Origin: Escherichia phage vB_EcoM-Pr121LW | Direction: 5' to 3' (one strand) | Length of the DNA stretch: 64,000 nucleotides | Sequence record: MH752840.1 | Shown here: positions 1-64,000 of the stretch, piece after piece | Layout: the number at the start of each line of letters is the position of its first letter | Position numbering within the stretch: position 1 is the stretch's first letter | Program-made: the position numbers and the translations under genes | Notes under the pieces: model-generated | Told to the model about the DNA's origin: nothing | What the model saw: only the letters and a program-made list of their open reading frames with translations | Databases searched by the model: none

Positions 1-87
1 TCAGAGATATTTATAAAATTAAGCAAAAAGTCGATGCTATGCAAAAAGGTGATAATATAGTTATCAACTTCTTTGAGGATTTCTAAG
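1..87 (+). CDS. 3' end of upstream tail gene (5'-truncated by window edge)
   Basis: Frame 3 open from window start to TAA 85-87, directly followed by ATG 88 of next gene; no homology assessed. Confidence 0.3.
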
Positions 88-639
88 ATGATTAGAGCGC
101 CATTAGATAATTTATTTCTTGAGAAGCTGGAGCTTGATGGTGTTGAGATCTTAATTGCTGCAAAGCTAGAGCTACCGACAGGGACTGTCAGGGTGTGCTC
201 AGGCACTGGTGTTGTAGTAATTGAGGGTCAACATTTTATAGGGATAGGTGGATCAGCAACATTAACTGCTGTGTCTGAGAAAGATGCCACCAACTTCGGA
301 TCTGTGGTAGCAACATTGAACGGGTTTGATCCTAAGTATGTTGGTGATCTACTGAAGACGGAGTATTCTGGTTGTCGTGCCACGTTGTACATTACCGCTA
401 TGGAGAATGGTCTGCCTGTTACAACTAATGGTTTGTTTGACGGCCTTATAACAGATATGGCTATTCAGACAGGTGAGAACAGTGCTTTGTCCATATCCAT
501 CTCTTCCATCTTCAACAGTTGGTTAAGAGGTTTTCCTTATCGGTACACGGAGGAAAGCCACAGCTCAAGAAACGATAATGACAGATTTTTTAAATATGTG
601 GATCAGGTGGCGAGCCGCCCGATCATTTGGGAGGTTTAA
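88..639 (+). CDS. minor tail protein (tail-tip module, gpL-like position)
   Basis: ORF track 73..639 (TTG); ATG 88 preferred, GAGGA SD 8 nt upstream; two genes upstream of J-like gene. Confidence 0.5.
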   Translation: MIRAPLDNLFLEKLELDGVEILIAAKLELPTGTVRVCSGTGVVVIEGQHFIGIGGSATLTAVSEKDATNFGSVVATLNGFDPKYVGDLLKTEYSGCRATLYITAMENGLPVTTNGLFDGLITDMAIQTGENSALSISISSIFNSWLRGFPYRYTEESHSSRNDNDRFFKYVDQVASRPIIWEV

Positions 640-1064
640 TGAGCACACATCCTCGTTTAGTAGATTGGCAAGAAAGATTGTGGAAAGTGTTTGACGAAGA
701 GGCCACCATACCTTTTGAATGGGGATTCCACGATTGTTGCACCTTTGCAGCCAAGTGTGTTGATGCCCAGTACGGAACAGATTTTCTTTCTAACTTCGAA
801 GGAACGTATAAAACAGAGTTGGAAAGCAAAAGATGGTGCATGCTCCGTTTCAAAACCACACACCTGCCTACTATTTTTGATCTCTTTATGACTCGGCTGG
901 ATACTCATAAACAGGTTCAGCGTGGAGATATTGTCATTTTCGAAGGTCTGAACGGGCTCACCGCTGGTGTGTTCTGGAACAACCAGATTTGGGCGAAAGG
1001 TGATAAAGGGGTCTTTATGTTCGACATGAAAGATTCTATCGTTGTTGATGTCTGGAGGTATTAA
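639..1064 (+). CDS. tail-tip associated protein with HDCC cysteine motif (candidate phage NlpC/P60-like peptidase family)
   Basis: ORF track 627..1064; ATG 639 overlaps upstream stop (TAATG) and its stop overlaps J start; motif GFHDCCTFAAKC. Confidence 0.45.
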   Translation: MSTHPRLVDWQERLWKVFDEEATIPFEWGFHDCCTFAAKCVDAQYGTDFLSNFEGTYKTELESKRWCMLRFKTTHLPTIFDLFMTRLDTHKQVQRGDIVIFEGLNGLTAGVFWNNQIWAKGDKGVFMFDMKDSIVVDVWRY

Positions 1065-4000
1065 TGCCAATTGCAATGATTGATAACATCGTTGCTTCTG
1101 CAAGATCTTCAAGTTATGACTGGAACGCATCCAAGGCAGCTCTGGCTGACAGCCTGAACACTGTTACCACCAGAACTCTGGATAAGATTTTTGAGGGCAA
1201 CAAATCTTACAGAAGTCAGCAAGATAGACAAAAGCTTCTCAGATCTTCTGCTGCACCCTGCTCTGTAGTGTATGGGAAGACACGCACGTCTGGGCTGCTT
1301 GCGTTTTTGGAGCAGGACAGAGACAGAACCCTCCATTGTGCCATTGTTCTTGCTAATCATCCTCTGGAAGGTATAGAAGACATACTCATCGACGGTAATC
1401 CTATTTCCTCGTATGGAGATCTGGTATCGTGGGAGCTACATAACGACAGAAAAACATCTGATCCTTTCATGGGTACACACTGCCCATCGTGGTCACCAGA
1501 TATGATAGGCAGAGGTATCAGTTGGCTGCGTGCCAGCTTCAAGTTTGACCCCAGTAAGTTTCCTTTTGGGTTGCCAAACGTTACACTGGTCAAGGTTGGT
1601 AAAAAATGCTATGACCCCCGCATCAGTAAAGAGGTGTATACCAATAACGCGGCCTTGGTGATCCTGGACTATTTAAGAACGTACCTTAAATGTCCTGACG
1701 AAACCATCAACTGGGAGTCCTTTAGGGAGGCTGCCAATATATGCGACGAGGCGGTAAAAAACGCTGACGGAACCAGTGAGCGACGTTACACCATTAACGG
1801 TGAGTTTGACATGGATGAGGCCCCAGCAAGTATTATGGCAGAAATGCTGAAAGCTTGCGGTGCAGACCTTAGTTATGTTGCTGGTAAGTATGGTTTGCTG
1901 GTTGGTGCATACTATGGCCCAGCAACAATGACACTGAGTGAGGATTGTGTCTGTGGTGAGGTCAAGATCTATCCGGAAGCCTCCTTTGACAAGAGATCCA
2001 ACACAATAACTGGCAGATTCACTAGTCCGACCAAAGGGTATTCTGAAACAGATTTTCCATCAGTGTTTGTCCCAGAGTGGATAGAGAAGGATGGAGAAAG
2101 AAAGATAATTGATATAGACTATCGCTTTGTTACCAGTCCTTATCAAGCTCAGCGTGTTTCTGCAATCTTCTTAAGACGTGCTAGAGCTGGCAGGATTATT
2201 GAAGTCACCTGCAATATGCGAGGTTTTAAATTTAAACCTGGCCGTTACGTTACAATGGACCTTCCAAGTATTGGTATAGTAGGCCAAGAAATGAGGGTTC
2301 TTGAATGGGAGTTCACCAAAAAGGGCGGTGTCAAGGTAAAACTTCGTCAAGATGCTAAAGAGTGGAATGATGCCACAGGGCAACTTCCGGATTCTGGTGA
2401 TGTAGATATTCCGATATCTCCATCTGGTGTAGCTCAACCGCAAAACTTCAGATATTCCGTTCTCCAAGCCGGGGAAGTAACTCACGGTGTTTTGGCTTGG
2501 GACAACGTTGGAACTTACGCTCAAAATATTGTGCAGGTAAGAAAGAACGGAGAGATTGTTTGGACAGCACAGACAGTTGAGCAGTTTGTCCGAGTAGAAG
2601 GCTTGACCAAAGGATCATACACAGCAACCGTGGTTGCAACATCTTATAAAGGTGGTGTATCTCCAGAAGCGTACTGCGAGTTCAACATTCAGGCACCTGA
2701 AGCTCCTGTTTCTGTGGAGGTTAAGCAGGGATACTTTGCTATTACCCTGATCCCGCACAGCAGAGACTTGGCTAGTGTAAGCACCCAGTACGACTTTTGG
2801 ACATCTGGGATGACAAGATTGCCAGATACCAGTGATGTAACAGTTACTTCAAAAGCCACTCGTATGGGTGTTGGTTCAACTTGGACATCTGAAGGTCTGC
2901 AGAACGATAAGATTTATTACTGGTATATCAGGACAACAAATGCTTTTGGTTCATCTGCTTTTGTGGAGTGTGCAGCCCACTGTTACACATCCATAGAAGA
3001 TCTTATGCCACAGATTGATGCTGAGTTCAAAAAGACAGAGACTTATAAAGAGCTTACCGCCAATCTTGATAATGCAGTCAAGGAAATGGATAAAAATGTT
3101 GGTGCAGTCAATGACCGTGTTACTAGCATTTTTGAAGAGCTTGGGGATACAATAGAGGGTGTTGTCAGAGAGACGACAGAAAAATTTACAGGGGTTAATG
3201 GAGAAATTTCTGCCCTTAACAGTAAGCTGGTAGCAGCTCAGCAATCCTTTGACGATAAACTTGCAGCAGAGTCTGGTAGGCTTGGGTCACTAATCGAGAC
3301 AACAAATAGATCAACCGTTGATCTTGTTAATCGTAAAACTCAAGCATTGAGTGAGCAAATAACTGCAACTCAAGGTGCTCTGCGGGAAGAGTTGAAGAAC
3401 ACTGAGAGCAAACTTAACTCCTCTATTCAAGAAACCAACAAGGCAACAACCGATCTGCTAAATAAGACAACGGAAGCTATTAAGCAGGATCTGGTGGCAG
3501 CTACAGGGAAGATCACCAAGCTGGAAGATGATGTGCAGAAAGAGGTTGCCAATCTGCAAGCATCTATTCAAGAAACTAATAGTACAACAGTTGATCTTGT
3601 TAATAATACAGCCACAGCGATCCGTCAAGAACTTACCTCTGCAAAACAAGAAATTGTTGACGAAATGGGTAATATTGATGAGCTCAGGGCTACAGTATCT
3701 AATACCTCTAAAGCTGTAACAACACTTGAGGGTAAAATAGATGCTCAGTGGGGAGCTAAGATTCAGGTTGACAGCCATGGTAATAAATATGTGGCAGGTA
3801 TCCAGCTGGGCATGGAGGGGTCTGGAGGACAAGTTCAATCATACTTCATGGTTAGTGCAAACAACTTTGCGGTATACAACCCCGGAAATGGAACAGCAAC
3901 CCTTGCTTTCGCAATCAAGAACAACCAAGCGTTCTTGAAAGACGCTTTTATAGAGAATGGCACGATCTCCTCTGCCAAGATCGCACAAGAAATTTCGTCA

Positions 4001-4483
4001 AACAACTACGATGGCAACGGGTACCATAAATACGGTTGGTATATTAACAAGAACGGGCATGCCCAATTTATGGATGTGTGGGTGAAAGGCAACATCAACG
4101 CCAGTTCTGGTAACTTCACAGGGGCAGTTAATGCCACCAGTGGTACCTTCCGTGGAGATGTTTATGCCAATAATGGTAGCTTTAGAGGCACCATAGATGC
4201 AACCGGAGGTACATTCCGTGGTCGTGTAGAAGCTTCTGTTATCCGTGCTAACCAGTTCGAAGGTGCAATTGTTGCACACAGGACTTACGGAGATTGTGCT
4301 CCAGTGCATAACTCCCAGCAGAGGGTTTGCCGTTGGAGGTGGAGATACGTAGATAACGTTTCAGGTCAAGGTAAGAACGTAACATTCTTCTTTAAACTGA
4401 ACGGTACTCGTGCCAACTCCCAACTAAATGCGTGGATAGCTGGTCATCAACTCCTTGCTGGCAAGAAGTACGGGAACGGATAA
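1064..4483 (+). CDS. tip attachment / host specificity protein, lambda J-like central tail fibre; 3' end frameshifted by tandem duplication
   Basis: 1139 aa; FN3-like region and segment AKIQVDSHGNKYVAGIQLGMEG...FMVSANNFAVYNP recalled as resembling lambda gpJ; central coiled-coil; G-rich beta-repeat C-terminus. Confidence 0.85.
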   Translation: MPIAMIDNIVASARSSSYDWNASKAALADSLNTVTTRTLDKIFEGNKSYRSQQDRQKLLRSSAAPCSVVYGKTRTSGLLAFLEQDRDRTLHCAIVLANHPLEGIEDILIDGNPISSYGDLVSWELHNDRKTSDPFMGTHCPSWSPDMIGRGISWLRASFKFDPSKFPFGLPNVTLVKVGKKCYDPRISKEVYTNNAALVILDYLRTYLKCPDETINWESFREAANICDEAVKNADGTSERRYTINGEFDMDEAPASIMAEMLKACGADLSYVAGKYGLLVGAYYGPATMTLSEDCVCGEVKIYPEASFDKRSNTITGRFTSPTKGYSETDFPSVFVPEWIEKDGERKIIDIDYRFVTSPYQAQRVSAIFLRRARAGRIIEVTCNMRGFKFKPGRYVTMDLPSIGIVGQEMRVLEWEFTKKGGVKVKLRQDAKEWNDATGQLPDSGDVDIPISPSGVAQPQNFRYSVLQAGEVTHGVLAWDNVGTYAQNIVQVRKNGEIVWTAQTVEQFVRVEGLTKGSYTATVVATSYKGGVSPEAYCEFNIQAPEAPVSVEVKQGYFAITLIPHSRDLASVSTQYDFWTSGMTRLPDTSDVTVTSKATRMGVGSTWTSEGLQNDKIYYWYIRTTNAFGSSAFVECAAHCYTSIEDLMPQIDAEFKKTETYKELTANLDNAVKEMDKNVGAVNDRVTSIFEELGDTIEGVVRETTEKFTGVNGEISALNSKLVAAQQSFDDKLAAESGRLGSLIETTNRSTVDLVNRKTQALSEQITATQGALREELKNTESKLNSSIQETNKATTDLLNKTTEAIKQDLVAATGKITKLEDDVQKEVANLQASIQETNSTTVDLVNNTATAIRQELTSAKQEIVDEMGNIDELRATVSNTSKAVTTLEGKIDAQWGAKIQVDSHGNKYVAGIQLGMEGSGGQVQSYFMVSANNFAVYNPGNGTATLAFAIKNNQAFLKDAFIENGTISSAKIAQEISSNNYDGNGYHKYGWYINKNGHAQFMDVWVKGNINASSGNFTGAVNATSGTFRGDVYANNGSFRGTIDATGGTFRGRVEASVIRANQFEGAIVAHRTYGDCAPVHNSQQRVCRWRWRYVDNVSGQGKNVTFFFKLNGTRANSQLNAWIAGHQLLAGKKYGNG

Positions 4484-4605
4484 CGTTTCAGGTCAAGGTA
4501 AGAACGTAACATTCTTCTTTAAACTGAACGGTACTCGTGCCAACTCCCAACTAAATGCGTGGATAGCTGGTCATCAACTCCTTGCTGGCAAGAAGTACGG
4601 GAACG
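4352..4605 (+). repeat. perfect tandem direct repeat, 2 x 127 bp (4352-4478 and 4479-4605)
   Basis: Both copies identical base for base on manual comparison; junction creates TAA 4481-4483 in J frame. Confidence 0.95.
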
Positions 4606-4790
4606 CCAACGATGGCATGTGTGCAATTGGGATAACAGGTCTAGGTGAACAAACTATAGACATTATTATTGAAATCTACACCCCGTGGTCAACGTCAAAC
4701 GTGACAGGTGTCACAATCTCCTGTCCCACTGTGATCGTTAGTCGTTCTAACTCAAGCTTCCAGGGACCTTGGAACGAGTCTCACGACTAA
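4479..4790 (+). other. displaced out-of-frame C-terminal coding segment of J-like gene
   Basis: ORF track 4455..4790 re-reads repeat copy 2 in the frame J uses in copy 1, then continues 61 codons (ANDGMCAIGITG...NESHD) to TAA 4788-4790. Confidence 0.6.
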
Positions 4791-4797
4791 CCTTTAA

Positions 4798-4826
4798 AGC
4801 CCCGCTTCGGCGGGGTTTATTTTTAT
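4798..4826 (+). terminator. rho-independent terminator, CCCCGC-UUCG-GCGGGG hairpin plus T-run
   Basis: 6-bp GC stem with UUCG tetraloop (4800-4815) followed by TTTATTTTTAT. Confidence 0.7.
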
Positions 4827-4833
4827 GCTCAGA

Positions 4834-4862
4834 TTGACTATTGTTACAAAATTTGGTAAAAT
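4834..4862 (+). promoter_or_regulatory. sigma70-like promoter TTGACT-17-TAAAAT
   Basis: -35 at 4834-4839, -10 at 4857-4862; 33 nt upstream of GTG 4896 with GGAGGA SD. Confidence 0.5.
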
Positions 4863-4895
4863 ACCTTGTAGAGATTTTCATACCGGAGGAGTGAC

Positions 4896-6386
4896 GTGGC
4901 TAAGTATGGATTGACAGAGGCTGGTTTCGTTATACCAACCCTAAATGACCTAATCGTTGAAACTAAGCAAAGCCTGATCCGTGCTTTTGGCGAAAACTTC
5001 AACGTACAGAGTAACTCCGTTGCAGATAAGCTGACCACTATCTTCAACGAGCGAGAGTATCAACTTATTCTTATGGCAGCATCTGTATACGCATCACAGA
5101 CGCTGTATGGGGCAGAAGGTATTTACCTAGACGAACTTCTTGGAAGACGGGGTATTTACCGAAGAGGCCGTTCTAAATCATCAGGTACCTGCCAGTTGAC
5201 GATCAACACAACTGTTCCGTACAATATGATTTACGATTCCAAAACTTATACGTTGGATAGTGGCAACTTTGTTCTTAGCAATGATGTGCAAGTAGCAGGG
5301 AATCTTATTGCTCACAGAATAAATGCTCCAGACCTAAGGATTGGTAAATACAACTTTCAAATTACCAACCAGACAGATGGAAGTATCAAAACAAAAAGTC
5401 TGGTTTTAACAGATAAGGCTCTGGACTCTTCTGATCTGCCAAGCTTTTACGGAGAGATTAAGCAATTCATTGTCGATAATACAACTCTGTTGAACGACGA
5501 TTTGATTCAGATCGATATGTTGACAGGAACGTTGTGGATAGGGTACAATTCGAATCTTGACCAAGTTGGACTTAATAGTAGGGTAGATTTCAGAGTATCC
5601 CCGATTGTAGGGGAAAGAACTATCACCCTAGATGTTATCGCTAACGAGGCTGGTGAGCTGTCAAGAGAGGCAGAAACCGTGACAACAATGTCACCTACTC
5701 CCAGTGGATTTATCAAGCTTACCAACCGAGAAAGATTCAATGAGGGAAGGGATGTTGAGAAAGACTCAGAGTACCGCTTAAGAGCTTCCAGCACAAAACA
5801 GTTAACATCTAAGGCTACCCGTCCTGCAATCCTTAGCGCTGTAAGCGAGGTGAAAGGTGTTGAGAAAGTGAGAGTGTTCTCTAACAATACCGATAAAACT
5901 GATGCTAAAGGTATACCTCCTTACAAGTTCCAAGTGGTTGTGTTTGGTGGTGCAACAGAGGACATTTGCCAAGCACTTTACCAAACTATAGCCTGTACGA
6001 ACAGGACTTATGGTAATATTTTCTACGATGTAACTACATCTGACGGTCAAACTGAAAGAATTTATTATTCCAAGGCAAATACCTACCGCCTGGATGTAAG
6101 AATTACCTACTCCGGTGCTGCGCTTTCCACAACCGAAAAAGATGCCATTGTAGAGGCTCTTTTGCAGGTTGTTAACGGACTGGATGTTGCAGATACGTTG
6201 TACAATATCCAATTGGTCGGTGCTGCATCTGCTGCTGTGTCGATAGGTAGATTTAATAGACTGGTAATTCAAGTTAAACCTGTGGGTGCTTCTGATGAAG
6301 CTTACACTGCAAACGATATTGTTGCAAACATGACCGAGGTGTTTGACCTCGATGAAAGTAATATAACTTTCCAACAAACTATTTAG
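4896..6386 (+). CDS. tail/baseplate structural protein (baseplate J-like candidate)
   Basis: 496 aa, GTG start with GGAGGA SD; position after J; N-terminal pattern loosely like baseplate J family. Confidence 0.5.
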   Translation: MAKYGLTEAGFVIPTLNDLIVETKQSLIRAFGENFNVQSNSVADKLTTIFNEREYQLILMAASVYASQTLYGAEGIYLDELLGRRGIYRRGRSKSSGTCQLTINTTVPYNMIYDSKTYTLDSGNFVLSNDVQVAGNLIAHRINAPDLRIGKYNFQITNQTDGSIKTKSLVLTDKALDSSDLPSFYGEIKQFIVDNTTLLNDDLIQIDMLTGTLWIGYNSNLDQVGLNSRVDFRVSPIVGERTITLDVIANEAGELSREAETVTTMSPTPSGFIKLTNRERFNEGRDVEKDSEYRLRASSTKQLTSKATRPAILSAVSEVKGVEKVRVFSNNTDKTDAKGIPPYKFQVVVFGGATEDICQALYQTIACTNRTYGNIFYDVTTSDGQTERIYYSKANTYRLDVRITYSGAALSTTEKDAIVEALLQVVNGLDVADTLYNIQLVGAASAAVSIGRFNRLVIQVKPVGASDEAYTANDIVANMTEVFDLDESNITFQQTI

Positions 6387-6397
6387 GGCGGTGAGAT

Positions 6398-7084
6398 ATG
6401 GCAGAGATTAAGTCGGATGTTAACCACATCCACACTCTGCCAGATTTTGTTCAGGGGGGTCTTGACTACCTGCCTGGAGATTTTCTGGCTGAGAAGGTTA
6501 ATTTAGTCACATTCTTAACCGTGTACCTTAAAAGGTTGGAGGATGTTGATAAGATGCTGGTAGGTTTGGCTGAAGGAAGATTGCTTAACAATGCCAGCGG
6601 AAGATACCTTGACGAAGTTGGTAATCAACTCGGTATTCTTAGGAATGGACTTTCAGATGCTGATTTTCGTGCCACACTAATTATTCAGCAGGCCGCAGCA
6701 TCAAGGGGCGGGACTCGCGAAGATGTCATCTCCACCTTGCGACAATTGTTCGGAAGAGACAATTTCGATACGTGGAAAGGAGACAACTTCAGGTTTGACA
6801 TAAATATTAGAAAAACTTGCTTTGACATATTGCAGTCTATTGATCAGATCTTAGACATGCTACCACTGCCTTGTCATTTGCGTCTTACAGAATCGCAAGG
6901 GCAAGCTTTTGGTTTTGAAGGTGACTCTACAGCTCTTGGCTTCGGATCAGTGTGGGAAGAAAACCAATTCGGAGTTGGTGGGCTGGCTACTTTGCTGTAT
7001 GTTCCTGACGTAAGACCTGATTGGGACACCACAACCATTTATTGTGAAAGCATTACAGTAAACGCAACTAGACAGGAGGGTTAA
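6398..7084 (+). CDS. tail/baseplate structural protein
   Basis: 228 aa; tightly packed within tail operon; stop overlaps next start. Confidence 0.5.
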   Translation: MAEIKSDVNHIHTLPDFVQGGLDYLPGDFLAEKVNLVTFLTVYLKRLEDVDKMLVGLAEGRLLNNASGRYLDEVGNQLGILRNGLSDADFRATLIIQQAAASRGGTREDVISTLRQLFGRDNFDTWKGDNFRFDINIRKTCFDILQSIDQILDMLPLPCHLRLTESQGQAFGFEGDSTALGFGSVWEENQFGVGGLATLLYVPDVRPDWDTTTIYCESITVNATRQEG

Positions 7085-9156
7085 TGGCAACAGCTGTTTT
7101 TAAACCTTACCGTGATTACTCTACAATGGCTGCACGGTTTCATTACCGCACAGTTCAGGATACTGCCGTTCCTGGTAGGGATTATGATCATGTTGAGGGC
7201 GATATAACTATCCCAGTTGGGGCAACCAGTATTGAGATTCCAGTGGAAATTGTTGACAAATTACCCAACAGGTTACCAAGAAGCTTCTTTATGGAGTTTT
7301 CATCAAAATCTCAAGGGGTGATGATTGGAACACAAAGGGCGAAATGCACAATAGTTTCAGATGAGAATCTTGACAGGATATCTTGGGATACTGTCGAGGA
7401 GAGAATGTTTCACCCAAGATATTGGGTTACAACTACTCAGCAGACTGAAAGTACCTGTATTGTTGCAGATGACAACTGTTGTATTAACCGTTTAGTGTCA
7501 AGAACATATGGAGGTATGGCTGGGTGCATTTGGGAAACAGTTGACAAGTATGACCATTTCGGTATTGGGTTTGATGATCACTATGAGATGAGAAACACCA
7601 AGCTTTGGTTCAGAATGTCAATAACCAATGCCAGCAACTTCTCCACTCCTGAAAAGATGATTATGACTGTAGACCTTGTTGATGGTACAATCATCTATGT
7701 TCCTTTAGCTCAATATGCTGTCAGCATCTCAGAGGATAAGAATGTTGCAGAGATTCATATTGATTTCGAGGACTGCGTCGGGATGGATCAGAACAACAAC
7801 ATGATGGGTGTTGATCCTCGACAGGTGAGAAGAATTTTAATACCGCTTATGCCTAAAGACTGGGTAAGTAATAGCACAGACCCGAGAACGGAAAATGTAG
7901 AGTGTGAGTTGCGCCTAGATCTGCTTCAGCCAGACACGGGCTGGAAAATGATGCAACTTAACAATATTCAGGTTAAAGAGCACGACGTTGGGATCTGCAC
8001 CGCATATGACGATATGTGGAACGTATCTCCTTTAAGGGTGTTGAACAATATCAAGCGTCTGGGCTATACCGGAACCATAAACCATTATGTTGGTATGAGT
8101 CATTATTATGACTACACATGGTCAGGAACCCAATGGTCTATAAACAGAACAGGGGCGCTAAACGCTGCAGCTTATAAATGGCATGATGATTTTATGTACA
8201 ATGCCAAACGACATAACTTCGACGTTATGCAGTCTGTAAGTTTTGAGCTTTACAGCGATGCCTGCCCGTTGGAATGGACCCAAAGAGACTGGAATGATAA
8301 CTACGCTAAAACAGGATATACACCTTGTAGCTACCTCCTGTCTCCAACCATTGAAGAGGGTATGAATTTCCTTACTGCAGTATTTAAGAATTTTGCATCA
8401 GCCGCTATGAGAAACAACCTGCCAGTGATTATGCAGGTTGGTGAACCGTGGTGGTGGTACAATACCGATACTCGTAGACCTTGTATTTATGATTACCCTA
8501 CAAAACAGGCGTTTTATGATGAGACAGGCGAGTATGCCTTAGATATTGGGACTATTGACGATCCTAAAACTGGAGGTGTTTACGACAAGTATGTAGCATT
8601 TTGTCGTGGTAAGCTTGGCGCTCGTATTGCGGCTATTTCAAAGGCAATAAAGGCGCATGCTGCATCAGCTAAGATGACAGCTCTGCTGTTTTTCCCAACC
8701 ATTATGGAAACCGAACTTACGCAAAAGCTTAACCTTGCTGACCAATATAAAAAAGAAGCAGGTGCTCTTGATTTCTTCTGCACTGAGTGCTACGATTGGG
8801 TGATGCAGGGAGGTATTGAAAAGGCAAAAGAGTCTGTAAACATACCTATCGTTAAGTTAGGTTGGCAACCGTCTGAAATACAATACCTTGCAGGGTTCGT
8901 TCCTAGTAAAGAGCTTGCTCCGGTATATGGATACGACCCAACTAGGAATTACCAAGAATTTTTATGGAGATGTATTTGCGGAAACATGGCAACTATAGAG
9001 TATAGATACCCTGAGGTAAAACAGTATGTGTGGGCATACCCGCAAGTAATGTCTGACAGCATCACTGTTACCGCTAGAGATTCTACCGTGCTTCATATGG
9101 GGCAGGTTGCTCTGAAAGGGTATGTAGAAGATGTTGTCCCGCCAGACTTCTCATAA
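7084..9156 (+). CDS. tail structural protein
   Basis: 690 aa; ATG overlaps upstream stop (TAATG); tail operon context. Confidence 0.5.
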   Translation: MATAVFKPYRDYSTMAARFHYRTVQDTAVPGRDYDHVEGDITIPVGATSIEIPVEIVDKLPNRLPRSFFMEFSSKSQGVMIGTQRAKCTIVSDENLDRISWDTVEERMFHPRYWVTTTQQTESTCIVADDNCCINRLVSRTYGGMAGCIWETVDKYDHFGIGFDDHYEMRNTKLWFRMSITNASNFSTPEKMIMTVDLVDGTIIYVPLAQYAVSISEDKNVAEIHIDFEDCVGMDQNNNMMGVDPRQVRRILIPLMPKDWVSNSTDPRTENVECELRLDLLQPDTGWKMMQLNNIQVKEHDVGICTAYDDMWNVSPLRVLNNIKRLGYTGTINHYVGMSHYYDYTWSGTQWSINRTGALNAAAYKWHDDFMYNAKRHNFDVMQSVSFELYSDACPLEWTQRDWNDNYAKTGYTPCSYLLSPTIEEGMNFLTAVFKNFASAAMRNNLPVIMQVGEPWWWYNTDTRRPCIYDYPTKQAFYDETGEYALDIGTIDDPKTGGVYDKYVAFCRGKLGARIAAISKAIKAHAASAKMTALLFFPTIMETELTQKLNLADQYKKEAGALDFFCTECYDWVMQGGIEKAKESVNIPIVKLGWQPSEIQYLAGFVPSKELAPVYGYDPTRNYQEFLWRCICGNMATIEYRYPEVKQYVWAYPQVMSDSITVTARDSTVLHMGQVALKGYVEDVVPPDFS

Positions 9157-9168
9157 TCAGGAGATAAA

Positions 9169-10209
9169 ATGTCAAAACCTAGTTTTCCATTAGAGATTTG
9201 GGCAGAGGAGGATCAGGTTCTGCCTAACACCCACAGACAGAACAGGCTACGCCCGATTGATGATTTGTGGAGAAAAGGTTGGGATCTTGGTCAAAAGCCC
9301 TCATGTGAAGAACTTAACTATATTTTCAATATGCTCGGAACTTGGGCAAAATATATTGCTGACGAGCAGATCCCCGCTCAAGAAGGCCGTTATCTGGTAC
9401 GCGATAATAACTTGAGTGATCTTTTGAACATTCCTGTTGCCCGTAGAAACCTTGGGATTATTACTAAGGAAGAGGCAGACGCCAGGTATGTAAAAGTTAC
9501 AGGTGATACAATGACAGGCCCACTGGGTTTGCAACGTATCAACTTTAAAGCTGCCGAGACAGATAAGGCTTGGATAGAGACAACTATTGGCCCAGATAAG
9601 ACAACTCTCGACTTTGGGTTAAGTGATAATACCGGGTCGTTTGATGATGGTGGTACATCTACAGTAGATGCGTTTCGTTGGAGATTCCAGCCAACTCAAC
9701 CGGATATCAATCCGGAGTTCACTTTGATGTACCTTAACGCGATCACGGCTAACCGTGCGCTGTTGAAAGTGATAGGCAATGTTGAAGTTGTCGATAACAT
9801 GAGGTGCAATAACCTTACTATCAGCAATACAGCAACATTCACCAACTGTAATGTGGCTAGTCAGTTGACGGCTGGGTCAGTGTATGTTAATGGTGGTACA
9901 AGTTGTGACAGTATGGTTGTAAGAAGTCAGCACTGTGTTGTCGGTAACAGAAATGTGGTGCGCTCTGTGAATGGAGTGACGGCTAACGGTAACGGTGATG
10001 TAACAATCACTATCCCGCAGACAGGTGTGCAAGACATCAGAATCGGTGCAAGACTTGTTGACGGCGTTTCTGAATCTCCAATTCGCAACGGCTACGTTGT
10101 CACAGGCTGGCATTTCGGTGACAAAAAAGAGATGCGTGGTTCAACCTACTGGGCAGGACCTTTACAAAAACTTGTAAATGGTCAATGGATCACTGTTAAT
10201 TATGCATAG
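9169..10209 (+). CDS. tail fibre protein, paralogue A
   Basis: 346 aa; GDTMTGPL motif; N- and C-termini (…KLVNGQWITVNYA) shared with 11224..12267; followed by Tfa-like gene. Confidence 0.7.
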   Translation: MSKPSFPLEIWAEEDQVLPNTHRQNRLRPIDDLWRKGWDLGQKPSCEELNYIFNMLGTWAKYIADEQIPAQEGRYLVRDNNLSDLLNIPVARRNLGIITKEEADARYVKVTGDTMTGPLGLQRINFKAAETDKAWIETTIGPDKTTLDFGLSDNTGSFDDGGTSTVDAFRWRFQPTQPDINPEFTLMYLNAITANRALLKVIGNVEVVDNMRCNNLTISNTATFTNCNVASQLTAGSVYVNGGTSCDSMVVRSQHCVVGNRNVVRSVNGVTANGNGDVTITIPQTGVQDIRIGARLVDGVSESPIRNGYVVTGWHFGDKKEMRGSTYWAGPLQKLVNGQWITVNYA

Positions 10210-10223
10210 ATCGGAGGACTAGC

Positions 10224-10808
10224 ATGAAAATACTTCAAGAGTTTAAACTTTACCAACCGGGATCTGGCGAATACCACCCTAACAAGGGAACCAAGGAGCT
10301 GACCCCTCAAGAGGTTGAGGATTACACCGCATACACTGGGTATTTTTTACGTAATGATGATGGCGATTGGTATGTGCAGTCACGAACATTGCGACAAGAA
10401 AATCCGGGTTGTATCTTCCTACTTGTTGACGAGAAGGGAATTCTTAAGACATCTACAGAAGAACCTGATGCCCTATGGCCTGCTCCAGGTCTTCGTGTGG
10501 TTATCGCCAAAAAAGAAGAGGTACCAGAAAACATTATGCTTCACCACGACGCTTTGCGTTTAGTTGGTGATGAATTTGTCACAGACAATGAATTCTTTGT
10601 TCAACAGGCAGAGGGTGTCATAGAGACAGAACTTGCTTGGGCTACTGCTAGAATTGGTGCCTATCAAGACATGATTGACCTTGAATATGATCTTACTGAT
10701 GACCAGAAACGTAACATCAGAGATTTGAAAATGTACAGGGTAAAACTTCTTGAAATAGATACATCTAAAGCCCCTGACATTTTCTTCCCGGAGCGACCTA
10801 CCCTCTAA
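10224..10808 (+). CDS. tfa: tail fibre assembly protein (Tfa-like chaperone)
   Basis: 194 aa; C-terminus QDMIDLEYDL…MYRVKLLEIDTSKAPDIFFPERP recalled as closely matching lambda Tfa C-terminal region. Confidence 0.8.
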   Translation: MKILQEFKLYQPGSGEYHPNKGTKELTPQEVEDYTAYTGYFLRNDDGDWYVQSRTLRQENPGCIFLLVDEKGILKTSTEEPDALWPAPGLRVVIAKKEEVPENIMLHHDALRLVGDEFVTDNEFFVQQAEGVIETELAWATARIGAYQDMIDLEYDLTDDQKRNIRDLKMYRVKLLEIDTSKAPDIFFPERPTL

Positions 10809-10819
10809 GAGGAGGTGTT

Positions 10820-11134
10820 GTGGAGTTGGATTTGGCGGCATTGTACGGTATCTGCATGGGTACCGTTGTCCCGATCTGTGTATGGGCTTTCAACCAGTGG
10901 CACACCAAATGGAAAGGCATTTCCAAGAGGTTGGATGAACTGGAGAAAGACCTCATCTTAGTGAAAAACAGTATGGTTACAAAAGATAAACTTGATTCCG
11001 TTATCGAGACCCGGTTAAGCAAGCTAGAGGCCGATATTAACGACCTTAAGCAGGATGTCAGGACAGATGTCTCCGGTATCCGAGCTGATGTACAAAAGAT
11101 TTTGCACATGCTCGTAGAGCATAGTAAAAGGTAA
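10820..11134 (+). CDS. small membrane-anchored coiled-coil protein
   Basis: 104 aa; GTG start 4 nt after AAGAGGAGG; N-terminal hydrophobic helix then heptad-like region. Confidence 0.45.
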   Translation: MELDLAALYGICMGTVVPICVWAFNQWHTKWKGISKRLDELEKDLILVKNSMVTKDKLDSVIETRLSKLEADINDLKQDVRTDVSGIRADVQKILHMLVEHSKR

Positions 11135-11144
11135 ACAAAGGTCA

Positions 11145-11176
11145 GGACGGAAAGGACTCCGTTCTTGCATTTTGTT
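11145..11176 (+). terminator. candidate rho-independent terminator
   Basis: 6-bp stem with one G-U pair (11145-11164), then TTGCATTTTGTT. Confidence 0.35.
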
Positions 11177-11223
11177 CACTAAAGTGTTAAAATAGTCCTA
11201 AGGAATTTTCTCAGGAGAACGTG

Positions 11224-12267
11224 ATGACTAAACCAGTTATCCCTCTTGATATTTGGGCCAATCAGGATGTTGTGCTTGAAAATACGGGAGAATTGAATAA
11301 GTCCCAACCAAAAAAAGAAGAGAGACTGAAAGGTTGGGATATGACACAAAGAGTGGCATGTGAAGTTGTTAACTTTGAACTTCACATGCTTTCTGCGTGG
11401 TTAAAGCATTTAACAGAAGATGTTGTCCCAGGATGGGATAATAGATTCTTAAGGGTCACTAATAATCTGGCAGACGTTCCAGACAAAGCTGCTGCACGTC
11501 AAGTTCTCAATGTATACTCGCCTGAAGAAATGGATGACCTTTATGTTGACAAGGCTGGAGACACAATGATCCAGACTCAAACTTTAGGTCTTCAAAGAAT
11601 CGAGTTTGCATCCGCGTCAACAGACAATGCGGCGATATACACCACCATAACTTCAGACAAGACGATGATGGATTTCTGGATTATGGACAACATCGGTGGT
11701 GCTGACGGCACAGACCTTGATGATCCCTCTCACCAAATAGACGGTTTCCGTTGGAGATTTCAACCTTCTGGTGGGCAGCCTGTGTTTTCAGCTATGAAGC
11801 TCAATGCTATAACTGCCAACCGTGCAAGACTGGCTATCCAAGGAAATCTTGAATGCAACGACGCAAAAAGTTCCTCTACAAATGCCAATGCAGCTACTAT
11901 ACCAAGAGCCACTGTTAATGGACAACAATCCTGTGGAAGCGCTCAAATAGGTGGAAGAGTTGATTGCAACGATGAAACCGTCAGGGGCCAATATGCAACA
12001 GTTGGTGGAAGAAACGTGGTCCGCAGGGTAAATGGTAACAGCGCAGACGGTAGTGGTAACCTTACTATCCCTATGCCCAGCAGAGGGGTTGATGATGTGA
12101 GGATAGCAAACCGTTTCAAAACCACCTACAGAGAGTCAAGAGTCTACCCTGGACATGTGATGTGCTCGGGTAACTACGCTTATAAACACCCTTATCAAGG
12201 TGATTACTGGACAGGTGCTATCCAAAAACTTGTAAATGGTCAATGGATCACTATATCTTATGCTTAA
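11224..12267 (+). CDS. tail fibre protein, paralogue B
   Basis: ORF track 11221 (GTG); ATG 11224 with CAGGAG SD; GDTMIQTQTLGL motif; termini paralogous to 9169..10209 (…KLVNGQWITISYA). Confidence 0.7.
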   Translation: MTKPVIPLDIWANQDVVLENTGELNKSQPKKEERLKGWDMTQRVACEVVNFELHMLSAWLKHLTEDVVPGWDNRFLRVTNNLADVPDKAAARQVLNVYSPEEMDDLYVDKAGDTMIQTQTLGLQRIEFASASTDNAAIYTTITSDKTMMDFWIMDNIGGADGTDLDDPSHQIDGFRWRFQPSGGQPVFSAMKLNAITANRARLAIQGNLECNDAKSSSTNANAATIPRATVNGQQSCGSAQIGGRVDCNDETVRGQYATVGGRNVVRRVNGNSADGSGNLTIPMPSRGVDDVRIANRFKTTYRESRVYPGHVMCSGNYAYKHPYQGDYWTGAIQKLVNGQWITISYA

Positions 12268-12278
12268 AAAGAGGGTAA

Positions 12279-12545
12279 ATGAAACTAACTCAGTTTTTAT
12301 GGGGACTGGTTGCGGCATCTGATGACCCTACGAAAGTGTCCCAATCTAAGCTATGGTCAAACATAGGTATGGCGGTGATGACTGGGGTGTTTATTCATAT
12401 GGGGTATAATGATACGCTTCCTGAATGGTATGCGTGGATATATGCGCCTTCGGTAGCTTGCCCCCAGCTTATTAGCAAATTCATCTCGCTCCGGTGGGGT
12501 TGCCAGCACCCTGACCACGTTAAAAACGAAGAGCAAAAAGCTTAA
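12279..12545 (+). CDS. small hydrophobic protein
   Basis: 88 aa; AAGAGGG SD; hydrophobic segments; downstream of fibre paralogue B. Confidence 0.45.
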   Translation: MKLTQFLWGLVAASDDPTKVSQSKLWSNIGMAVMTGVFIHMGYNDTLPEWYAWIYAPSVACPQLISKFISLRWGCQHPDHVKNEEQKA

Positions 12546-12554
12546 GGAGAGATC

Positions 12555-14300
12555 ATGGCGCAAGACATGACAAGCTTTGAGCAGGCGGTAGATCAAGTAA
12601 TTGTTGATTCTGAACGTTTGCACCTGATTGTCAACGGTAACGCTGTGGATGAGGTTGTCGTAGAGGATGGGACCACCATCCCTACGGTACGAAAAGCCAT
12701 GCTTGACACCCTTTATTTTAAAACGCCGCCGATCCCTTGGGCGTATGGTGCATCCACAACAGTTTTTAACCAGCTATATGAGTTTAAAGGGGACACAGGG
12801 CCCCAGTGGTGGTACGCTCCCGCAGCATCAAAATCTAACCCGGTTAGAATGCCAGCAGATCCTTCACAATCCCCAAACTGGAGATTATATACTGACTCTG
12901 CAGTAATGGCAAAATACTACGCAAAACTTAACAGCCCAAGGTTCGAAGGTGACCCGCGAGCACCTACACCCCCAATGGACGATAAGTCAGAGTCTATAGC
13001 AAACACAGAGTTTGTTGTTGACTATGTTGATAGCATATTTAAAGCCATGGAGGGGATGAAAGTTACTGTAGGATCTTTGGTGGTAAAAGGTCTTACAGAA
13101 CTCGCTAACACCATAGTTGGTGGCACCCTTACCTTACATGGACCTGTTAATGGGGCAGATTCTACTGCACGCTTTAGGAATCTAATCCTCACGGCAAATA
13201 CTTCTACACTTACTTTTGCGTGGAGCGATCCTAAGCATGCAGACTGGAGAAGTACAGAGCTGCAACCTCATGAAGTGTCCACCCACAGGGTTATAGCTGA
13301 CACTATAACTTCTGGGAAACCAGTGGCTAATAATAACGATGTACATTTTGATGGTCTGGGTAATAACTTTTTTGACTACGTGTACATTCGTGGTAATGCC
13401 ATGAAGGCAGCAACCGAACCGACATTGCAGGTCGATGGGACCACCAGGGTTAAGAACCTTGAGGTGACAGGTACCGTTACAGGGATAACCTACTCTGTTG
13501 ATGGCACCATGATCTACCCTAGCTATATCGAAAGCACGGGTGATGCATTGATAAATGGCGATTTGGAGGTTGGCGGGTCTGTAGTTATTCGAGGTACAGC
13601 CTCTATCCAAAATATAGCTCTGAATACTCTAAGGGTCAATGAGCGTGCAACTTTTGAAGGAGAAGGGCTTACAGCCAATAAAGGTACAATTACCGAGCTG
13701 ACCTCCACCACTTTGACTGCAACAACTGCAAACTCTGAAAACTGCAACATTACCAGAAACTTGCAGGTAAATGGAGATGTTAGTTTAAACGCCGCAGGGA
13801 CTGGCACCACCTACCTTCACAATCTTGAAATATCCGGCACAGTGACCGGGTGGCTGCCAGACTTCTCTAATGTCAACTTTGTCTGTAATGGTATTAACTC
13901 CAGTGGTAAGATAACCACCTCTCAAGAAATTGAGGCTGGTAAAACCATCACTGCCCCTACTTTCCACGCAGGGAAGGTAGATTTCGATTTAGAGGAGGTT
14001 GACGCGTCCAGTGGGACATGGACACCTAACGGGCAGGCCAGTATGTATGTTGTCCACGCTAAAGGGGATTTTACAATAGGGCAGTGGCCTGGGACATCAG
14101 CGGAAGATAAACCTTATCCATTTACTGCGGTTATCTATGTAATTCAGGATGCTGTAGGTCACAACGTGACTTTGCACGATAAGTATGCTATCCTGTCGGC
14201 AACACCTGTTATTAACAACAAGGCTAACAGTGTTACCTTGCTGCAATTAACGTATTGTGGTGTTGGTGATATCGTAGATGTAGTAATTGCACAACGTTAA
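12555..14300 (+). CDS. tail fibre / tail spike protein
   Basis: 581 aa; AAGGAG SD; N-terminal SPRFEGDPRAPTPP…IANTEFV fibre-like motif; repetitive beta-rich body. Confidence 0.6.
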   Translation: MAQDMTSFEQAVDQVIVDSERLHLIVNGNAVDEVVVEDGTTIPTVRKAMLDTLYFKTPPIPWAYGASTTVFNQLYEFKGDTGPQWWYAPAASKSNPVRMPADPSQSPNWRLYTDSAVMAKYYAKLNSPRFEGDPRAPTPPMDDKSESIANTEFVVDYVDSIFKAMEGMKVTVGSLVVKGLTELANTIVGGTLTLHGPVNGADSTARFRNLILTANTSTLTFAWSDPKHADWRSTELQPHEVSTHRVIADTITSGKPVANNNDVHFDGLGNNFFDYVYIRGNAMKAATEPTLQVDGTTRVKNLEVTGTVTGITYSVDGTMIYPSYIESTGDALINGDLEVGGSVVIRGTASIQNIALNTLRVNERATFEGEGLTANKGTITELTSTTLTATTANSENCNITRNLQVNGDVSLNAAGTGTTYLHNLEISGTVTGWLPDFSNVNFVCNGINSSGKITTSQEIEAGKTITAPTFHAGKVDFDLEEVDASSGTWTPNGQASMYVVHAKGDFTIGQWPGTSAEDKPYPFTAVIYVIQDAVGHNVTLHDKYAILSATPVINNKANSVTLLQLTYCGVGDIVDVVIAQR

Positions 14301-14307
14301 TATATCT

Positions 14308-14336
14308 AACCGCTCCTGACGGGGCGGTTTTCTTAT
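14308..14336 (+). terminator. rho-independent terminator
   Basis: 7-bp stem CCGCTCC/GGGGCGG with one G-U pair, then TTTTCTT. Confidence 0.55.
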
Positions 14337-14348
14337 CTGGAGAACACA

Positions 14349-17300
14349 ATGCTTCCAATCCCTTTGCTAAAACTTGGTCGTCATTTCCTCGATAAGAGGG
14401 GTGGAATTAAGGAACTTGCTGTTCTGTCATACCCAATAGACAACAGTGATGGTACAAGCAATACAGTATCCTATGTAAATAGCTTAGCTATACTTTTTGA
14501 TGATGGTCAGCTTAATATTACTGGCTATAATAGGTTCGGAGAGTGTCGGACTGGAGATCTTGATACAATAAACTATCCTAATGAGGCAGCTTGGAACGTA
14601 GACCATGTTTGGAGAGCTGACCGTGCATTTGTAATCCGCACATTCGATAATAAATTTTTCTATATTGGTTGCACAGCTGGTCTTATCGGATCTGAGGCAG
14701 CAGGTGGAAACGATGTTTGTGTCAGAGAGTGGACACCTTTGCCGGAACAGATTGTAACAGGGTTGCATTTGGACACCCATCCTGAGAGACTTGTTGAAGT
14801 AATGGGTGGCGTAAACAATACAGTGTGGGTAATTGCTGCACCAGAGGCTGATGGTATGCTTCACCTGTACGGCTCTGGCAATAATACTTACGGCTCTCTT
14901 CATGTTGACAAAAATCAACACGCTACTCCAGTTAAGATTGGTGAAACATCTGAAAGTCCAGAGACAGGTCCTTGGAAAAATCCAAGAATTAATTGTGAAG
15001 TTCATGACAACTCGGTTATTTTTGGTGGTCCTAACGGATTCTGGATTGCAGGTTACGATTTCTTAAGAAATAACAGCAAAAACGCACTAGTTTATCCAGC
15101 CGAGCATGTGACTCTTGACCAGTTTAAAGGCATCCCAGTGGGCGAGACATGGAAAGGGTTCATGTGTGGGCCTAATGGTGCAATTATAGCCACAGAAAGG
15201 ATGCACAAACCTGATGACCAACAGCTTGTTAATGTGTTTTATGGTCAGGATGTTTGGGGTGACGACACGTGGAGAAGCCTTAACATCACCTATACCCATG
15301 AAGTAATTATGGCTCGCGGGTACGGGACTAGTGGAATTTTCTTCAATAATGGTACAAAACAGTACCGTGGTTTCTCCAGAAACCTGTGTAACGATATTGG
15401 TGCTCAATCTGCTAATAATAATCCTAGGGCCAATTTTATTCATTACAGAGCGCTGGCAACAGCTAAGTTTGTTGAACAGACAGAGCCAGTAAGCTGGACA
15501 GAAAGCGTTTATTTTCAAGGGATCCACAGGGAAGGTTTCTTAGGCACATTTTGTGTGGTAAATGGAAAGCTTTGGTGGTCAGGAATACCACGTGGTAGTT
15601 TTTCAGGATCTAATAACCTCTTTGGCGGCAGACTTAACAGCCAAGGGTTCACAGAGATTCCGGAGAATTGGTATAAAAATGTCCCGGTAGATAGCTGGGG
15701 TATCGAAGACATCTTTGATGTCAATGGTGTGAGCAATGCTAGCAACATTTACATTGGAGATACTGTCAAGATGAAATTGAAACCTCAGCCGGAGGGTGCT
15801 ACGTTCATTATTGACAAGATTGAGTTGGTAAATGCTGCAGGCACTGTTGTTACAGATGCAAACTATCAGTTCTCCACTAACTGGAACCATGGTGGTGCTA
15901 ACGAAGTTGTGGTTACCCAGTATAACCGTAACATCAACAGACGTGGTTTGTATTCTATCAAGATCACCTACCATGACAAGCATGGCACTGGAAGAACCTA
16001 TACGACAAGGACTTTGAACTGGAACACTATAGTTCCTGCGTATCCGTCCGACGGCAAGTGGCATACCGTTGGTAGAAACAAGCAGTTCCATGTTAACGAT
16101 ACTGTATACTTTGGGCTGAATGGGACCCAGCCTGCAGTAGAAGGGGATACATCGTATATGGTCAGACTCCACAGAATGGATGCTGGATCAGTCACTTATG
16201 ATGTGACCCAAGAGATCTACGATCAAAGACGCGCCACGTATGACAATATTGTGAAAACACAAGCCTTGTGGGAGTTCAATCCCAATGGCAAGGGTGGTAA
16301 AATGTTGCAGGTTAATGAGCAGAACGGAACGTCGTTGACTGTTCACGAACACCCAGACCCTTGGCCTGATCCTGGAAAACCTCACCCGGGAGCTCGTACA
16401 CTGAAAATTGTCAGCCATGATGCAGGATATTTCGGAATACGCTGGGAAGCCACAGTAAGATATGCCGACGGGACAACAAACAACATAGGGATCACCCTTG
16501 GTGGCACTAGTGAGGATAACTCACTGAAAATTGCCTATACCCCTAGAGGCATCTCTATTGATAATATGGATGTTGTTCGCAACGGTTACGGTGATGTAAA
16601 TGTCAAAGTTACTCTTGGTGAACATCTCGGTGGGGAAAGGATCATCATGTATGCCTTTGATCATGATCCTCGCACCAACGGAACCTATGCAAATCAGGCG
16701 TGGAGTTACCTGATAAATGCACCTGAGCCGAATACTAAAGAGTTTTATTACGGTATGAAGCGGGATGTGTGCAAGAAAACAGGGACACATGATTGGATTG
16801 CTATCTGCGTTAAAGATGAACGAACCGCTTGGGACGAGCCTGTTAACCGATGGTTCATAGGGATTCCCACCAGAAGTGATAAGTATGTCGCAGAATATAT
16901 TGTGTGCATGGGCGGCACCAACCTGAACTTGTGTTGGAACGAGGATGCAAATAAATACTCTGATTATGACTATATGAGGGATATCTCTTGCAATCAGTGG
17001 TTTAGCCAATCAACAGGTTACCCTCCAAGACAGGCGAGAGTAAACCCTGCAATCTTCACAGACACGCAGGTTTTCTTGACAAAACAGGCCAACGAGGTTC
17101 AGACATTCAAGAATAAATACGATCCTAACAAGTGGTTCTACAACTGTTACGGCGCATTTTTCTGGGGACCTGGTGAGTTACCTGGTGGAGGATCTTGCTT
17201 GAATGAGGCAACTTACGCCAGTGACTACATCATGGGGCAGGTCAAGAAGTATAAGATAATCCCCGGTCCTGAGACTTTGGGCAATGCCGTTGACCCTTAT

Positions 17301-19985
17301 ATCATCATGACTGCACTGAGATCAAACATGGATGGGACATCCATGTCCATGCAAATTCCGGTAACAAACGGATACAAACGTGTTGTGATGATCATTAAGT
17401 GCGACCTGATAGGTAAACAAGTTCTTGCAGAAAACGGGACATCCACACATCCTTTTGAGATCGCTCTACACTATCAGTTTGCTGACTCACCTTTTGCAGG
17501 GGATAAGAGAATATCTGATACAGACGCACAGCGTTGTAAGAAAGTATTGTTGGGTGCAGGTTGGTGGTGGTATGAGTTTGATTTAACAGATAAATTCACC
17601 GACACGTCTAAAGTTGTAACAGGACTTCGTCTAGACTTTGGCGAGAACATGCACAAAGCTGTTTGTGATGGCACCTATGGTGACCCTACAATATACCTAA
17701 AATATGTTTCTTTTGAGCATCCGGAAGATGTTGTCTACGGTCCAAAACTGAGATTGTTTGGCAGCTGGATTGCAAAAGATAGGGTAGGTATGGGTAAGAA
17801 GGTAAGAGGGTTCTTGGTTGATGCAGGAACAGAAGACATGCTGGTTAATGCAGTATGGCCTGAATTACCTGGGACTCAGTGGGACAACTCAGCCAAATCT
17901 GTAAACTGGTTTAACATTCATAGGGCCATGTGGACCACTAACTGCTACTTGTGGAGAGAGCTTAACGATCAGGCCTTTGGCTTCAGCGATGGTAGAAGGA
18001 TGGCGATCATTTGCTGGACAACACTGCAAAGATGTTATGACCATAACTATGAGATTGGAGGCAGGGAATGGAAAAATATCAGGGACAGAATCATAACCAA
18101 TTTTGCAGACGACAACGGTGGCGGAGCACATAACTTTGGCACAAGCCGACTCATCCATTTGAACGGATCCTCAGCCTACAAGAAAGAAGGATACTCTGGG
18201 TCCATGATTGAGTGGGGTCTGGTAAAAGATGCTCGTGTGTTGATGGGTCAGCAACTTGCTGCTGCAATAGGGCCGAACGCAGTACAATCTGTTAAACCAG
18301 CGTGGTTCGATATCCCATTATGGTCATCTGGAACACCAGGAACTGCTGCAATCAACCCTGCCACTGGGGATTTGGAAATCTCCTGGGAAGACTTGAAGCA
18401 GGTCGGTGGTTGGGACAAAACAGGGTATCAGGTTCAGTGGTGGAGAGCTGACGGATCTTTAGCCGCTGATGAGTTTGTTAAGGACAATTTCTACACCATG
18501 TCCTCTGCAAAAGCACAGGAATTGTTCGGTCAGGCAACTCCGTCAACGATCACCATGTCCATGTGCTGTAAAGACAACAGGACTGGAGCTTTGGGGCCAA
18601 GGGTTGCTAAGGTTTTCTCAGGTATTAAATGGAATCCCTCTGTTCAAAGTGTTTCATGGAAGCAAATAGGTGATAACAAGCTGCTAGTTACCCCCGCCTG
18701 TCAGTTCAACGCAACTCTTAACGTTGATCCTGCTGCTGCGGCAAACTCAGCTAAAGCTTCTGACTTCTCTGTGTCTAACACTGCTATGGCAGATGTGAGG
18801 AAGATTGACACGCTGAACGCCAGAATTACCTGTAAAAACACTTATGGCACATTCCAGATCATCAACAACTTCACAGATGCTGATTCTAAGGTAGTGAGGA
18901 CAGCAAGCCAGACTCTGAGTTTAGGAACTCTGGCCTATGCAGCCCTGATCACTGAACAGTCGGCAACACTCCAAGGAGGTGGTGTAGGCAAGTCTATTAC
19001 AACACCTGTGTGGAAGCCAAATGAGTGGGTTGTGTTTGATTTGACTGTGGACTTCTCCAGTGATAATAACTGGACATGGGTAAGGGATTGCTTGTCACAA
19101 CTGATGGGTGGTCCAAGCTCCGTTAGTGATAGCCACGACTCCACTGACCCGAGTGTGTTTCAGGTGGGTAAAACTCACCCGGAGACTGGAGCAACTTTGC
19201 CTGACAGGAAGTATGCTTTGGTTTGCATCTCTTACGGAAAAGCAGATGTCACCTTCTCAGGAACACACACTTATAACGGTACATATAACTTCTCAAGGAA
19301 GTATAGTCTCAAGGCAGGGAACATTATAGATGAGGTTGGTCCGTTATATAACCCTGGCAACGGGATAGGGATTGTAGGCGGCAAACTGCAGATGCAGGAA
19401 CCTTCTATTACTCCTTCCAACGTGTCTGGGATCAGGAAGACTTGGGAAAGTAACAATACTGGCATCGCAACTGTGGATGCTACCACCGGACTGGTAACAT
19501 TTAAAGCTCCCGGTGATGTCACTATAACGTTTATAGTTACTGATGATGCAGGGCGCAAAACGTCTTCAACATCTTTTACTGTCAAACAGATGGCACCACA
19601 GTGGAGAATGTGGATAGGTACAGCAACAAACGGGGCATACCCTAATCCGGCAGGTACTTCTGGTATGAAGACTTTCTCTACAAGCGAACCGATGGAGTAC
19701 GGCAGCGGTCCTAAGGTAGGACAGATGGTATACTTTGGTGCGTATATTCCTGAAATTATAGGGCTTCCGAGAAGTCAGCTTCAGTTGCTGTTTGGGGCTG
19801 GTGTTGACGATCTTGCCACTTTCGGGTATAGCGACAACATCGAGGCTGCAAGGAGTTCAGGATGGGTAGGGTTCAGAATGGAGTCTGGAAAGGAAGGCAG
19901 GATTCTAGGGACAGCCTCTATAGGTGTTATGTTCCCTGGTGACCAGCAGTATCGCCTGAAAGCCTACGCAACTTTCTCTCTTTAA
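14349..19985 (+). CDS. large distal tail protein (1878 aa) with C-terminal Ig-like (Big_2-type) region
   Basis: Single long ORF; C-terminal segment VTFKAPGDVTITFIVTDDAGRKTSSTSFTV typical of bacterial Ig-like folds; last gene of late operon. Confidence 0.75.
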   Translation: MLPIPLLKLGRHFLDKRGGIKELAVLSYPIDNSDGTSNTVSYVNSLAILFDDGQLNITGYNRFGECRTGDLDTINYPNEAAWNVDHVWRADRAFVIRTFDNKFFYIGCTAGLIGSEAAGGNDVCVREWTPLPEQIVTGLHLDTHPERLVEVMGGVNNTVWVIAAPEADGMLHLYGSGNNTYGSLHVDKNQHATPVKIGETSESPETGPWKNPRINCEVHDNSVIFGGPNGFWIAGYDFLRNNSKNALVYPAEHVTLDQFKGIPVGETWKGFMCGPNGAIIATERMHKPDDQQLVNVFYGQDVWGDDTWRSLNITYTHEVIMARGYGTSGIFFNNGTKQYRGFSRNLCNDIGAQSANNNPRANFIHYRALATAKFVEQTEPVSWTESVYFQGIHREGFLGTFCVVNGKLWWSGIPRGSFSGSNNLFGGRLNSQGFTEIPENWYKNVPVDSWGIEDIFDVNGVSNASNIYIGDTVKMKLKPQPEGATFIIDKIELVNAAGTVVTDANYQFSTNWNHGGANEVVVTQYNRNINRRGLYSIKITYHDKHGTGRTYTTRTLNWNTIVPAYPSDGKWHTVGRNKQFHVNDTVYFGLNGTQPAVEGDTSYMVRLHRMDAGSVTYDVTQEIYDQRRATYDNIVKTQALWEFNPNGKGGKMLQVNEQNGTSLTVHEHPDPWPDPGKPHPGARTLKIVSHDAGYFGIRWEATVRYADGTTNNIGITLGGTSEDNSLKIAYTPRGISIDNMDVVRNGYGDVNVKVTLGEHLGGERIIMYAFDHDPRTNGTYANQAWSYLINAPEPNTKEFYYGMKRDVCKKTGTHDWIAICVKDERTAWDEPVNRWFIGIPTRSDKYVAEYIVCMGGTNLNLCWNEDANKYSDYDYMRDISCNQWFSQSTGYPPRQARVNPAIFTDTQVFLTKQANEVQTFKNKYDPNKWFYNCYGAFFWGPGELPGGGSCLNEATYASDYIMGQVKKYKIIPGPETLGNAVDPYIIMTALRSNMDGTSMSMQIPVTNGYKRVVMIIKCDLIGKQVLAENGTSTHPFEIALHYQFADSPFAGDKRISDTDAQRCKKVLLGAGWWWYEFDLTDKFTDTSKVVTGLRLDFGENMHKAVCDGTYGDPTIYLKYVSFEHPEDVVYGPKLRLFGSWIAKDRVGMGKKVRGFLVDAGTEDMLVNAVWPELPGTQWDNSAKSVNWFNIHRAMWTTNCYLWRELNDQAFGFSDGRRMAIICWTTLQRCYDHNYEIGGREWKNIRDRIITNFADDNGGGAHNFGTSRLIHLNGSSAYKKEGYSGSMIEWGLVKDARVLMGQQLAAAIGPNAVQSVKPAWFDIPLWSSGTPGTAAINPATGDLEISWEDLKQVGGWDKTGYQVQWWRADGSLAADEFVKDNFYTMSSAKAQELFGQATPSTITMSMCCKDNRTGALGPRVAKVFSGIKWNPSVQSVSWKQIGDNKLLVTPACQFNATLNVDPAAAANSAKASDFSVSNTAMADVRKIDTLNARITCKNTYGTFQIINNFTDADSKVVRTASQTLSLGTLAYAALITEQSATLQGGGVGKSITTPVWKPNEWVVFDLTVDFSSDNNWTWVRDCLSQLMGGPSSVSDSHDSTDPSVFQVGKTHPETGATLPDRKYALVCISYGKADVTFSGTHTYNGTYNFSRKYSLKAGNIIDEVGPLYNPGNGIGIVGGKLQMQEPSITPSNVSGIRKTWESNNTGIATVDATTGLVTFKAPGDVTITFIVTDDAGRKTSSTSFTVKQMAPQWRMWIGTATNGAYPNPAGTSGMKTFSTSEPMEYGSGPKVGQMVYFGAYIPEIIGLPRSQLQLLFGAGVDDLATFGYSDNIEAARSSGWVGFRMESGKEGRILGTASIGVMFPGDQQYRLKAYATFSL

Positions 19986-19991
19986 CAAGCG

Positions 19992-20030
19992 GTAAATAAA
20001 AAGGGGCCAAATGGCCCCTTTCTTTTTATA
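19992..20030. terminator. bidirectional rho-independent terminator between convergent operons
   Basis: AGGGGCC-AAAT-GGCCCCT hairpin (20002-20019) flanked by A-run upstream and T-run downstream. Confidence 0.75.
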
Positions 20031-20031
20031 A

Positions 20032-20232
20032 TTAGTAATATTCCCAACACGACCCATCTTCAGACGGCTGGACACGCTTGCCTTCATGATCGACATAGGT
20101 GTAACCGCAACCTTCGCAGATAACAGGTGCCGCATAACCTTCCTTCCACTGATCTTCTGTGATCAATCCTTCCAGATCTCTACAGTTAAAACCAAACAAC
20201 TCTTCAGAACAATCTTTGCAAAAATCAGCCAT
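20032..20232 (-). CDS. small zinc-ribbon protein
   Basis: 66 aa; CxxC…CxxC (CKDC, CEGC). Confidence 0.5.
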   Translation of the reverse strand: MADFCKDCSEELFGFNCRDLEGLITEDQWKEGYAAPVICEGCGYTYVDHEGKRVQPSEDGSCWEYY

Positions 20233-20235
20233 TTC

Positions 20236-20682
20236 TCAGTCCTCGCATTTAACAAATTTTTCTACAGATCCGCCAAGCACAGCTTGTTGCTTGATGGCAC
20301 TTGCTTCATCATAGTGGATAGACTTATGTTCCGTACCTCCAAACTTACCTGTGTGGAAGGTGTGCACCCAAATCTCTTTAGGAAGGGATTTATTCTCTTC
20401 CTCCACCAACTCCCACATACCCCACAAGTGATCTGTGATATCTTTGATGAAATATCCCTCTCCTAGGTTTGTATTCACACTATAGGCCGATTCGTGATTT
20501 CCGCAAATATAACGGAAGGCAGTGTACTCTTTTCCTGGTGTGAAGTGGGTATCCATTAGTATAGCTGTTAAAGAATAAGGGTCTCGAAAGCCCAAGAACT
20601 TTAGTTTAACAATTTCGACATTTACATCTGCAAGATTGTCCATGACGATCTCCTCTGTTTGGTTGGTGAGATAATCATACAT
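20236..20682 (-). CDS. hypothetical protein; candidate 2H phosphoesterase
   Basis: 148 aa; two H-x-T/S motifs (THFT at res 45-48, EHKS at 118-121) about 73 residues apart. Confidence 0.5.
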   Translation of the reverse strand: MYDYLTNQTEEIVMDNLADVNVEIVKLKFLGFRDPYSLTAILMDTHFTPGKEYTAFRYICGNHESAYSVNTNLGEGYFIKDITDHLWGMWELVEEENKSLPKEIWVHTFHTGKFGGTEHKSIHYDEASAIKQQAVLGGSVEKFVKCED

Positions 20683-20807
20683 AGATCTGATGTTAGGGTC
20701 AAGCTTAATTTTAAACTATTTTGGAGAGGTATTTTGTTCAGGAGGGTAATCACATAGGATAGGGCAATTTATGAAGGCACAGGCCTCTTTTGAGGCCTTA
20801 AAATCGA

Positions 20808-21188
20808 TTATGACACTTTGACGTAGCGCTCCGACAGAGCTGGAAAGCCAAAAGCAGTACCTATACTACCGTATGCTACCCACCATTGAAGTTCATCGTG
20901 ACACCATTTTCCGATCAGGAAGGTGCTGGGGTAGCGGGTCAGTATTTTGGCATAAGCTTTAGGGTCTGCATCCTCTGGGATAATGATGCTTGGAACATCT
21001 TTGTTATGACCACAGCAGCAGTTTAGAGTTTTCAGTCCTGCCGCCCATAGACTCATGATAGGCTTAGCCATGCACTTATCAAGGCACACACGTTTTTTGC
21101 CGTCTCGAAGTTTTTTAGGCACATCAACGATAACATTTGGATGCTTGGCACCTTTCACTTTCCAATTATAGGATTTACACTTGCACAT
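20808..21188 (-). CDS. Cys-rich hypothetical protein
   Basis: 126 aa; multiple Cys clusters (CKC, CLDKC, CCCGHN). Confidence 0.5.
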   Translation of the reverse strand: MCKCKSYNWKVKGAKHPNVIVDVPKKLRDGKKRVCLDKCMAKPIMSLWAAGLKTLNCCCGHNKDVPSIIIPEDADPKAYAKILTRYPSTFLIGKWCHDELQWWVAYGSIGTAFGFPALSERYVKVS

Positions 21189-21221
21189 CGTTTAATCAGT
21201 CTCCATCTAGAAAGCAATACT

Positions 21222-21392
21222 TTACTTAAAATCTTTGTCACCTATTACGATTGCACGAATCCACTCATTGTGATGTTCAATGGCGGTAAGGTGTAACATA
21301 ATGTAGTGATTGTCATTACTAAACACGGTGCGGTAAGCTTTAGCAGCACCATGATATAACTTCCACATCAGGTAATGATATCTTCGCCTCAT
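21222..21392 (-). CDS. small hypothetical protein (not in ORF track)
   Basis: 56-codon ORF; ATG 5 nt downstream of HAD gene stop; GGAG SD on minus strand. Confidence 0.25.
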   Translation of the reverse strand: MRRRYHYLMWKLYHGAAKAYRTVFSNDNHYIMLHLTAIEHHNEWIRAIVIGDKDFK

Positions 21393-21397
21393 GGCTC

Positions 21398-21868
21398 TTA
21401 CTCCGGTTCAGGATCTGGGTAATCTTCAATAATAAAGGTCCATCCGTTCCGCTTAGCCTCAGACTTATACTCAATCTCCTTCATTGCGAACTCTAACTGA
21501 TTTTTAGCCGGAATACATGCCGGAGAATCATCAATCCAAATATCCGGGTAGATATCAAACTGCGCCAGATAGGCTGCCTTCTGAACACCGCCAGTATAAA
21601 ACACACCAACATCGAGCTCCTTGCGCCAATACTCAATGTCCACGTTGTCTTGAGTGATGAATCGGGAAGTCACAAGGTATACTGTCCACCCTTCCTTTTT
21701 CAAGTCCCTAATCAGGCGGGAGAAGATGAAAGGACTCGCATTAAATGTTCCATCAAAGTCAATGGCAATGATGTGTGTGCCGTGGCGAGTCTCGTATGGA
21801 TTGCTTGTGGTAAGATTACTGTAGTTAAAAGGAACTTCTTCCCCGCAGTAGCTGTAGTCCATATTCAC
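21398..21868 (-). CDS. HAD-superfamily phosphatase (nucleotidase-like)
   Basis: 156 aa; HAD motif I IIAIDFDGTF, motif II VYLVTSR, motif IV IWIDDSP. Confidence 0.65.
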   Translation of the reverse strand: MNMDYSYCGEEVPFNYSNLTTSNPYETRHGTHIIAIDFDGTFNASPFIFSRLIRDLKKEGWTVYLVTSRFITQDNVDIEYWRKELDVGVFYTGGVQKAAYLAQFDIYPDIWIDDSPACIPAKNQLEFAMKEIEYKSEAKRNGWTFIIEDYPDPEPE

Positions 21869-22140
21869 ACCTTCTCGTTGATAAATTTACGGGCGGTTTG
21901 GTGAGTTGTTTCTGCTGTCTTCAGAATGATATTAATTTTATTGTCAAGATCATTCATCTCTGCAGTTAATTCAGGAATCTCTCCAGCATGCATAGTGAAA
22001 TCATACATAGACATGCCCAGAATCTCATTGATGCGACGGTTGCATTCTGCAGCACGCTGGTTCATTTTCCAAGCTAACACCAAAGCCTCCTGCGTAGCCT
22101 CTAGTGCAAAATCTAATACGTCTGCCTCTTCTTTCGTCAT
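21865..22140 (-). CDS. hypothetical protein
   Basis: 91 aa; overlaps downstream gene start by 4 nt. Confidence 0.45.
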   Translation of the reverse strand: MTKEEADVLDFALEATQEALVLAWKMNQRAAECNRRINEILGMSMYDFTMHAGEIPELTAEMNDLDNKINIILKTAETTHQTARKFINEKV

Positions 22141-22198
22141 CTCAGTCTCTCCTGTTGTATTGTTGGTAGGTGTATGAATACCTTATAACTCACCTTTT

Positions 22199-22765
22199 TT
22201 ATTCAAACTGCAATAGTAAGTCCACCACCGCGCTAGGTCTGTCAACAAATTCCCCAGGTCCACATGCCCACAGAGGGTATCCGTCCACATACCGCCAAAT
22301 CCAACCTGCAGTGTGGAGTTCGAGCAGGGCAGTACCGTCCTTACTGTCAACCACTCTTTCCCACAGTGTTGGGCAGCGAAGCTTGAGAATCGGATCACCT
22401 CCCTTATACCCGTCCATGTAGATACCTATTGCAAAGTTCAGCATCATCTTTTTGTGCACTGATCTCTTACTGAGGGTGCTCATCACTTCCTCTTTGTGAA
22501 TGTTTGTAAGCTTCTCTTTGGCTACCCGCAGATCGTTGCAACCATTGTTCAGCAGATCTTCCAGACACTTGATCCGGAGGTCGTGAATGTCTTTGTCGTG
22601 TACCGTTGGCACAGGGTCGTAGCGGTATAGCACTGTTGATACAAGGTTGCTCGGGTGTGGGTCTGACAGCAACCCATAACCCCAATACTCTTCTGTATCT
22701 GAAAGGACAAGACACCCAATGTCTCTGTCAAGCTTTCCTGTGTTGTAAGCCACATTGACCGCCAT
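22199..22765 (-). CDS. hypothetical protein
   Basis: 188 aa; longest ORF in interval, consistent operon strand. Confidence 0.5.
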   Translation of the reverse strand: MAVNVAYNTGKLDRDIGCLVLSDTEEYWGYGLLSDPHPSNLVSTVLYRYDPVPTVHDKDIHDLRIKCLEDLLNNGCNDLRVAKEKLTNIHKEEVMSTLSKRSVHKKMMLNFAIGIYMDGYKGGDPILKLRCPTLWERVVDSKDGTALLELHTAGWIWRYVDGYPLWACGPGEFVDRPSAVVDLLLQFE

Positions 22766-22767
22766 GA

Positions 22768-23013
22768 CTATAGCTCCACTAGCAAAGTGCTTTCAAAGTG
22801 CCGTTCATGCAGACCGTTGTAAGGGACCACTTCCACAACACCATCACGGACATACGGGGCCATCATCGTGGTATAATCTCCAAACGGGTTGGTATTGTCA
22901 CTAACCACAACCACCTTCTGCCCTTCCTTAGCAGAGTGCCAAATAGATCTACACTTCATCAGGTGTTCGAGAGCTCCAGGTAAAATTTTGTTACGTTCTT
23001 TACGGGTCTTCAT
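22768..23013 (-). CDS. hypothetical protein
   Basis: 81 aa; tight packing with neighbours. Confidence 0.45.
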   Translation of the reverse strand: MKTRKERNKILPGALEHLMKCRSIWHSAKEGQKVVVVSDNTNPFGDYTTMMAPYVRDGVVEVVPYNGLHERHFESTLLVEL

Positions 23014-23459
23014 AACAGATATAGCTCCTTATGAAAGTGGTCTTTTAATTTCTCACTGAGAAACTTCTTGATACCTTCCTCTAAAGTGTTTTCGATGTAG
23101 TCCAGCTTAACTGCTTCGATGGACATATCATAGATTGCCAGCTCTAAGCTGTCAAGTCCCATCATAGCATGAACCATAAGATTTTCATCTTCAGATACAT
23201 TCAGGGGACTTCCTATAACATCTGGAGGCAGAATAGTTTCCCAATTATTCTGGGTGGTAGTTCTCCCGCCATCTACTTTACGGCGCAGTTCGAATGTGTT
23301 CTTAGTGTAGAACACTTCATAAGAAACGATACGACTGTCACTCTCATAATAAACGAAGTTCAGGTAGGAGCCTAGCCGCAGTCGGCAAACTTCTACCCCA
23401 AACCATTGTTTCTTATAAGAATTCAGGCTAATGCTGTCGCATTCACGCTTGCTCAACAC
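23010..23459 (-). CDS. hypothetical protein
   Basis: 149 aa; 4-nt overlap with downstream gene. Confidence 0.5.
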   Translation of the reverse strand: MLSKRECDSISLNSYKKQWFGVEVCRLRLGSYLNFVYYESDSRIVSYEVFYTKNTFELRRKVDGGRTTTQNNWETILPPDVIGSPLNVSEDENLMVHAMMGLDSLELAIYDMSIEAVKLDYIENTLEEGIKKFLSEKLKDHFHKELYLL

Positions 23460-23475
23460 GGCTATCTCCTTTTTG

Positions 23476-23709
23476 TTAATCTTCGTAAATCAGGATTTCT
23501 GCTTTAGGTTTTCGTGCTTTCAAGTCCAGCTCTATCCAGTGCACCATGGCTGTTTCAAGAAAAACAGCTTGGATGCATCCGTCCTCAGCGTGCCCCACCA
23601 ACATAACAAGATCTTCACCTTCATCATCTGCATCACGAACATACAGAATCTCTCCAGATTCAAAGTCTTTCACAACCTGATTGCTGGATAATTTACGAAT
23701 TTTTGCCAT
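23476..23709 (-). CDS. hypothetical acidic protein
   Basis: 77 aa. Confidence 0.45.
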   Translation of the reverse strand: MAKIRKLSSNQVVKDFESGEILYVRDADDEGEDLVMLVGHAEDGCIQAVFLETAMVHWIELDLKARKPKAEILIYED

Positions 23710-23710
23710 A

Positions 23711-23974
23711 TCAGAAACCCTCTAAAAAGCTCTTGTAGAAAATAATTTCAGTGTCCACACCTGTCACGATCTTATCGTTTCGGATCTCATCTGTGAGGTA
23801 GGTATCGAAACGTAGTACTTGTGTGGTATTGTCACACATCCACTCAGCTGTGACCATAGCGAAAATCTTAGCATCTTCATTATCTGGTGTGAATGTTACC
23901 ACCTCGCCGCATTTAAACTTTTCGATAGGTTGTGTGTTAGCTTTCGGTTCTGCAATAGTGATTTTCGTGGTCAT
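23711..23974 (-). CDS. hypothetical protein
   Basis: 87 aa. Confidence 0.45.
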   Translation of the reverse strand: MTTKITIAEPKANTQPIEKFKCGEVVTFTPDNEDAKIFAMVTAEWMCDNTTQVLRFDTYLTDEIRNDKIVTGVDTEIIFYKSFLEGF

Positions 23975-24234
23975 TGCTCTTCCTCCATAGTTTCACCAAA
24001 TACTTCGATACGAGCATCGAGCTCGGTTGCTTTCAGCTCCCCAACAAAATATTTTAGTTCTTTCTCGTCCAGATCGTAAGCCCACACACAAGAAGAACAT
24101 GCCACAATCAGTAGCGTAGATACACGACCTGGCTCTGTGATCATGCTCACAATGGTTCCCACAGGGAACGTGTTGATAGCTTTTTTAACTGGGCGTTCAG
24201 CTTTAATTACTACCTCTGTTGCCATAAATAACAT
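23971..24234 (-). CDS. hypothetical protein
   Basis: 87 aa. Confidence 0.45.
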   Translation of the reverse strand: MLFMATEVVIKAERPVKKAINTFPVGTIVSMITEPGRVSTLLIVACSSCVWAYDLDEKELKYFVGELKATELDARIEVFGETMEEEQ

Positions 24235-24240
24235 CCTCTC

Positions 24241-25722
24241 TTACTTAGCGTACTCGATTAATTCCACAGTTTTACCAAAGCTAGGGATATAATTTTTATT
24301 ATACCCTTCGGTTAGAACCCATAAAGTATCGTACTTTTTCCACTTGTTGTCAACAGCCTTTTGTTCAAAGTTATGCTCAAAGTATAGGTCGGTCAGGACG
24401 ATGACATCTTTTGCATTCGGTATGTTAGCATCCAGATACTCGAACACGCAAGCAGCTGTTGTGCCCCATGTTGAGTGGACCTCATAGTTGATCATCTCGT
24501 CTATGTTGCCGCGAGTGTATACTTTAACCTCTCCAACCTCAGTTGACCAACAGAACATTGTAACCTTAAACTCTTTATACAGATTGCACAATCCTGTGAT
24601 TTCATTGAACATTTTCTTTAAAGTTCTTTGAGAGATCGAGCCAGAAACGTCCAAAGCCACCACAATATCTATAGTGTTTTCCGGATTACGACCAGGAACA
24701 ATAACGTGTTGGTTCTTGTTTATAGCTCCGACTTTTCGCATTGTGCTGGTCAAAGACCCAGATCGGCGACCAGGTTTTCTGTAGGTCAGTTCGGCCTTTC
24801 TTTTAGACAACATACGCTGCTTGATGATGTCTATATAATTGATTACAGGCTTACCTCTATTCTTGACAAACTCACGAACCGCCTCAGGGCAACGACCTCC
24901 GGAAGCTTGCATTGCTGCCTCAAGCATGTCACCAGAGTCCTGCATGGCCTGATCTTTATCAGATTGGCTGATTACAGGTTGTGGCTGATCATACCCCATC
25001 GCCTTTCCAAGATCATCACTAGTGCCACCGTTACCACTCATGTGATCGTCGGTTTGTCGTTTATCTCCTTGAGAGTTCTCGCCTTTACCGCTCTTACTTT
25101 TACCGTTATTCTGATCTCTTTGCTTATCAAGAACTGCATAAACGTTCTCAGCAATCCATCCATGAAACTTCATGTCGCAGTAGCAGCTGGCTAAGAAGCC
25201 AAAAGGCTTACCTTTCACGAACGTAGTGCTTTTCCCCTTCGGGAAGAAAACACAAGGAGGTTTGCTAAAGTCAACCACAAGGCCTGTGTTGATAACGTGA
25301 TCACAAGCAATATTGAACAGTTCCGGCTCAAAGCTTTTACCACGGACCAGGTGATCACAGATAATATGCCCCACCTCATGTGACAGAAGGAAGGCCACCT
25401 CTTTCACAGATTTTGGGGAATAGAAAACTTCAGCCATCTCAAACTGCTCGTCAGTTAGAGAAGCCTTAAGAATAGCCTTGCGTTCATCAGCCAATCCCAT
25501 AATGAACTCAGGACTGTAATAGATGCGTTTATGGTCGGTTGCCATGGTGGAGCACCATGTGTGGTTTTCTACGAACTGCAACCCTGACAGTAGTGTGCCA
25601 TAAAACGGCAGCTTTTCAAGGAGATACATACGTGCAGCCTGCAACATTCTCAGGGCATCATCTTTCTGTGAGGTAATGATTTCTGAACTTCTGCTATCCA
25701 TTAAAACTCCAGAAGGGGCCAT
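24241..25722 (-). CDS. VWA-domain protein with N-terminal HExxH metallopeptidase-like domain
   Basis: 493 aa; HEVGHIICDH zinc-binding motif; MIDAS-type VVALDVSGSIS in C-terminal half. Confidence 0.8.
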   Translation of the reverse strand: MAPSGVLMDSRSSEIITSQKDDALRMLQAARMYLLEKLPFYGTLLSGLQFVENHTWCSTMATDHKRIYYSPEFIMGLADERKAILKASLTDEQFEMAEVFYSPKSVKEVAFLLSHEVGHIICDHLVRGKSFEPELFNIACDHVINTGLVVDFSKPPCVFFPKGKSTTFVKGKPFGFLASCYCDMKFHGWIAENVYAVLDKQRDQNNGKSKSGKGENSQGDKRQTDDHMSGNGGTSDDLGKAMGYDQPQPVISQSDKDQAMQDSGDMLEAAMQASGGRCPEAVREFVKNRGKPVINYIDIIKQRMLSKRKAELTYRKPGRRSGSLTSTMRKVGAINKNQHVIVPGRNPENTIDIVVALDVSGSISQRTLKKMFNEITGLCNLYKEFKVTMFCWSTEVGEVKVYTRGNIDEMINYEVHSTWGTTAACVFEYLDANIPNAKDVIVLTDLYFEHNFEQKAVDNKWKKYDTLWVLTEGYNKNYIPSFGKTVELIEYAK

Positions 25723-25729
25723 TGGCCCC
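25713..25729 (-). promoter_or_regulatory. hairpin AGGGGCC-AAT-GGCCCCT spanning SD and start codon of VWA gene
   Basis: Near-identical to the bidirectional terminator palindrome at 20003-20019; start codon of 24241..25722 lies in the loop/stem. Confidence 0.35.
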
Positions 25730-25734
25730 TGTCA

Positions 25735-26775
25735 TTATTTAACGTGTTTGAAAATACCTGCCAACTCGGTCATTGTCATGCGGGTGGTCTTCATAAGATC
25801 TGTCATAGCTTTCTCCATAATTGGAGATACTACCATAAAGTTTCCTTTAGTGAAACCTTTATTCCAGTCGGTCACCAACAGTGGTTTAAGTCCAGCTCCG
25901 AGACGTTCACCAGTTAAAGCACAGCATTTGCGAATATACGAACTCTTAAATTGGCTGAACGACAGATCAACTTTCATACCTGCATCGTAGAACGTTTGAC
26001 AATAGAAAGTGTAAGCCTTAGCAATCTCAACATCATCAGGCAGTGCAGGAACCTCTTCTGCAATCCCCTCTTCGACCTCCTGAGGCTCTTTTTCCTCTTC
26101 AGAGTTCTGTTCTTCAACTTCTTCTGTCACAGTCTCGTTCACGATGTCTGAAATGTGTTTGTTGGCTGCACGATCAGCCATGAAATTTTTAAAGTCCTGC
26201 ATTGGTGACATATCTTCTTCCTCTTCGTCAAATAGTGCTAGTTTATCTTCTTCTGTCCCGTATTGCAAGATGAAATCTTCAAAAGTATAATCACCTTTCA
26301 ATTTCTCCATACGCTCTTCGCTCAGGTGGAGCATCATCTGCTGGACAATTTTTCGATCAGTTTTGTCTTTAATCAGGATTGCAGTCTTTTTATCTACCAG
26401 ACAGTCTTTCAGAGCATTGCACCTCAACCCTACCACACAACAATTGTCAATTGCGTAAGGACCTTCATCATCTATACGCTCCAAAGATGGGTAGAAAGGA
26501 TTTCCCAGCCCGTTTTCATCTGTGTGCATGTCAAAAGGTATAAGGGTATAGTCGCATACTCCATCTCCTAAAAGTTTTTTACCAAATAGGAGGTATTCTT
26601 CCCATGACAGGTTGAACTCTATATCTCGTTTCCGTGCATTATTCTGTTTGCGTCTATATTTTTTAAGCAGGCGCTCTAACTCTTCTGGTGTATAATATTT
26701 TTCAAGATTCATGCGTTGTCTCTCGTGCTCTGTAAGTGAAGAAATCGTATCAATTGTTTCAATAGATGTCAACAT
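25735..26775 (-). CDS. hypothetical protein with acidic linker
   Basis: ORF track 25735..26778 (TTG); ATG 26775 preferred; acidic EEEEDMSP/EEVEEQNSEEEKE stretch; first gene of minus operon. Confidence 0.55.
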   Translation of the reverse strand: MLTSIETIDTISSLTEHERQRMNLEKYYTPEELERLLKKYRRKQNNARKRDIEFNLSWEEYLLFGKKLLGDGVCDYTLIPFDMHTDENGLGNPFYPSLERIDDEGPYAIDNCCVVGLRCNALKDCLVDKKTAILIKDKTDRKIVQQMMLHLSEERMEKLKGDYTFEDFILQYGTEEDKLALFDEEEEDMSPMQDFKNFMADRAANKHISDIVNETVTEEVEEQNSEEEKEPQEVEEGIAEEVPALPDDVEIAKAYTFYCQTFYDAGMKVDLSFSQFKSSYIRKCCALTGERLGAGLKPLLVTDWNKGFTKGNFMVVSPIMEKAMTDLMKTTRMTMTELAGIFKHVK

Positions 26776-26785
26776 CAAAAACGTG

Positions 26786-26814
26786 TTGACTTTACTCTAA
26801 ATCTCCGATATAGT
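26786..26814 (+). promoter_or_regulatory. sigma70-like promoter TTGACT-17-TATAGT
   Basis: -35 at 26786-26791, -10 at 26809-26814, in the divergent intergenic region 41 nt upstream of ATG 26855. Confidence 0.6.
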
Positions 26815-26854
26815 GCACCCATTCGAAAGAAAACTAACATAGGAGCACTTACTT

Positions 26855-27754
26855 ATGGCAAATCTTAACAGTTTTAGTACGCGGTGGAAACAGGACATAA
26901 CAACCAATCTTTCAGCTGGGGACATCCTTTCTGCAATTTACGAGGCTTTAGATGATAAAGCTACTTCAAAAGCGGTTTGTACCAACCCACTAATTCCTGT
27001 AGTGATGAAGGTTATTGAGCGTAGATTGGTATCTGGGTCTGATAAGTGGACATATTTAGATAATGAAGGACACACCTATTCCAATGGGTATGTCGATATA
27101 AAAGTAGAATACGCGGTATCATACCGCCGGAGCGGTTCTGTAACTTTCAACTTCTCTGGAGGTTTTCGATCTCTGGCTACCTCACCTTTTGTTTCCTCAG
27201 AGGAGAAGTATGAGCTGCCATTTCTTTGGATGATGGCTAACGCGACAGGAAAAACCCCCGTTAGCATCCGAGTAAAATACAACTACAACGGATCTAGTAA
27301 GATCTATGCCGAAAGTGTCTCAGCAAGTTTTTATTTTGTGATGGGGGATGGAATCCTCAAACATATAAAGATGTGCGATATGCATGATGTTATAAATGAA
27401 GTGACTGATAAGAATGTTCTAGTGAAAGACCTCAACAATTTTTATACACCCGGAGACTATTACGTCAGCCGTCCACTGTGCATCTTTAATGCCGCACACC
27501 CTCTAGGTGAGTATTTGATCGCCAATAGCGATATTGCCAATAACCGCTTCGAGGTAGCAAGAGTTCAGAATGAGGTATTGACATCTTGCAAGAGCGGTGA
27601 TACGTTTACCGAAGAAGAGATGGGTGTTTTAGAAATGATGGGATATAAGTGTAGCCTTTGGGTAGATGAGGTGTTTAATGATTGCATCTATGGACAGGAT
27701 ATTTACCCATTAAAGAAGTATACTGATACAAGTTTAATTTATGCGAGGGTTTGA
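26855..27754 (+). CDS. hypothetical protein
   Basis: 299 aa; AGGAG SD; first gene of + strand early operon. Confidence 0.55.
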   Translation: MANLNSFSTRWKQDITTNLSAGDILSAIYEALDDKATSKAVCTNPLIPVVMKVIERRLVSGSDKWTYLDNEGHTYSNGYVDIKVEYAVSYRRSGSVTFNFSGGFRSLATSPFVSSEEKYELPFLWMMANATGKTPVSIRVKYNYNGSSKIYAESVSASFYFVMGDGILKHIKMCDMHDVINEVTDKNVLVKDLNNFYTPGDYYVSRPLCIFNAAHPLGEYLIANSDIANNRFEVARVQNEVLTSCKSGDTFTEEEMGVLEMMGYKCSLWVDEVFNDCIYGQDIYPLKKYTDTSLIYARV

Positions 27755-27756
27755 CT

Positions 27757-28029
27757 ATGATGAAGGCATGTGGTAATGTATATTACGTCGGTGAACATGT
27801 TCAGGCAGACAGTGTGTGGAAATCTATTAAGTCCACCACTGACGATGCCTTTCTGAGTGGACTATGTTTCCCCAATCCGGGAGACATCCTCCCTCATCCT
27901 GGAGATTTTGTTGTCAACAAGATGGACGGTTATACCGTGTGCCTGATGGTTGAAAAAATCTTTTTAGACACTAGACACAATCACCGTCTTGTGTTAAAAT
28001 TTCAAGAATGTAAAATGACAATTGCCTAA
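27757..28029 (+). CDS. hypothetical protein
   Basis: ORF track 27751 (TTG); ATG 27757 with GAGGG SD. Confidence 0.5.
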   Translation: MMKACGNVYYVGEHVQADSVWKSIKSTTDDAFLSGLCFPNPGDILPHPGDFVVNKMDGYTVCLMVEKIFLDTRHNHRLVLKFQECKMTIA

Positions 28030-28042
28030 GGAGACCTTACCG

Positions 28043-28399
28043 ATGTCTAAAGTTACTTATCGTGCAGCTATTTACTGCAATGAACACCCAATCAATAATG
28101 ATGGTCACTGCCTTTTCAAAGAAAATCAGTTGGGATGTATTGTCCTCCCTGATGAAGGGGAAGGTTATCTGATTGCATTAACAGGGTTTGAGCCTGAAGC
28201 TTTGGAAGCCAATCTGGACTACCTGGTAGAAGAGGGTGCTGCAGACCTGGTTGCCAATGGCTTCCCCGTAAGCCTTGACGAAGTGGAGCGCTTCATGGGC
28301 AATTACCGTGTAGTGCGTGAGTTTACTATCGAGGTGGAAACTCCAGAGTGGGGCAGCCATGAAACTAATGCCGAAGAAAAAGAAGAGGGGGTAGAATAA
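28043..28399 (+). CDS. acidic hypothetical protein
   Basis: ORF track 28022; ATG 28043 after AAGGAG; Asp/Glu-rich. Confidence 0.5.
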   Translation: MSKVTYRAAIYCNEHPINNDGHCLFKENQLGCIVLPDEGEGYLIALTGFEPEALEANLDYLVEEGAADLVANGFPVSLDEVERFMGNYRVVREFTIEVETPEWGSHETNAEEKEEGVE

Positions 28400-28656
28400 T
28401 GAAAGTGCAGATCTTGACTAATGCCGAGAAGATGTTTATCGAAGATACACCTTTTGAAGCTGGTGAGCTACAGTTCGTTTATTTTGTTGACTTAGATAAG
28501 GTGTTCCCTGCACTGAATCTGGGTCTGGATGAAGTTCCTCATAAGGTTTTGTGCCAAGTTGTTCGTGCATTAGCGGCAGATGGAGAGTTCCACACCCTTC
28601 AAGATGTCCAGACCTACGGGTATCTTGAACTACAACGAGAAGAAGAGGTGGACTGA
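28399..28656 (+). CDS. acidic hypothetical protein
   Basis: 85 aa; ATG overlaps upstream stop. Confidence 0.5.
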   Translation: MKVQILTNAEKMFIEDTPFEAGELQFVYFVDLDKVFPALNLGLDEVPHKVLCQVVRALAADGEFHTLQDVQTYGYLELQREEEVD

Positions 28657-28658
28657 TA

Positions 28659-29039
28659 ATGGCCCGGTGGAAGACAACAATTGACCTGCATGATCAGTGG
28701 TTAGGACGCATCACTGAAGACGGGAAACTAGTGGAGTGGGACAATAAGCATGTTAGCGAGTTGGCAAGCATTGTGGCTGGCAAGTTACGCTCCAAGTTCC
28801 CTGAACAACTGGATCCTGATAATTCAAAGTTCGATCCTGAGTTGGAGGATGTTGTATACTACTTCGATACCGTGGATGACTACGATGCGTGGTTTGCAGC
28901 ACGGGAGCTTTACCCACAAGGCTCTGCTATGCGCCAGATGGAAGAAGATTATCCTCCGTGCGAGCAATTTAATAGCGCAATGACTTGCCTCTACGATTGG
29001 GCAGATAAGAACCTTGTCTGGATTCGGACTGCATTTTAG
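28659..29039 (+). CDS. acidic hypothetical protein
   Basis: 126 aa. Confidence 0.5.
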   Translation: MARWKTTIDLHDQWLGRITEDGKLVEWDNKHVSELASIVAGKLRSKFPEQLDPDNSKFDPELEDVVYYFDTVDDYDAWFAARELYPQGSAMRQMEEDYPPCEQFNSAMTCLYDWADKNLVWIRTAF

Positions 29040-29083
29040 TGGGCAGGAATGGCGGCAAGGATGCTGCTTAAGGAGTAGTAGAG

Positions 29084-29353
29084 ATGTTATACCAGCAATA
29101 TGAACTTCGTGCAGAAAAAGAGTTAAATTTTGACAAAGATATTCACAGATATTATTATGGGAAAGTTAGAGGGCAAGCAAGAAAGTGTACTCCAACACTC
29201 TTTTATGCCAGCAGACGACTAGCGCCAGAAGAGGCAACAGCAGAAAGGGTTGCGTACAACTGGAGAGTCACGTATGATATTGACAGATCCGATGTGATAT
29301 CTGTTTTGGAAAACTTTGAAAACACTTACACACAAGTAGAGGACTTTTACTAA
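29084..29353 (+). CDS. hypothetical protein
   Basis: 89 aa; GGAG SD. Confidence 0.5.
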   Translation: MLYQQYELRAEKELNFDKDIHRYYYGKVRGQARKCTPTLFYASRRLAPEEATAERVAYNWRVTYDIDRSDVISVLENFENTYTQVEDFY

Positions 29354-30537
29354 TGTCAAGAAACGTATTTGAAAGTGGTCAAATCACTGTCCGTGAGTTG
29401 CCAGCTATCATTCAGTTTGCCCAGCGTCATAACCGATCTGTCCTGATTTTAGGACCAATGGGCGTGGGAAAGAGCCAAGTGATGAAGCAGATCGCCGATA
29501 ATATGTTCGGTGAGCGAGATGATAACTTGGTTGACGTGCGACTGTCAGATAAAGATCCTGCCGACTTATCTGGGCTACCTATCCCTGTAGAAGCGGATGG
29601 AACTACACGTACAGTATTTGCAATTCCAGAATTTTGGCCTGCGGATCCTGACTGGAGCGGAATTATCTTTCTGGATGAGCTCACTCATGCAGATAACTAC
29701 CTGCAAAAGGTTGCAATGCAAATTATGCTCGACCACAAGTGCGGTACCTATGCATTCCCTAAGGGTTCTGTTTTTGTGGCTGCTGGTAACCGTTCTACAG
29801 ATGGTGCGGTTCTTTCGGCGCTCGAAGCCCCTCTGGCTAACCGTTTTATCATTGTAGAAGTTACAAGCAATGCAGAGGTGTTTATTGAGGACTACGCATT
29901 CCTTAATGGGGTGCACTCCTCTGTAATTGGATATCTGAAAAGAGTTCCATCAGCTATCGATAATTATGAGGCCATGGCTGAGATTAATTGTCCATCTTTT
30001 GCCACACCACGATCTTGGGTTGCTGCATCTGATATCTTGCACGATTTTGACAGCGGTATTATTTCTGACGCTATGGCCCGTGTTCTTCTGCAAGGTGCTA
30101 TCGGTCACACTGCAGCGGTAGAGATCTGGACTTACCACACCAAGAAACGCAACTTACCGGAAATCGGTCGGATTATGGCAGGAGGTTGCAAAGAATATGT
30201 AGGTCCTAAACAGCCAGACATCTTGTGGATTCTTGGATCTGAAGGCTGTATCGCTATTCGTAATATGATGGAAAATGCAAGTATCTCCGACGAAGATCTT
30301 GTTAGCTGTGTGGCAAACTTCCTCGATTTCCTTTGGGAAAACTTCAAGGACGAGAACCGAGATTTTGTATTCTCGGTCTTTATGGCGATGATGAAACCTA
30401 ATGCCTTAGGAAATGCCTTGCTTATCGGTAAAGGTCGTGACAAGATTGTTGCTCAGCTGATCAAAGCATACCCAAACCTGATGAAGATTGTAAAAGAGTT
30501 TGGTGAAGAGTTTAGCGCCATTTTGGCTAAAGCTTAA
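29353..30537 (+). CDS. AAA+ ATPase, MoxR/AAA_5-like
   Basis: 394 aa; Walker A LILGPMGVGKSQ; Walker B IIFLDELTHA; sensor region AAGNRSTDG. Confidence 0.8.
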   Translation: MSRNVFESGQITVRELPAIIQFAQRHNRSVLILGPMGVGKSQVMKQIADNMFGERDDNLVDVRLSDKDPADLSGLPIPVEADGTTRTVFAIPEFWPADPDWSGIIFLDELTHADNYLQKVAMQIMLDHKCGTYAFPKGSVFVAAGNRSTDGAVLSALEAPLANRFIIVEVTSNAEVFIEDYAFLNGVHSSVIGYLKRVPSAIDNYEAMAEINCPSFATPRSWVAASDILHDFDSGIISDAMARVLLQGAIGHTAAVEIWTYHTKKRNLPEIGRIMAGGCKEYVGPKQPDILWILGSEGCIAIRNMMENASISDEDLVSCVANFLDFLWENFKDENRDFVFSVFMAMMKPNALGNALLIGKGRDKIVAQLIKAYPNLMKIVKEFGEEFSAILAKA

Positions 30538-30546
30538 GGAGGTTGT

Positions 30547-30927
30547 ATGGCTAAAGTAGGTAAGCGGGGGAACTACCTGGTGATATTGACCGAGGAGCCG
30601 GAGAAGGAGTATGAATGCAGCTCCACTTGCGTGATCGATATCCGAGAAAAAGATGTAGATGAAATCTGGTTTAAAATATTGGACGCTTGCGATAGCAGTG
30701 ATTATTTCTTCATCTATGTCAACGATAAGGCTGGGTTCTTCCATGACGACGGAGAGTTGCCGTATGAAATCTATGAACTTGTAGAGGCTTGCCATCGTGG
30801 AGATGCGGAGTTGTTTGGCTTACGGCTGAAAAGCGGTAAATTCTTCTATCAAGATGAGTGCATGAATCTTCATAACTTTGTAGAGGGAACTTGCAACGAT
30901 GGAGAGATTTTGGCACACTACGATTAA
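30547..30927 (+). CDS. hypothetical protein
   Basis: 126 aa; AAGGAGG SD. Confidence 0.5.
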   Translation: MAKVGKRGNYLVILTEEPEKEYECSSTCVIDIREKDVDEIWFKILDACDSSDYFFIYVNDKAGFFHDDGELPYEIYELVEACHRGDAELFGLRLKSGKFFYQDECMNLHNFVEGTCNDGEILAHYD

Positions 30928-30937
30928 TTTCTAAGAC

Positions 30938-30966
30938 CACCCCGCTTCGGCGGGGATTTTCTATTT
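30938..30966 (+). terminator. rho-independent terminator, CCCCGC-UUCG-GCGGGG hairpin
   Basis: Same hairpin core as 4800-4815, followed by ATTTTCTATTT. Confidence 0.7.
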
Positions 30967-30975
30967 GGAGTTATT

Positions 30976-31476
30976 GTGAAAATTAAGATCTTTGCTATTA
31001 TTTTGAGCGCATTTTTATCGCTGCCTGTTGTTGCAGCACCAAAACAAAAAGTATACCATACTTGCAAGCCATCAGATACTAAGGAAAACATTCTAGCATG
31101 CAATATCTACAGGGAAGCTAGAGGGGATGGCACGATGGGTATGCTGGCATCTGGGTTTGCCACCCTAAACAGGAAATCTCATCCCAAATACCCAGACACT
31201 ATAAGAAAGATTGTCTACCAACCTAATCAGTTTTCGTGGACAAACTACGGCAAAACTTTTAAGGTGACAGAAAAAGATTCATGGGATCACGCTAAAAGTC
31301 TTGCAAAGATGCTTCTAAAGGTCTATAATAACAACCATGTTGCATACATGGCTATGGATATAACAGGTGGAGCAACACACTACCATACAACCAAAGTACG
31401 ACCGAAATGGGCAAAAAAGATGCAGAGGACAGCTCAATTCGGGAGCCATATCTACTACAAGGAGCGCAATAAATGA
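30976..31476 (+). CDS. secreted cell-wall hydrolase, SleB/Hydrolase_2-like
   Basis: 166 aa; N-terminal signal peptide MKIKIFAIILSAFLSLPVVAAP; motifs CNIYREARGDG…MLASGFATLNR…YQPNQFSW. Confidence 0.7.
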   Translation: MKIKIFAIILSAFLSLPVVAAPKQKVYHTCKPSDTKENILACNIYREARGDGTMGMLASGFATLNRKSHPKYPDTIRKIVYQPNQFSWTNYGKTFKVTEKDSWDHAKSLAKMLLKVYNNNHVAYMAMDITGGATHYHTTKVRPKWAKKMQRTAQFGSHIYYKERNK

Positions 31477-33455
31477 TCGTAAACAGTAATGAAACTAAAG
31501 CGGTACTGACCGGGAATATGGAGGTAACCAGGGGATCAATTTCTCTGAACAAAGAGACTTTTGGGCTAATCATTAAAGGGATTTACGAAGATAAGGTGCT
31601 GGCAAGCTGCCGTGAACCAATCTTCAATGCTGTGGACTCTCATGTTGAGTCTGGACGTGGTGATGTACCGATCATCATTCACTCTCCTACAGACCTTGAA
31701 CCATACTTCTTTGTACAGGACGTTGGATTGGGCATGTCAGAAGAGATGGTCCGCAACACTTTCATGAACCTCGGGGAGTCAACCAAGCGCAACAGCAACG
31801 CTCTGGTAGGTAATAAAGGTGTTGGTTCAAAGGCTCCGTTCAGCATGGTGGACACTTTCGATGTGATCAGCGTGCATAACGGTGTTGAAAGCACATATCT
31901 ATTGTTCTTGGATCAGGGTATCCCAAACGTTACCAAGATCCGCGAGCGGAAGACTGAAGAGCACAACGGGGTAAAAGTTCAGTTCCATGTTAAGAAAGAG
32001 CATGTCCTGAAATATCGCACTGCTATTGCATCGTGCTTACGCTATGCGAAGTTTCCGTTCACCGTCACCGATCCCATGACCAGTAAGATGTTAGAAGGTG
32101 ACAAGGTTGAGGCACAGTATCGTTACGAGAAGGATGGCTGGAAAATGACCATCCTGAAAGGTTATACCAGTTCTGATGAGAGCCGTGTTGTGATGGGTCA
32201 CCAACCTTACCGCTCTAAGTTCCTGGAGACATTGACCGATTACCCTGCAATCTGCGTGGAAATTCCTATTGGGGATTGCAATATTAACCCTGGGCGTGAA
32301 TGGACCATAGAGGGCCATGACGACGGTGGATTCCAGGATCGCCTGGAGGCCTTTGTCAAAGAAGGTATACGTCTTCGCGGGGCAGAAGTTGTTGCAGAAC
32401 TGGAGACGGCAAAAACCTCCGCAGAAGCACGTGAAATGATGAAGAATAGTGGTGTGTTCGGACACATCTTCGGCAAAAACTTTATGTGGAACCGTTGGGA
32501 AGAAACAGGGCTTGGTGACTTAGGCGATTGTGAAATTTTCGCTGGCGGCTTAAATAAGGGCCGCATAGGCTATGCTCGTTACGGAAAGTCGGAGTTCTTA
32601 CGAGGTGTATACCTTGTATTTAACGACGGAGACGGCAAATATAACCGGAATAAGTGTAACTACTTAAGCGAGATCACCGGACGCAACGTTTTCTATTGCC
32701 GTAACACGGATCTGGTGGAAGAGTTTAAAGAAGCGGCACACCACCCGTTCTTTGCAGATACGGTCAAATTGTTATCAGAACTCCCTCGCCGACCTGTCAA
32801 GAAAGGTGAAACAAAAACTCGTTATGAGCCAGGCTATTGGGTTAAAAAACTTGAGAAGGATGGTTACTTCCGCCGTGAGCGTATTACTAAGGCAGAGTTC
32901 CGGAAGATTAAACACTGCATCCCTTATGAGGGTGATATCCAACGTGGAAGTTGTTGGCTGGGGCAGATGAGTAACATCTACCAGCAAAATTATGACCGTG
33001 TGCGTGCGGCACTTCAGATTCCTGAAGGTGAAGATCTGTACCTGGTATCAGAATCTCGTCTGCTTTGGACTGGTCCTGATTGCCAGTATGTTACAGAGAA
33101 AAATGTGGAACATTTGTTGAAAGAGGACGCCTGGCAATTCTTACTGACTCGCGCAGCAAATGAAACTTCATATGACAGCCTGTATAGACAATTAGGGAAA
33201 ATTATCCCCATGCAAGATTTTGGAAATTATCGGCCACATTTCCACAAGTGGGAAGGTAACACCGCGTGGAAGCACAGTGAGCTAAATCATCGTGCCAAAA
33301 TCTTAATCGCTAACCGAGTCAAGTGCGGGAAGGCCTATATTGCAAGATTGGAAAAGAAATATCCGCTTTTGAAGCATGTGGGCTTGAAATATTGGGACAC
33401 TCCTGCTATGATTGAATACCGTGAACTGATCGACGCAAAGAATAACACCAAATAA
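31473..33455 (+). CDS. rIIA: rIIA-like protein with GHKL-type ATPase domain
   Basis: 660 aa; N box REPIFNAVDSH, G1 box FVQDVGLGMS, G2 GNKGVGSKAPFSMVDTFDVIS; resembles T4 rIIA as recalled. Confidence 0.8.
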   Translation: MIVNSNETKAVLTGNMEVTRGSISLNKETFGLIIKGIYEDKVLASCREPIFNAVDSHVESGRGDVPIIIHSPTDLEPYFFVQDVGLGMSEEMVRNTFMNLGESTKRNSNALVGNKGVGSKAPFSMVDTFDVISVHNGVESTYLLFLDQGIPNVTKIRERKTEEHNGVKVQFHVKKEHVLKYRTAIASCLRYAKFPFTVTDPMTSKMLEGDKVEAQYRYEKDGWKMTILKGYTSSDESRVVMGHQPYRSKFLETLTDYPAICVEIPIGDCNINPGREWTIEGHDDGGFQDRLEAFVKEGIRLRGAEVVAELETAKTSAEAREMMKNSGVFGHIFGKNFMWNRWEETGLGDLGDCEIFAGGLNKGRIGYARYGKSEFLRGVYLVFNDGDGKYNRNKCNYLSEITGRNVFYCRNTDLVEEFKEAAHHPFFADTVKLLSELPRRPVKKGETKTRYEPGYWVKKLEKDGYFRRERITKAEFRKIKHCIPYEGDIQRGSCWLGQMSNIYQQNYDRVRAALQIPEGEDLYLVSESRLLWTGPDCQYVTEKNVEHLLKEDAWQFLLTRAANETSYDSLYRQLGKIIPMQDFGNYRPHFHKWEGNTAWKHSELNHRAKILIANRVKCGKAYIARLEKKYPLLKHVGLKYWDTPAMIEYRELIDAKNNTK

Positions 33456-33465
33456 GGAGACAGCT

Positions 33466-34671
33466 ATGATTTTCATCTACGAACATTTCAAAACTCGTAA
33501 AGAAGCACGCGACCGCCGTGCAGAACTTGAGAAGAAGGGTTTCACATGTGCTATTGAGAAAGGTACTACAACATGGACACTGGCAGTAGGTGCCCCAGAG
33601 CTGTTTGATCCTGACCGAGACAGTGTCTGCTATACCCGTGAGGATTTTGAAACCCGCGAAGAGGCCCGTTTATTCCGCTACGGACTGGAAGACAACGGTA
33701 AGTACGCCATGATCTTAGATTCAGGAGAAGGTTCCGTTAAACGTTGGAGTGTGGTATACCCACTGTGCGTTGTTCACGGTGTGGGGTTCACTGGAGTAGC
33801 AATCAAGTCAGAAGAACCTTCAGTAGAAGTCAAAGATCCGGTGCTGGAGGTGGTAAGCAGTGTTTCTCAACAACAGACTCGAAGCATAGAGCCTTTAGTA
33901 GTTATTTGTGGAGAACTTCTCCAAATCACCTGCAACGAAGGTATTTTTGAAATTCGCCGCAGTGAAAGTGAAGAAGTTTACCAGAAAGTCTTCGACCATA
34001 TCTCTGTTCAGAAATATGACGAGGCAATTGGTGAAATCCTTGTCTGGTTGGAACGCAAGAATGAGTTCACTACACTTGCAGACAACCTGATTATGAAAGA
34101 TGGTAAGCTCTATTACTACGGTGTAGAGATGCAATCTACCATTGCAAAGAAAATTGAGGAAGATTATGTAGATGGAACACTGGACGACCGATATGTTAAA
34201 TTCCTTGTCCGTCTGCTACGCAACCCGTCTGCAAAATCTGTGAACATGCTCTACGATTTCATGCAGGCTAATGACATCCAGGTTGCAGAAGATGGTCGAA
34301 TCATTTGCTATAAAGGGGTTCAGTTTAACGGAGGCAAGTGGGTGGATTGGCACAGCGGTAAAGTTCCACAATACCAGGGTGCTTTTGTATCCATGCCTCG
34401 TAACTTTGTAGAAGATGATCCGGAAGCTGCGTGTTCTTATGGCCTGCACTGCGCCAGCAAAGAGTATGCAGCTGGCTATGGCACCGTAATGATGGTTATG
34501 GTTGACCCTGCGGATGTGGTTAGTGTGCCATACCAACACAACAGTGCTAAGTGCCGTGCATGCCGCTACGAAATCGTAGCAGCACCGGAATCACGCAAAG
34601 ATGGCGATCCGATTGAATACGTAGTTGACCGTGATGGTAACATCATCGACATTATCTACGAGGAGGCGTAA
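33466..34671 (+). CDS. rIIB: rIIB-like protein
   Basis: 401 aa; C-terminal MLYDFMQANDIQVAEDG…SYGLHCASKEY…VDPADVVSVP…AKCRACRYEIV resembles T4 rIIB as recalled; adjacent to rIIA. Confidence 0.8.
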   Translation: MIFIYEHFKTRKEARDRRAELEKKGFTCAIEKGTTTWTLAVGAPELFDPDRDSVCYTREDFETREEARLFRYGLEDNGKYAMILDSGEGSVKRWSVVYPLCVVHGVGFTGVAIKSEEPSVEVKDPVLEVVSSVSQQQTRSIEPLVVICGELLQITCNEGIFEIRRSESEEVYQKVFDHISVQKYDEAIGEILVWLERKNEFTTLADNLIMKDGKLYYYGVEMQSTIAKKIEEDYVDGTLDDRYVKFLVRLLRNPSAKSVNMLYDFMQANDIQVAEDGRIICYKGVQFNGGKWVDWHSGKVPQYQGAFVSMPRNFVEDDPEAACSYGLHCASKEYAAGYGTVMMVMVDPADVVSVPYQHNSAKCRACRYEIVAAPESRKDGDPIEYVVDRDGNIIDIIYEEA

Positions 34672-36041
34672 TGGAAAAAGGGCAGTATGACGTAGGCACA
34701 GATGCTGCCCTCATTGCAATCATGAGCGGTGAGAATGTCTTCGTTTCAGGACCCGCAGGTTGTGGGAAGACGTATCTCATCAACATGATCCAGTCCATGT
34801 ATGGAGACTCTTGCATAACGGTTGCCCCGACAGGGGTAGCCGCATTAAACGTTAATGGAGCAACAGCACACCGAACATTCGATCTTGCAGCAGGTGTGAG
34901 CATGGAGTCGGACTGGACTGCAATAAGGGCAAAAACAGCAAAGCCTTTGAAAAGCAAGGCATTTACCATCCTAATTATCGATGAAATCTCTATGATCCGT
35001 GCTGATAAGTTTATAGAGATGGATAGGAAACTCCGCTTCCTTCGAAAAAATGACAAACCTTTCGGAGGCATACAGGTCATATTGTTTGGCGATTTTTACC
35101 AAGCACCTCCTGTTGTCTCTTCTATGGAGAAGGAAGCCTACTTCAACTTCTACCATACGGACCTGTGTTGCTATACCGAATCTTGGAAAGAGCTTGACCT
35201 CCACAACATAGCCCTAGTAGATCAGTTCCGACAGGAGTCTATTCGATTTGCCACAATGCTCAACTGTGTTCGTGAGGGTCGTCGCATAAAAGAGGTTGTA
35301 GCAGAACTTAATGCTCGTTGTTACAAAGGCGGTGTACCAACAGACGCTCTCACAATTTGCGCCACCAACAAACAAGCGGAGGAAGTGAACAGAAGGTTCT
35401 ATGATGCCATCAACGCCCCAGAAAAGGTATACACTGGTGAAATGAAGGGTAAGTTTCCCTCCACCCTGCCAGTTGAGCAGGAGATGAAGTTGAAAATTGG
35501 CATGAAAGTTATGATAACCGCCAACGATGTTGACCCGACGCACAAAGTACCTTATTATGTTAACGGAACACGTGCCACAATTGTTAAATTTAAGAACAAG
35601 GCGGTGGTGGTAGAGCTTGAAGATGGAACACAGGTTGACATAGAACAGAGGTTGTGGGAGAATAACGAGTATAAGCCATCTCAAAGATACAACATTGCAG
35701 AAAGGAAGATGGAGAAGTTTATAGAGAGGGTAGTGATTGGATCATACAAGCAACTTCCTCTGAAATCTGGGTATGCCGTAACATCTCATAAAAGTCAAGG
35801 ACTTACGCTAGATTGTTACAACCTGGACCTTGGAAAGAACGGAGCTTTCTCTCCTGGGATGACGTATGTTGCTTTGAGTCGAGTTAAGACAATACAAGGG
35901 ATAAACTTGTTGCGTCCACTAAGAGAAGTTGATATTATTGTTGACCCGCGAGTCGTAGAGTTTTACAATACAACATTCCCTGACTTAGACAAAATTGTCA
36001 GGAAAGATTTTGAAACCAGAGCAGAAGAGGGGGACGTATGA
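34671..36041 (+). CDS. SF1B DNA helicase, Pif1/RecD/Dda-like
   Basis: 456 aa; Walker A GPAGCGKTY; Walker B LIIDEISM; motif SHKSQGLTLD. Confidence 0.8.
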   Translation: MEKGQYDVGTDAALIAIMSGENVFVSGPAGCGKTYLINMIQSMYGDSCITVAPTGVAALNVNGATAHRTFDLAAGVSMESDWTAIRAKTAKPLKSKAFTILIIDEISMIRADKFIEMDRKLRFLRKNDKPFGGIQVILFGDFYQAPPVVSSMEKEAYFNFYHTDLCCYTESWKELDLHNIALVDQFRQESIRFATMLNCVREGRRIKEVVAELNARCYKGGVPTDALTICATNKQAEEVNRRFYDAINAPEKVYTGEMKGKFPSTLPVEQEMKLKIGMKVMITANDVDPTHKVPYYVNGTRATIVKFKNKAVVVELEDGTQVDIEQRLWENNEYKPSQRYNIAERKMEKFIERVVIGSYKQLPLKSGYAVTSHKSQGLTLDCYNLDLGKNGAFSPGMTYVALSRVKTIQGINLLRPLREVDIIVDPRVVEFYNTTFPDLDKIVRKDFETRAEEGDV

Positions 36042-36379
36042 GTTTGTGGAGAAATATAGTTAACTACGTGTGTGGCAATCCAACTCCTGAAGAGAAGGAT
36101 GTTGTGATTCACGATTTTACTAAAAGATCTCGTGAAAAAGACCTGCTGCTAACAAAGGTGGTTGATAAAGATCCTGCAGTCGGGGACTGGGCAGGTTTTG
36201 CGTTTACATCGGACAAATACACCTTTAACAAAGGTGACTATCTTGTTGTAGATTTTAACGAAGACATTGAGGGTGCTGAACCTTACTATCAGACCCTTAT
36301 TATTGCAGGGTGCGTTGATCTCTCTGCAGGAATGCACAGTTTGATTCTTTTTGAGCTTGACTCTGAAGACCTTCAGTAG
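36038..36379 (+). CDS. hypothetical protein
   Basis: 113 aa; ATGA overlap with helicase stop. Confidence 0.5.
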   Translation: MSLWRNIVNYVCGNPTPEEKDVVIHDFTKRSREKDLLLTKVVDKDPAVGDWAGFAFTSDKYTFNKGDYLVVDFNEDIEGAEPYYQTLIIAGCVDLSAGMHSLILFELDSEDLQ

Positions 36380-36439
36380 TAAGATGTTAGTCTAAAGGGG
36401 AGGCACTCCTCCCCACAAAAACTAAGGAAGCACTAAACG

Positions 36440-36742
36440 ATGAAACGTTATAAACCATACACTTTTGAAATCGATTTCGAACTTGACGATATGTTTACTG
36501 TGGAAGCTCAAGCAGTTGTCCAGTTGCCAGACTCGGAGTGCCGTGACTCTGATGTTGACTATTACGGATTTAGACAAATTACCGATGTGCGTGTTTACCA
36601 CAACGGTGAAGAGGTGGACTTCCACCAACTACCAAACGATATGCGCCACTCAATTTACAAACGTGCAGCCCGTGAACTAGAGTCCTATCTGGATGCAGCG
36701 ACGACAGCAGCTGCATTTGCTGAAGAAGTTGGAGGTTTCTGA
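36440..36742 (+). CDS. hypothetical protein
   Basis: 100 aa; AAGGAAG SD. Confidence 0.5.
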   Translation: MKRYKPYTFEIDFELDDMFTVEAQAVVQLPDSECRDSDVDYYGFRQITDVRVYHNGEEVDFHQLPNDMRHSIYKRAARELESYLDAATTAAAFAEEVGGF

Positions 36743-37137
36743 TGATTACAGGTGTAAAGATTATCCAATACCACTTAACCAAATTGGAAGATGCTGAAAA
36801 AGAGCTTGCAGAAGTTCTGAATAGTGGATATACTTTGCTATCATGCGCCTGCTCAGATACCTACGCTGTGTGGACACTTACCCGGAAGGAAGAGCCTGCA
36901 TGGGTCTTGGTGCCAAACCCTAAGATTATTAGTGAGGTGGATGACTACCCTCAGGACGGCCTGTCAGAAGACTGGGAAGTATGGGAAGGTGGTGAAAACC
37001 CTGCACCAGGTAAGTGGGTAAAATATAAACTACGTAGTGGTGCACAGTACGCTGACTACTCTGATAACCTAGACTGGAGTCATTCTTCACTAGGATCGTC
37101 TGCAAGTTCATATGATATCGTTGCTTTTCAGGAATAA
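36742..37137 (+). CDS. hypothetical protein
   Basis: 131 aa; start overlaps upstream stop. Confidence 0.5.
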   Translation: MITGVKIIQYHLTKLEDAEKELAEVLNSGYTLLSCACSDTYAVWTLTRKEEPAWVLVPNPKIISEVDDYPQDGLSEDWEVWEGGENPAPGKWVKYKLRSGAQYADYSDNLDWSHSSLGSSASSYDIVAFQE

Positions 37138-37149
37138 GGAGAAGGTGGT

Positions 37150-37632
37150 ATGTCAGATTTTATGTGGAAAGTTGGTTATTCCTCCCCTGAAATGTGTAAG
37201 GCCTGTTTTGTGAAAATAGGTCGCGAAGATATCGACAAAGTGATCCTTAAGTTTCGTGATGTGGCTGTGATCGGCAACCGAGTGCTTAAGCACTTAAAGA
37301 ATCTGAAGCTCACCAAAAAGAAATTCTTCGGACTTTTCGAAGAGAAAGTTGATGCTTGGACCCATTGCATTCAGGAAGCTAAATCTCACTACAGTGCTAT
37401 CGTTACCCCAGAACGGGTAGCCAAGATGGAAGGACTCATCAACAGCACAGAGTTTGAGTGTCTGAAAGCTGCACTCGATAGTTATCCGAAATGCCTCAAG
37501 CACTTGGACAAGTATGTAGAAAAGGATGGGGAAATGTATCTCACCCTGGACGCATACTATGAGATGCAAGAAATTTTAAATTTAGATTTGACATTGGTAT
37601 CCACCGAGTATACAATAGGTATCCGGGTTTAA
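37150..37632 (+). CDS. hypothetical protein
   Basis: 160 aa; AGGAGAAGG SD. Confidence 0.5.
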   Translation: MSDFMWKVGYSSPEMCKACFVKIGREDIDKVILKFRDVAVIGNRVLKHLKNLKLTKKKFFGLFEEKVDAWTHCIQEAKSHYSAIVTPERVAKMEGLINSTEFECLKAALDSYPKCLKHLDKYVEKDGEMYLTLDAYYEMQEILNLDLTLVSTEYTIGIRV

Positions 37633-37638
37633 CACTAG

Positions 37639-37666
37639 GCCCTGCCCGAAAGGGTGGGGCTTTTTG
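37639..37666 (+). terminator. rho-independent terminator GCCCTGCCC-GAAA-GGGTGGGGC plus T5
   Basis: GC-rich stem with G-U pairs, GAAA loop, TTTTT; identical hairpin recurs at 47785. Confidence 0.7.
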
Positions 37667-37683
37667 CATTAGGAGACAGCAAA

Positions 37684-38448
37684 TTGAAATTTATCTACAA
37701 AGAACACTACCACAAAGGTGTTGTGTGGAGTCTATTTGACGGGTCTGGTGGTGCAGTCATTGACTGGGCAAAAGCTGGGTACCTGTGCCTGTGCTTTAAT
37801 GCAGAAGGTGCTGATCACGGCAGTTATGCAGAGGTGATAACCGATCATCCCAACATTCACTATGTGGATTATTGGATTGACCCATGGTTCCCTCAGGAAA
37901 CTTTTTGCATGTACCCAGCTCCAGACTTTATTCTTGCATTTCCTCCGTGCACGCATTTAGCGGTATCAGGTGCTGCACATTTTAAGAAAAAGCTGGCTAA
38001 GGACCCTATGATCCAAATTAATGCTGTAAAGGATGCTCGGGTTGCGGAAGAGCTGGGAGAGATTTACGATTGCCCGTGGCATGTAGAGAATCCTGTAGGT
38101 GTTATGTCCACACTGTGGCGCAAACCTGATTACCGTTTTCATCCTTCTGACTATGGCGGGTATTTACCGGAGGATGATGTAAACCCTTGGTTTCCTGAAT
38201 TTATAGCTCCACGCGATGCCTATCCAAAAATAACTTGCGGCTGGATAGGTAATGGATTTATAATCCCGGCCACAAAACCTGTCCCGCAAATAGTTGACGC
38301 GGTTAGCGGGTATTCCATGCAACACGCTAAGCTAGGTGGAAAAAGTGCAAGGACGAAGATGATTCGAAGCCTCACACCCCGTGGCTGGGCAAAAGCCGTA
38401 TTCTTAGCAAACGAGCCTGTAGTAAGGAGCAGAATTAATGGGAAGTAA
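37684..38448 (+). CDS. C5-cytosine DNA methyltransferase-like protein (non-canonical)
   Basis: ORF track 37654 (GTG inside terminator); TTG 37684 preferred, AGGAG SD 8 nt upstream; motif I SLFDGSGG, motif IV-like FPPCTH, motif VI-like HVENPVG with canonical spacing; PCT replaces PCQ. Confidence 0.5.
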   Translation: MKFIYKEHYHKGVVWSLFDGSGGAVIDWAKAGYLCLCFNAEGADHGSYAEVITDHPNIHYVDYWIDPWFPQETFCMYPAPDFILAFPPCTHLAVSGAAHFKKKLAKDPMIQINAVKDARVAEELGEIYDCPWHVENPVGVMSTLWRKPDYRFHPSDYGGYLPEDDVNPWFPEFIAPRDAYPKITCGWIGNGFIIPATKPVPQIVDAVSGYSMQHAKLGGKSARTKMIRSLTPRGWAKAVFLANEPVVRSRINGK

Positions 38449-40516
38449 ATTTATGGCATCTGCATATAACCGTTTCGGTGAGCCAAACCCGAAAGCAACT
38501 AAGTATAAAAGTGGGGGAAGTGTGAAACGAGACTATCGTGATGAAAAAGAAGTTGAAACTGTAGAGACTGTTTTAGAAAATACTAAAATCGTCCCTGTCC
38601 CACAACAAAATATTGGTCTGATGGCTGCACAATATTTTGGTGTGCGATCAGCATTGTCCCAAGAAGACGGTGTGACAGTTACTGCAACATATTTCCCATA
38701 TTACGACCGCTACGGGAATCTGTCCGGTTTCAAAAAGCGTGACTGGACGATCCCCAAAGAGCAACGTGGGCACTTTACGACGGTTGGGATCGTAAAGGCT
38801 AACTCCCAGATGTTTGGGCAAAAGCTGTGTGCATCTTCTAACAACCGTAAGCAGATTAACGTTTGTGAGGGGGAAGGCGATGTTATTGCAGCATGGCAGG
38901 CTGCATATCAGATACAAGTAAAAGGGATTCTCACCAACGCTAAAGCCCCGGCAAAGGTGAAACAGTGGGCTAAAGAGGTCCAGGACGGGATCGATGCAGT
39001 TATCAACGGGGGTGATCTGGCAGGAAAACCCTGCCTACCTTTTGTTGGAATTAACTGTGGATGTGCAAACGCAGTAGATACTTTTGCAAACAATGAGAAA
39101 TTTATCCGTAGCTACGGAACAGTGGTCCTTGCAATGGACAACGATGCAGCTAACGAGGTAGAGAAGCAAAAACACGTTATCAAAGGTGTTGAAGCCACAC
39201 ATAATATCGCGGCATTTTTGATGGCTGATAACGTTTACCACGTGGAATACCCCAGCGAGGTAAACGATCCTGACGGTGTAAAAGATATCCGTGACATGCT
39301 GAAGGCTAAAAAGCTGGAAGATATTGTCAACATGTTCCGTCACCCAGTCAAATATGTGCCCGATGCTGTATCTGATTTAGAAGACTTCTCCATTGAATCT
39401 CTTCGTAAGAAGACTTCTAATGGCGTAGATATCAGCGCGGAGTTCCCTAAATTACAGAAGATGCTGAAAGGACTCCACAAAGGCACCTTGATGATGCTGA
39501 CAGGCCCATCTGGCGGTGGTAAAACAACTGTAGCCAAGAAACTAGAGCACTGCATTGCAAAATACTTGATGGATCCGACATGCCCTAAAGCCGATGATTA
39601 TGAAGAGGATGATCGCCTGTGTCTGATTCACCTTGAAGAGGACCCTGAGGAAGCAATTAACTCTCTGTACGCCAACCAGTTGGGGTTTGATGTTAAAGAG
39701 TTTGTTGAAGACCCTAGTCAGTTCCTGACTGATCAGGAGCATGCTGAGATTCACCAATCTTGGGCCAAGGCTGGAAAAATCAAAGTGTTCAAGCATTTTG
39801 GGTCTATTCCTGTAGATGAGTTGATCACTAAGCTTAAACAAATGGTGTGTCTGTATCACTGCCGTTACATTGTGCTGGATCACCTGTCCATGGTAATTTC
39901 AGGGCTTAATGTTAAGGATGAGCGCAAAGAACTTGACATGGCTATGACGCAACTAGCCGCGTTCTGTAAGCAGTTTAATGTATTTATCTTGGTGATCGCT
40001 CACCTGAAACGCACAGAGATTGTGCCTCCAAAGGACAAGGATGGGAATCCGTTACCTTTCTGGTATCCTGTACGAAAAGAGAACCTTCGGGGTAGTGCCG
40101 GATTGGAGCAACTTAGCTGGGTAGTTGTTGGGGTGGAGGCAGAAGAGATGGTGGATCGTTCCCGTGGACGTGTCCGACTGGTAGGTCTTAAAAACCGCCC
40201 AGCAAAAACGTTAGGCATTGCGGATACCTTAGTTATGGATCCCCACACAGGTAAGTTCCATGATGCCAGCAACTGGTACTGGGACAAAGAAATGCAGATG
40301 TTCACAGACGGCGAAGGTGGGGAAGTTGTTTGGAGACCTCAAGCTATGTTTGAGGATCAAGAGCACGCAGTTGTAGAAACACCTGTAGGTAGGGTTGTGG
40401 CTGATAAGGTTGTAACTCCTACTGTTAACCCTGTTGACACACAGGAAGACCTTCCGTATGATGATCCGTCCTCTGACCCTGTTCCTGGCTTTGAAGACGA
40501 TGAAACACCTTTTTAA
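38438..40516 (+). CDS. DNA primase-helicase (Toprim primase fused to DnaB-like helicase)
   Basis: 692 aa; Walker A LTGPSGGGKTT in C-terminal half; T7 gp4-like architecture. Confidence 0.85.
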   Translation: MGSKFMASAYNRFGEPNPKATKYKSGGSVKRDYRDEKEVETVETVLENTKIVPVPQQNIGLMAAQYFGVRSALSQEDGVTVTATYFPYYDRYGNLSGFKKRDWTIPKEQRGHFTTVGIVKANSQMFGQKLCASSNNRKQINVCEGEGDVIAAWQAAYQIQVKGILTNAKAPAKVKQWAKEVQDGIDAVINGGDLAGKPCLPFVGINCGCANAVDTFANNEKFIRSYGTVVLAMDNDAANEVEKQKHVIKGVEATHNIAAFLMADNVYHVEYPSEVNDPDGVKDIRDMLKAKKLEDIVNMFRHPVKYVPDAVSDLEDFSIESLRKKTSNGVDISAEFPKLQKMLKGLHKGTLMMLTGPSGGGKTTVAKKLEHCIAKYLMDPTCPKADDYEEDDRLCLIHLEEDPEEAINSLYANQLGFDVKEFVEDPSQFLTDQEHAEIHQSWAKAGKIKVFKHFGSIPVDELITKLKQMVCLYHCRYIVLDHLSMVISGLNVKDERKELDMAMTQLAAFCKQFNVFILVIAHLKRTEIVPPKDKDGNPLPFWYPVRKENLRGSAGLEQLSWVVVGVEAEEMVDRSRGRVRLVGLKNRPAKTLGIADTLVMDPHTGKFHDASNWYWDKEMQMFTDGEGGEVVWRPQAMFEDQEHAVVETPVGRVVADKVVTPTVNPVDTQEDLPYDDPSSDPVPGFEDDETPF

Positions 40517-40574
40517 TGTTTAACCAAGAGTGGGAGGGGTAGTACAACCGCCTCCCCTTTAAGGAGAACACTTT

Positions 40575-43352
40575 ATGAGTATGTATAGCTTCGATTTTGA
40601 GGCCTCTGGGCTTTTGGAAGATCCAGACCTTTATTATCACTGCGGCCTGTTTAAAGCGTTGAATAAGAACCGTTTTATGCTGTTCCTTCCTCTGAATGAC
40701 CGCACACACTACTCCGAGGAGGATATAGAGAAGGCTAAGAACTTTATTCTGGCAAAGAAAACTCTTTATAAGGATTTTGAAGTTCGCATAGCAGATTTTT
40801 CGGAGTTGGAAGGTTGGCTTACAGGAAATTCTGACTGGTCACCAACAGCTTTGAACTGCCATAACTGCTACAGTTATGACTTTATGCTGATGGAGAGATT
40901 GTCCGGTATTCATTTTGATATGTTCCGTGACCCTAAGTGTATGGGGACTATCAACGACCACCAGGTTAATCTGTTTGATACGTTGGCGATGAGCCGAATC
41001 TTGTGGCCTGATCGCCCTTTACCAAAAGGTTGTCCGGACTCTGTATTCAACCCGGTTACTAAGAAAATGCAGCCTGTTGGTCCTCACGGACTTATGGCAT
41101 GGGGCTACGCCCTTGGTAACCAGAAAGTTCAAATTGATGACTGGCGCGATCTTCCGTTGTGGAAGTATGTGGATCGTGTATTCGAGGACGTTATCATCCA
41201 GGAGCTGCTCTGGAAAGAGCTGGTAGCGGAATCAAAAGGTGTATTCTACGGCAAATCTGACATGCAGAACTTTATGTACGATCCTGCCAAAGAGAAGCCG
41301 AAAGGGTTCAAGAAGATCACCTGGAAGAACGCATTACGCCGAGGCATGCTGCAGCACTTCCTGATGGAACTGCAGGCCCGTCAGGGTGTGTATTTTGACA
41401 TAGATGGAGCTATTGCTTTACGTGACCGTTGCGATGCGTGGATGAAAGAAATCGCTGATCGTGTTGAACCTCAACTTCCTTTAAAAGAGTTATCAATATC
41501 TCAGCGGCCCAAGTTCCCTGAAAAGCCGTTTAACCAAGACGGGACAATCTCTAATAATGGTTGGAAATGGTTAAAAGATAAGCTTGGCTATCCTGTAGAC
41601 ATGAGCGCTTTAGATTTCAAATCCCCGCCTAAGCGAGCATTTACCTCTACAGGAGATGTCAGCAAGATGGGGATAAAATGGTGTGAAGAGATGGGCTGCA
41701 AAGACCCCGATAAGATGGCTGATTTCTTGAGAGGCTATATTAAGGGCACTTCCACACCTCACCCTTTGCCTAAAGAGCTGATGGATCAGGCAATAAGTGA
41801 TCTACAGCAGAAGCGAATGCCGGACTGCAAGATACCTATGAAAATCAGCAATCAGGACGACATTAAGCGGTATCTGATCAGTGCTGGCTGGCTACCGACA
41901 ATGTGGAGAACTAAGGATGTAACTAAAGATAGCAAGAAGAAAGCTCTACCTGATGCGGATGTTGATGCACGAGTATATGCATATATGGACGAGCTTTTAG
42001 AGTCAGAGTATTGTGACCTGATTATCAACTTCTGGAACAAAACTGATGCCAAGTTCCAGACAACTGTGCACAAGTTCCGAAGCTTTCCTAACTCTGAAAG
42101 GATTAAAAAGGAAGTATTCGGGAAAATACGTAGAAAAGCCAGAGCACTTATTACTTCTCCGCAACTGAAAGATACGTTTGGACACCTGTGTCCGAATCTT
42201 GAAAAATTGAACGGAGAGATGGCTAAAGATATCGTCTTGTGGTTATCATTGCGAAACCGCAGATCAGTCCTTGACCCAATCAAGGAGGATAAGGTTGATA
42301 CTGGTCTTCTTAATCACCCACGTTTGAAGATTGACCATAAGCTTCCTGCTAAAAGCTCTGGATTAACAAACACTTCCAGACAGAAACACAGTATTTGTGC
42401 AAACATGCCTAAACCATCCCCCAAAGTGGTTATGGGTAAAGAGATGCGCAGTCTGTGGGGTGTTCCTCCTGGATACTTTCAGATCGGTATTGACGGGTCC
42501 AACTTAGAGCAGCTTATCGGGGCTTGGGGTGCCTTTGAGTTCGACAACGGCTTGTATTATGATGTTGTAAGTAACGGGGACGCACACCAAAACAATGCTG
42601 AGGCATATACAAAAGTAGCAGGCAGAGAGGTGTCTCGTAACGACGGTAAACCTATCACGTATGGGGTTATGTACGGGGCACAAAAAGATAAAGTTGCAGA
42701 TATGCTGGACATCTCTCCAGAGTTGGGACAAAGGGTAATCGATGCACTCTGGGATGCCAACCCTGGTCTCAAGGGGCGCAAAGAGGATCTGGAGAAATTC
42801 TGGGAAGCAACTGGTAAGAAGTTTATCTACTCTTTTGATGGTCATGCTATCTGGACCAGATCTAAACACTCTTTACTTAATGCATACCAACAGAATGGTG
42901 GTGCATCGCTGTGTGACTTAGTTGGGATACTTATGCACCACCAGATGGTGAAGCGTGGGTGGTACGATGAAGGTGTTCGTCGTATTATCTATTACCATGA
43001 TGAGTACCAACTTCAGGTCCCTGACACTCCTAAGTATAAGACTGTGTACACCTTCGACACAATTGAAGAACTGGAAGCATTTAAGGCAGAGCAGGAGGCC
43101 AAACTTCATGTGTTCGACGGTCATAAGTACAAAAAGGCACGCAAGGATGAGGACGGAAACGAAGTGGTTGACAGAGACGGAAACACGGTGTACGATCCTA
43201 TCCTGAACGATGACGGAAAGCTTGAACTTATCTGGAGCCCTGTGGGTGAAATGGTGGTGCATTGCTTCTGGCAAGCTTCTAAAATGATGGGAGTCCCGTT
43301 CCAGATCACAGGTGAATACTTGTGTGGTCGTAACTGGGGTGATTGTCACTAA
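40575..43352 (+). CDS. family A DNA polymerase with 3'-5' exonuclease domain
   Basis: 925 aa; Exo I FDFEASGL; motif A-like IGIDGSNLEQ; motif B K…YGVMYGAQ; motif C YYHDEYQ. Confidence 0.9.
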   Translation: MSMYSFDFEASGLLEDPDLYYHCGLFKALNKNRFMLFLPLNDRTHYSEEDIEKAKNFILAKKTLYKDFEVRIADFSELEGWLTGNSDWSPTALNCHNCYSYDFMLMERLSGIHFDMFRDPKCMGTINDHQVNLFDTLAMSRILWPDRPLPKGCPDSVFNPVTKKMQPVGPHGLMAWGYALGNQKVQIDDWRDLPLWKYVDRVFEDVIIQELLWKELVAESKGVFYGKSDMQNFMYDPAKEKPKGFKKITWKNALRRGMLQHFLMELQARQGVYFDIDGAIALRDRCDAWMKEIADRVEPQLPLKELSISQRPKFPEKPFNQDGTISNNGWKWLKDKLGYPVDMSALDFKSPPKRAFTSTGDVSKMGIKWCEEMGCKDPDKMADFLRGYIKGTSTPHPLPKELMDQAISDLQQKRMPDCKIPMKISNQDDIKRYLISAGWLPTMWRTKDVTKDSKKKALPDADVDARVYAYMDELLESEYCDLIINFWNKTDAKFQTTVHKFRSFPNSERIKKEVFGKIRRKARALITSPQLKDTFGHLCPNLEKLNGEMAKDIVLWLSLRNRRSVLDPIKEDKVDTGLLNHPRLKIDHKLPAKSSGLTNTSRQKHSICANMPKPSPKVVMGKEMRSLWGVPPGYFQIGIDGSNLEQLIGAWGAFEFDNGLYYDVVSNGDAHQNNAEAYTKVAGREVSRNDGKPITYGVMYGAQKDKVADMLDISPELGQRVIDALWDANPGLKGRKEDLEKFWEATGKKFIYSFDGHAIWTRSKHSLLNAYQQNGGASLCDLVGILMHHQMVKRGWYDEGVRRIIYYHDEYQLQVPDTPKYKTVYTFDTIEELEAFKAEQEAKLHVFDGHKYKKARKDEDGNEVVDRDGNTVYDPILNDDGKLELIWSPVGEMVVHCFWQASKMMGVPFQITGEYLCGRNWGDCH

Positions 43353-43401
43353 TGTAAACTATCAGCACAGGGAGGTGCTGTCAAGCAAAGAGGAAACTTT
43401 T

Positions 43402-43686
43402 ATGGTAGTAGAACCAACAAAAACATTTACATCCATGACTATTCCTGTTATTATGCAGGTGGAGTGTGTTCAGGTATCTCAAGTGTGGCCTGGCACCAAA
43501 ATCCCAACAGGGCCTGATTTCTTTCAGGTTGGGAAAGTGTACAATGTCTGGAAGGCACCAGATTGTTACCCTTTCATTAAAGATGACCGTGGGATGCTGT
43601 GGTACCTTGGAAATGACTTGACACTGCACCTTGGGAATACTATTATTGCAGTATTCAGACTTAACAAGAAGGAGACCGATCAATGA
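43402..43686 (+). CDS. small protein, paralogue family member 1
   Basis: ORF track 43312 overlaps pol; ATG 43402 with AGAGGA SD; motif IKDDRGMLWY. Confidence 0.5.
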   Translation: MVVEPTKTFTSMTIPVIMQVECVQVSQVWPGTKIPTGPDFFQVGKVYNVWKAPDCYPFIKDDRGMLWYLGNDLTLHLGNTIIAVFRLNKKETDQ

Positions 43687-43910
43687 CGACTTTGGTTAAA
43701 GCTACCTTTGTAGAAGAAAAGATGACAGACCTGTCATTCTTTAAAGAAGGAAAGACCTACGAGGTTTATTACGATAAAGCTCGTGCAAACAAAATGATTA
43801 AAGACGAGGAAGGGGTTGCCTGGTATATCTCTCACCTGGCAAACGGTGAGTATCATATCTACGGGACCACTTTGCTTGCCAAGTTTGTAGTTGTTGAAGA
43901 GGACCTATGA
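43683..43910 (+). CDS. small protein, paralogue family member 2
   Basis: 75 aa; motif IKDEEGVAWY. Confidence 0.5.
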   Translation: MTTLVKATFVEEKMTDLSFFKEGKTYEVYYDKARANKMIKDEEGVAWYISHLANGEYHIYGTTLLAKFVVVEEDL

Positions 43911-44101
43911 AAGCAAAGTATCTTGCTGAAGGTATGAATAGGTATTTTACCCTTGGTGAAGAATATTGGCCCTTTACAAACAACGGCGATGTCTACGTGA
44001 AAGATAATTTCGGCACGCCGTGGTTTCTGCACTCTAATGGGCTGGGATACTCTATTTACTGCGGTGCAGTGAACAACACAACTCTTGCAGAGTTCGTTTA
44101 G
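43907..44101 (+). CDS. small protein, paralogue family member 3
   Basis: 64 aa; motif VKDNFGTPWF. Confidence 0.5.
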   Translation: MKAKYLAEGMNRYFTLGEEYWPFTNNGDVYVKDNFGTPWFLHSNGLGYSIYCGAVNNTTLAEFV

Positions 44102-44111
44102 AGGAGGTAGG

Positions 44112-44483
44112 ATGCTAGTAAAAGGTACCCACACAGTCAAACAACGTATTGAAGTTGAGATTGATGACTGTGAGCTGAAGCATATTTTACGGTCATGCTC
44201 CAACGTTTTGCTCCTTAGTATTCTTCAGGAGCGAGCGGAGAACGAGTTCTTAAATGCATTGGCAGGCCGTCCAGGTGACTTTTGTGTGCGTAAGCGTGGT
44301 GACAACAAGTCATGGTTGTGGGAAATCGATGCCGACTGGGATTACCACAAAAATGAGGGCATAGATGAGCCTATTCGTGAACTGACGGACAAAGAGATTC
44401 AGATGTACAATGAAGTTTGTCATTGGGCAACACGCCAACAAATTTACCTAGACCCTGTGTGGCTGATTGAAAATAGCCATTGA
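44112..44483 (+). CDS. hypothetical protein
   Basis: ORF track 44085; ATG 44112 after AGAGGAGG. Confidence 0.5.
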   Translation: MLVKGTHTVKQRIEVEIDDCELKHILRSCSNVLLLSILQERAENEFLNALAGRPGDFCVRKRGDNKSWLWEIDADWDYHKNEGIDEPIRELTDKEIQMYNEVCHWATRQQIYLDPVWLIENSH

Positions 44484-44559
44484 CAAGAAGTAAGATTAGA
44501 TATAAGATGCTTCACACAAACAAAGCGTTGATTTTTAAATAACTAAGGAGACTGCCAAG

Positions 44560-44814
44560 ATGAAAATTACTTTGAAGCCAGAATGCGTTGCAAATGACCG
44601 AGCTTTTAAAGATTGCACAGTCGGTGCAATCTATGAAGCAGAGTTTTGTGAGAACCCTCTGGTAAAAGCCCTTCTGGAAGAAGGGGCCCCTTTATCACAA
44701 GAAGAGATTGATGAGCTGGAAAACTCAGCACAGTGCCTTACCTTTAAAGATGATGAAGGAGACTCTGTCTGGTGCACTGTTAATGAGGTAGTTTTTGTAA
44801 AACCTGAACATTAA
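44560..44814 (+). CDS. small protein, paralogue family member 4
   Basis: 84 aa; motif FKDDEGDSVWC; AAGGAG SD. Confidence 0.5.
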   Translation: MKITLKPECVANDRAFKDCTVGAIYEAEFCENPLVKALLEEGAPLSQEEIDELENSAQCLTFKDDEGDSVWCTVNEVVFVKPEH

Positions 44815-44817
44815 TAC

Positions 44818-44846
44818 TTGACAACAGTGATAGGGCCTAATATAAT
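44818..44846 (+). promoter_or_regulatory. sigma70 promoter TTGACA-17-TATAAT with -10 inside a 9-bp-arm palindrome
   Basis: -35 at 44818-44823, -10 at 44841-44846; palindrome GATAGGGCC-N9-GGCCCTATC at 44829-44855. Confidence 0.65.
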
Positions 44847-44877
44847 GGCCCTATCAAAACGAAAGGGGACCACAGCA

Positions 44878-45150
44878 ATGACCAAACAATATCAACGAAT
44901 TAAAGCCAAGGTTAAGCCAGACTATCTGGAGAAAGACTCTGCTTTTCGGGACTGCACAGCCGACAAAGTTTACACAGGGGCCGTCCTGTTGAACGATGAA
45001 CTTGAAGTAGATATTCTGGGTAAAGAGGCCACTATTAAGGACGACCAAGGCGATTATGTTTGCTGCACCACACGTGAGCTAGAAATCTTAGAATACTTCG
45101 GTGAAATCTTCACCTCTCTTGATGATTACTTAGATGATGAGGAAGCGTGA
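44878..45150 (+). CDS. small protein, paralogue family member 5
   Basis: ORF track 44818 would include the promoter; ATG 44878 preferred; motif IKDDQGDYVCC. Confidence 0.5.
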   Translation: MTKQYQRIKAKVKPDYLEKDSAFRDCTADKVYTGAVLLNDELEVDILGKEATIKDDQGDYVCCTTRELEILEYFGEIFTSLDDYLDDEEA

Positions 45151-45539
45151 TGAAAAATATTTGGGATATCAATATCTTTGAAGCCTCTAAGCTTGATGGT
45201 GCTGATGGAGTGATTATGGTATCTGATGGCAAGGCAACACTAACTTCCGGAGATATCATCTATGCCTTGGACGAGCTGGCGCTTCTGAAATCTACCGGTA
45301 ACACTCTAGAGGAGCGTCTTCAAGGCTTCGCCTTCAAAGAAGGTACAAATACAGCCATGATGTGCACCACACGGACAGTTCAGATGGGTAACGGTGTCTA
45401 TATGATTATTGCTGTGTGTCCTAAATTCAGCAACGTCAACAAAGATGATGCTGACGCGGTGAACGATGTGGTTGTTCTCTTCGTGGGTGACGCTATGGCA
45501 GATCTGATGAATGCAGGGGAAGCAGCAAATGAAGACTGA
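45147..45539 (+). CDS. hypothetical protein
   Basis: 130 aa. Confidence 0.5.
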   Translation: MMKNIWDINIFEASKLDGADGVIMVSDGKATLTSGDIIYALDELALLKSTGNTLEERLQGFAFKEGTNTAMMCTTRTVQMGNGVYMIIAVCPKFSNVNKDDADAVNDVVVLFVGDAMADLMNAGEAANED

Positions 45540-45831
45540 AAACATCACCCCAGCAGGGTTCTTAAAAGTATACCGTGAACTGCTGTATACTACAGAGGAC
45601 AGTGTTCTAGAGTATCCAGAATATCTCTTGCTGTATAAGTATCTGCAGGAGGCTGGTGAAAATCTGCCAGTTAGTGCAGAAGGCGGTCCGAACTGGGTAT
45701 ACAGCGCATGGAGAAAGGTTGACATTATCCCAGACCCAGGCAAAGATATGGTAGTTTGGCAGCTTATCAACAACATCGGGATTCCAATCTTTGATGAAGC
45801 TGTTAAAATCTATTTTGAACTTGACGATTAA
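45529..45831 (+). CDS. hypothetical protein
   Basis: ORF track 45511; ATG 45529 preferred. Confidence 0.45.
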   Translation: MKTENITPAGFLKVYRELLYTTEDSVLEYPEYLLLYKYLQEAGENLPVSAEGGPNWVYSAWRKVDIIPDPGKDMVVWQLINNIGIPIFDEAVKIYFELDD

Positions 45832-45848
45832 TATCAGGAGACCTTAAG

Positions 45849-46094
45849 ATGACTGAAGTAGTTGCTCGCGCAGGACAGAAAGTACGTTGTGTTGAAGTAG
45901 GTTTTGGTGGCAAAGGGTGTCAAAACTTGACTCAAGGTAAGGAATACGCTGTTATCTCTGGTGGTGGCGACGAAAGTATTGTGTTCGAGGGCCACATCCT
46001 GGATGCTGAAAACTTTGAAATCTTTGACGACGATGGGGATCCGATCACCTGCCTGCTGGACGGGAATTGGGGAACTTTCGAAGTGATTGGCTAA
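45849..46094 (+). CDS. small protein, paralogue family member 6
   Basis: 81 aa; motif FDDDGDPITC. Confidence 0.5.
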   Translation: MTEVVARAGQKVRCVEVGFGGKGCQNLTQGKEYAVISGGGDESIVFEGHILDAENFEIFDDDGDPITCLLDGNWGTFEVIG

Positions 46095-46104
46095 CAAATA
46101 CCTA

Positions 46105-46133
46105 TTGTAATTTACAGAAGGGGATGCTAAAAT
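46105..46133 (+). promoter_or_regulatory. candidate promoter TTGTAA-17-TAAAAT
   Basis: -35 at 46105-46110, -10 at 46128-46133; upstream of ATG 46178. Confidence 0.4.
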
Positions 46134-46177
46134 AGTGTCTCCTTCTATGTTGTTCAAATAAAATCGGAGATTCCATA

Positions 46178-46543
46178 ATGGAACAAATGAACGATCAAGA
46201 GTCGGTTGCGATGAACGAGCAAGAACAACCTCAAGAATTTTTCTTAGGGTTAAGTAAAGATCAAGTGTCTCTTTTGCTAGTGCTTTCTTCTTTCATGGGA
46301 AGACTTCAGGAGCTCACACAACAACCGGAGGCTGAACAATTATTTCAGGCTCTGCGTGAAGAAGAAAAATATCGTCGTTTGGACTATGCCTTAGGTTGGG
46401 TAGCTCAACAACGAGATATGCTAATGGCCCTCTCTGGGACCACAAGTTTTGCAATGGGCCTATTGGCTCAAGTTCAGGACAAATTAATTCAAGCAGGGTT
46501 TGCACACACGGCAAACACTAACGAAGAACAAGGAGACAAATAA
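46178..46543 (+). CDS. hypothetical protein
   Basis: 121 aa; Gln/Glu-rich. Confidence 0.5.
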   Translation: MEQMNDQESVAMNEQEQPQEFFLGLSKDQVSLLLVLSSFMGRLQELTQQPEAEQLFQALREEEKYRRLDYALGWVAQQRDMLMALSGTTSFAMGLLAQVQDKLIQAGFAHTANTNEEQGDK

Positions 46544-47769
46544 TGAGCGTTATTCAACAATTTGCTAACCCGATGAATCCGCGTGAAACTGTTTTACTGG
46601 CTCACGGTATGATCAAGCGTGTTAGCATCAAACCTATTAAAGGAGCTGATCCTGCAACAGGTATTAAAACCACCGTGTGGCAAGGTAAGAAAATTGAATC
46701 CAGCCACACCATCTCTTTACTGATTTCTGAACTGGATTCCTCTGATAACCTACTTCAAGGCGGTGAAGAAGTCTGGATCAGCATGGGTGATAAGCTGCTT
46801 AAACCTGGCCATCAAGACTCTGTCTCTGTTAAGATTGATGACAAGTGGGAAACCGTAACGCCAGGATGGATCGTAAATATTCCTTTGAAGGCAAACGAGC
46901 ATAACGGTAAGACCTATTACAAAGGCTCACTGGCTAAGATGGTCAAGCTGGGTGCAGGAGAGGCTCCAGCAGCGACTCAGCAGCAAAAACAGCAACAAGG
47001 TGCACAATCACAAGGCCAGAAGCAGAAACCTCAGCAGAATGCCAATCAGGACGTTTTACGCATCTATGGCGATGTGACTCAGATTGTTGGCAACGTGGTT
47101 ACTGTTAATGACCACAAGATCGGCGAAGGTGCTATGGTTGTCACGGATGAGCAGCTTAAAGACCTGGTGGTAGGTGGTCGTGTTGCAGCCATTGTTGACA
47201 AAGACACCGGAAACATTATCAGTGGTTTCAAAGCCTATCCACCTAAGGCAGAGAACGGCACCCAAGGTTCTGGTGGCAAGCGTAAATCCTCTTACGACCC
47301 TATTGGTGTGGAGACTGGGCATAGCATCAATGCGTTGCAAATCATCCTGGATCGCGGGTTTAAGGTAGACGACCCACTAGGTGTGGCTAAAGCACTGCAC
47401 GTAGTCACCATTGAGCTTAAGAAAGAGTATGCTCAAGCCACCAACCGAACTGAAGATGAAGTAGGTGCCAGTGTCGGTAATGCGGTGTTGAACGCTTGTC
47501 GCCGTATTGACAAGAAAACGAAAGTTGATGATTTTGCAGCGGCAATTACTGCAGAAGCAAAAGATGTGTTGACTAATCTGGCTGAGCCGTTGTACGATTG
47601 GATCAAGAACGGTGCTGGGTCAACTGACCATCAAGAACCTCAGGCTGCCAAACAGGAAGCAGCTCCACAGCAAAACACTGTAGACGCTCCTCCTGTAAAT
47701 GATGGGGAAGACGACCCGATGGATCAGAATCCAGCACAGTACGCCTTTGATGATGACATCCCCTTCTAA
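46543..47769 (+). CDS. ssDNA-binding protein-like, C-terminus DDDIPF
   Basis: 408 aa; Gln-rich linker; acidic C-terminal tail ending FDDDIPF as in bacterial SSB; replication-module context. Confidence 0.5.
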   Translation: MSVIQQFANPMNPRETVLLAHGMIKRVSIKPIKGADPATGIKTTVWQGKKIESSHTISLLISELDSSDNLLQGGEEVWISMGDKLLKPGHQDSVSVKIDDKWETVTPGWIVNIPLKANEHNGKTYYKGSLAKMVKLGAGEAPAATQQQKQQQGAQSQGQKQKPQQNANQDVLRIYGDVTQIVGNVVTVNDHKIGEGAMVVTDEQLKDLVVGGRVAAIVDKDTGNIISGFKAYPPKAENGTQGSGGKRKSSYDPIGVETGHSINALQIILDRGFKVDDPLGVAKALHVVTIELKKEYAQATNRTEDEVGASVGNAVLNACRRIDKKTKVDDFAAAITAEAKDVLTNLAEPLYDWIKNGAGSTDHQEPQAAKQEAAPQQNTVDAPPVNDGEDDPMDQNPAQYAFDDDIPF

Positions 47770-47784
47770 CATCTAGTTAACATA

Positions 47785-47814
47785 GCCCTGCCCGAAAGGG
47801 TGGGGCATTTTTGT
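47785..47814 (+). terminator. rho-independent terminator GCCCTGCCC-GAAA-GGGTGGGGC plus T-run
   Basis: Second copy of the 37639 terminator hairpin, followed by ATTTTTGT. Confidence 0.7.
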
Positions 47815-47831
47815 ATAAGGAGATCTGAAAA

Positions 47832-48248
47832 ATGACATTAGAAGATATCATTGTTAAACCTGAGAACTATGACCAATACAACCTGTCAACTCAATCTGTA
47901 GACCTTGGATGCGCCACAGTCAGTGCGTGGCTGGTTAACGGAAAAGAGCTGGACAAGTGCTTAGAAGCTCACATGTCTGTTAACAAGTTTCTGGATGAAA
48001 ATACTCACTGGCTTGAGGGTGCTGGAGTATATGCTTCATGGTTGGAGAGCATGGGCTTTGACTATCAATCTGATGAAGGGTGGTGGAGCTATCTAGCTAT
48101 CTGTCCAGAAACACTGCAATGCTTCATGAAATATTCTGAAGATTTGGAGTACCGGGCGGTGGTTGATAGTGCTATTGCCCGTTATAGCCGTAAACCTTTT
48201 TCCCACGACATTAAAACTGTGGAAGAGTTTGTTGAAGTTTTCTGTTGA
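47832..48248 (+). CDS. hypothetical protein
   Basis: 138 aa; AAGGAG SD. Confidence 0.5.
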   Translation: MTLEDIIVKPENYDQYNLSTQSVDLGCATVSAWLVNGKELDKCLEAHMSVNKFLDENTHWLEGAGVYASWLESMGFDYQSDEGWWSYLAICPETLQCFMKYSEDLEYRAVVDSAIARYSRKPFSHDIKTVEEFVEVFC

Positions 48249-48343
48249 CACAGGTTGAAAGGTGTGCAATTATAACTTCATAGACTGGAGGACGTGATGA
48301 ACGAAGAAAACTGGGATGTATAACTAACAGGAGGCCACTGCCC

Positions 48344-48541
48344 ATGATTTATCGAATCCGTGTAAGAGAAGATGCACCAGGCTGTTACTTTGACTGGCGT
48401 GGGTGGTGGTTTCTCCACCCAATGGATGGACTCACAGATAGAATGCTGGATGCTGCCTTTTATACAGATACCGACATAGAATATAATCTCTATCTGAAAG
48501 ACGGTATAGATAACGGCCTGTTTGAAGCAATTCCTGTGTAA
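48344..48541 (+). CDS. hypothetical protein
   Basis: 65 aa; AGGAGG SD. Confidence 0.45.
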   Translation: MIYRIRVREDAPGCYFDWRGWWFLHPMDGLTDRMLDAAFYTDTDIEYNLYLKDGIDNGLFEAIPV

Positions 48542-48609
48542 GAGACTGTGATAGCTATGTTTTATGATCTTCCTGTAGCACCACCACCTGTTGAACCCGG
48601 AGAACTAAG

Positions 48610-49035
48610 ATGATCTATGAAATGCCAAAACTGATTCATGACGATGCCCAAAACGCTCACACCATTATTATGGGTAAGCGCATGGATATTATTTGTCATA
48701 AAGATTTCTGGGAAGGGAGTTACTTCACGGAATATTTTGGTAAACTGGATAATGGTCTGCTGATCCAGTTCTACACCGATGCGGAAAACAATATCTGCTG
48801 GGAGTTCGAAACTGAAGATATCCATAAACTTTTCACCTTCCTAGGTATTAAGGTTGAGGCCAAGTTCGAAGAAGGTGAGTGCGACGATTGTGGATTCTAC
48901 GAGGTAACAGATTTCTATCTCCCAAGTGGTGAGAACCTTTACTATGAAAGCCACTTCGGCAACTCAAATATGCCACAAGGTTGGGATGAGTTTTTTGAAA
49001 TTGTGGAAGAGGAGCTGGCATACCGTGATTATTGA
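48610..49035 (+). CDS. hypothetical protein
   Basis: 141 aa. Confidence 0.5.
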   Translation: MIYEMPKLIHDDAQNAHTIIMGKRMDIICHKDFWEGSYFTEYFGKLDNGLLIQFYTDAENNICWEFETEDIHKLFTFLGIKVEAKFEEGECDDCGFYEVTDFYLPSGENLYYESHFGNSNMPQGWDEFFEIVEEELAYRDY

Positions 49036-49483
49036 TACTGTAGAGGGAGATTTAATCTCCCTTTTTAAGAGCGGCGCTGGTCACCTGATCCACGGTTGTA
49101 ACTGCTTCCACACAATGGGCAAGGGGATAGCAAAACAGATTGCCCGTGAGTTCCCTCAAGCATTGGCAGCTGACAAAGAGACCAGACATGGTTGCCTAAG
49201 TAAACTGGGTGCGTTCTCCCGATGGGAGCACTTATCTCCGAGAGGTATTGTCTACGGAATCAATCTGTATACTCAGTTCTACCCAGGACCTAATGCTGAA
49301 TATTTCTCAATCCTGAAAGGCTTTGAGCTAGTCAATGAGGTATTCAGTGGATCGACTTTACCATTCTACATCCCTAAGATCGGGTGCGGCATAGGCGGTT
49401 TGAAGTGGGAGCACGTAGAGGACGTTATTAACCTTGCCACTTTTGATATGAATATTATCGTGGTGGAGTACAAAAAGTGTTGA
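49025..49483 (+). CDS. macro-domain protein (ADP-ribose binding/processing)
   Basis: ORF track 48926 overlaps upstream gene; GTG 49025 preferred; motifs HGCNCFHTMGKGIAKQIAREFP and PKIGCGIGGL. Confidence 0.65.
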   Translation: MIIDTVEGDLISLFKSGAGHLIHGCNCFHTMGKGIAKQIAREFPQALAADKETRHGCLSKLGAFSRWEHLSPRGIVYGINLYTQFYPGPNAEYFSILKGFELVNEVFSGSTLPFYIPKIGCGIGGLKWEHVEDVINLATFDMNIIVVEYKKC

Positions 49484-49508
49484 CAGCGGGTTTTTGAGAT
49501 GGTATAGT
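49480..49508 (+). promoter_or_regulatory. sigma70 promoter TTGACA-17-TATAGT
   Basis: -35 at 49480-49485 overlaps macro gene stop; -10 at 49503-49508. Confidence 0.6.
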
Positions 49509-49536
49509 CACCACAACGATTGAGAGAGGGAGCACT

Positions 49537-49707
49537 ATGGAGACTAAAATCTTAATTCTGGCTGTGATAGATACAACCGAAGGGGCTGTGTTCGAATCTG
49601 CAGGAGGGTATTTCTACCTACCCTACGGAAAAAGAACTGCTGAACCAGGTAAAGATTCAATCATCAAAGTGTTCCCGTGTGCTTTCTGGCTGGATATTTT
49701 GGTATAA
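49537..49707 (+). CDS. small hypothetical protein (not in ORF track)
   Basis: 56 codons; GAGGGAG SD; directly downstream of promoter. Confidence 0.3.
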   Translation: METKILILAVIDTTEGAVFESAGGYFYLPYGKRTAEPGKDSIIKVFPCAFWLDILV

Positions 49708-49733
49708 GATTGCAGAGGATTTGGGAGAGAATT

Positions 49734-49928
49734 ATGAGAAACAAGAGAGAGCTTTACTCTGGCGAGTGGATAAACGATCAACAGGTTGGAGAGGTAACCT
49801 GCTTCCGGTGTTTTACTCGGTACAATCTTAAAACTGCACCAAAAAGTGTTCCAAAGACTGATGGTTATTACATAAAAGAGCCTCATTGCCCGAAATGTAA
49901 ATGCCGAGTATACTGGAGTAACCTGTAA
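49734..49928 (+). CDS. small zinc-ribbon protein
   Basis: ORF track 49677 (GTG); ATG 49734 with GGAGAG SD; CFRC…CPKC. Confidence 0.45.
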   Translation: MRNKRELYSGEWINDQQVGEVTCFRCFTRYNLKTAPKSVPKTDGYYIKEPHCPKCKCRVYWSNL

Positions 49929-49932
49929 AAGA

Positions 49933-49960
49933 TTGACATCTGAAAACTGCGGTGTATAAT
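49933..49960 (+). promoter_or_regulatory. sigma70 promoter TTGACA-16-TATAAT
   Basis: -35 at 49933-49938, -10 at 49955-49960. Confidence 0.6.
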
Positions 49961-49991
49961 ACAAACATAAACTAGCAGAGAGGGATATATT

Positions 49992-50183
49992 ATGGTAATT
50001 TTTAATCGAGACGGTATCATAGTCAGGCAGCACCCATTCCTTGAATACTATCAAATTGAGCAATGGTGCTACGGAGATTGCAGTCACTCCTATGGGCAAA
50101 GTTGGGGATATCGCACAGTTTTTGAATCAACAGACCTTGACAAAGTAAGACAGAAAGTTTTAGAACTTATTAACAACAAGTGA
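49992..50183 (+). CDS. hypothetical protein
   Basis: 63 aa. Confidence 0.45.
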   Translation: MVIFNRDGIIVRQHPFLEYYQIEQWCYGDCSHSYGQSWGYRTVFESTDLDKVRQKVLELINNK

Positions 50184-50193
50184 GTATCGTGCC

Positions 50194-50526
50194 ATGGTAA
50201 CATTGGAAAGACGTAAAGCTATCGCCGCCACACTGGCAGACATCTTTTGGGATTGCAACTTAAAAGATACCCGAAATTGTGGCGCATCTGTAGATGTATT
50301 ATTCCCACGGCCTACCATTGTTGCAATGGGAAACCTGTCAAACGTAGTGTACGGAGCATGGGACAAAGAAGGTGGATTCTATATCTGGCAACCTGACTAC
50401 GGAGCCTGGAAAGAGGTAAGGGGTGCGGTTGACTTTGGGCCTACAAGTGCTAAGATGGATGGCTGGGAAATTTATGTTGGAAACGACATGAAGCTGAAAG
50501 GCGAGATTGTTTACTGGTTGCCTTAA
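50194..50526 (+). CDS. hypothetical protein
   Basis: 110 aa. Confidence 0.5.
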   Translation: MVTLERRKAIAATLADIFWDCNLKDTRNCGASVDVLFPRPTIVAMGNLSNVVYGAWDKEGGFYIWQPDYGAWKEVRGAVDFGPTSAKMDGWEIYVGNDMKLKGEIVYWLP

Positions 50527-50546
50527 GAACGTGCAGGAGATAAAGT

Positions 50547-50792
50547 ATGAACAAAGGGTGGACATTCGTAGACGGCGTTAAAAACATGCCTCTTGGAAAG
50601 TATATTGTAGCCATGGCAGATGAGAATGGCAAGGTGGATTTCGGAGTTTGCGAGGTTGTTCTTGCAGGATCTGGCGACTATGTGCACAAAACTGGGATAA
50701 TTAACGGTCATTTCTACTTTGATTACAACCCTGTTGTGGCGTATATGGCTATGCCAGAGTTTAAGTTCCCAAAGGAGGGTGCTGATGTTTAA
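50547..50792 (+). CDS. hypothetical protein
   Basis: 81 aa; AGGAG SD. Confidence 0.5.
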   Translation: MNKGWTFVDGVKNMPLGKYIVAMADENGKVDFGVCEVVLAGSGDYVHKTGIINGHFYFDYNPVVAYMAMPEFKFPKEGADV

Positions 50793-50982
50793 GCTTAAAT
50801 CCGCATGGAACATTGCTGTAGGTGACGAGATCCGTATTCCCGGTGGAGAAACTATTATGAAGATATCTCGTATCGAGTATGAAGGTGACCGTGTATTCCA
50901 CATCTTTGCAGAAGATGGTCGAGAAATTTATATACAGGCAGGCTCTCACATCTATATCCGTAAGAAAGGGGACGACAAATGA
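50785..50982 (+). CDS. hypothetical protein
   Basis: ORF track 50719; ATG 50785 after AAGGAGGG preferred. Confidence 0.45.
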   Translation: MFKLKSAWNIAVGDEIRIPGGETIMKISRIEYEGDRVFHIFAEDGREIYIQAGSHIYIRKKGDDK

Positions 50983-51311
50983 CAGAGATCATCGTTTCAA
51001 CTGCAGGGTATGTATTCCTGACAATCATTGCGCTGGCTATTCTGGTGGCGGTGTATGGATTTGTTATCCTGCCTATTCTTGAGACATTTAGTTTGTGTCG
51101 GTGTTGGAGAAAAGCTTACGGACCACAACCGTGGAAAGACTGGTTCCATTTGGTGCGTATAGCGTTCTCTTATGCCTATGACCACTCTAGCAGTGCATGC
51201 GTAACCGGGTACCATGCCTACAACTGGAACTGGGAAGGGTTGGGGAGATGGACTGTTACAAAAACTATACCCTTACGGTTGTACAAAGGAAAGAACAAAC
51301 TGGGCACCTGA
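50979..51311 (+). CDS. small membrane protein
   Basis: 110 aa; N-terminal hydrophobic helix FLTIIALAILVAVYGFVILPIL. Confidence 0.5.
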   Translation: MTEIIVSTAGYVFLTIIALAILVAVYGFVILPILETFSLCRCWRKAYGPQPWKDWFHLVRIAFSYAYDHSSSACVTGYHAYNWNWEGLGRWTVTKTIPLRLYKGKNKLGT

Positions 51312-51355
51312 TATTTTAAGTTATCAGGTTCCCAGAGATCAGGAGGATTTCTAAA

Positions 51356-51568
51356 ATGGATTTCCTCCTTTTGATATTTCACCGGACCAGATATTTTAAA
51401 ATTCTTAGAAAATCAGAAAATGGATCGAAAACTAAAATGGATTTTTTCAACACAGGCGCGGAAAATTGTGCCAATCTATCTAGCCGTTTGCACCATATTC
51501 GAAATCACCGTTCCAGATTTCCCACACATACACACCTCCCCGCCATACCTTTCTCCACTCACTCTTAG
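51356..51568 (+). CDS. basic His/Arg-rich hypothetical protein
   Basis: 70 aa; strong AGGAGG SD 7 nt upstream; sits inside repeat-rich region so coding status uncertain. Confidence 0.35.
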   Translation: MDFLLLIFHRTRYFKILRKSENGSKTKMDFFNTGAENCANLSSRLHHIRNHRSRFPTHTHLPAIPFSTHS

Positions 51569-51620
51569 TGATTTATGACGGAAAACCCATCACTATCAGT
51601 GAGTTGCGGTACAATTTTTC

Positions 51621-51800
51621 CAGTACTCGATCTACTTTTCATTTCATGGTTTGGATTTTCTGAAAATTTTTCTCGATAAATTTCTCAGTACTCGATCTGT
51701 TTTTCGTTTTCTGAATCGGATTTTCTGGAAATCGTTCCGGCTCTCGACCTGAAATTTTTGGGGACGAAATCGATTTTTCGTTTTCAGAAATGGATTTTTA
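51621..51800. repeat. AT-rich direct repeats with ~65-bp period (two good copies plus a degenerate third)
   Basis: CAGTACTCGATCT at 51621 and 51686; shared TTTTCnTTTTC…GGATTTTCTGRAAA tails. Confidence 0.7.
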
Positions 51801-51912
51801 AAATTTCTATATGGGAATATTTTATGGGGTACTGTTTTATAGGAAATTGTTACGGATGGTAATTAGCATGCTAATTAAATTTATTAAATGCGAGGAGTTC
51901 TCATTTAGAATT

Positions 51913-51931
51913 TTGAATGATAATCATTCTC
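51913..51931. promoter_or_regulatory. Fur-box-like palindrome (15/19 to GATAATGATAATCATTATC)
   Basis: ttgAATGATAATCATTcTC; core AATGATAATCATT is a perfect 6-1-6 palindrome. Confidence 0.35.
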
Positions 51932-51946
51932 GTTTGCAGAATAACG

Positions 51947-51969
51947 GGCAGGCCCGGTGATTGTCTCCC
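51947..51969 (+). repeat. GC-rich 23-bp element GGCAGGCCCGGTGATTGTCTCCC (copy A)
   Basis: Inverted copy at 61604-61626 (22/23 identical); variant at 52088-52121. Confidence 0.8.
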
Positions 51970-52048
51970 GGCCCCTACTGCCCCGGCTTGCTATTATAGT
52001 AACACACAGGACAAAGAAAGCAAGAAGTTTTTGCATAAATTTTTAGAC

Positions 52049-52067
52049 GATAATGATAATCGTTCTC
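52049..52067. promoter_or_regulatory. Fur-box-like site (17/19 to GATAATGATAATCATTATC)
   Basis: GATAATGATAATCgTTcTC; followed 20 nt later by GC element variant, repeating the arrangement at 51913-51969. Confidence 0.4.
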
Positions 52068-52087
52068 ATTTCATGCAGCGCCCATCC

Positions 52088-52121
52088 CCGGTGGTTGTCT
52101 CCCCCGTCACCGGTGCCTGCC
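52088..52121. repeat. variant GC element CCGGTGGTTGTCTCCC…CACCGGTGCCTGCC (copy B)
   Basis: Carries both halves of the 23-bp element in rearranged, partly inverted form. Confidence 0.6.
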
Positions 52122-52146
52122 GTCCTTTCGATAGGTATATTGTGCC

Positions 52147-52285
52147 ACCTGGCGGGGCCGCTGTCAACACTTTTCAAAAAATTTTTCTAACCTGATGCGC
52201 TAACCGCTGCAACCTGGCGGGGCCAGCCTGGCAGTACCTAACTGACCAGGTAGGAGAGAATGAAGGCTTGTAAACCTGGTGGGCC
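52147..52285 (+). repeat. three direct copies of ACCTGG(C/T)GGGCC at 62-65 bp spacing
   Basis: Copies at 52147, 52212 and 52274; related copies at 52451 and 59321. Confidence 0.6.
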
Positions 52286-52326
52286 TATGCTATAGGATAG
52301 GTAACAATTGAAGAGGAGGTACAAAA

Positions 52327-52503
52327 ATGAAAGGTAATATAATCCCCCTGGAAAATGTAGCTATTAATGACGCTGAGGCTATCGCCCTGGTTGAAAAGGC
52401 TATGGCGGGAGCGTTGGAACATAAAGAAGAGTACGAAAAAATGATGGTTAACCTGGCAGGGGCGGCGGCTGGAGAATTCTGCCCAAAAAATAATTTTACA
52501 TAA
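52327..52503 (+). CDS. small hypothetical protein (58 aa, not in ORF track)
   Basis: GAGGAGG SD 7 nt upstream of ATG; stop abuts next promoter. Confidence 0.45.
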   Translation: MKGNIIPLENVAINDAEAIALVEKAMAGALEHKEEYEKMMVNLAGAAAGEFCPKNNFT

Positions 52504-52506
52504 TGG

Positions 52507-52535
52507 TTGACAGCTCGGATAGTTCTTGTTATTCT
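52507..52535 (+). promoter_or_regulatory. sigma70-like promoter TTGACA-17-TATTCT
   Basis: -35 at 52507-52512, -10 at 52530-52535. Confidence 0.5.
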
Positions 52536-52587
52536 TATCCTCGCAAGGTGAACAACACCACACTAATTAACAAAGAGGATAAAAATC

Positions 52588-52785
52588 ATGAACGCATACG
52601 GAATCAAAGTACGTCGCAACACTCGCCAGGTGGTCACCGACCAAGTGATTTGCCGGGTGGATGTAACCATCAACAACGGGCAAGGCCTTTATAAATTTCG
52701 TCGCGGTCATAGCTATACCCTGCAACAGCTTAACCGTTGCGCCCTGACAAAAGGTCAGATCAACCACTGGTTTAATAAAAAATAA
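52588..52785 (+). CDS. small basic hypothetical protein
   Basis: 65 aa; SD/start context AAGAGGATAAAAATCATG. Confidence 0.5.
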   Translation: MNAYGIKVRRNTRQVVTDQVICRVDVTINNGQGLYKFRRGHSYTLQQLNRCALTKGQINHWFNKK

Positions 52786-52788
52786 ATA

Positions 52789-52817
52789 TTGACATATAGT
52801 CTGACACAAAATATACT
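52789..52817 (+). promoter_or_regulatory. sigma70 promoter TTGACA-17-TATACT
   Basis: -35 at 52789-52794, -10 at 52812-52817. Confidence 0.65.
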
Positions 52818-52849
52818 GAAATCACAAAAGACACTAAGAGGATAAAATC

Positions 52850-53248
52850 ATGAAAACCACAACCTTTAATTTTGATAATGCCGACTTCTCTTTTTCTGAT
52901 GTCAAGAACTGCCGCCGTGATCGTGGATTTTACAAGGCTTATAATCTGGTGGGCCTGGACGATGACAATAATTTGCACGAAGTAGCTGAGATCCGGTATT
53001 ATGCCGCCTCCAGCGGTAACACTCATTATTGCGTCTTTTGGATGCACGACAGCAAGAACAACAAGTACGGTTATACTGGTGGCAAGGCGAGCGGTCACGG
53101 TTATGATAAGGCCAATGCAGCACTTGAAAGCGCGTTAAATGCTATGGGGATCACTGCCAACGGCTGGATCTATGAAGATGAGTTTTTGTCAGCACTTGCT
53201 GCCCACCTGGGGTATAAAAAGCACATTGTGACATGCGCCCACGAATAA
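52850..53248 (+). CDS. hypothetical protein
   Basis: 132 aa; SD AAGAGGATAAAATCATG. Confidence 0.55.
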   Translation: MKTTTFNFDNADFSFSDVKNCRRDRGFYKAYNLVGLDDDNNLHEVAEIRYYAASSGNTHYCVFWMHDSKNNKYGYTGGKASGHGYDKANAALESALNAMGITANGWIYEDEFLSALAAHLGYKKHIVTCAHE

Positions 53249-53260
53249 AAAAAAAAAAAA
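53247..53260 (+). repeat. A14 homopolymer tract immediately upstream of promoter
   Basis: 14 consecutive A starting within stop codon of 52850..53248. Confidence 0.9.
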
Positions 53261-53263
53261 TTA

Positions 53264-53291
53264 TTGACACGCTGCAAAATTAAAGTAAACT
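53264..53291 (+). promoter_or_regulatory. sigma70-like promoter TTGACA-16-TAAACT
   Basis: -35 at 53264-53269, -10 at 53286-53291; A-tract upstream. Confidence 0.55.
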
Positions 53292-53301
53292 AGACACAAA
53301 A

Positions 53302-53320
53302 GGCGGGAATGTTTCCCGCC
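53302..53320 (+). promoter_or_regulatory. 5' leader hairpin GGCGGGA-N5-TCCCGCC
   Basis: 7-bp GC stem between -10 and SD; same stem recurs at 55813-55831. Confidence 0.6.
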
Positions 53321-53339
53321 AACACAAAGGAAAAAGATC

Positions 53340-53735
53340 ATGAATAAGAACGTACGCCGCATCATGAACGAACTGGCAAACGATGAAAAAATTATTGATA
53401 TGCATTTGGTCAACATTTGCCGCCGTTGTGTAACATATAACAACCGCGCCGCAAAAGCGCGTGAGATGAACGCAAAAGGCACCTTAAAGCCCTTTCAGGT
53501 GGTTGTAAAATCTATAGCTAATGCAGCAGGCCAGGCGCATGACCACAACAACGAGAGCACTAATATTGATCCGTCTTACGTAATGAAACGGATCCGGACT
53601 TGCAAGAATAAAGAGCAGGTGTATAACGTCATAGATTGGCTGGACTCCATGGGCGATGTGGTTTATAATAGGTTTTCTGCAGCTATCGAGATCCAGCTTG
53701 ACAGACTGGACGGGAAAGTACTGAAAACTTACTGA
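53340..53735 (+). CDS. hypothetical protein
   Basis: 131 aa. Confidence 0.55.
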   Translation: MNKNVRRIMNELANDEKIIDMHLVNICRRCVTYNNRAAKAREMNAKGTLKPFQVVVKSIANAAGQAHDHNNESTNIDPSYVMKRIRTCKNKEQVYNVIDWLDSMGDVVYNRFSAAIEIQLDRLDGKVLKTY

Positions 53736-53783
53736 GTTTATTTTTAGATGGCCTTGACTCCAGGGCCATCAATAAAGTAAACT
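53736..53783 (+). repeat. 45-bp repeated element copy 1: promoter with -35 TTGACT in loop of GATGGCC/GGCCATC inverted repeat
   Basis: TTTATTTTTAGATGGCCTTGACTCCAGGGCCATCAATAAAGTAAA identical at 54357 and 58075; -35 at 53754-53759, -10 TAAACT at 53778-53783. Confidence 0.75.
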
Positions 53784-53814
53784 AACCACAGTTGAGCGGA
53801 AAGGGGGCTTAAAG

Positions 53815-53934
53815 ATGAGTACTACACGCCAGCACACAAAGGTAACTATTATCGTTTGCATCATTGGTTACATCCTGGCGCAAATGTTGATGGGTAGCGC
53901 CAACGGTATCGCAAAATTTTTCTTAAACTTTTAA
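53815..53934 (+). CDS. small hydrophobic peptide (39 aa, not in ORF track)
   Basis: AAAGGGGG SD; predicted single TM helix IIVCIIGYILAQMLMG. Confidence 0.4.
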   Translation: MSTTRQHTKVTIIVCIIGYILAQMLMGSANGIAKFFLNF

Positions 53935-53962
53935 TTGACAAGCTAACTTAGATCAGTATACT
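53935..53962 (+). promoter_or_regulatory. sigma70 promoter TTGACA-16-TATACT
   Basis: -35 at 53935-53940, -10 at 53957-53962. Confidence 0.6.
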
Positions 53963-54012
53963 AAACACATAAACGGGAAAACTTCCCAGAACACACAAAA
54001 GGAGAAAACACC

Positions 54013-54354
54013 ATGACTACTATGACCGCCGCAGAAAAAGCTATGCAGATCGCTGCGCTGAAAAAACAGATCGCAGACCTTGAGAACAAGATCGATAACT
54101 TTGAAATCGACGAGGACAAGTACGACGAAAACTATGATGAATGGTTAGACGAGATCTACGGCGAAATTATGATCGGAAACATTTCTTTTCTTCCGTCGCG
54201 TATCCTCAAGGAGCTAGATCCTATCGCTTACCGCTGCGGATTTAGCGACTACATCGACAGCCTGGATATTGAGGACGATGAAGAATACCAGGAATTGCAG
54301 ACAGAGCTTGAAGAAGTGAAAGAAGAGCTTTCAGAGCTGGAAGAAAACGAGTAA
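54013..54354 (+). CDS. acidic coiled-coil hypothetical protein
   Basis: 113 aa; AAGGAG SD; Glu/Asp-rich C-terminus. Confidence 0.55.
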   Translation: MTTMTAAEKAMQIAALKKQIADLENKIDNFEIDEDKYDENYDEWLDEIYGEIMIGNISFLPSRILKELDPIAYRCGFSDYIDSLDIEDDEEYQELQTELEEVKEELSELEENE

Positions 54355-54402
54355 ATTTATTTTTAGATGGCCTTGACTCCAGGGCCATCAATAAAGTAAA
54401 CT
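54355..54402 (+). repeat. 45-bp repeated element copy 2 (promoter in inverted repeat)
   Basis: -35 TTGACT 54373-54378 between GATGGCC 54366-54372 and GGCCATC 54383-54389; -10 TAAACT 54397-54402. Confidence 0.75.
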
Positions 54403-54443
54403 TTACACTGTTAACACTGAACTAATACAGAGGAGTTAAAACC

Positions 54444-54689
54444 ATGGCCGCACTAATTACCAAATATTACGCCCCTACCAACACCAAAAGCGCCCGTATC
54501 ATGGTAAAAGGCTTCGGACGTAAAAAGGTTTACACCTGGGATTATTCCCTAGACATGGAAGACAACTACACCAACGCGATGACCGATTTTATTAACGAGC
54601 TGAATACGCGGATCTTAACAAATTATAAAATTACCGACATTGCTTATATAGGTGAAGGCGGGATCTGTTTTGTAGGCATTGTGAAATAG
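54444..54689 (+). CDS. hypothetical protein
   Basis: 81 aa; GAGGAG SD. Confidence 0.55.
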   Translation: MAALITKYYAPTNTKSARIMVKGFGRKKVYTWDYSLDMEDNYTNAMTDFINELNTRILTNYKITDIAYIGEGGICFVGIVK

Positions 54690-54737
54690 TTATTTTTTCG
54701 GTGGTCCTTGCTGCAGGGCCATCTATAAAGATAATTT
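54690..54737 (+). repeat. diverged copy of the 45-bp element with CTTGCT-17-GATAAT
   Basis: TTATTTTTTCGGTGGTCCTTGCTGCAGGGCCATCTATAAAGATAATTT; partial inverted repeat retained. Confidence 0.5.
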
Positions 54738-54764
54738 ACTAACACCATGAAAGGAGAAAGTAAC

Positions 54765-55118
54765 ATGATCAGCGGGGCTAGTTTTATTATTGGCGCTATT
54801 GCTACGGCTTTAATTGTAAACAAGATCCAGGATAAAAAGGAAAGAGGAAGTACCGCCCTTGCAGAATATCCATTTTGGACATTCAACGATAACGAAGATT
54901 ATATTGTAAAGTATAAAAATAAAGAAGGTTACCAAGTAACACCGCGACCGATCCCTGCTTACAAGATGCAGGAAACACTATACCGCCTGGAGGCGGGGGG
55001 CGCAAAAATTGTAGACTTTTGGGGATACGATCACACAGATCAGGAAGCTATAAAGCGACGTATCAGGGCTATTCAGGCCAATATTGAAGTTAGCAAGGGG
55101 GGAATATATGAAGATTAA
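54765..55118 (+). CDS. hypothetical protein with N-terminal hydrophobic segment
   Basis: ORF track 54747; ATG 54765 after AAAGGAG preferred. Confidence 0.5.
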   Translation: MISGASFIIGAIATALIVNKIQDKKERGSTALAEYPFWTFNDNEDYIVKYKNKEGYQVTPRPIPAYKMQETLYRLEAGGAKIVDFWGYDHTDQEAIKRRIRAIQANIEVSKGGIYED

Positions 55119-55305
55119 TTTTGAGAAAATTGTAAAGCGATCTCATGATTCCGAAGAGCTGCCGGAACGCCGCCAGCGTAACAATAAACTGAATAAGCCA
55201 AAAAGATTTGGGAAGATCTGGCGGAATCATTATGATCGTAAATTGCCGGGCCTCCTTTTGGAACGTGAACGGCAGGCGGAACGATACCGCCACAAAGGCA
55301 ACTAA
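55106..55305 (+). CDS. small basic hypothetical protein
   Basis: ORF track 55084; ATG 55106 after AAGGGGGG preferred; overlaps upstream stop. Confidence 0.45.
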
Positions 55306-55313
55306 CAACCAAC

Positions 55314-55342
55314 GCCCCGCCATAGTGCGGGGCTTTTTATTT
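55314..55342 (+). terminator. rho-independent terminator GCCCCGC-CATAGT-GCGGGGC plus T5
   Basis: 7-bp GC stem followed by TTTTTATTT. Confidence 0.75.
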
Positions 55343-55464
55343 CTATCCTACGAATAGCGCCCCTGGTTGGCCCTGTAAGCGCCAAAAAGCCCCCCCACCT
55401 ATGCAATCGCCCCCTTTAACCTGAAAACATCGCCCAGGGCCGTTTTATGGCGTTAAAAATATCA

Positions 55465-55492
55465 TTGACATCGTCAACAGGTTAGCTATACT
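55465..55492 (+). promoter_or_regulatory. sigma70 promoter TTGACA-16-TATACT
   Basis: -35 at 55465-55470, -10 at 55487-55492. Confidence 0.6.
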
Positions 55493-55524
55493 AACCACAT
55501 CAAAGAGAGAAAGGAGTAAACGCC

Positions 55525-55785
55525 ATGCGTAAATTAAAAAATTTTGATAAAGTTGATGTTATCCTGAATAATTTCTACTACTGCAACAACAAGGCTATTT
55601 GGTGGCGTGATAGTTCCACCGATAAAGTCAAGGCGCGCTTTCTTCAGGGGCATTGGCAAGGCCGCCCAGTGATTAAAATCATGGGGCAATTGGTAGCGTT
55701 TAAAAATTGCCGCCGTGTTGATGACGTTGAGGAGATTTTAAACATTTTGCGCCACAATAATTTAAAAAATAGTGTTGACAAGTAA
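55525..55785 (+). CDS. hypothetical protein
   Basis: 86 aa; AAGGAG SD. Confidence 0.55.
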   Translation: MRKLKNFDKVDVILNNFYYCNNKAIWWRDSSTDKVKARFLQGHWQGRPVIKIMGQLVAFKNCRRVDDVEEILNILRHNNLKNSVDK

Positions 55786-55802
55786 ATCTCAATAAGTATA
55801 AT
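55775..55802 (+). promoter_or_regulatory. sigma70 promoter TTGACA-16-TATAAT
   Basis: -35 at 55775-55780 overlaps upstream stop; -10 at 55797-55802; leader hairpin at 55813-55831. Confidence 0.65.
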
Positions 55803-55859
55803 TAAACACACAGGCGGGAAAACTTCCCGCCACCAACAAAGAAAACAGGAGAAAATATC

Positions 55860-56483
55860 ATGACCACCGTTAACATTACCACAGGTTACAATTTATCTTT
55901 CGACGTGCTGACCGACGAACAAAAAGAAAAAGCCGTTGAAATGGTCCGCGAAAGAGAAGAACACAGCGGGGATAACTTTTTTGCAGAAAGTGTAATTGAA
56001 TACTATAAAGAATATGTTTTTCCAGAGTACGGGCTTGAAGATACAGATGTACATTGGTCCGGCTTTTGGTGCCAGGGCGACGGCGCGTCAATTAGCGCTG
56101 AAAATGTAAACTTAGAAAAATTCTTGCGTAAAGTCAAGTCTTTGACTAAATTCCGCTCAATTCGTCACTTGTTCGGCACAATGCACGATGGCGAGCTATC
56201 CGCAAGCGTTGAGCGTATCCCGTTTAGCCATTATCACCACGAAAACACAATAGGCGGGTGCATCGATACCAATTGGCTAGACCTGACCACCAAGCAAGAG
56301 GATAAAGTTGAAGAGCTGGAAGAGCTGATCACCGAGACGGTACGGGAGCTATCCCGCAAGGTTTACGTAGACCTGGAGCAAGCCTATCTTGAACAATTCA
56401 CTACCGAAAACCTGATCGGCCTTATCGAGGCCAATGATTGGCGGTTTGATGTGGATGAATATGGCGAGATGACTTTTTCATAA
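55860..56483 (+). CDS. acidic hypothetical protein (207 aa)
   Basis: CAGGAG SD; Asp/Glu-rich. Confidence 0.55.
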   Translation: MTTVNITTGYNLSFDVLTDEQKEKAVEMVREREEHSGDNFFAESVIEYYKEYVFPEYGLEDTDVHWSGFWCQGDGASISAENVNLEKFLRKVKSLTKFRSIRHLFGTMHDGELSASVERIPFSHYHHENTIGGCIDTNWLDLTTKQEDKVEELEELITETVRELSRKVYVDLEQAYLEQFTTENLIGLIEANDWRFDVDEYGEMTFS

Positions 56484-56491
56484 ATAAAGTG

Positions 56492-56519
56492 TTGCAATAA
56501 CCTAAAAACCTGCTATATT
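56492..56519 (+). promoter_or_regulatory. sigma70-like promoter TTGCAA-16-TATATT
   Basis: -35 at 56492-56497, -10 at 56514-56519; leader hairpin G6CAA…TTGC7 at 56529-56551. Confidence 0.5.
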
Positions 56520-56576
56520 AAAACTCAAGGGGGGCAAGACGTTTGCCCCCCCACACAAAACAAAGAGGAAAACATC

Positions 56577-56957
56577 ATGAAAAACACTACTAAAGCTATT
56601 GACACCGTCATGTTTAACCTGGTTACCTTTCGCGAGGATATGAAAGATCTTCCACGTGAAACAGTGTGCGATCACATTGAAAACTATCGCAAACTAATCA
56701 AAGAGTTGCCTTTAAAACGTGACCAGTATGCGGCTAACGCTATGCTCAACGCCATGATCAAAAAGATGATTCAGTGTGATTTAACCATGGCCTATGATTA
56801 TGCAGGTGGTCGTTTTGCAGTATACAATCAGCCCGTGCCTGGTATGGGCACCACCGAAGAATTGCACGCGCTCAATCTAAAACAAGACGTGTGGGATAGT
56901 ATGCCCCGCGTGGTGGTGTGGGCAGAAAGCGGAAAGATTTACGGCGATAATTTTTAA
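56577..56957 (+). CDS. hypothetical protein
   Basis: 126 aa; AAGAGGAAAACATCATG context. Confidence 0.55.
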   Translation: MKNTTKAIDTVMFNLVTFREDMKDLPRETVCDHIENYRKLIKELPLKRDQYAANAMLNAMIKKMIQCDLTMAYDYAGGRFAVYNQPVPGMGTTEELHALNLKQDVWDSMPRVVVWAESGKIYGDNF

Positions 56958-56966
56958 TCAGGTAAC

Positions 56967-56992
56967 AGGCGGCATATTTGCCGCCTTATTGT
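56967..56992 (+). terminator. candidate terminator AGGCGGCA-TATT-TGCCGCCT
   Basis: 8-bp stem, then TATTGTT (weak T-run). Confidence 0.45.
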
Positions 56993-57021
56993 TAAACAGA
57001 ACTGCAAAAGAGGTACATAGA

Positions 57022-57393
57022 ATGGAATTTATTATTTTGGCTGTATTGGTTGCCTTGTTTAACGCCTGGATCGCTGGCAAGATAGGTAGATCCGCCTTTT
57101 TATGGTTTATTATATCTATTTTCCTGGGGGTGGTTGCAACTATTGTATTGGTTATCCTTGCAATTGTTGACAAGGGGAATAATAGAAAGGGTAAAGTATT
57201 TTCAGACCTGTACGACGCTCAAACGTTTGTCAACGCCTATTATAGTGATCTTCCAGTCTCCCTACGCTGCAGCCTGGCACAACAGGTTTTTGATGAGGCT
57301 AAAACCAGAGATCAAGCCCACGAGATATGTTTAACTGAGGCGGATCGCCTATTTGAGAGGAATAGAAAATATGTGGGCCAACCGTTTAAATAA
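57022..57393 (+). CDS. small membrane protein (two predicted TM helices)
   Basis: ORF track 56989; ATG 57022 after AAGAGG preferred. Confidence 0.5.
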   Translation: MEFIILAVLVALFNAWIAGKIGRSAFLWFIISIFLGVVATIVLVILAIVDKGNNRKGKVFSDLYDAQTFVNAYYSDLPVSLRCSLAQQVFDEAKTRDQAHEICLTEADRLFERNRKYVGQPFK

Positions 57394-57503
57394 TGCCACG
57401 TTAATTAATCCCTTTAGTGAAGATTTGAAGCCAGCCGCCTGGCGTGACGGATTCAATAACGAACGCTTTATTTTCAGGCCTGATCTTGAGGAATTTTATA
57501 ACA

Positions 57504-57629
57504 ATGGATCGAACAACAGCGGAGATAATTTTTCTTGTGGTGTGCGTCGTGATAGGACTCCTGGGGGCCATTGTAAACCACGTCACTACTACCAGAAGGA
57601 AAGGGGGAGACGATGACAACCAAGGATAA
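57504..57629 (+). CDS. small membrane peptide (41 aa)
   Basis: ATG 57504 after GAGGA; TM helix IIFLVVCVVIGLLGAIV then charged tail; conflicts with alternative frame 57371..57616. Confidence 0.35.
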   Translation: MDRTTAEIIFLVVCVVIGLLGAIVNHVTTTRRKGGDDDNQG

Positions 57630-57732
57630 GCCCAGCACCGATAAGGTGCGCCGGGTTATGGTATGGCTGGAGATCATCGCCCTTGAAATATTGTTAGGCG
57701 TAGGGATGTACTTTATCGCTGTAAGTAACTAA
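57613..57732 (+). CDS. small membrane peptide (39 aa, not in ORF track)
   Basis: AAAGGGGGAG SD; TM helix VMVWLEIIALEILLGVGMYFIAV; followed by terminator. Confidence 0.4.
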   Translation: MTTKDKPSTDKVRRVMVWLEIIALEILLGVGMYFIAVSN

Positions 57733-57737
57733 GAACG

Positions 57738-57766
57738 GCCCCCGATCATGGGGGCTTATCTTTTTA
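57738..57766 (+). terminator. rho-independent terminator GCCCCC-GATCAT-GGGGGC plus T-run
   Basis: 6-bp GC stem followed by TTATCTTTTT. Confidence 0.75.
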
Positions 57767-57787
57767 AAAAATTTTTCTTCCAGGGTG

Positions 57788-57815
57788 TTGCAATCCGGTC
57801 CGGAATGTGGATAAT
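57788..57815 (+). promoter_or_regulatory. sigma70-like promoter TTGCAA-16-GATAAT
   Basis: -35 at 57788-57793, -10 at 57810-57815. Confidence 0.5.
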
Positions 57816-57871
57816 GACAATCAACGGGGAGCTAATCCCCACCAACACAAAAACCAGAAAGGAGAAACAAA

Positions 57872-58072
57872 ATGAGCAACAATATCCGCGTTATTAACTT
57901 CAAAAAAGAAGAAAAAATTGCCGTGCTGATTGACGGTCAAGAAATCTTCAAGGGCGACTATGAAGATCATCAAACGGCGATTAGTATCACTCGCGTGATT
58001 GGTTACCATAATTTTTACCCCCAAGGCGCTGAGGCAGCGATTAAACGAATCAAAGAGATTGTAGGCCTGTAA
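57872..58072 (+). CDS. hypothetical protein
   Basis: 66 aa; AAAGGAG SD. Confidence 0.55.
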   Translation: MSNNIRVINFKKEEKIAVLIDGQEIFKGDYEDHQTAISITRVIGYHNFYPQGAEAAIKRIKEIVGL

Positions 58073-58073
58073 A

Positions 58074-58121
58074 ATTTATTTTTAGATGGCCTTGACTCCA
58101 GGGCCATCAATAAAGTAAATT
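58074..58121 (+). repeat. 45-bp repeated element copy 3 (promoter in inverted repeat)
   Basis: -35 TTGACT 58092-58097 between GATGGCC 58085-58091 and GGCCATC 58102-58108; -10 TAAATT 58116-58121. Confidence 0.75.
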
Positions 58122-58165
58122 TAAACCCTGTTAAAATACCACGCAGTTAACAAGGAGTGATAGAC

Positions 58166-58465
58166 ATGTTTATCCAGGCTAATAATCTTTATTTCTTTGA
58201 TGGTCAGATCGTAGATGGTGTGGAAGTGGAGATCACCGGGTGCCCTGGCGGTCAGGCTATGACTTTTCGGAATAATGCCTTTAATGATTCTCATATCGTT
58301 ATGAGAATGGAAGTTACGAAGCTGGATGACAAGAAAACACTTATTGACTATTCTGTGAAAGATCATCCAGACTACCACATGATCCATGGTGATTTGTGCA
58401 CTGTTGACCGTGACAAGGTGGGCGGCATCGTGATCGCTATTGTGAACGATGTTTTCTCAAACTAA
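58166..58465 (+). CDS. hypothetical protein
   Basis: ORF track 58157; ATG 58166 after AAGGAG preferred. Confidence 0.5.
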   Translation: MFIQANNLYFFDGQIVDGVEVEITGCPGGQAMTFRNNAFNDSHIVMRMEVTKLDDKKTLIDYSVKDHPDYHMIHGDLCTVDRDKVGGIVIAIVNDVFSN

Positions 58466-58482
58466 TTTCAACAGGTGATTTT

Positions 58483-58833
58483 ATGAAAGTTAAATTATAT
58501 TACCTTAATGAGCTTAACCCCCTTGCCCAGGTCCGCGCCCTAGCTAATACCTTGATTTGTGAGAAATCTGTATATTGTGTTGAGCTTAACGCTATGCGTG
58601 AACGTCTCAAAGGTGGTTACTTTAACATCCATGCTGCAATCAACGGCCTGAATATGGAATTTATCCGTTTACGTAACAGCCGCCGGAATCTGGCAAGAAT
58701 GGAACAAGATCCGGCCCACCTTCGTAAGCTGGTTATTGAAAATCATCTGATGTTTAATGCCGAGGGTGATTATTACCATTTTCACCGCAAACGCTGGTAC
58801 CGTGGCGGCAATACAGGCAAGAATGCAAAATAA
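58483..58833 (+). CDS. hypothetical basic protein
   Basis: 116 aa. Confidence 0.5.
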   Translation: MKVKLYYLNELNPLAQVRALANTLICEKSVYCVELNAMRERLKGGYFNIHAAINGLNMEFIRLRNSRRNLARMEQDPAHLRKLVIENHLMFNAEGDYYHFHRKRWYRGGNTGKNAK

Positions 58834-58870
58834 GGCCCCAGGCAGGGCCTACAGCGACCTAAACACTAGC

Positions 58871-58902
58871 AGGCTATGCAATCGCATAGCCTTTATTGTT
58901 TT
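58871..58902 (+). terminator. rho-independent terminator AGGCTATGC-AATC-GCATAGCCT plus T-run
   Basis: 9-bp stem followed by TTATTGTTTT; a second hairpin AGGCCC-CAGGCA-GGGCCT lies at 58833-58850. Confidence 0.7.
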
Positions 58903-58949
58903 GACGTTACAACGGCCCTAAGGCGCTTAAAAAATTTTTAAAGAAGTAC

Positions 58950-58977
58950 TTGCATCATTCCCGACAATATGGATAAT
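58950..58977 (+). promoter_or_regulatory. sigma70-like promoter TTGCAT-16-GATAAT
   Basis: -35 at 58950-58955, -10 at 58972-58977. Confidence 0.5.
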
Positions 58978-59035
58978 AAGAGTTGTCGAGGGGGGAGGCC
59001 CCCAATCATTGACCAGATAGATAGGAGTTAAAATC

Positions 59036-59320
59036 ATGGCTATTGTTACCGCTGGCGATGTAGTAGAAATGGAAGCAAAATACTTAAAAGAGGGTATGCA
59101 TATCCTACGGAATGATCAAGAGTTATTATTAACGATGGTTGACTATAATCCCGGCCAGGATTATCCAAGCATCGACTACTTTTTTGAGTATGTTAATGAA
59201 GAGTTGAAAGAGGATGAGGCCTACTGCGGTGAGTTCTGCAACTTCTTTTGTCCTGATGAGGTTGTAAAGGTTATTTATCAACCTGGCGTAGCTTTCCCGC
59301 TGCACGCTATCAATAAATAA
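59036..59320 (+). CDS. acidic hypothetical protein
   Basis: 94 aa; TAGGAG SD. Confidence 0.55.
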   Translation: MAIVTAGDVVEMEAKYLKEGMHILRNDQELLLTMVDYNPGQDYPSIDYFFEYVNEELKEDEAYCGEFCNFFCPDEVVKVIYQPGVAFPLHAINK

Positions 59321-59384
59321 ACCTGGCGGGGCCGAAAAGGCCCCTACAGCATAAAATTATGAAAATAAAGAGAGGTAAATCATC

Positions 59385-59618
59385 ATGATGGAACAAATTA
59401 AACGCACCGAGGCTATTAATGGCAATGTGATCTATTTTGTTAGCAAAAACGAAAAAGGCGTACCATATGCGGCGGTAATAGTACAACCTGACGGCGATTA
59501 TTGGTTTACTGTGTACGGCGCTTATTCTTTTGGGCGTCCAGTGCATGATAAAATTTTGAAAGTAGCGAACCCTACCGGGAAGAATATCACAGCAGAAAAA
59601 TTTTTTGAAAATAGTTGA
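59385..59618 (+). CDS. hypothetical protein
   Basis: 77 aa; AGAGAGG SD; ACCTGGCGGGGCC motif and GGGGCC…GGCCCC hairpin in leader. Confidence 0.5.
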   Translation: MMEQIKRTEAINGNVIYFVSKNEKGVPYAAVIVQPDGDYWFTVYGAYSFGRPVHDKILKVANPTGKNITAEKFFENS

Positions 59619-59642
59619 CATGACCATATAAAACTGTAATAT
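59615..59642 (+). promoter_or_regulatory. sigma70 promoter TTGACA-16-TAATAT
   Basis: -35 at 59615-59620 overlaps upstream stop; -10 at 59637-59642. Confidence 0.55.
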
Positions 59643-59693
59643 ATAAATCAAAGGGAGCAACAAGCCCCACCAACCACAAAGAGGATAAAAATC

Positions 59694-59873
59694 ATGGCTA
59701 TTATTGCAAAGACCGAGATCGTAGGCTTAGATTCTATTCTCCTCGCATATGAGGAAGCTATAGAAATGTATGTGGTTTCCTATGGTGAGTATATCCGTGA
59801 ATATGAATCTATTGATCTAGCTTTTGAATGTTATATTCGCCAGGTTAATAAAGCGTACGATGATTATCGTTAA
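59694..59873 (+). CDS. small acidic hypothetical protein (59 aa, not in ORF track)
   Basis: AAGAGGATAAAAATCATG start context identical to other array genes. Confidence 0.45.
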   Translation: MAIIAKTEIVGLDSILLAYEEAIEMYVVSYGEYIREYESIDLAFECYIRQVNKAYDDYR

Positions 59874-59965
59874 AATAGTTTGACAACAAACAACCATCTA
59901 ACAAAGCATAATACATAAGGTGGTAGAATGATCCGCCACCCCGGAACAAAGAAGAGGTAAACATC

Positions 59966-60211
59966 ATGAAAAGCAATAAAGGTTATAACGGTTACAAAAA
60001 CAAAACTCATTGGAATGTAAGCCTTTGGATTAATAACGATGAGTCATTGTACCGGTTGGCCCAAGGCTTTATTAACGCTAATGCTAATCGTAATGATGCG
60101 GCGCGGGATATGATGCTTTTTCTGGAGCTAACCGGACAAGATAAGACCCCGGACGGCTTCAAGTACAGCACTACGGCGATCCGTGCCGCGATGGTTGGAA
60201 TGAAACACTAA
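59966..60211 (+). CDS. hypothetical protein
   Basis: 81 aa; AAGAGG SD; leader hairpin GGTGG…CCACC. Confidence 0.55.
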   Translation: MKSNKGYNGYKNKTHWNVSLWINNDESLYRLAQGFINANANRNDAARDMMLFLELTGQDKTPDGFKYSTTAIRAAMVGMKH

Positions 60212-60288
60212 AAGCACATAGCCGCCTTACCCTGGGGCTGTGGTAGCGGCCCCATGAATAAGGTTACTAACAGAAGAGAATAAACACC

Positions 60289-60393
60289 ATGAAACAGAAA
60301 TTAATCGATGCAGTGATCTTGATTATTGCCCTGGGTATTGGCCTGATTGCAACCATGTCTAATATGATCTTGTCTTCCAACGGTATCGGGTGA
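60289..60393 (+). CDS. small hydrophobic peptide (34 aa, not in ORF track)
   Basis: TM-like AVILIIALGIGLIATM; weak SD GAAGAG. Confidence 0.3.
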   Translation: MKQKLIDAVILIIALGIGLIATMSNMILSSNGIG

Positions 60394-60402
60394 GGTTGGC
60401 AA

Positions 60403-60618
60403 ATGATCACTAACAAAACGGGCAAAACAGAATTTTTACGCAACTTACAGATCGGCAAGCCTGAGATCTGGTACTGCACTAAAACACCGCGTGACGAAAT
60501 GAAAGACTTCACCGCCACGCTGCAACGGGTAAAGATATCTATCACGCAGAAAAAGGCCTTACTAGTGGTGGAAGGGGAGATCCCCCAAACCGTTGTTATA
60601 GTTGAGCGTACCGCATAG
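60403..60618 (+). CDS. hypothetical protein
   Basis: 71 aa. Confidence 0.45.
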   Translation: MITNKTGKTEFLRNLQIGKPEIWYCTKTPRDEMKDFTATLQRVKISITQKKALLVVEGEIPQTVVIVERTA

Positions 60619-60709
60619 TTTAATTTATACCGATACCCGAAAATTAACCAACAAATCATAAACAGGCGGTTACCGCCGCCTTAAACGTAGCAGAAAGAGG
60701 ATAGGCACA

Positions 60710-61000
60710 ATGAAAAAGATGATCGCAGTGGTTGCCCTGGTTGTTGGACTTAGTGCGCCTGCAATGGCTAATGAGCTGGCAAAAGAGGTTAATCTAACGG
60801 ATATTCATGCCGTCAATCGAATCGGGGTTACTTATCGCTTATGCCTTGCCACTAAAACTTTTAGTGACGGTACAACAGAGTACTACGGATTCGAGGGTAT
60901 CCGGTGCGGTGAACTTGCTCGCGACCTTAAGGAAGATCCAGACCTGGAAGATTTGCCGATGACGGTAAACGGTAAAGCTTACGTAAACCGCCAACAATAA
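60710..61000 (+). CDS. secreted/periplasmic small protein
   Basis: 96 aa; signal peptide MKKMIAVVALVVGLSAPAMA; AAGAGGATAGG SD. Confidence 0.55.
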   Translation: MKKMIAVVALVVGLSAPAMANELAKEVNLTDIHAVNRIGVTYRLCLATKTFSDGTTEYYGFEGIRCGELARDLKEDPDLEDLPMTVNGKAYVNRQQ

Positions 61001-61016
61001 GTAAGGGAGATGTAAA

Positions 61017-61208
61017 ATGAATACTGAACAAGTTAGAAAGGTATTGGCGGTACTGCGTTATCATAATCATAGAAAGGTCATAGACGATCCTGATTATGTT
61101 GATTCAAGCCTGGAAGAGGATACACTACAAGCTATAAGTAACATGCACGAATTGCTAAAGCGCATGACAGAGAAAAACCGACCTGACTACATAGGGGGTA
61201 AAATATGA
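61017..61208 (+). CDS. hypothetical protein
   Basis: 63 aa; AAGGGAG SD. Confidence 0.5.
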   Translation: MNTEQVRKVLAVLRYHNHRKVIDDPDYVDSSLEEDTLQAISNMHELLKRMTEKNRPDYIGGKI

Positions 61209-61516
61209 TCGCTATTACGCCAACCGTTTTAGATTGGTATCGGCAACGTATAGCGCCACCGCTGGCTATCTTCAAAGATGCGGAAGCAAAACAACGCCGG
61301 ATCTCAATACATGAGATCATCAACCTTAACGCTGGAGGCACACCATACCGCCCAGGACCTGGCCGTGAGATGGACAATACATTGGCGATCCTGAAGATAC
61401 GCCGTAAACGGTCCTCCCTTACGCTGGATTCATTACACACAATGCAGTCTCCGTTCCAGGTGACTGGGAAACGGATCGCCAGGTCCTGGACAAAGGCCAA
61501 TGACCGGACCGTATAA
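61205..61516 (+). CDS. hypothetical protein
   Basis: 103 aa; ATGA overlap with upstream gene. Confidence 0.5.
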   Translation: MIAITPTVLDWYRQRIAPPLAIFKDAEAKQRRISIHEIINLNAGGTPYRPGPGREMDNTLAILKIRRKRSSLTLDSLHTMQSPFQVTGKRIARSWTKANDRTV

Positions 61517-61603
61517 ATAAAAAGTGTTTTGGTACTGATTTTGGGGTTGACTTGTTCGGCCCCTTTTGCTATTCTTATTAAACGGGCGGCACTTGGGAAC
61601 AGG

Positions 61604-61626
61604 GGGAGACAATCACCAGGCCTGCC
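61604..61626 (-). repeat. GC-rich 23-bp element, inverted copy C (reverse complement GGCAGGCCTGGTGATTGTCTCCC)
   Basis: 22/23 identical to copy A at 51947-51969 in opposite orientation. Confidence 0.8.
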
Positions 61627-61651
61627 TGTCATATAAGAACTATAAAAACCG

Positions 61652-61680
61652 TTGACATCTGCCATGGGGTGGGGTAACAT
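61652..61680 (+). promoter_or_regulatory. sigma70-like promoter TTGACA-17-TAACAT
   Basis: -35 at 61652-61657, -10 at 61675-61680; leader hairpin GGGCA…TGCCC at 61691-61704. Confidence 0.55.
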
Positions 61681-61733
61681 TATCTTGAAGGGGCAAAGGT
61701 GCCCACACAACAACCAGAAGAGAGGAAAACACT

Positions 61734-62006
61734 ATGTCAAGCTGGATTAATCAAGAAGTCGAATCACGTTTTAATGCTATTTGGGATCTCATCGAAAAAG
61801 AAGACGGCACATCAAGCCCCTACCTCAACAATTTGGAATTCCATTTTGTGGAAGCGATGAACGCAGAACATGATCACGAAGGTGGTGCGGACGAGTTCGC
61901 TAAAGGGTATGGCTTCAACAATGCCAATGAAATGATCGAGGCGGTTGTGCTCCAGGCTGAGGAAGATTATCAATTAAAAACGCTTGAATTCTGCCGCCGT
62001 AAGTAA
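61734..62006 (+). CDS. acidic hypothetical protein
   Basis: 90 aa; AGAGAGGAAAACACTATG context. Confidence 0.55.
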   Translation: MSSWINQEVESRFNAIWDLIEKEDGTSSPYLNNLEFHFVEAMNAEHDHEGGADEFAKGYGFNNANEMIEAVVLQAEEDYQLKTLEFCRRK

Positions 62007-62066
62007 TAAGATAATGACACGGGCCGGGAGGCCCACTAATCAGAACCACACAAAGAGGTAAACATC

Positions 62067-62330
62067 ATGAAACGTCTTGATCAGCTTAAACTAGTTCAGT
62101 ACATGGCCTACAAAGTTCTTGAAGTCCAAAAAGGTAGCAAAAAAGAGGTTTGCGAGAAAGCATATAAGATCTTTACCCGTAAAAAAGATGATTGGATGTT
62201 ACGCCAGACTAAAAAAGCCGATATCTTGGGGTACCTGGAAGAAGAGATCCGACTTGAAGAGCAAGAAGAGATCCGTCGCAGTGAGGCAGATTATCAGGCA
62301 GCTTGGGAAAACTGGATGAGTAACAAATAA
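62067..62330 (+). CDS. hypothetical protein (Lys/Glu-rich)
   Basis: 87 aa; AAAGAGG SD. Confidence 0.55.
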   Translation: MKRLDQLKLVQYMAYKVLEVQKGSKKEVCEKAYKIFTRKKDDWMLRQTKKADILGYLEEEIRLEEQEEIRRSEADYQAAWENWMSNK

Positions 62331-62397
62331 TACAACAAGTTACATGGTCAGGGGGCAATAAAGCCCCTTGATCGCATAAAAATTATGCCATCCTTGG

Positions 62398-62426
62398 TTG
62401 ACATGGATCGGCAGTTTTGCTATATT
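62398..62426 (+). promoter_or_regulatory. sigma70 promoter TTGACA-17-TATATT
   Basis: -35 at 62398-62403, -10 at 62421-62426. Confidence 0.6.
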
Positions 62427-62475
62427 CTTTTTTGAAGGGAAGTTGTAAGAAAATTAACTAAGAGGTAAAAACACC

Positions 62476-62895
62476 ATGAACATCAAATCTAATAATCCGG
62501 CATATAGCTTTGATAACGCTTTTTGTCACGGTCCGGCGGCGAAAGGATTCGAAATCGATGGTAAACTAATTATTGTCAATGTTGACGGGGAAGAGGTTGC
62601 AGTATATCCGGTGGCAGACGTAAAAAGCCGTTTGCAATGCCGCATGGATGTTACCGCCTATCAGCTTGATCCGGTCCGCATAGTTGCCCTGGTCCTGGAA
62701 GAAGAAATTAAAGCCATGCACCATAGCAACAGGTTTATTGGTGACGCACAGGATAATATGAAGGTATGCCGCCATAAAGTTAATGAAGTGCTTAAAGAAT
62801 ATGGCTTTAAAGATCTGATGATCAAACGTGAGGAAAAATTCCGCTACCGTAACGACCTGGCAAATCGAATCTATGAAATATACGAATCATTATAA
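62476..62895 (+). CDS. hypothetical protein
   Basis: 139 aa; AAGAGG SD. Confidence 0.55.
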   Translation: MNIKSNNPAYSFDNAFCHGPAAKGFEIDGKLIIVNVDGEEVAVYPVADVKSRLQCRMDVTAYQLDPVRIVALVLEEEIKAMHHSNRFIGDAQDNMKVCRHKVNEVLKEYGFKDLMIKREEKFRYRNDLANRIYEIYESL

Positions 62896-62913
62896 TTTCT
62901 TAACTAAACTATC

Positions 62914-62942
62914 AGGGGCTTTAAAAGGCCCCTTTCTTTTTG
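62914..62942 (+). terminator. rho-independent terminator AGGGGC…GCCCCT plus T-run
   Basis: 6-bp stem followed by TTCTTTTTG; last terminator before noncoding end region. Confidence 0.7.
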
Positions 62943-63549
62943 TCTGTATTTCTCCTACCACAAACGGCCCCACCTGGCAAGTGGAATAATTGACTAGCCA
63001 TCAATCCCACACACTGTACAAATATACATGTAAAATAGCTATTGCATAATCTTTCATTGTGTGGTAGCAGGGCCATTTTTACACGTTTTTCCTTCCAAAA
63101 TTGCACGTAATGCAGCTATTGCACAAAATTTAACCTGATGCATATCTTCAGTGTCCTGTCAACAACTAAAAATCTTTATAAGTCATACACTTACACAACC
63201 ACAAAAGCGTGTTCTACGTGAAAAATCGGGTATAACTATAGCCACTAAATTCCAGAATTCACGTAGCGTCACCATTCTATAGTCTGCTAAGCATTTATTC
63301 CAACCATAGAATAACGGAATAGTCAATACCTGCATAAAATAATTATTCGTTTAAACTGCATAACATAAATCAGCCAGGGTGTCAACATTTTTCGTAAACA
63401 GTCAGAAATTGTCACGGTTAGTTATCATAAACAGAGAAATATTTAGTTGTCTAATGTTTACTGTACATTACTATATTGACTGGAATCATTAGATGACTAA
63501 GAGAAAGATAAGAAATAATTAACAATACAACTATTTTATCCGTAACAAT

Positions 63550-63743
63550 AAGGCAACTATGCAAACGAATGGCATGGCGCGACGGAGTCGCGACATAATA
63601 TAAAAGCAGTAACCATCACCCCCGTGATAGTTTGTCTGCAAACTATTAATCAGATCATAGTTGCCTTGTATTTAGTTAATCATGACATAACAAGCAAGGC
63701 AACTATAGATCTGCTAATAGTTGCCCTGCTTTTATATTATGTC
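63550..63743. repeat. palindrome/iteron cluster: four copies of AAGGCAACTAT in alternating orientation, 18-bp inverted repeat pair, CGCGAC-GGA-GTCGCG palindrome
   Basis: Sites at 63550, 63657(rc), 63696, 63717(rc); GACATAATATAAAAGCAG at 63592-63609 and its reverse complement at 63726-63743. Confidence 0.8.
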
Positions 63744-63836
63744 ATATATTATTAACCTGTTAATTGTCAGCTTATTGGCTGTTAGCTTGTCAATTGTTAA
63801 CTTGCTAATTGTTTTCATGCAAACGAATGTCATGGC
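63559..63836. repeat. 20-bp direct repeat ATGCAAACGAATG(G/T)CATGGC (two copies)
   Basis: Copies at 63559-63578 and 63817-63836. Confidence 0.8.
63757..63815. repeat. short tandem AT-rich repeats (TTAATTGTCAGC / TTGTCAATTGTTAAC / TTGCTAATTGTT)
   Basis: Four imperfect 12-15 bp units in tandem. Confidence 0.6.
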
Positions 63837-63849
63837 TTATCATCTTTGT

Positions 63850-63895
63850 GTAAACTGTCAAGGTGTAAACTATCCAGGCGTAAACAGTCTATGCA
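63850..63895. repeat. three tandem GTAAAC-containing ~15-bp units
   Basis: GTAAACTGTCAAGG / GTAAACTATCCAGG / GTAAACAGTCTATGCAGG. Confidence 0.6.
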
Positions 63896-64000
63896 GGAAC
63901 AATCTATACGTGAACAGTGAAACATGAAATAATAACGATTGTTATTGTGTCATATTGTGCTGCAGTGTGTTATGTTGTGCCCAGTGTGTCCAGTATGTCA

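Follow-up and report, generated by a model that had tools for sequence, protein, structure and literature searches.

A palindrome and short repeat arrays beside the terminal repeat of a vequintavirus as candidate signals for DNA cutting and packaging

In phage lambda, the cosB/cosN region combines mixed-orientation R sites for the terminase small subunit with an IHF site, all placed beside the nicking site. In T7-type phages, the terminal repeat must be duplicated when the concatemer is cleaved, and an intermediate with a hairpin was described in earlier work (Chung and Hinkle, 1990; Chung, Nardone and Hinkle, 1990, both as cited in PMC4281155 and PMC4925675); these two sources describe the T7/T3 concatemer junction as having a 160-bp terminal repeat, duplication of that repeat at cleavage, and a hairpin-ended intermediate. 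For phages with exact short direct terminal repeats (DTRs), our understanding of junction recognition, two-site cutting, and repeat duplication is still limited (PMC13595956).

Vequintaviruses are heavily sampled (∼120 genomes) and widely used as candidate therapeutic phages. Already published are the 458–459-bp repeats of Gotham, EdH4, and HdK5 (PMC7471380, PMC6563267) and the ORF-free gap of rV5 (PMC3606486); specifically, EdH4 and HdK5 were described with 458-bp redundancies (PMC6563267), Gotham with a terminal repeat and a specific packaging start that was contrasted explicitly with the permuted phages of the same study (PMC7471380), and rV5 with a “non-coding” box, free of ORFs, at this locus (PMC3606486). 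A contrary PhageTerm call of “headful” was published for the vequintavirus BpE1AUH, which came from a phage cocktail (PMC13211470). In another genus of the Vequintavirinae, Mydovirus, Klebsiella phage KPP-1 has a 514-bp DTR, assigned to the T7 type by PhageTerm and marked by twofold repeat coverage (PMC9862379). No description of the palindrome, bracketing repeats, arrays, or invariant TGTCA junction presented below was found in the literature searched.

Position of the region at the genome ends

The window, meaning the whole 64,000-nucleotide stretch analyzed from Escherichia phage vB_EcoM-Pr121LW (MH752840.1), comes from a Vequintavirus (rV5-like myovirus) of E. coli and was 85–94% identical to 119–150 Vequintavirus records; 19 relatives were aligned. 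Its last part, positions 62946–64000, is subterminal noncoding DNA that lies directly inside one copy of a ∼459-bp DTR. The initial annotation had proposed checking whether the edge of the window coincides with a terminal repeat, and it does so to the base, at the inner DTR boundary mapped in relatives: the DTR begins immediately after base 64000 (TGTCA/GACAAG, with the slash at the boundary), as it does at the corresponding base in 19/19 relatives compared, in which the junction reads TGTCA/GACAAGTTTTT, and the last bases of the window align to the base just outside position 459 of Gotham, whose record annotates a repeat_region at 1–459. Because of this coincidence, the link of the region to genome ends and packaging is well supported. 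At the same junction, conservation steps from 0.59–0.68 to 0.96, with mean pairwise identity rising from 0.68 to 0.96.

The records of Gotham, EdH4, HdK5, ECP2309, and YN3 share a common DTR start base and contain two repeat copies each, of 458–459 bp, and the ECP2303 record is laid out like the source genome of the window. Fixed ends with identical direct repeats, the defining property of T7-type genomes, are thus present in close relatives, which are the genomes, rather than that of this phage, in which the termini were mapped. In a head-to-tail concatemer, the cut that creates the genome end (5′-GACAAG) must fall between positions 64000 and 64001.

At the genome ends, blocks of genes converge on a gene-free gap of ∼2.5 kb, and in published relatives the homologous DNA likewise lies between the terminal repeat and the final gene of the unit that closes with rV5 gene 164. 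On the window's side, an intrinsic terminator closes the last plus-strand operon after a 139-aa gene at 62476–62895, and terminators are annotated at the equivalent place in EdH4, HdK5, and Gotham. Ten large window ORFs were scanned without a match to a terminase family, and the gene for terminase is apparently located beyond the window.

Noncoding status and layout of the region

The initial annotation had recognized no credible ORF after the terminator, and the substitutions bear this out, since codon periodicity across 19 relatives was absent from the region (p = 0.2–1.0) and strong in three flanking genes used as controls (p = 3e-7 to 5e-14); moreover, most GenBank records carry no annotation here. 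Hidden small genes were rejected on the lack of periodicity, and the small ORFs annotated within the gap are probably spurious. No tRNAs were found. GATC/Dam regulation of the kind known from P1 pac was considered and rejected, as two GATC sites were counted by eye, about the base-composition expectation.

The region has a two-part layout, with a conserved part at 62950–63745, which is gap-free across the 19 relatives and conserved to the level of coding DNA, followed by hypervariable tandem arrays at 63746–64000 (Table 1). A fold scan of the gap detected no strong single-strand structure in 62950–63540. These conserved 600 bp are left unexplained by the packaging model discussed below.

Table 1. 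Features of the region and its left border, in window coordinates
Feature	Position	Strand	Properties
Intrinsic terminator	62914–62942	+	Stem 62914–62933, 8 bp with 5 G-C pairs, 4-nt loop, T tract
Conserved noncoding stretch	62950–63540		Mean identity 0.911 to 19 relatives, no gaps
Inverted repeats in conserved stretch	63007–63064 and 63443–63500		
GCTATTGCA-type 36-nt direct repeat	63019–63054 / 63096–63131		
Patch alignable in diverged relative L010	63157–63275		
Promoter-like patch	63157–63190		Conserved even in L010
First AAGGCAACTAT site	63550–63560	+	Overlaps direct-repeat copy 1; conservation 0.93–0.99
20-nt direct repeat copy 1, ATGCAAACGAATGGCATGGC	63559–63578	+	Conservation 0.93–0.99
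Perfect CGCGAC-GGA-GTCGCG palindrome	63578–63592		Unique in 64 kb, 0.02 expected
Composite nested palindrome	63592–63743		∼150 bp; ssDNA fold −48.5 kcal/mol
Outer arms of composite palindrome	63592–63609 / 63726–63743		18 nt, perfect
CCCC-loop hairpin within composite palindrome	63611–63632		Small; terminator-like on minus strand
Inner arms of composite palindrome	∼63636–63668 / 63695–63730		With AAGGCAACTAT sites 63657 (−), 63696 (+), 63717 (−)
Variable tandem array, ∼15-nt TTAAYNTGYTAATTG-type units	63748–63815	+	Period 15 at 63780–63813
20-nt direct repeat copy 2, ATGCAAACGAATGTCATGGC	63817–63836	+	Conserved island, 0.88
Variable tandem array, 15-nt GTRAAC units, ∼5	63848–63918	+	Period 15
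Array of ∼six 9–10-nt RTGTSNCA-type units	63940–64000	+	Periods 20 and 9, at 63946–63999

The density of palindromes and repeats that drew attention to the region stands well above chance: it holds 17 shared inverted 10-mers vs 3.6 ± 2.5 in dinucleotide shuffles (0/500 reach 17) and nine direct 10-mers vs 1.4 ± 1.5, and it is the top tile of 120 in the window for inverted-repeat load (tile median 1). All motifs named in the initial annotation were recovered at their positions, with the qualifications that the fourth AAGGCAACTAT site, at 63717, has one mismatch and that the 20-nt direct repeats at 63559 and 63817, which bracket the composite palindrome, are 95% identical. When one mismatch at most was allowed, AAGGCAACTAT had nine matches in 64 kb vs 1.43 ± 1.25 expected, a count reached by 0/100 shuffles. 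The description as four AAGGCAACTAT sites plus a separate inverted repeat was correct as to the elements and is better replaced as to their arrangement, because one nested palindrome takes in the 18-bp inverted repeat together with three of those sites, and three kinds of variable array accompany it.

The TTAAYNTGYTAATTG-type array had conservation of 0.27–0.77 with gaps of 5–42% and is missing from V18 and from Gotham-type relatives, GTRAAC copy number ranges from 0 to 8 among relatives, and the last RTGTSNCA-type unit ends in TGTCA at base 64000. Tandem TTRNTAATTGTY units, also reported initially, do form an array, albeit a looser one than described, with only 2 exact copies of the pattern. 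Short tandem units flank the DTR, with periods of 15, 15, and 9–10 at 63748–64000 on the window's side and, in relatives, five CTCTTCAGG units on the opposite flank.

The composite palindrome in the genus and in diverged relatives

The palindrome folds far better than shuffled sequence (z = −10.06; 0/200 shuffles as good) and is the only strong hairpin of the 2.5-kb gap; it occurs on just one flank of the DTR. It was found in 117 of the 119 records in which its presence was counted, with an apex region lengthened by an insertion of ∼32 bp in rV5 and LL12, and the identity of the block (0.96) compares with 0.944–0.963 in three flanking genes. The consensus fold contains 58 pairs, and variable columns are rarer in paired positions than elsewhere in the fold (9/116 vs 13/40, p = 3e-4). 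Within the genus, the stems are nearly invariant, with a double change in 1/58 pairs, and because they hardly vary, hairpin formation is inseparable there from plain sequence conservation. The covariation argument thus rests on the location of the variation and on a diverged contig, L010, since covariation within the genus is uninformative.

This contig was one of only three loci obtained from IMG/VR by a scan with the last gene before the gap, the others being one typical locus and L011, which has the gene in common but not the flanking DNA and is uninformative. In the arms of L010, at least 7 of 18 positions are changed with 100% complementarity kept, and its CCCC-loop hairpin shows compensatory stem changes. 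Its palindrome lies between two repeats of ∼24 nt, spaced by 243 nt, that are equivalent to the 20-nt pair of the window, and ∼10-nt AGTATGCCTAA units abut the DTR start, a boundary that in this contig is only predicted. The short CGCGAC-GGA-GTCGCG palindrome is degraded in L010 and invariant in every fetched relative but FV3, which lost it by deletion. As judged from these alignments, the diverged contig keeps the layout of the region, and pairing in the palindrome is probably under selection, with the covariation part of that argument coming mainly from L010.

A comparable arrangement was seen in KPP-1, where the DTR is again the meeting point of convergent gene blocks and its boundary sequences look alike when compared by eye. 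At 300–650 bp from the equivalent boundary, KPP-1 has a nested palindrome, whose arms are perfect over 21 nt, and four short palindromic sites. In contrast to the window, KPP-1 has different repeat sequences (ATGATAAnnnnTTATCAT), no obvious TGTGTCA-type array, and a much shorter flank on the opposite side.

Natural deletions have removed several of these elements. In FV3, a deletion of 258 bp has left a single hybrid copy of the 20-nt repeat and removed the entire stretch between the two copies (63579–63816), including both palindromes and one array. In V18, two arrays (GTAAAC and TTAATTGT) are missing together with the second 20-nt repeat copy. The palindrome is therefore not essential, given its absence from FV3, and the parts missing from either phage can be lost without loss of viability, provided that the FV3 deletion did not arise as an artefact of cloning or assembly.

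Candidate roles and comparison with described junctions

With its location at the DTR boundary established, the region is, in our moderately confident reading, a cis-acting region for concatemer-junction processing and packaging in a T7-type phage, i.e., one with an exact short DTR, and its conserved palindrome and arrays of short repeats would probably serve as signals for cutting and packaging the DNA. The phased 9–10-nt TGTGTCA units adjoining the cut site would guide terminase into place. The one-sided palindrome may act either by extruding as a hairpin or cruciform or by offering proteins a symmetric platform to bind, and, in analogy to the hairpin intermediate of T7, it could aid in recognizing the junction or in the DNA synthesis through which the DTR is duplicated; it would improve processing without being essential. 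A more specific proposal, which we put forward tentatively and regard as possible, is that the palindrome, the bracketing 20-nt repeats, the GGCAACTAT sites, and the phased TGTGTCA units are the actual signal set for exact-DTR packaging in a lineage of large myoviruses, with the palindrome extruding as a hairpin or cruciform to load terminase or to prime repeat duplication.

An origin of replication or priming site seems unlikely. By this account, GGCAACTAT iterons, palindromes, and A+T-rich DNA (35% GC) would serve either as binding sites for an initiator of the phage or as the source of an extruded hairpin on which a gp4-like primase-helicase is loaded, and the proximity of the DTR would be secondary. 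The GC content of the region (0.349–0.356 vs ∼0.44 for the genome), the significant repeat and palindrome density, and the apparent selection on palindrome pairing are all consistent with it. In T7, secondary origins lie close to the genome ends, and in the work of Chung and Hinkle in 1990 an origin was reportedly needed for plasmid packaging. The replication set is also T7-like, with a DnaB/gp4-type helicase found among the window ORFs scanned and a Pol A polymerase in the rV5-like set (PMC3606486). A skew change at nt 104425–105475 of rV5 overlaps the place to which the DTR maps in that genome, but it is accounted for by convergent transcription (PMC3606486). Against an origin, DnaA boxes and IHF sites are absent from the region, the neighboring genes are small and hypothetical with no initiator-like gene adjacent, FV3 is viable without the palindrome block, and the supposed iterons do not form a direct-repeat array, most of them being arms of a single palindrome in mirror-image orientation.

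We give somewhat less credence to a mostly passive spacer, that is, a termination buffer between convergent operons that has accumulated slippage minisatellites and a self-maintaining palindrome and has no dedicated role in packaging or replication. The convergence of the gene blocks on the gap (PMC3606486), the terminator at one end and the terminator-like hairpin on the minus strand, the free variation of array copy number, and the deletions tolerated in FV3 and V18 would all suit such a buffer; however, it accords poorly with the gap-free, coding-level conservation of the 800-bp left part across 19 relatives, the retention of the palindrome in nearly all records, the arm covariation in L010, the recurrence of the layout with different sequence in another genus, and the invariant TGTCA unit at the junction.

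A noncoding RNA locus, with one or more small RNAs in which the long hairpin is an RNA structure, or a cluster of promoters firing toward the DTR is very unlikely. Strong noncoding conservation, a very stable hairpin, and the promoter-like patch kept in L010 speak for transcription of this kind, but the structure signal is confined to the palindrome, and a promoter cluster and known RNA families were rejected: sigma-70-like sites are not enriched (12 vs 8.1 ± 3.0 expected), and the best Rfam 15 scores were far from their gathering thresholds (27.9 vs 249, 26 vs 93, and 22.5 vs 41 bits), with no Rfam family found in the homologous gap of AlexBoehm either.

Vequintaviruses are virulent myoviruses and are not known to persist as plasmid prophages, and the plasmid-type partition site that the initial annotation had suggested was set aside because of this and because the sites are explained as palindrome arms. 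Together with its cos and headful pac labels, that suggestion is highly improbable: many symmetric short repeats do lie close together, and one PhageTerm call of “headful” exists for a vequintavirus (PMC13211470), but several groups independently mapped fixed ends with 458–459-bp direct repeats, not cohesive ends, in relatives (PMC7471380, PMC6563267), at least five records have fixed, identical ends, and the IHF consensus expected of a lambda-like cosB is absent.

The reading as a junction-processing and packaging region provides base-level candidates for the cut site and its recognition elements, namely the invariant TGTCA/GACAAG, the phased array, which is always present with varying copy number, and the co-varying one-sided palindrome, and the deletions in FV3 (unless artefactual) and V18 already mark parts that are dispensable. 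In practice, genome records of the genus could start consistently at the true terminus.

Like lambda cosB, the locus places a number of short repeats, alternating in orientation, no more than a few hundred bp away from a cut site for terminase, which is predicted here; unlike lambda cos, it is associated with 459-bp direct repeats instead of 12-nt cohesive ends, it has no IHF consensus, and its repeats are the arms of a palindrome. From the T7/T3 junction it differs in having no sequence similarity and belonging to a 136-kb myovirus, in a gene-free zone of ∼2.5 kb vs a few hundred bp, in a ∼150-bp composite palindrome bracketed by direct repeats and accompanied by three array types, and in flanking operons that converge on the ends; the roles assigned to the elements here are putative. 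T7 is said, from the work of Dunn and Studier in 1983, to carry arrays next to its terminal repeat. At both the locus and the T7/T3 junction, the direct terminal repeat is exact and short, an inverted repeat able to form a hairpin lies to one side of it, short degenerate tandem units flank it, and the replication set includes a gp4-type helicase and Pol A.

Genome ends and the gene-free gap

Nucleotide comparison of the window's final 1.6 kb recovered 150 phage records sharing 80-99% identity; almost all are Escherichia phages of the genus Vequintavirus, which comprises rV5-like myoviruses of ~136 kb. The terminal region by itself (~62946-64000) matched 119 records at 85-94% identity, with a gene annotated there in almost none. 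Genes for the tail and baseplate lie upstream in the window, together with a set of T7-like replication genes (PIF1 helicase, DnaB/gp4-type helicase, and others); no tRNA was found in the window. In permuted records, the region makes up the left-hand portion of a gap of ~2.5 kb that has no genes and separates two convergent gene blocks; a 'non-coding' box already marks the gap on the rV5 map, and the skew change noted by the rV5 authors at nt 104425-105475 overlaps the position of the direct terminal repeat (DTR) (PMC3606486).

Genome ends are defined for three published vequintaviruses: Gotham, with 459-bp terminal repeats and a single specific packaging start (PMC7471380), and EdH4 and HdK5, with 458-bp redundancies (PMC6563267). 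In the Gotham record, repeat annotations cover 1-459 and the right end, the two copies being identical, and the window aligns to Gotham's left end in reverse complement. In the multiple alignment, every relative continues from the window's final ...TGTCA into GACAAGTTTTTCTCC..., with which the DTR begins, and the same outer repeat base starts the records of Gotham, EdH4, HdK5, ECP2309, and YN3, each with two DTR copies. The ECP2303 record has the layout of the window's source, one DTR copy at one end and the terminal region at the other. Since the chance of a random window ending on base 64000 is ~1 in 137,000, the source record is evidently arranged by its physical ends; thus the window edge, which the initial annotation proposed to compare with a genome terminus or terminal repeat, does coincide with one, base 64000 adjoining the first DTR bases. 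The region lies inside the DTR boundary.

The absence of a credible ORF was borne out across 19 relatives, as substitutions over 62950-63745 were not periodic by codon position (p = 0.2-1.0); a third-position excess was seen in each of three neighbouring genes used as controls (p between 3e-7 and 5e-14). Small 'hypothetical protein' ORFs are annotated inside the gap in a few records (e.g., ECP2303 3491-3676), and the missing periodicity suggests that these are spurious.

Two side observations concern the matching records. About 18 GenBank records (MG0656xx) that carry the label 'Campylobacter phage' (host C. jejuni) closely match E. coli vequintaviruses in DNA sequence across the terminal region and DTR, with 87-100% identity among the matches listed, and are probably mislabelled or contaminant genomes. 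Separately, the 153-kb IMG/VR contig L011 encodes at 4001-4417 the 139-aa protein of window 62476-62895 (91% amino-acid identity), yet its flanks have no detectable DNA similarity to the window, which suggests that this gene moved between otherwise unrelated phages.

Composite palindrome and variable arrays

All the elements listed in the initial annotation were found at the positions it reported, including four AAGGCAACTAT sites; however, three of these lie on the inner arms of one palindrome rather than being separate sites. Single-stranded DNA of 63592-63743 folds into one nested hairpin (-48.5 kcal/mol, z = -10; none of 200 shuffles as good), with the fourth AAGGCAACTAT site and the CGCGAC palindrome immediately to its left and the whole module bracketed by two 20-nt direct repeats. 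The AAGGCAACTAT family (≤1 mismatch) has 9 matches in 64 kb vs 1.43 expected, three exact copies and one near copy clustering within a span of 180 bp in the terminal region. Inverted 10-mers shared within the region number 17, vs 3.6 ± 2.5 in dinucleotide shuffles (0/500 reach 17), and the region ranks first of 120 window tiles in inverted-repeat load (tile median 1). A fifth AGGGCAACTAT copy at 62680-62690 (minus), inside the last gene (62476-62895) and a one-mismatch variant identical to the site at 63717, may be chance.

Features of the terminal region and their counterparts in the diverged IMG/VR contig L010
Feature	Position	Strand	Description
Palindrome, outer stem	63592-63609 / 63726-63743		18-nt perfect arms
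Palindrome, internal small hairpin			CCCC loop
Palindrome, inner arms			carry three of four AAGGCAACTAT sites
CGCGAC palindrome	63578-63592		
20-nt direct repeats	63559-63578 / 63817-63836		
TTAATTGT-type tandem units	within 63746-64000		~15 nt; copy number variable
GTRAAC tandem units	within 63746-64000		15 nt; 0-8 copies among relatives
...RTGTSNCA units	within 63746-64000		9-10 nt; last unit always ends TGTCA at junction
'Hypothetical protein' ORF	62921-63106	minus	61 aa; annotated in a few records, e.g., ECP2303
Promoter-like patch TGTCAACAACTAAAAATCTTTATAAG	63157-63190 / L010 4656-4690		oriented toward DTR
L010 direct repeat pair			~24 nt; 243 nt apart vs 258 nt in window
L010 inverted pair			perfect, 17 nt, GACATAATAACGCTGAG; at least 7 positions differ from window's arm, on both arms
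L010 CCCC-loop hairpin			stem changes compensatory
L010 GCAACnATAAC sites			present
L010 AGTATGCCTAA units			~10 nt; adjoin predicted DTR start

Alignment of the 19 relatives divided the region into a conserved and a variable part. No gaps occur in 62950-63745, where identity is 0.85-0.99 per 20 nt; the first 600 bp (62950-63540) contain the promoter-like patch, and the block 63541-63745 reaches a mean identity of 0.96, equal to neighbouring genes (0.944-0.963). From 63746 to 64000, mean identity is 0.55 with 27% gaps, and the sequence consists of tandem units whose copy number differs between phages; the second 20-nt repeat copy is the single conserved island there. Mean pairwise identity among the relatives is 0.59-0.68 over the 240 nt leading up to the junction and rises abruptly to 0.96 over the 60 nt that follow.

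The palindrome block was found in 117 of the 119 records, rV5 and LL12 carrying a ~32-bp insertion in its apex region. Its 58 consensus pairs are almost invariant across 16 distinct sequences, and variable columns fall at 13 of 40 unpaired vs 9 of 116 paired positions (Fisher p = 3e-4). In one relative, the 2.5-kb gap was scanned over its full length, and the composite palindrome proved to be the only strong hairpin, with none in the DTR itself or the other flank. In phage AlexBoehm, that other flank (8042-9020) carries a separate repeat family, made up of five CTCTTCAGG units together with two CGGCGGGG(A/C)GGGG motifs, and no palindrome; the DTR flanks are therefore asymmetric.

Other repeats were observed elsewhere in the window. 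A perfect 127-bp tandem duplication (4352-4605; 2.0 copies matching at 100%) extends across the 3' end of a 1139-aa ORF (1064..4483) and is either very recent or an assembly artefact. A T-rich, ORF-poor stretch at ~51350-52250, coinciding with a local GC and AT skew dip, contains three units of 65-74 nt in a tandem-like arrangement (51613-51798) and two copies of TGCCACCTGGCGGGGCC (52143 / 52208), and may represent a further regulatory or origin-like region. Three copies of a 57-nt intergenic repeat lie between small genes (53737-53793, 54356-54412, and 54690-54746); the GATGGCC...GGCCATC stem-loop of this repeat overlaps a promoter-like pair of the TTGACT / TAAAGT type, an arrangement similar to promoter-stem-loop cassettes.

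Diverged relatives and natural deletions

Contig L010 shares the last gene with the window and retains the overall layout of the terminal region, including a palindrome (z = -8.1), with gap similarity only in patches of 73-77% identity. The surroundings of the promoter-like patch (63157-63275) are the sole part of the region still alignable there.

FV3 (NC_019517, 1563-2382) has a clean 258-bp deletion between the 20-nt direct repeats that leaves one hybrid copy and removes both palindromes together with the TTAATTGT array; the palindrome block is present in SYGMH1, which belongs to the same species. V18 is missing two arrays (GTAAAC and TTAATTGT) as well as the second 20-nt repeat copy and retains the TGTGTCA array. 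The missing parts are thus dispensable for plaque formation, although the FV3 deletion may have arisen artefactually in cloning or assembly, since a palindrome located between direct repeats tends to be unstable when cloned.

Function and known systems

On balance, we consider it likely that the region serves recognition and processing of the concatemer junction, a reading that fits because an invariant cut-site unit is preceded by phased ~10-bp units, the palindrome is one-sided with selected complementarity, and the layout recurs in three lineages. The invariant TGTCA unit and the phased units would serve junction recognition; a role for the palindrome itself, either extruded as a hairpin or serving as a platform for terminase, is a more tentative part of this proposal. 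An origin or priming site is unlikely, as DnaA and IHF sites are absent and FV3 is viable without the palindrome block. Slightly less probable is a passive termination spacer with minisatellites, against which conservation and covariation argue. An RNA or promoter locus is improbable, given that Rfam returned hairpin matches only, all far below threshold and thus no family, and that promoters are not enriched. The cos, pac, or partition-like site of the initial annotation is contradicted by the fixed direct-repeat ends, making cos, headful pac, or partition highly improbable.

For T7-type phages, passages in PMC4281155 and PMC4925675 describe concatemers with one repeat copy per junction, requiring duplication during cleavage, and, citing Chung/Hinkle, a hairpin intermediate. 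The Klebsiella phage KPP-1 (Mydovirus), whose 514-bp repeat was mapped from coverage and which PhageTerm classed as T7-type (PMC9862379), has the same convergent architecture, boundary sequences similar by eye, and, 300-650 bp in on the equivalent side, a nested palindrome (perfect arms of 21 nt) and four ATGATAAnnnnTTATCAT sites. The terminal repeat and gene-free box are already published for Vequintavirus; in the literature searched, we found no description of the composite palindrome, bracketing repeats, array types, invariant junction, or deletion variants. The region is thus a well-delimited new example of a known element type, not a new type.
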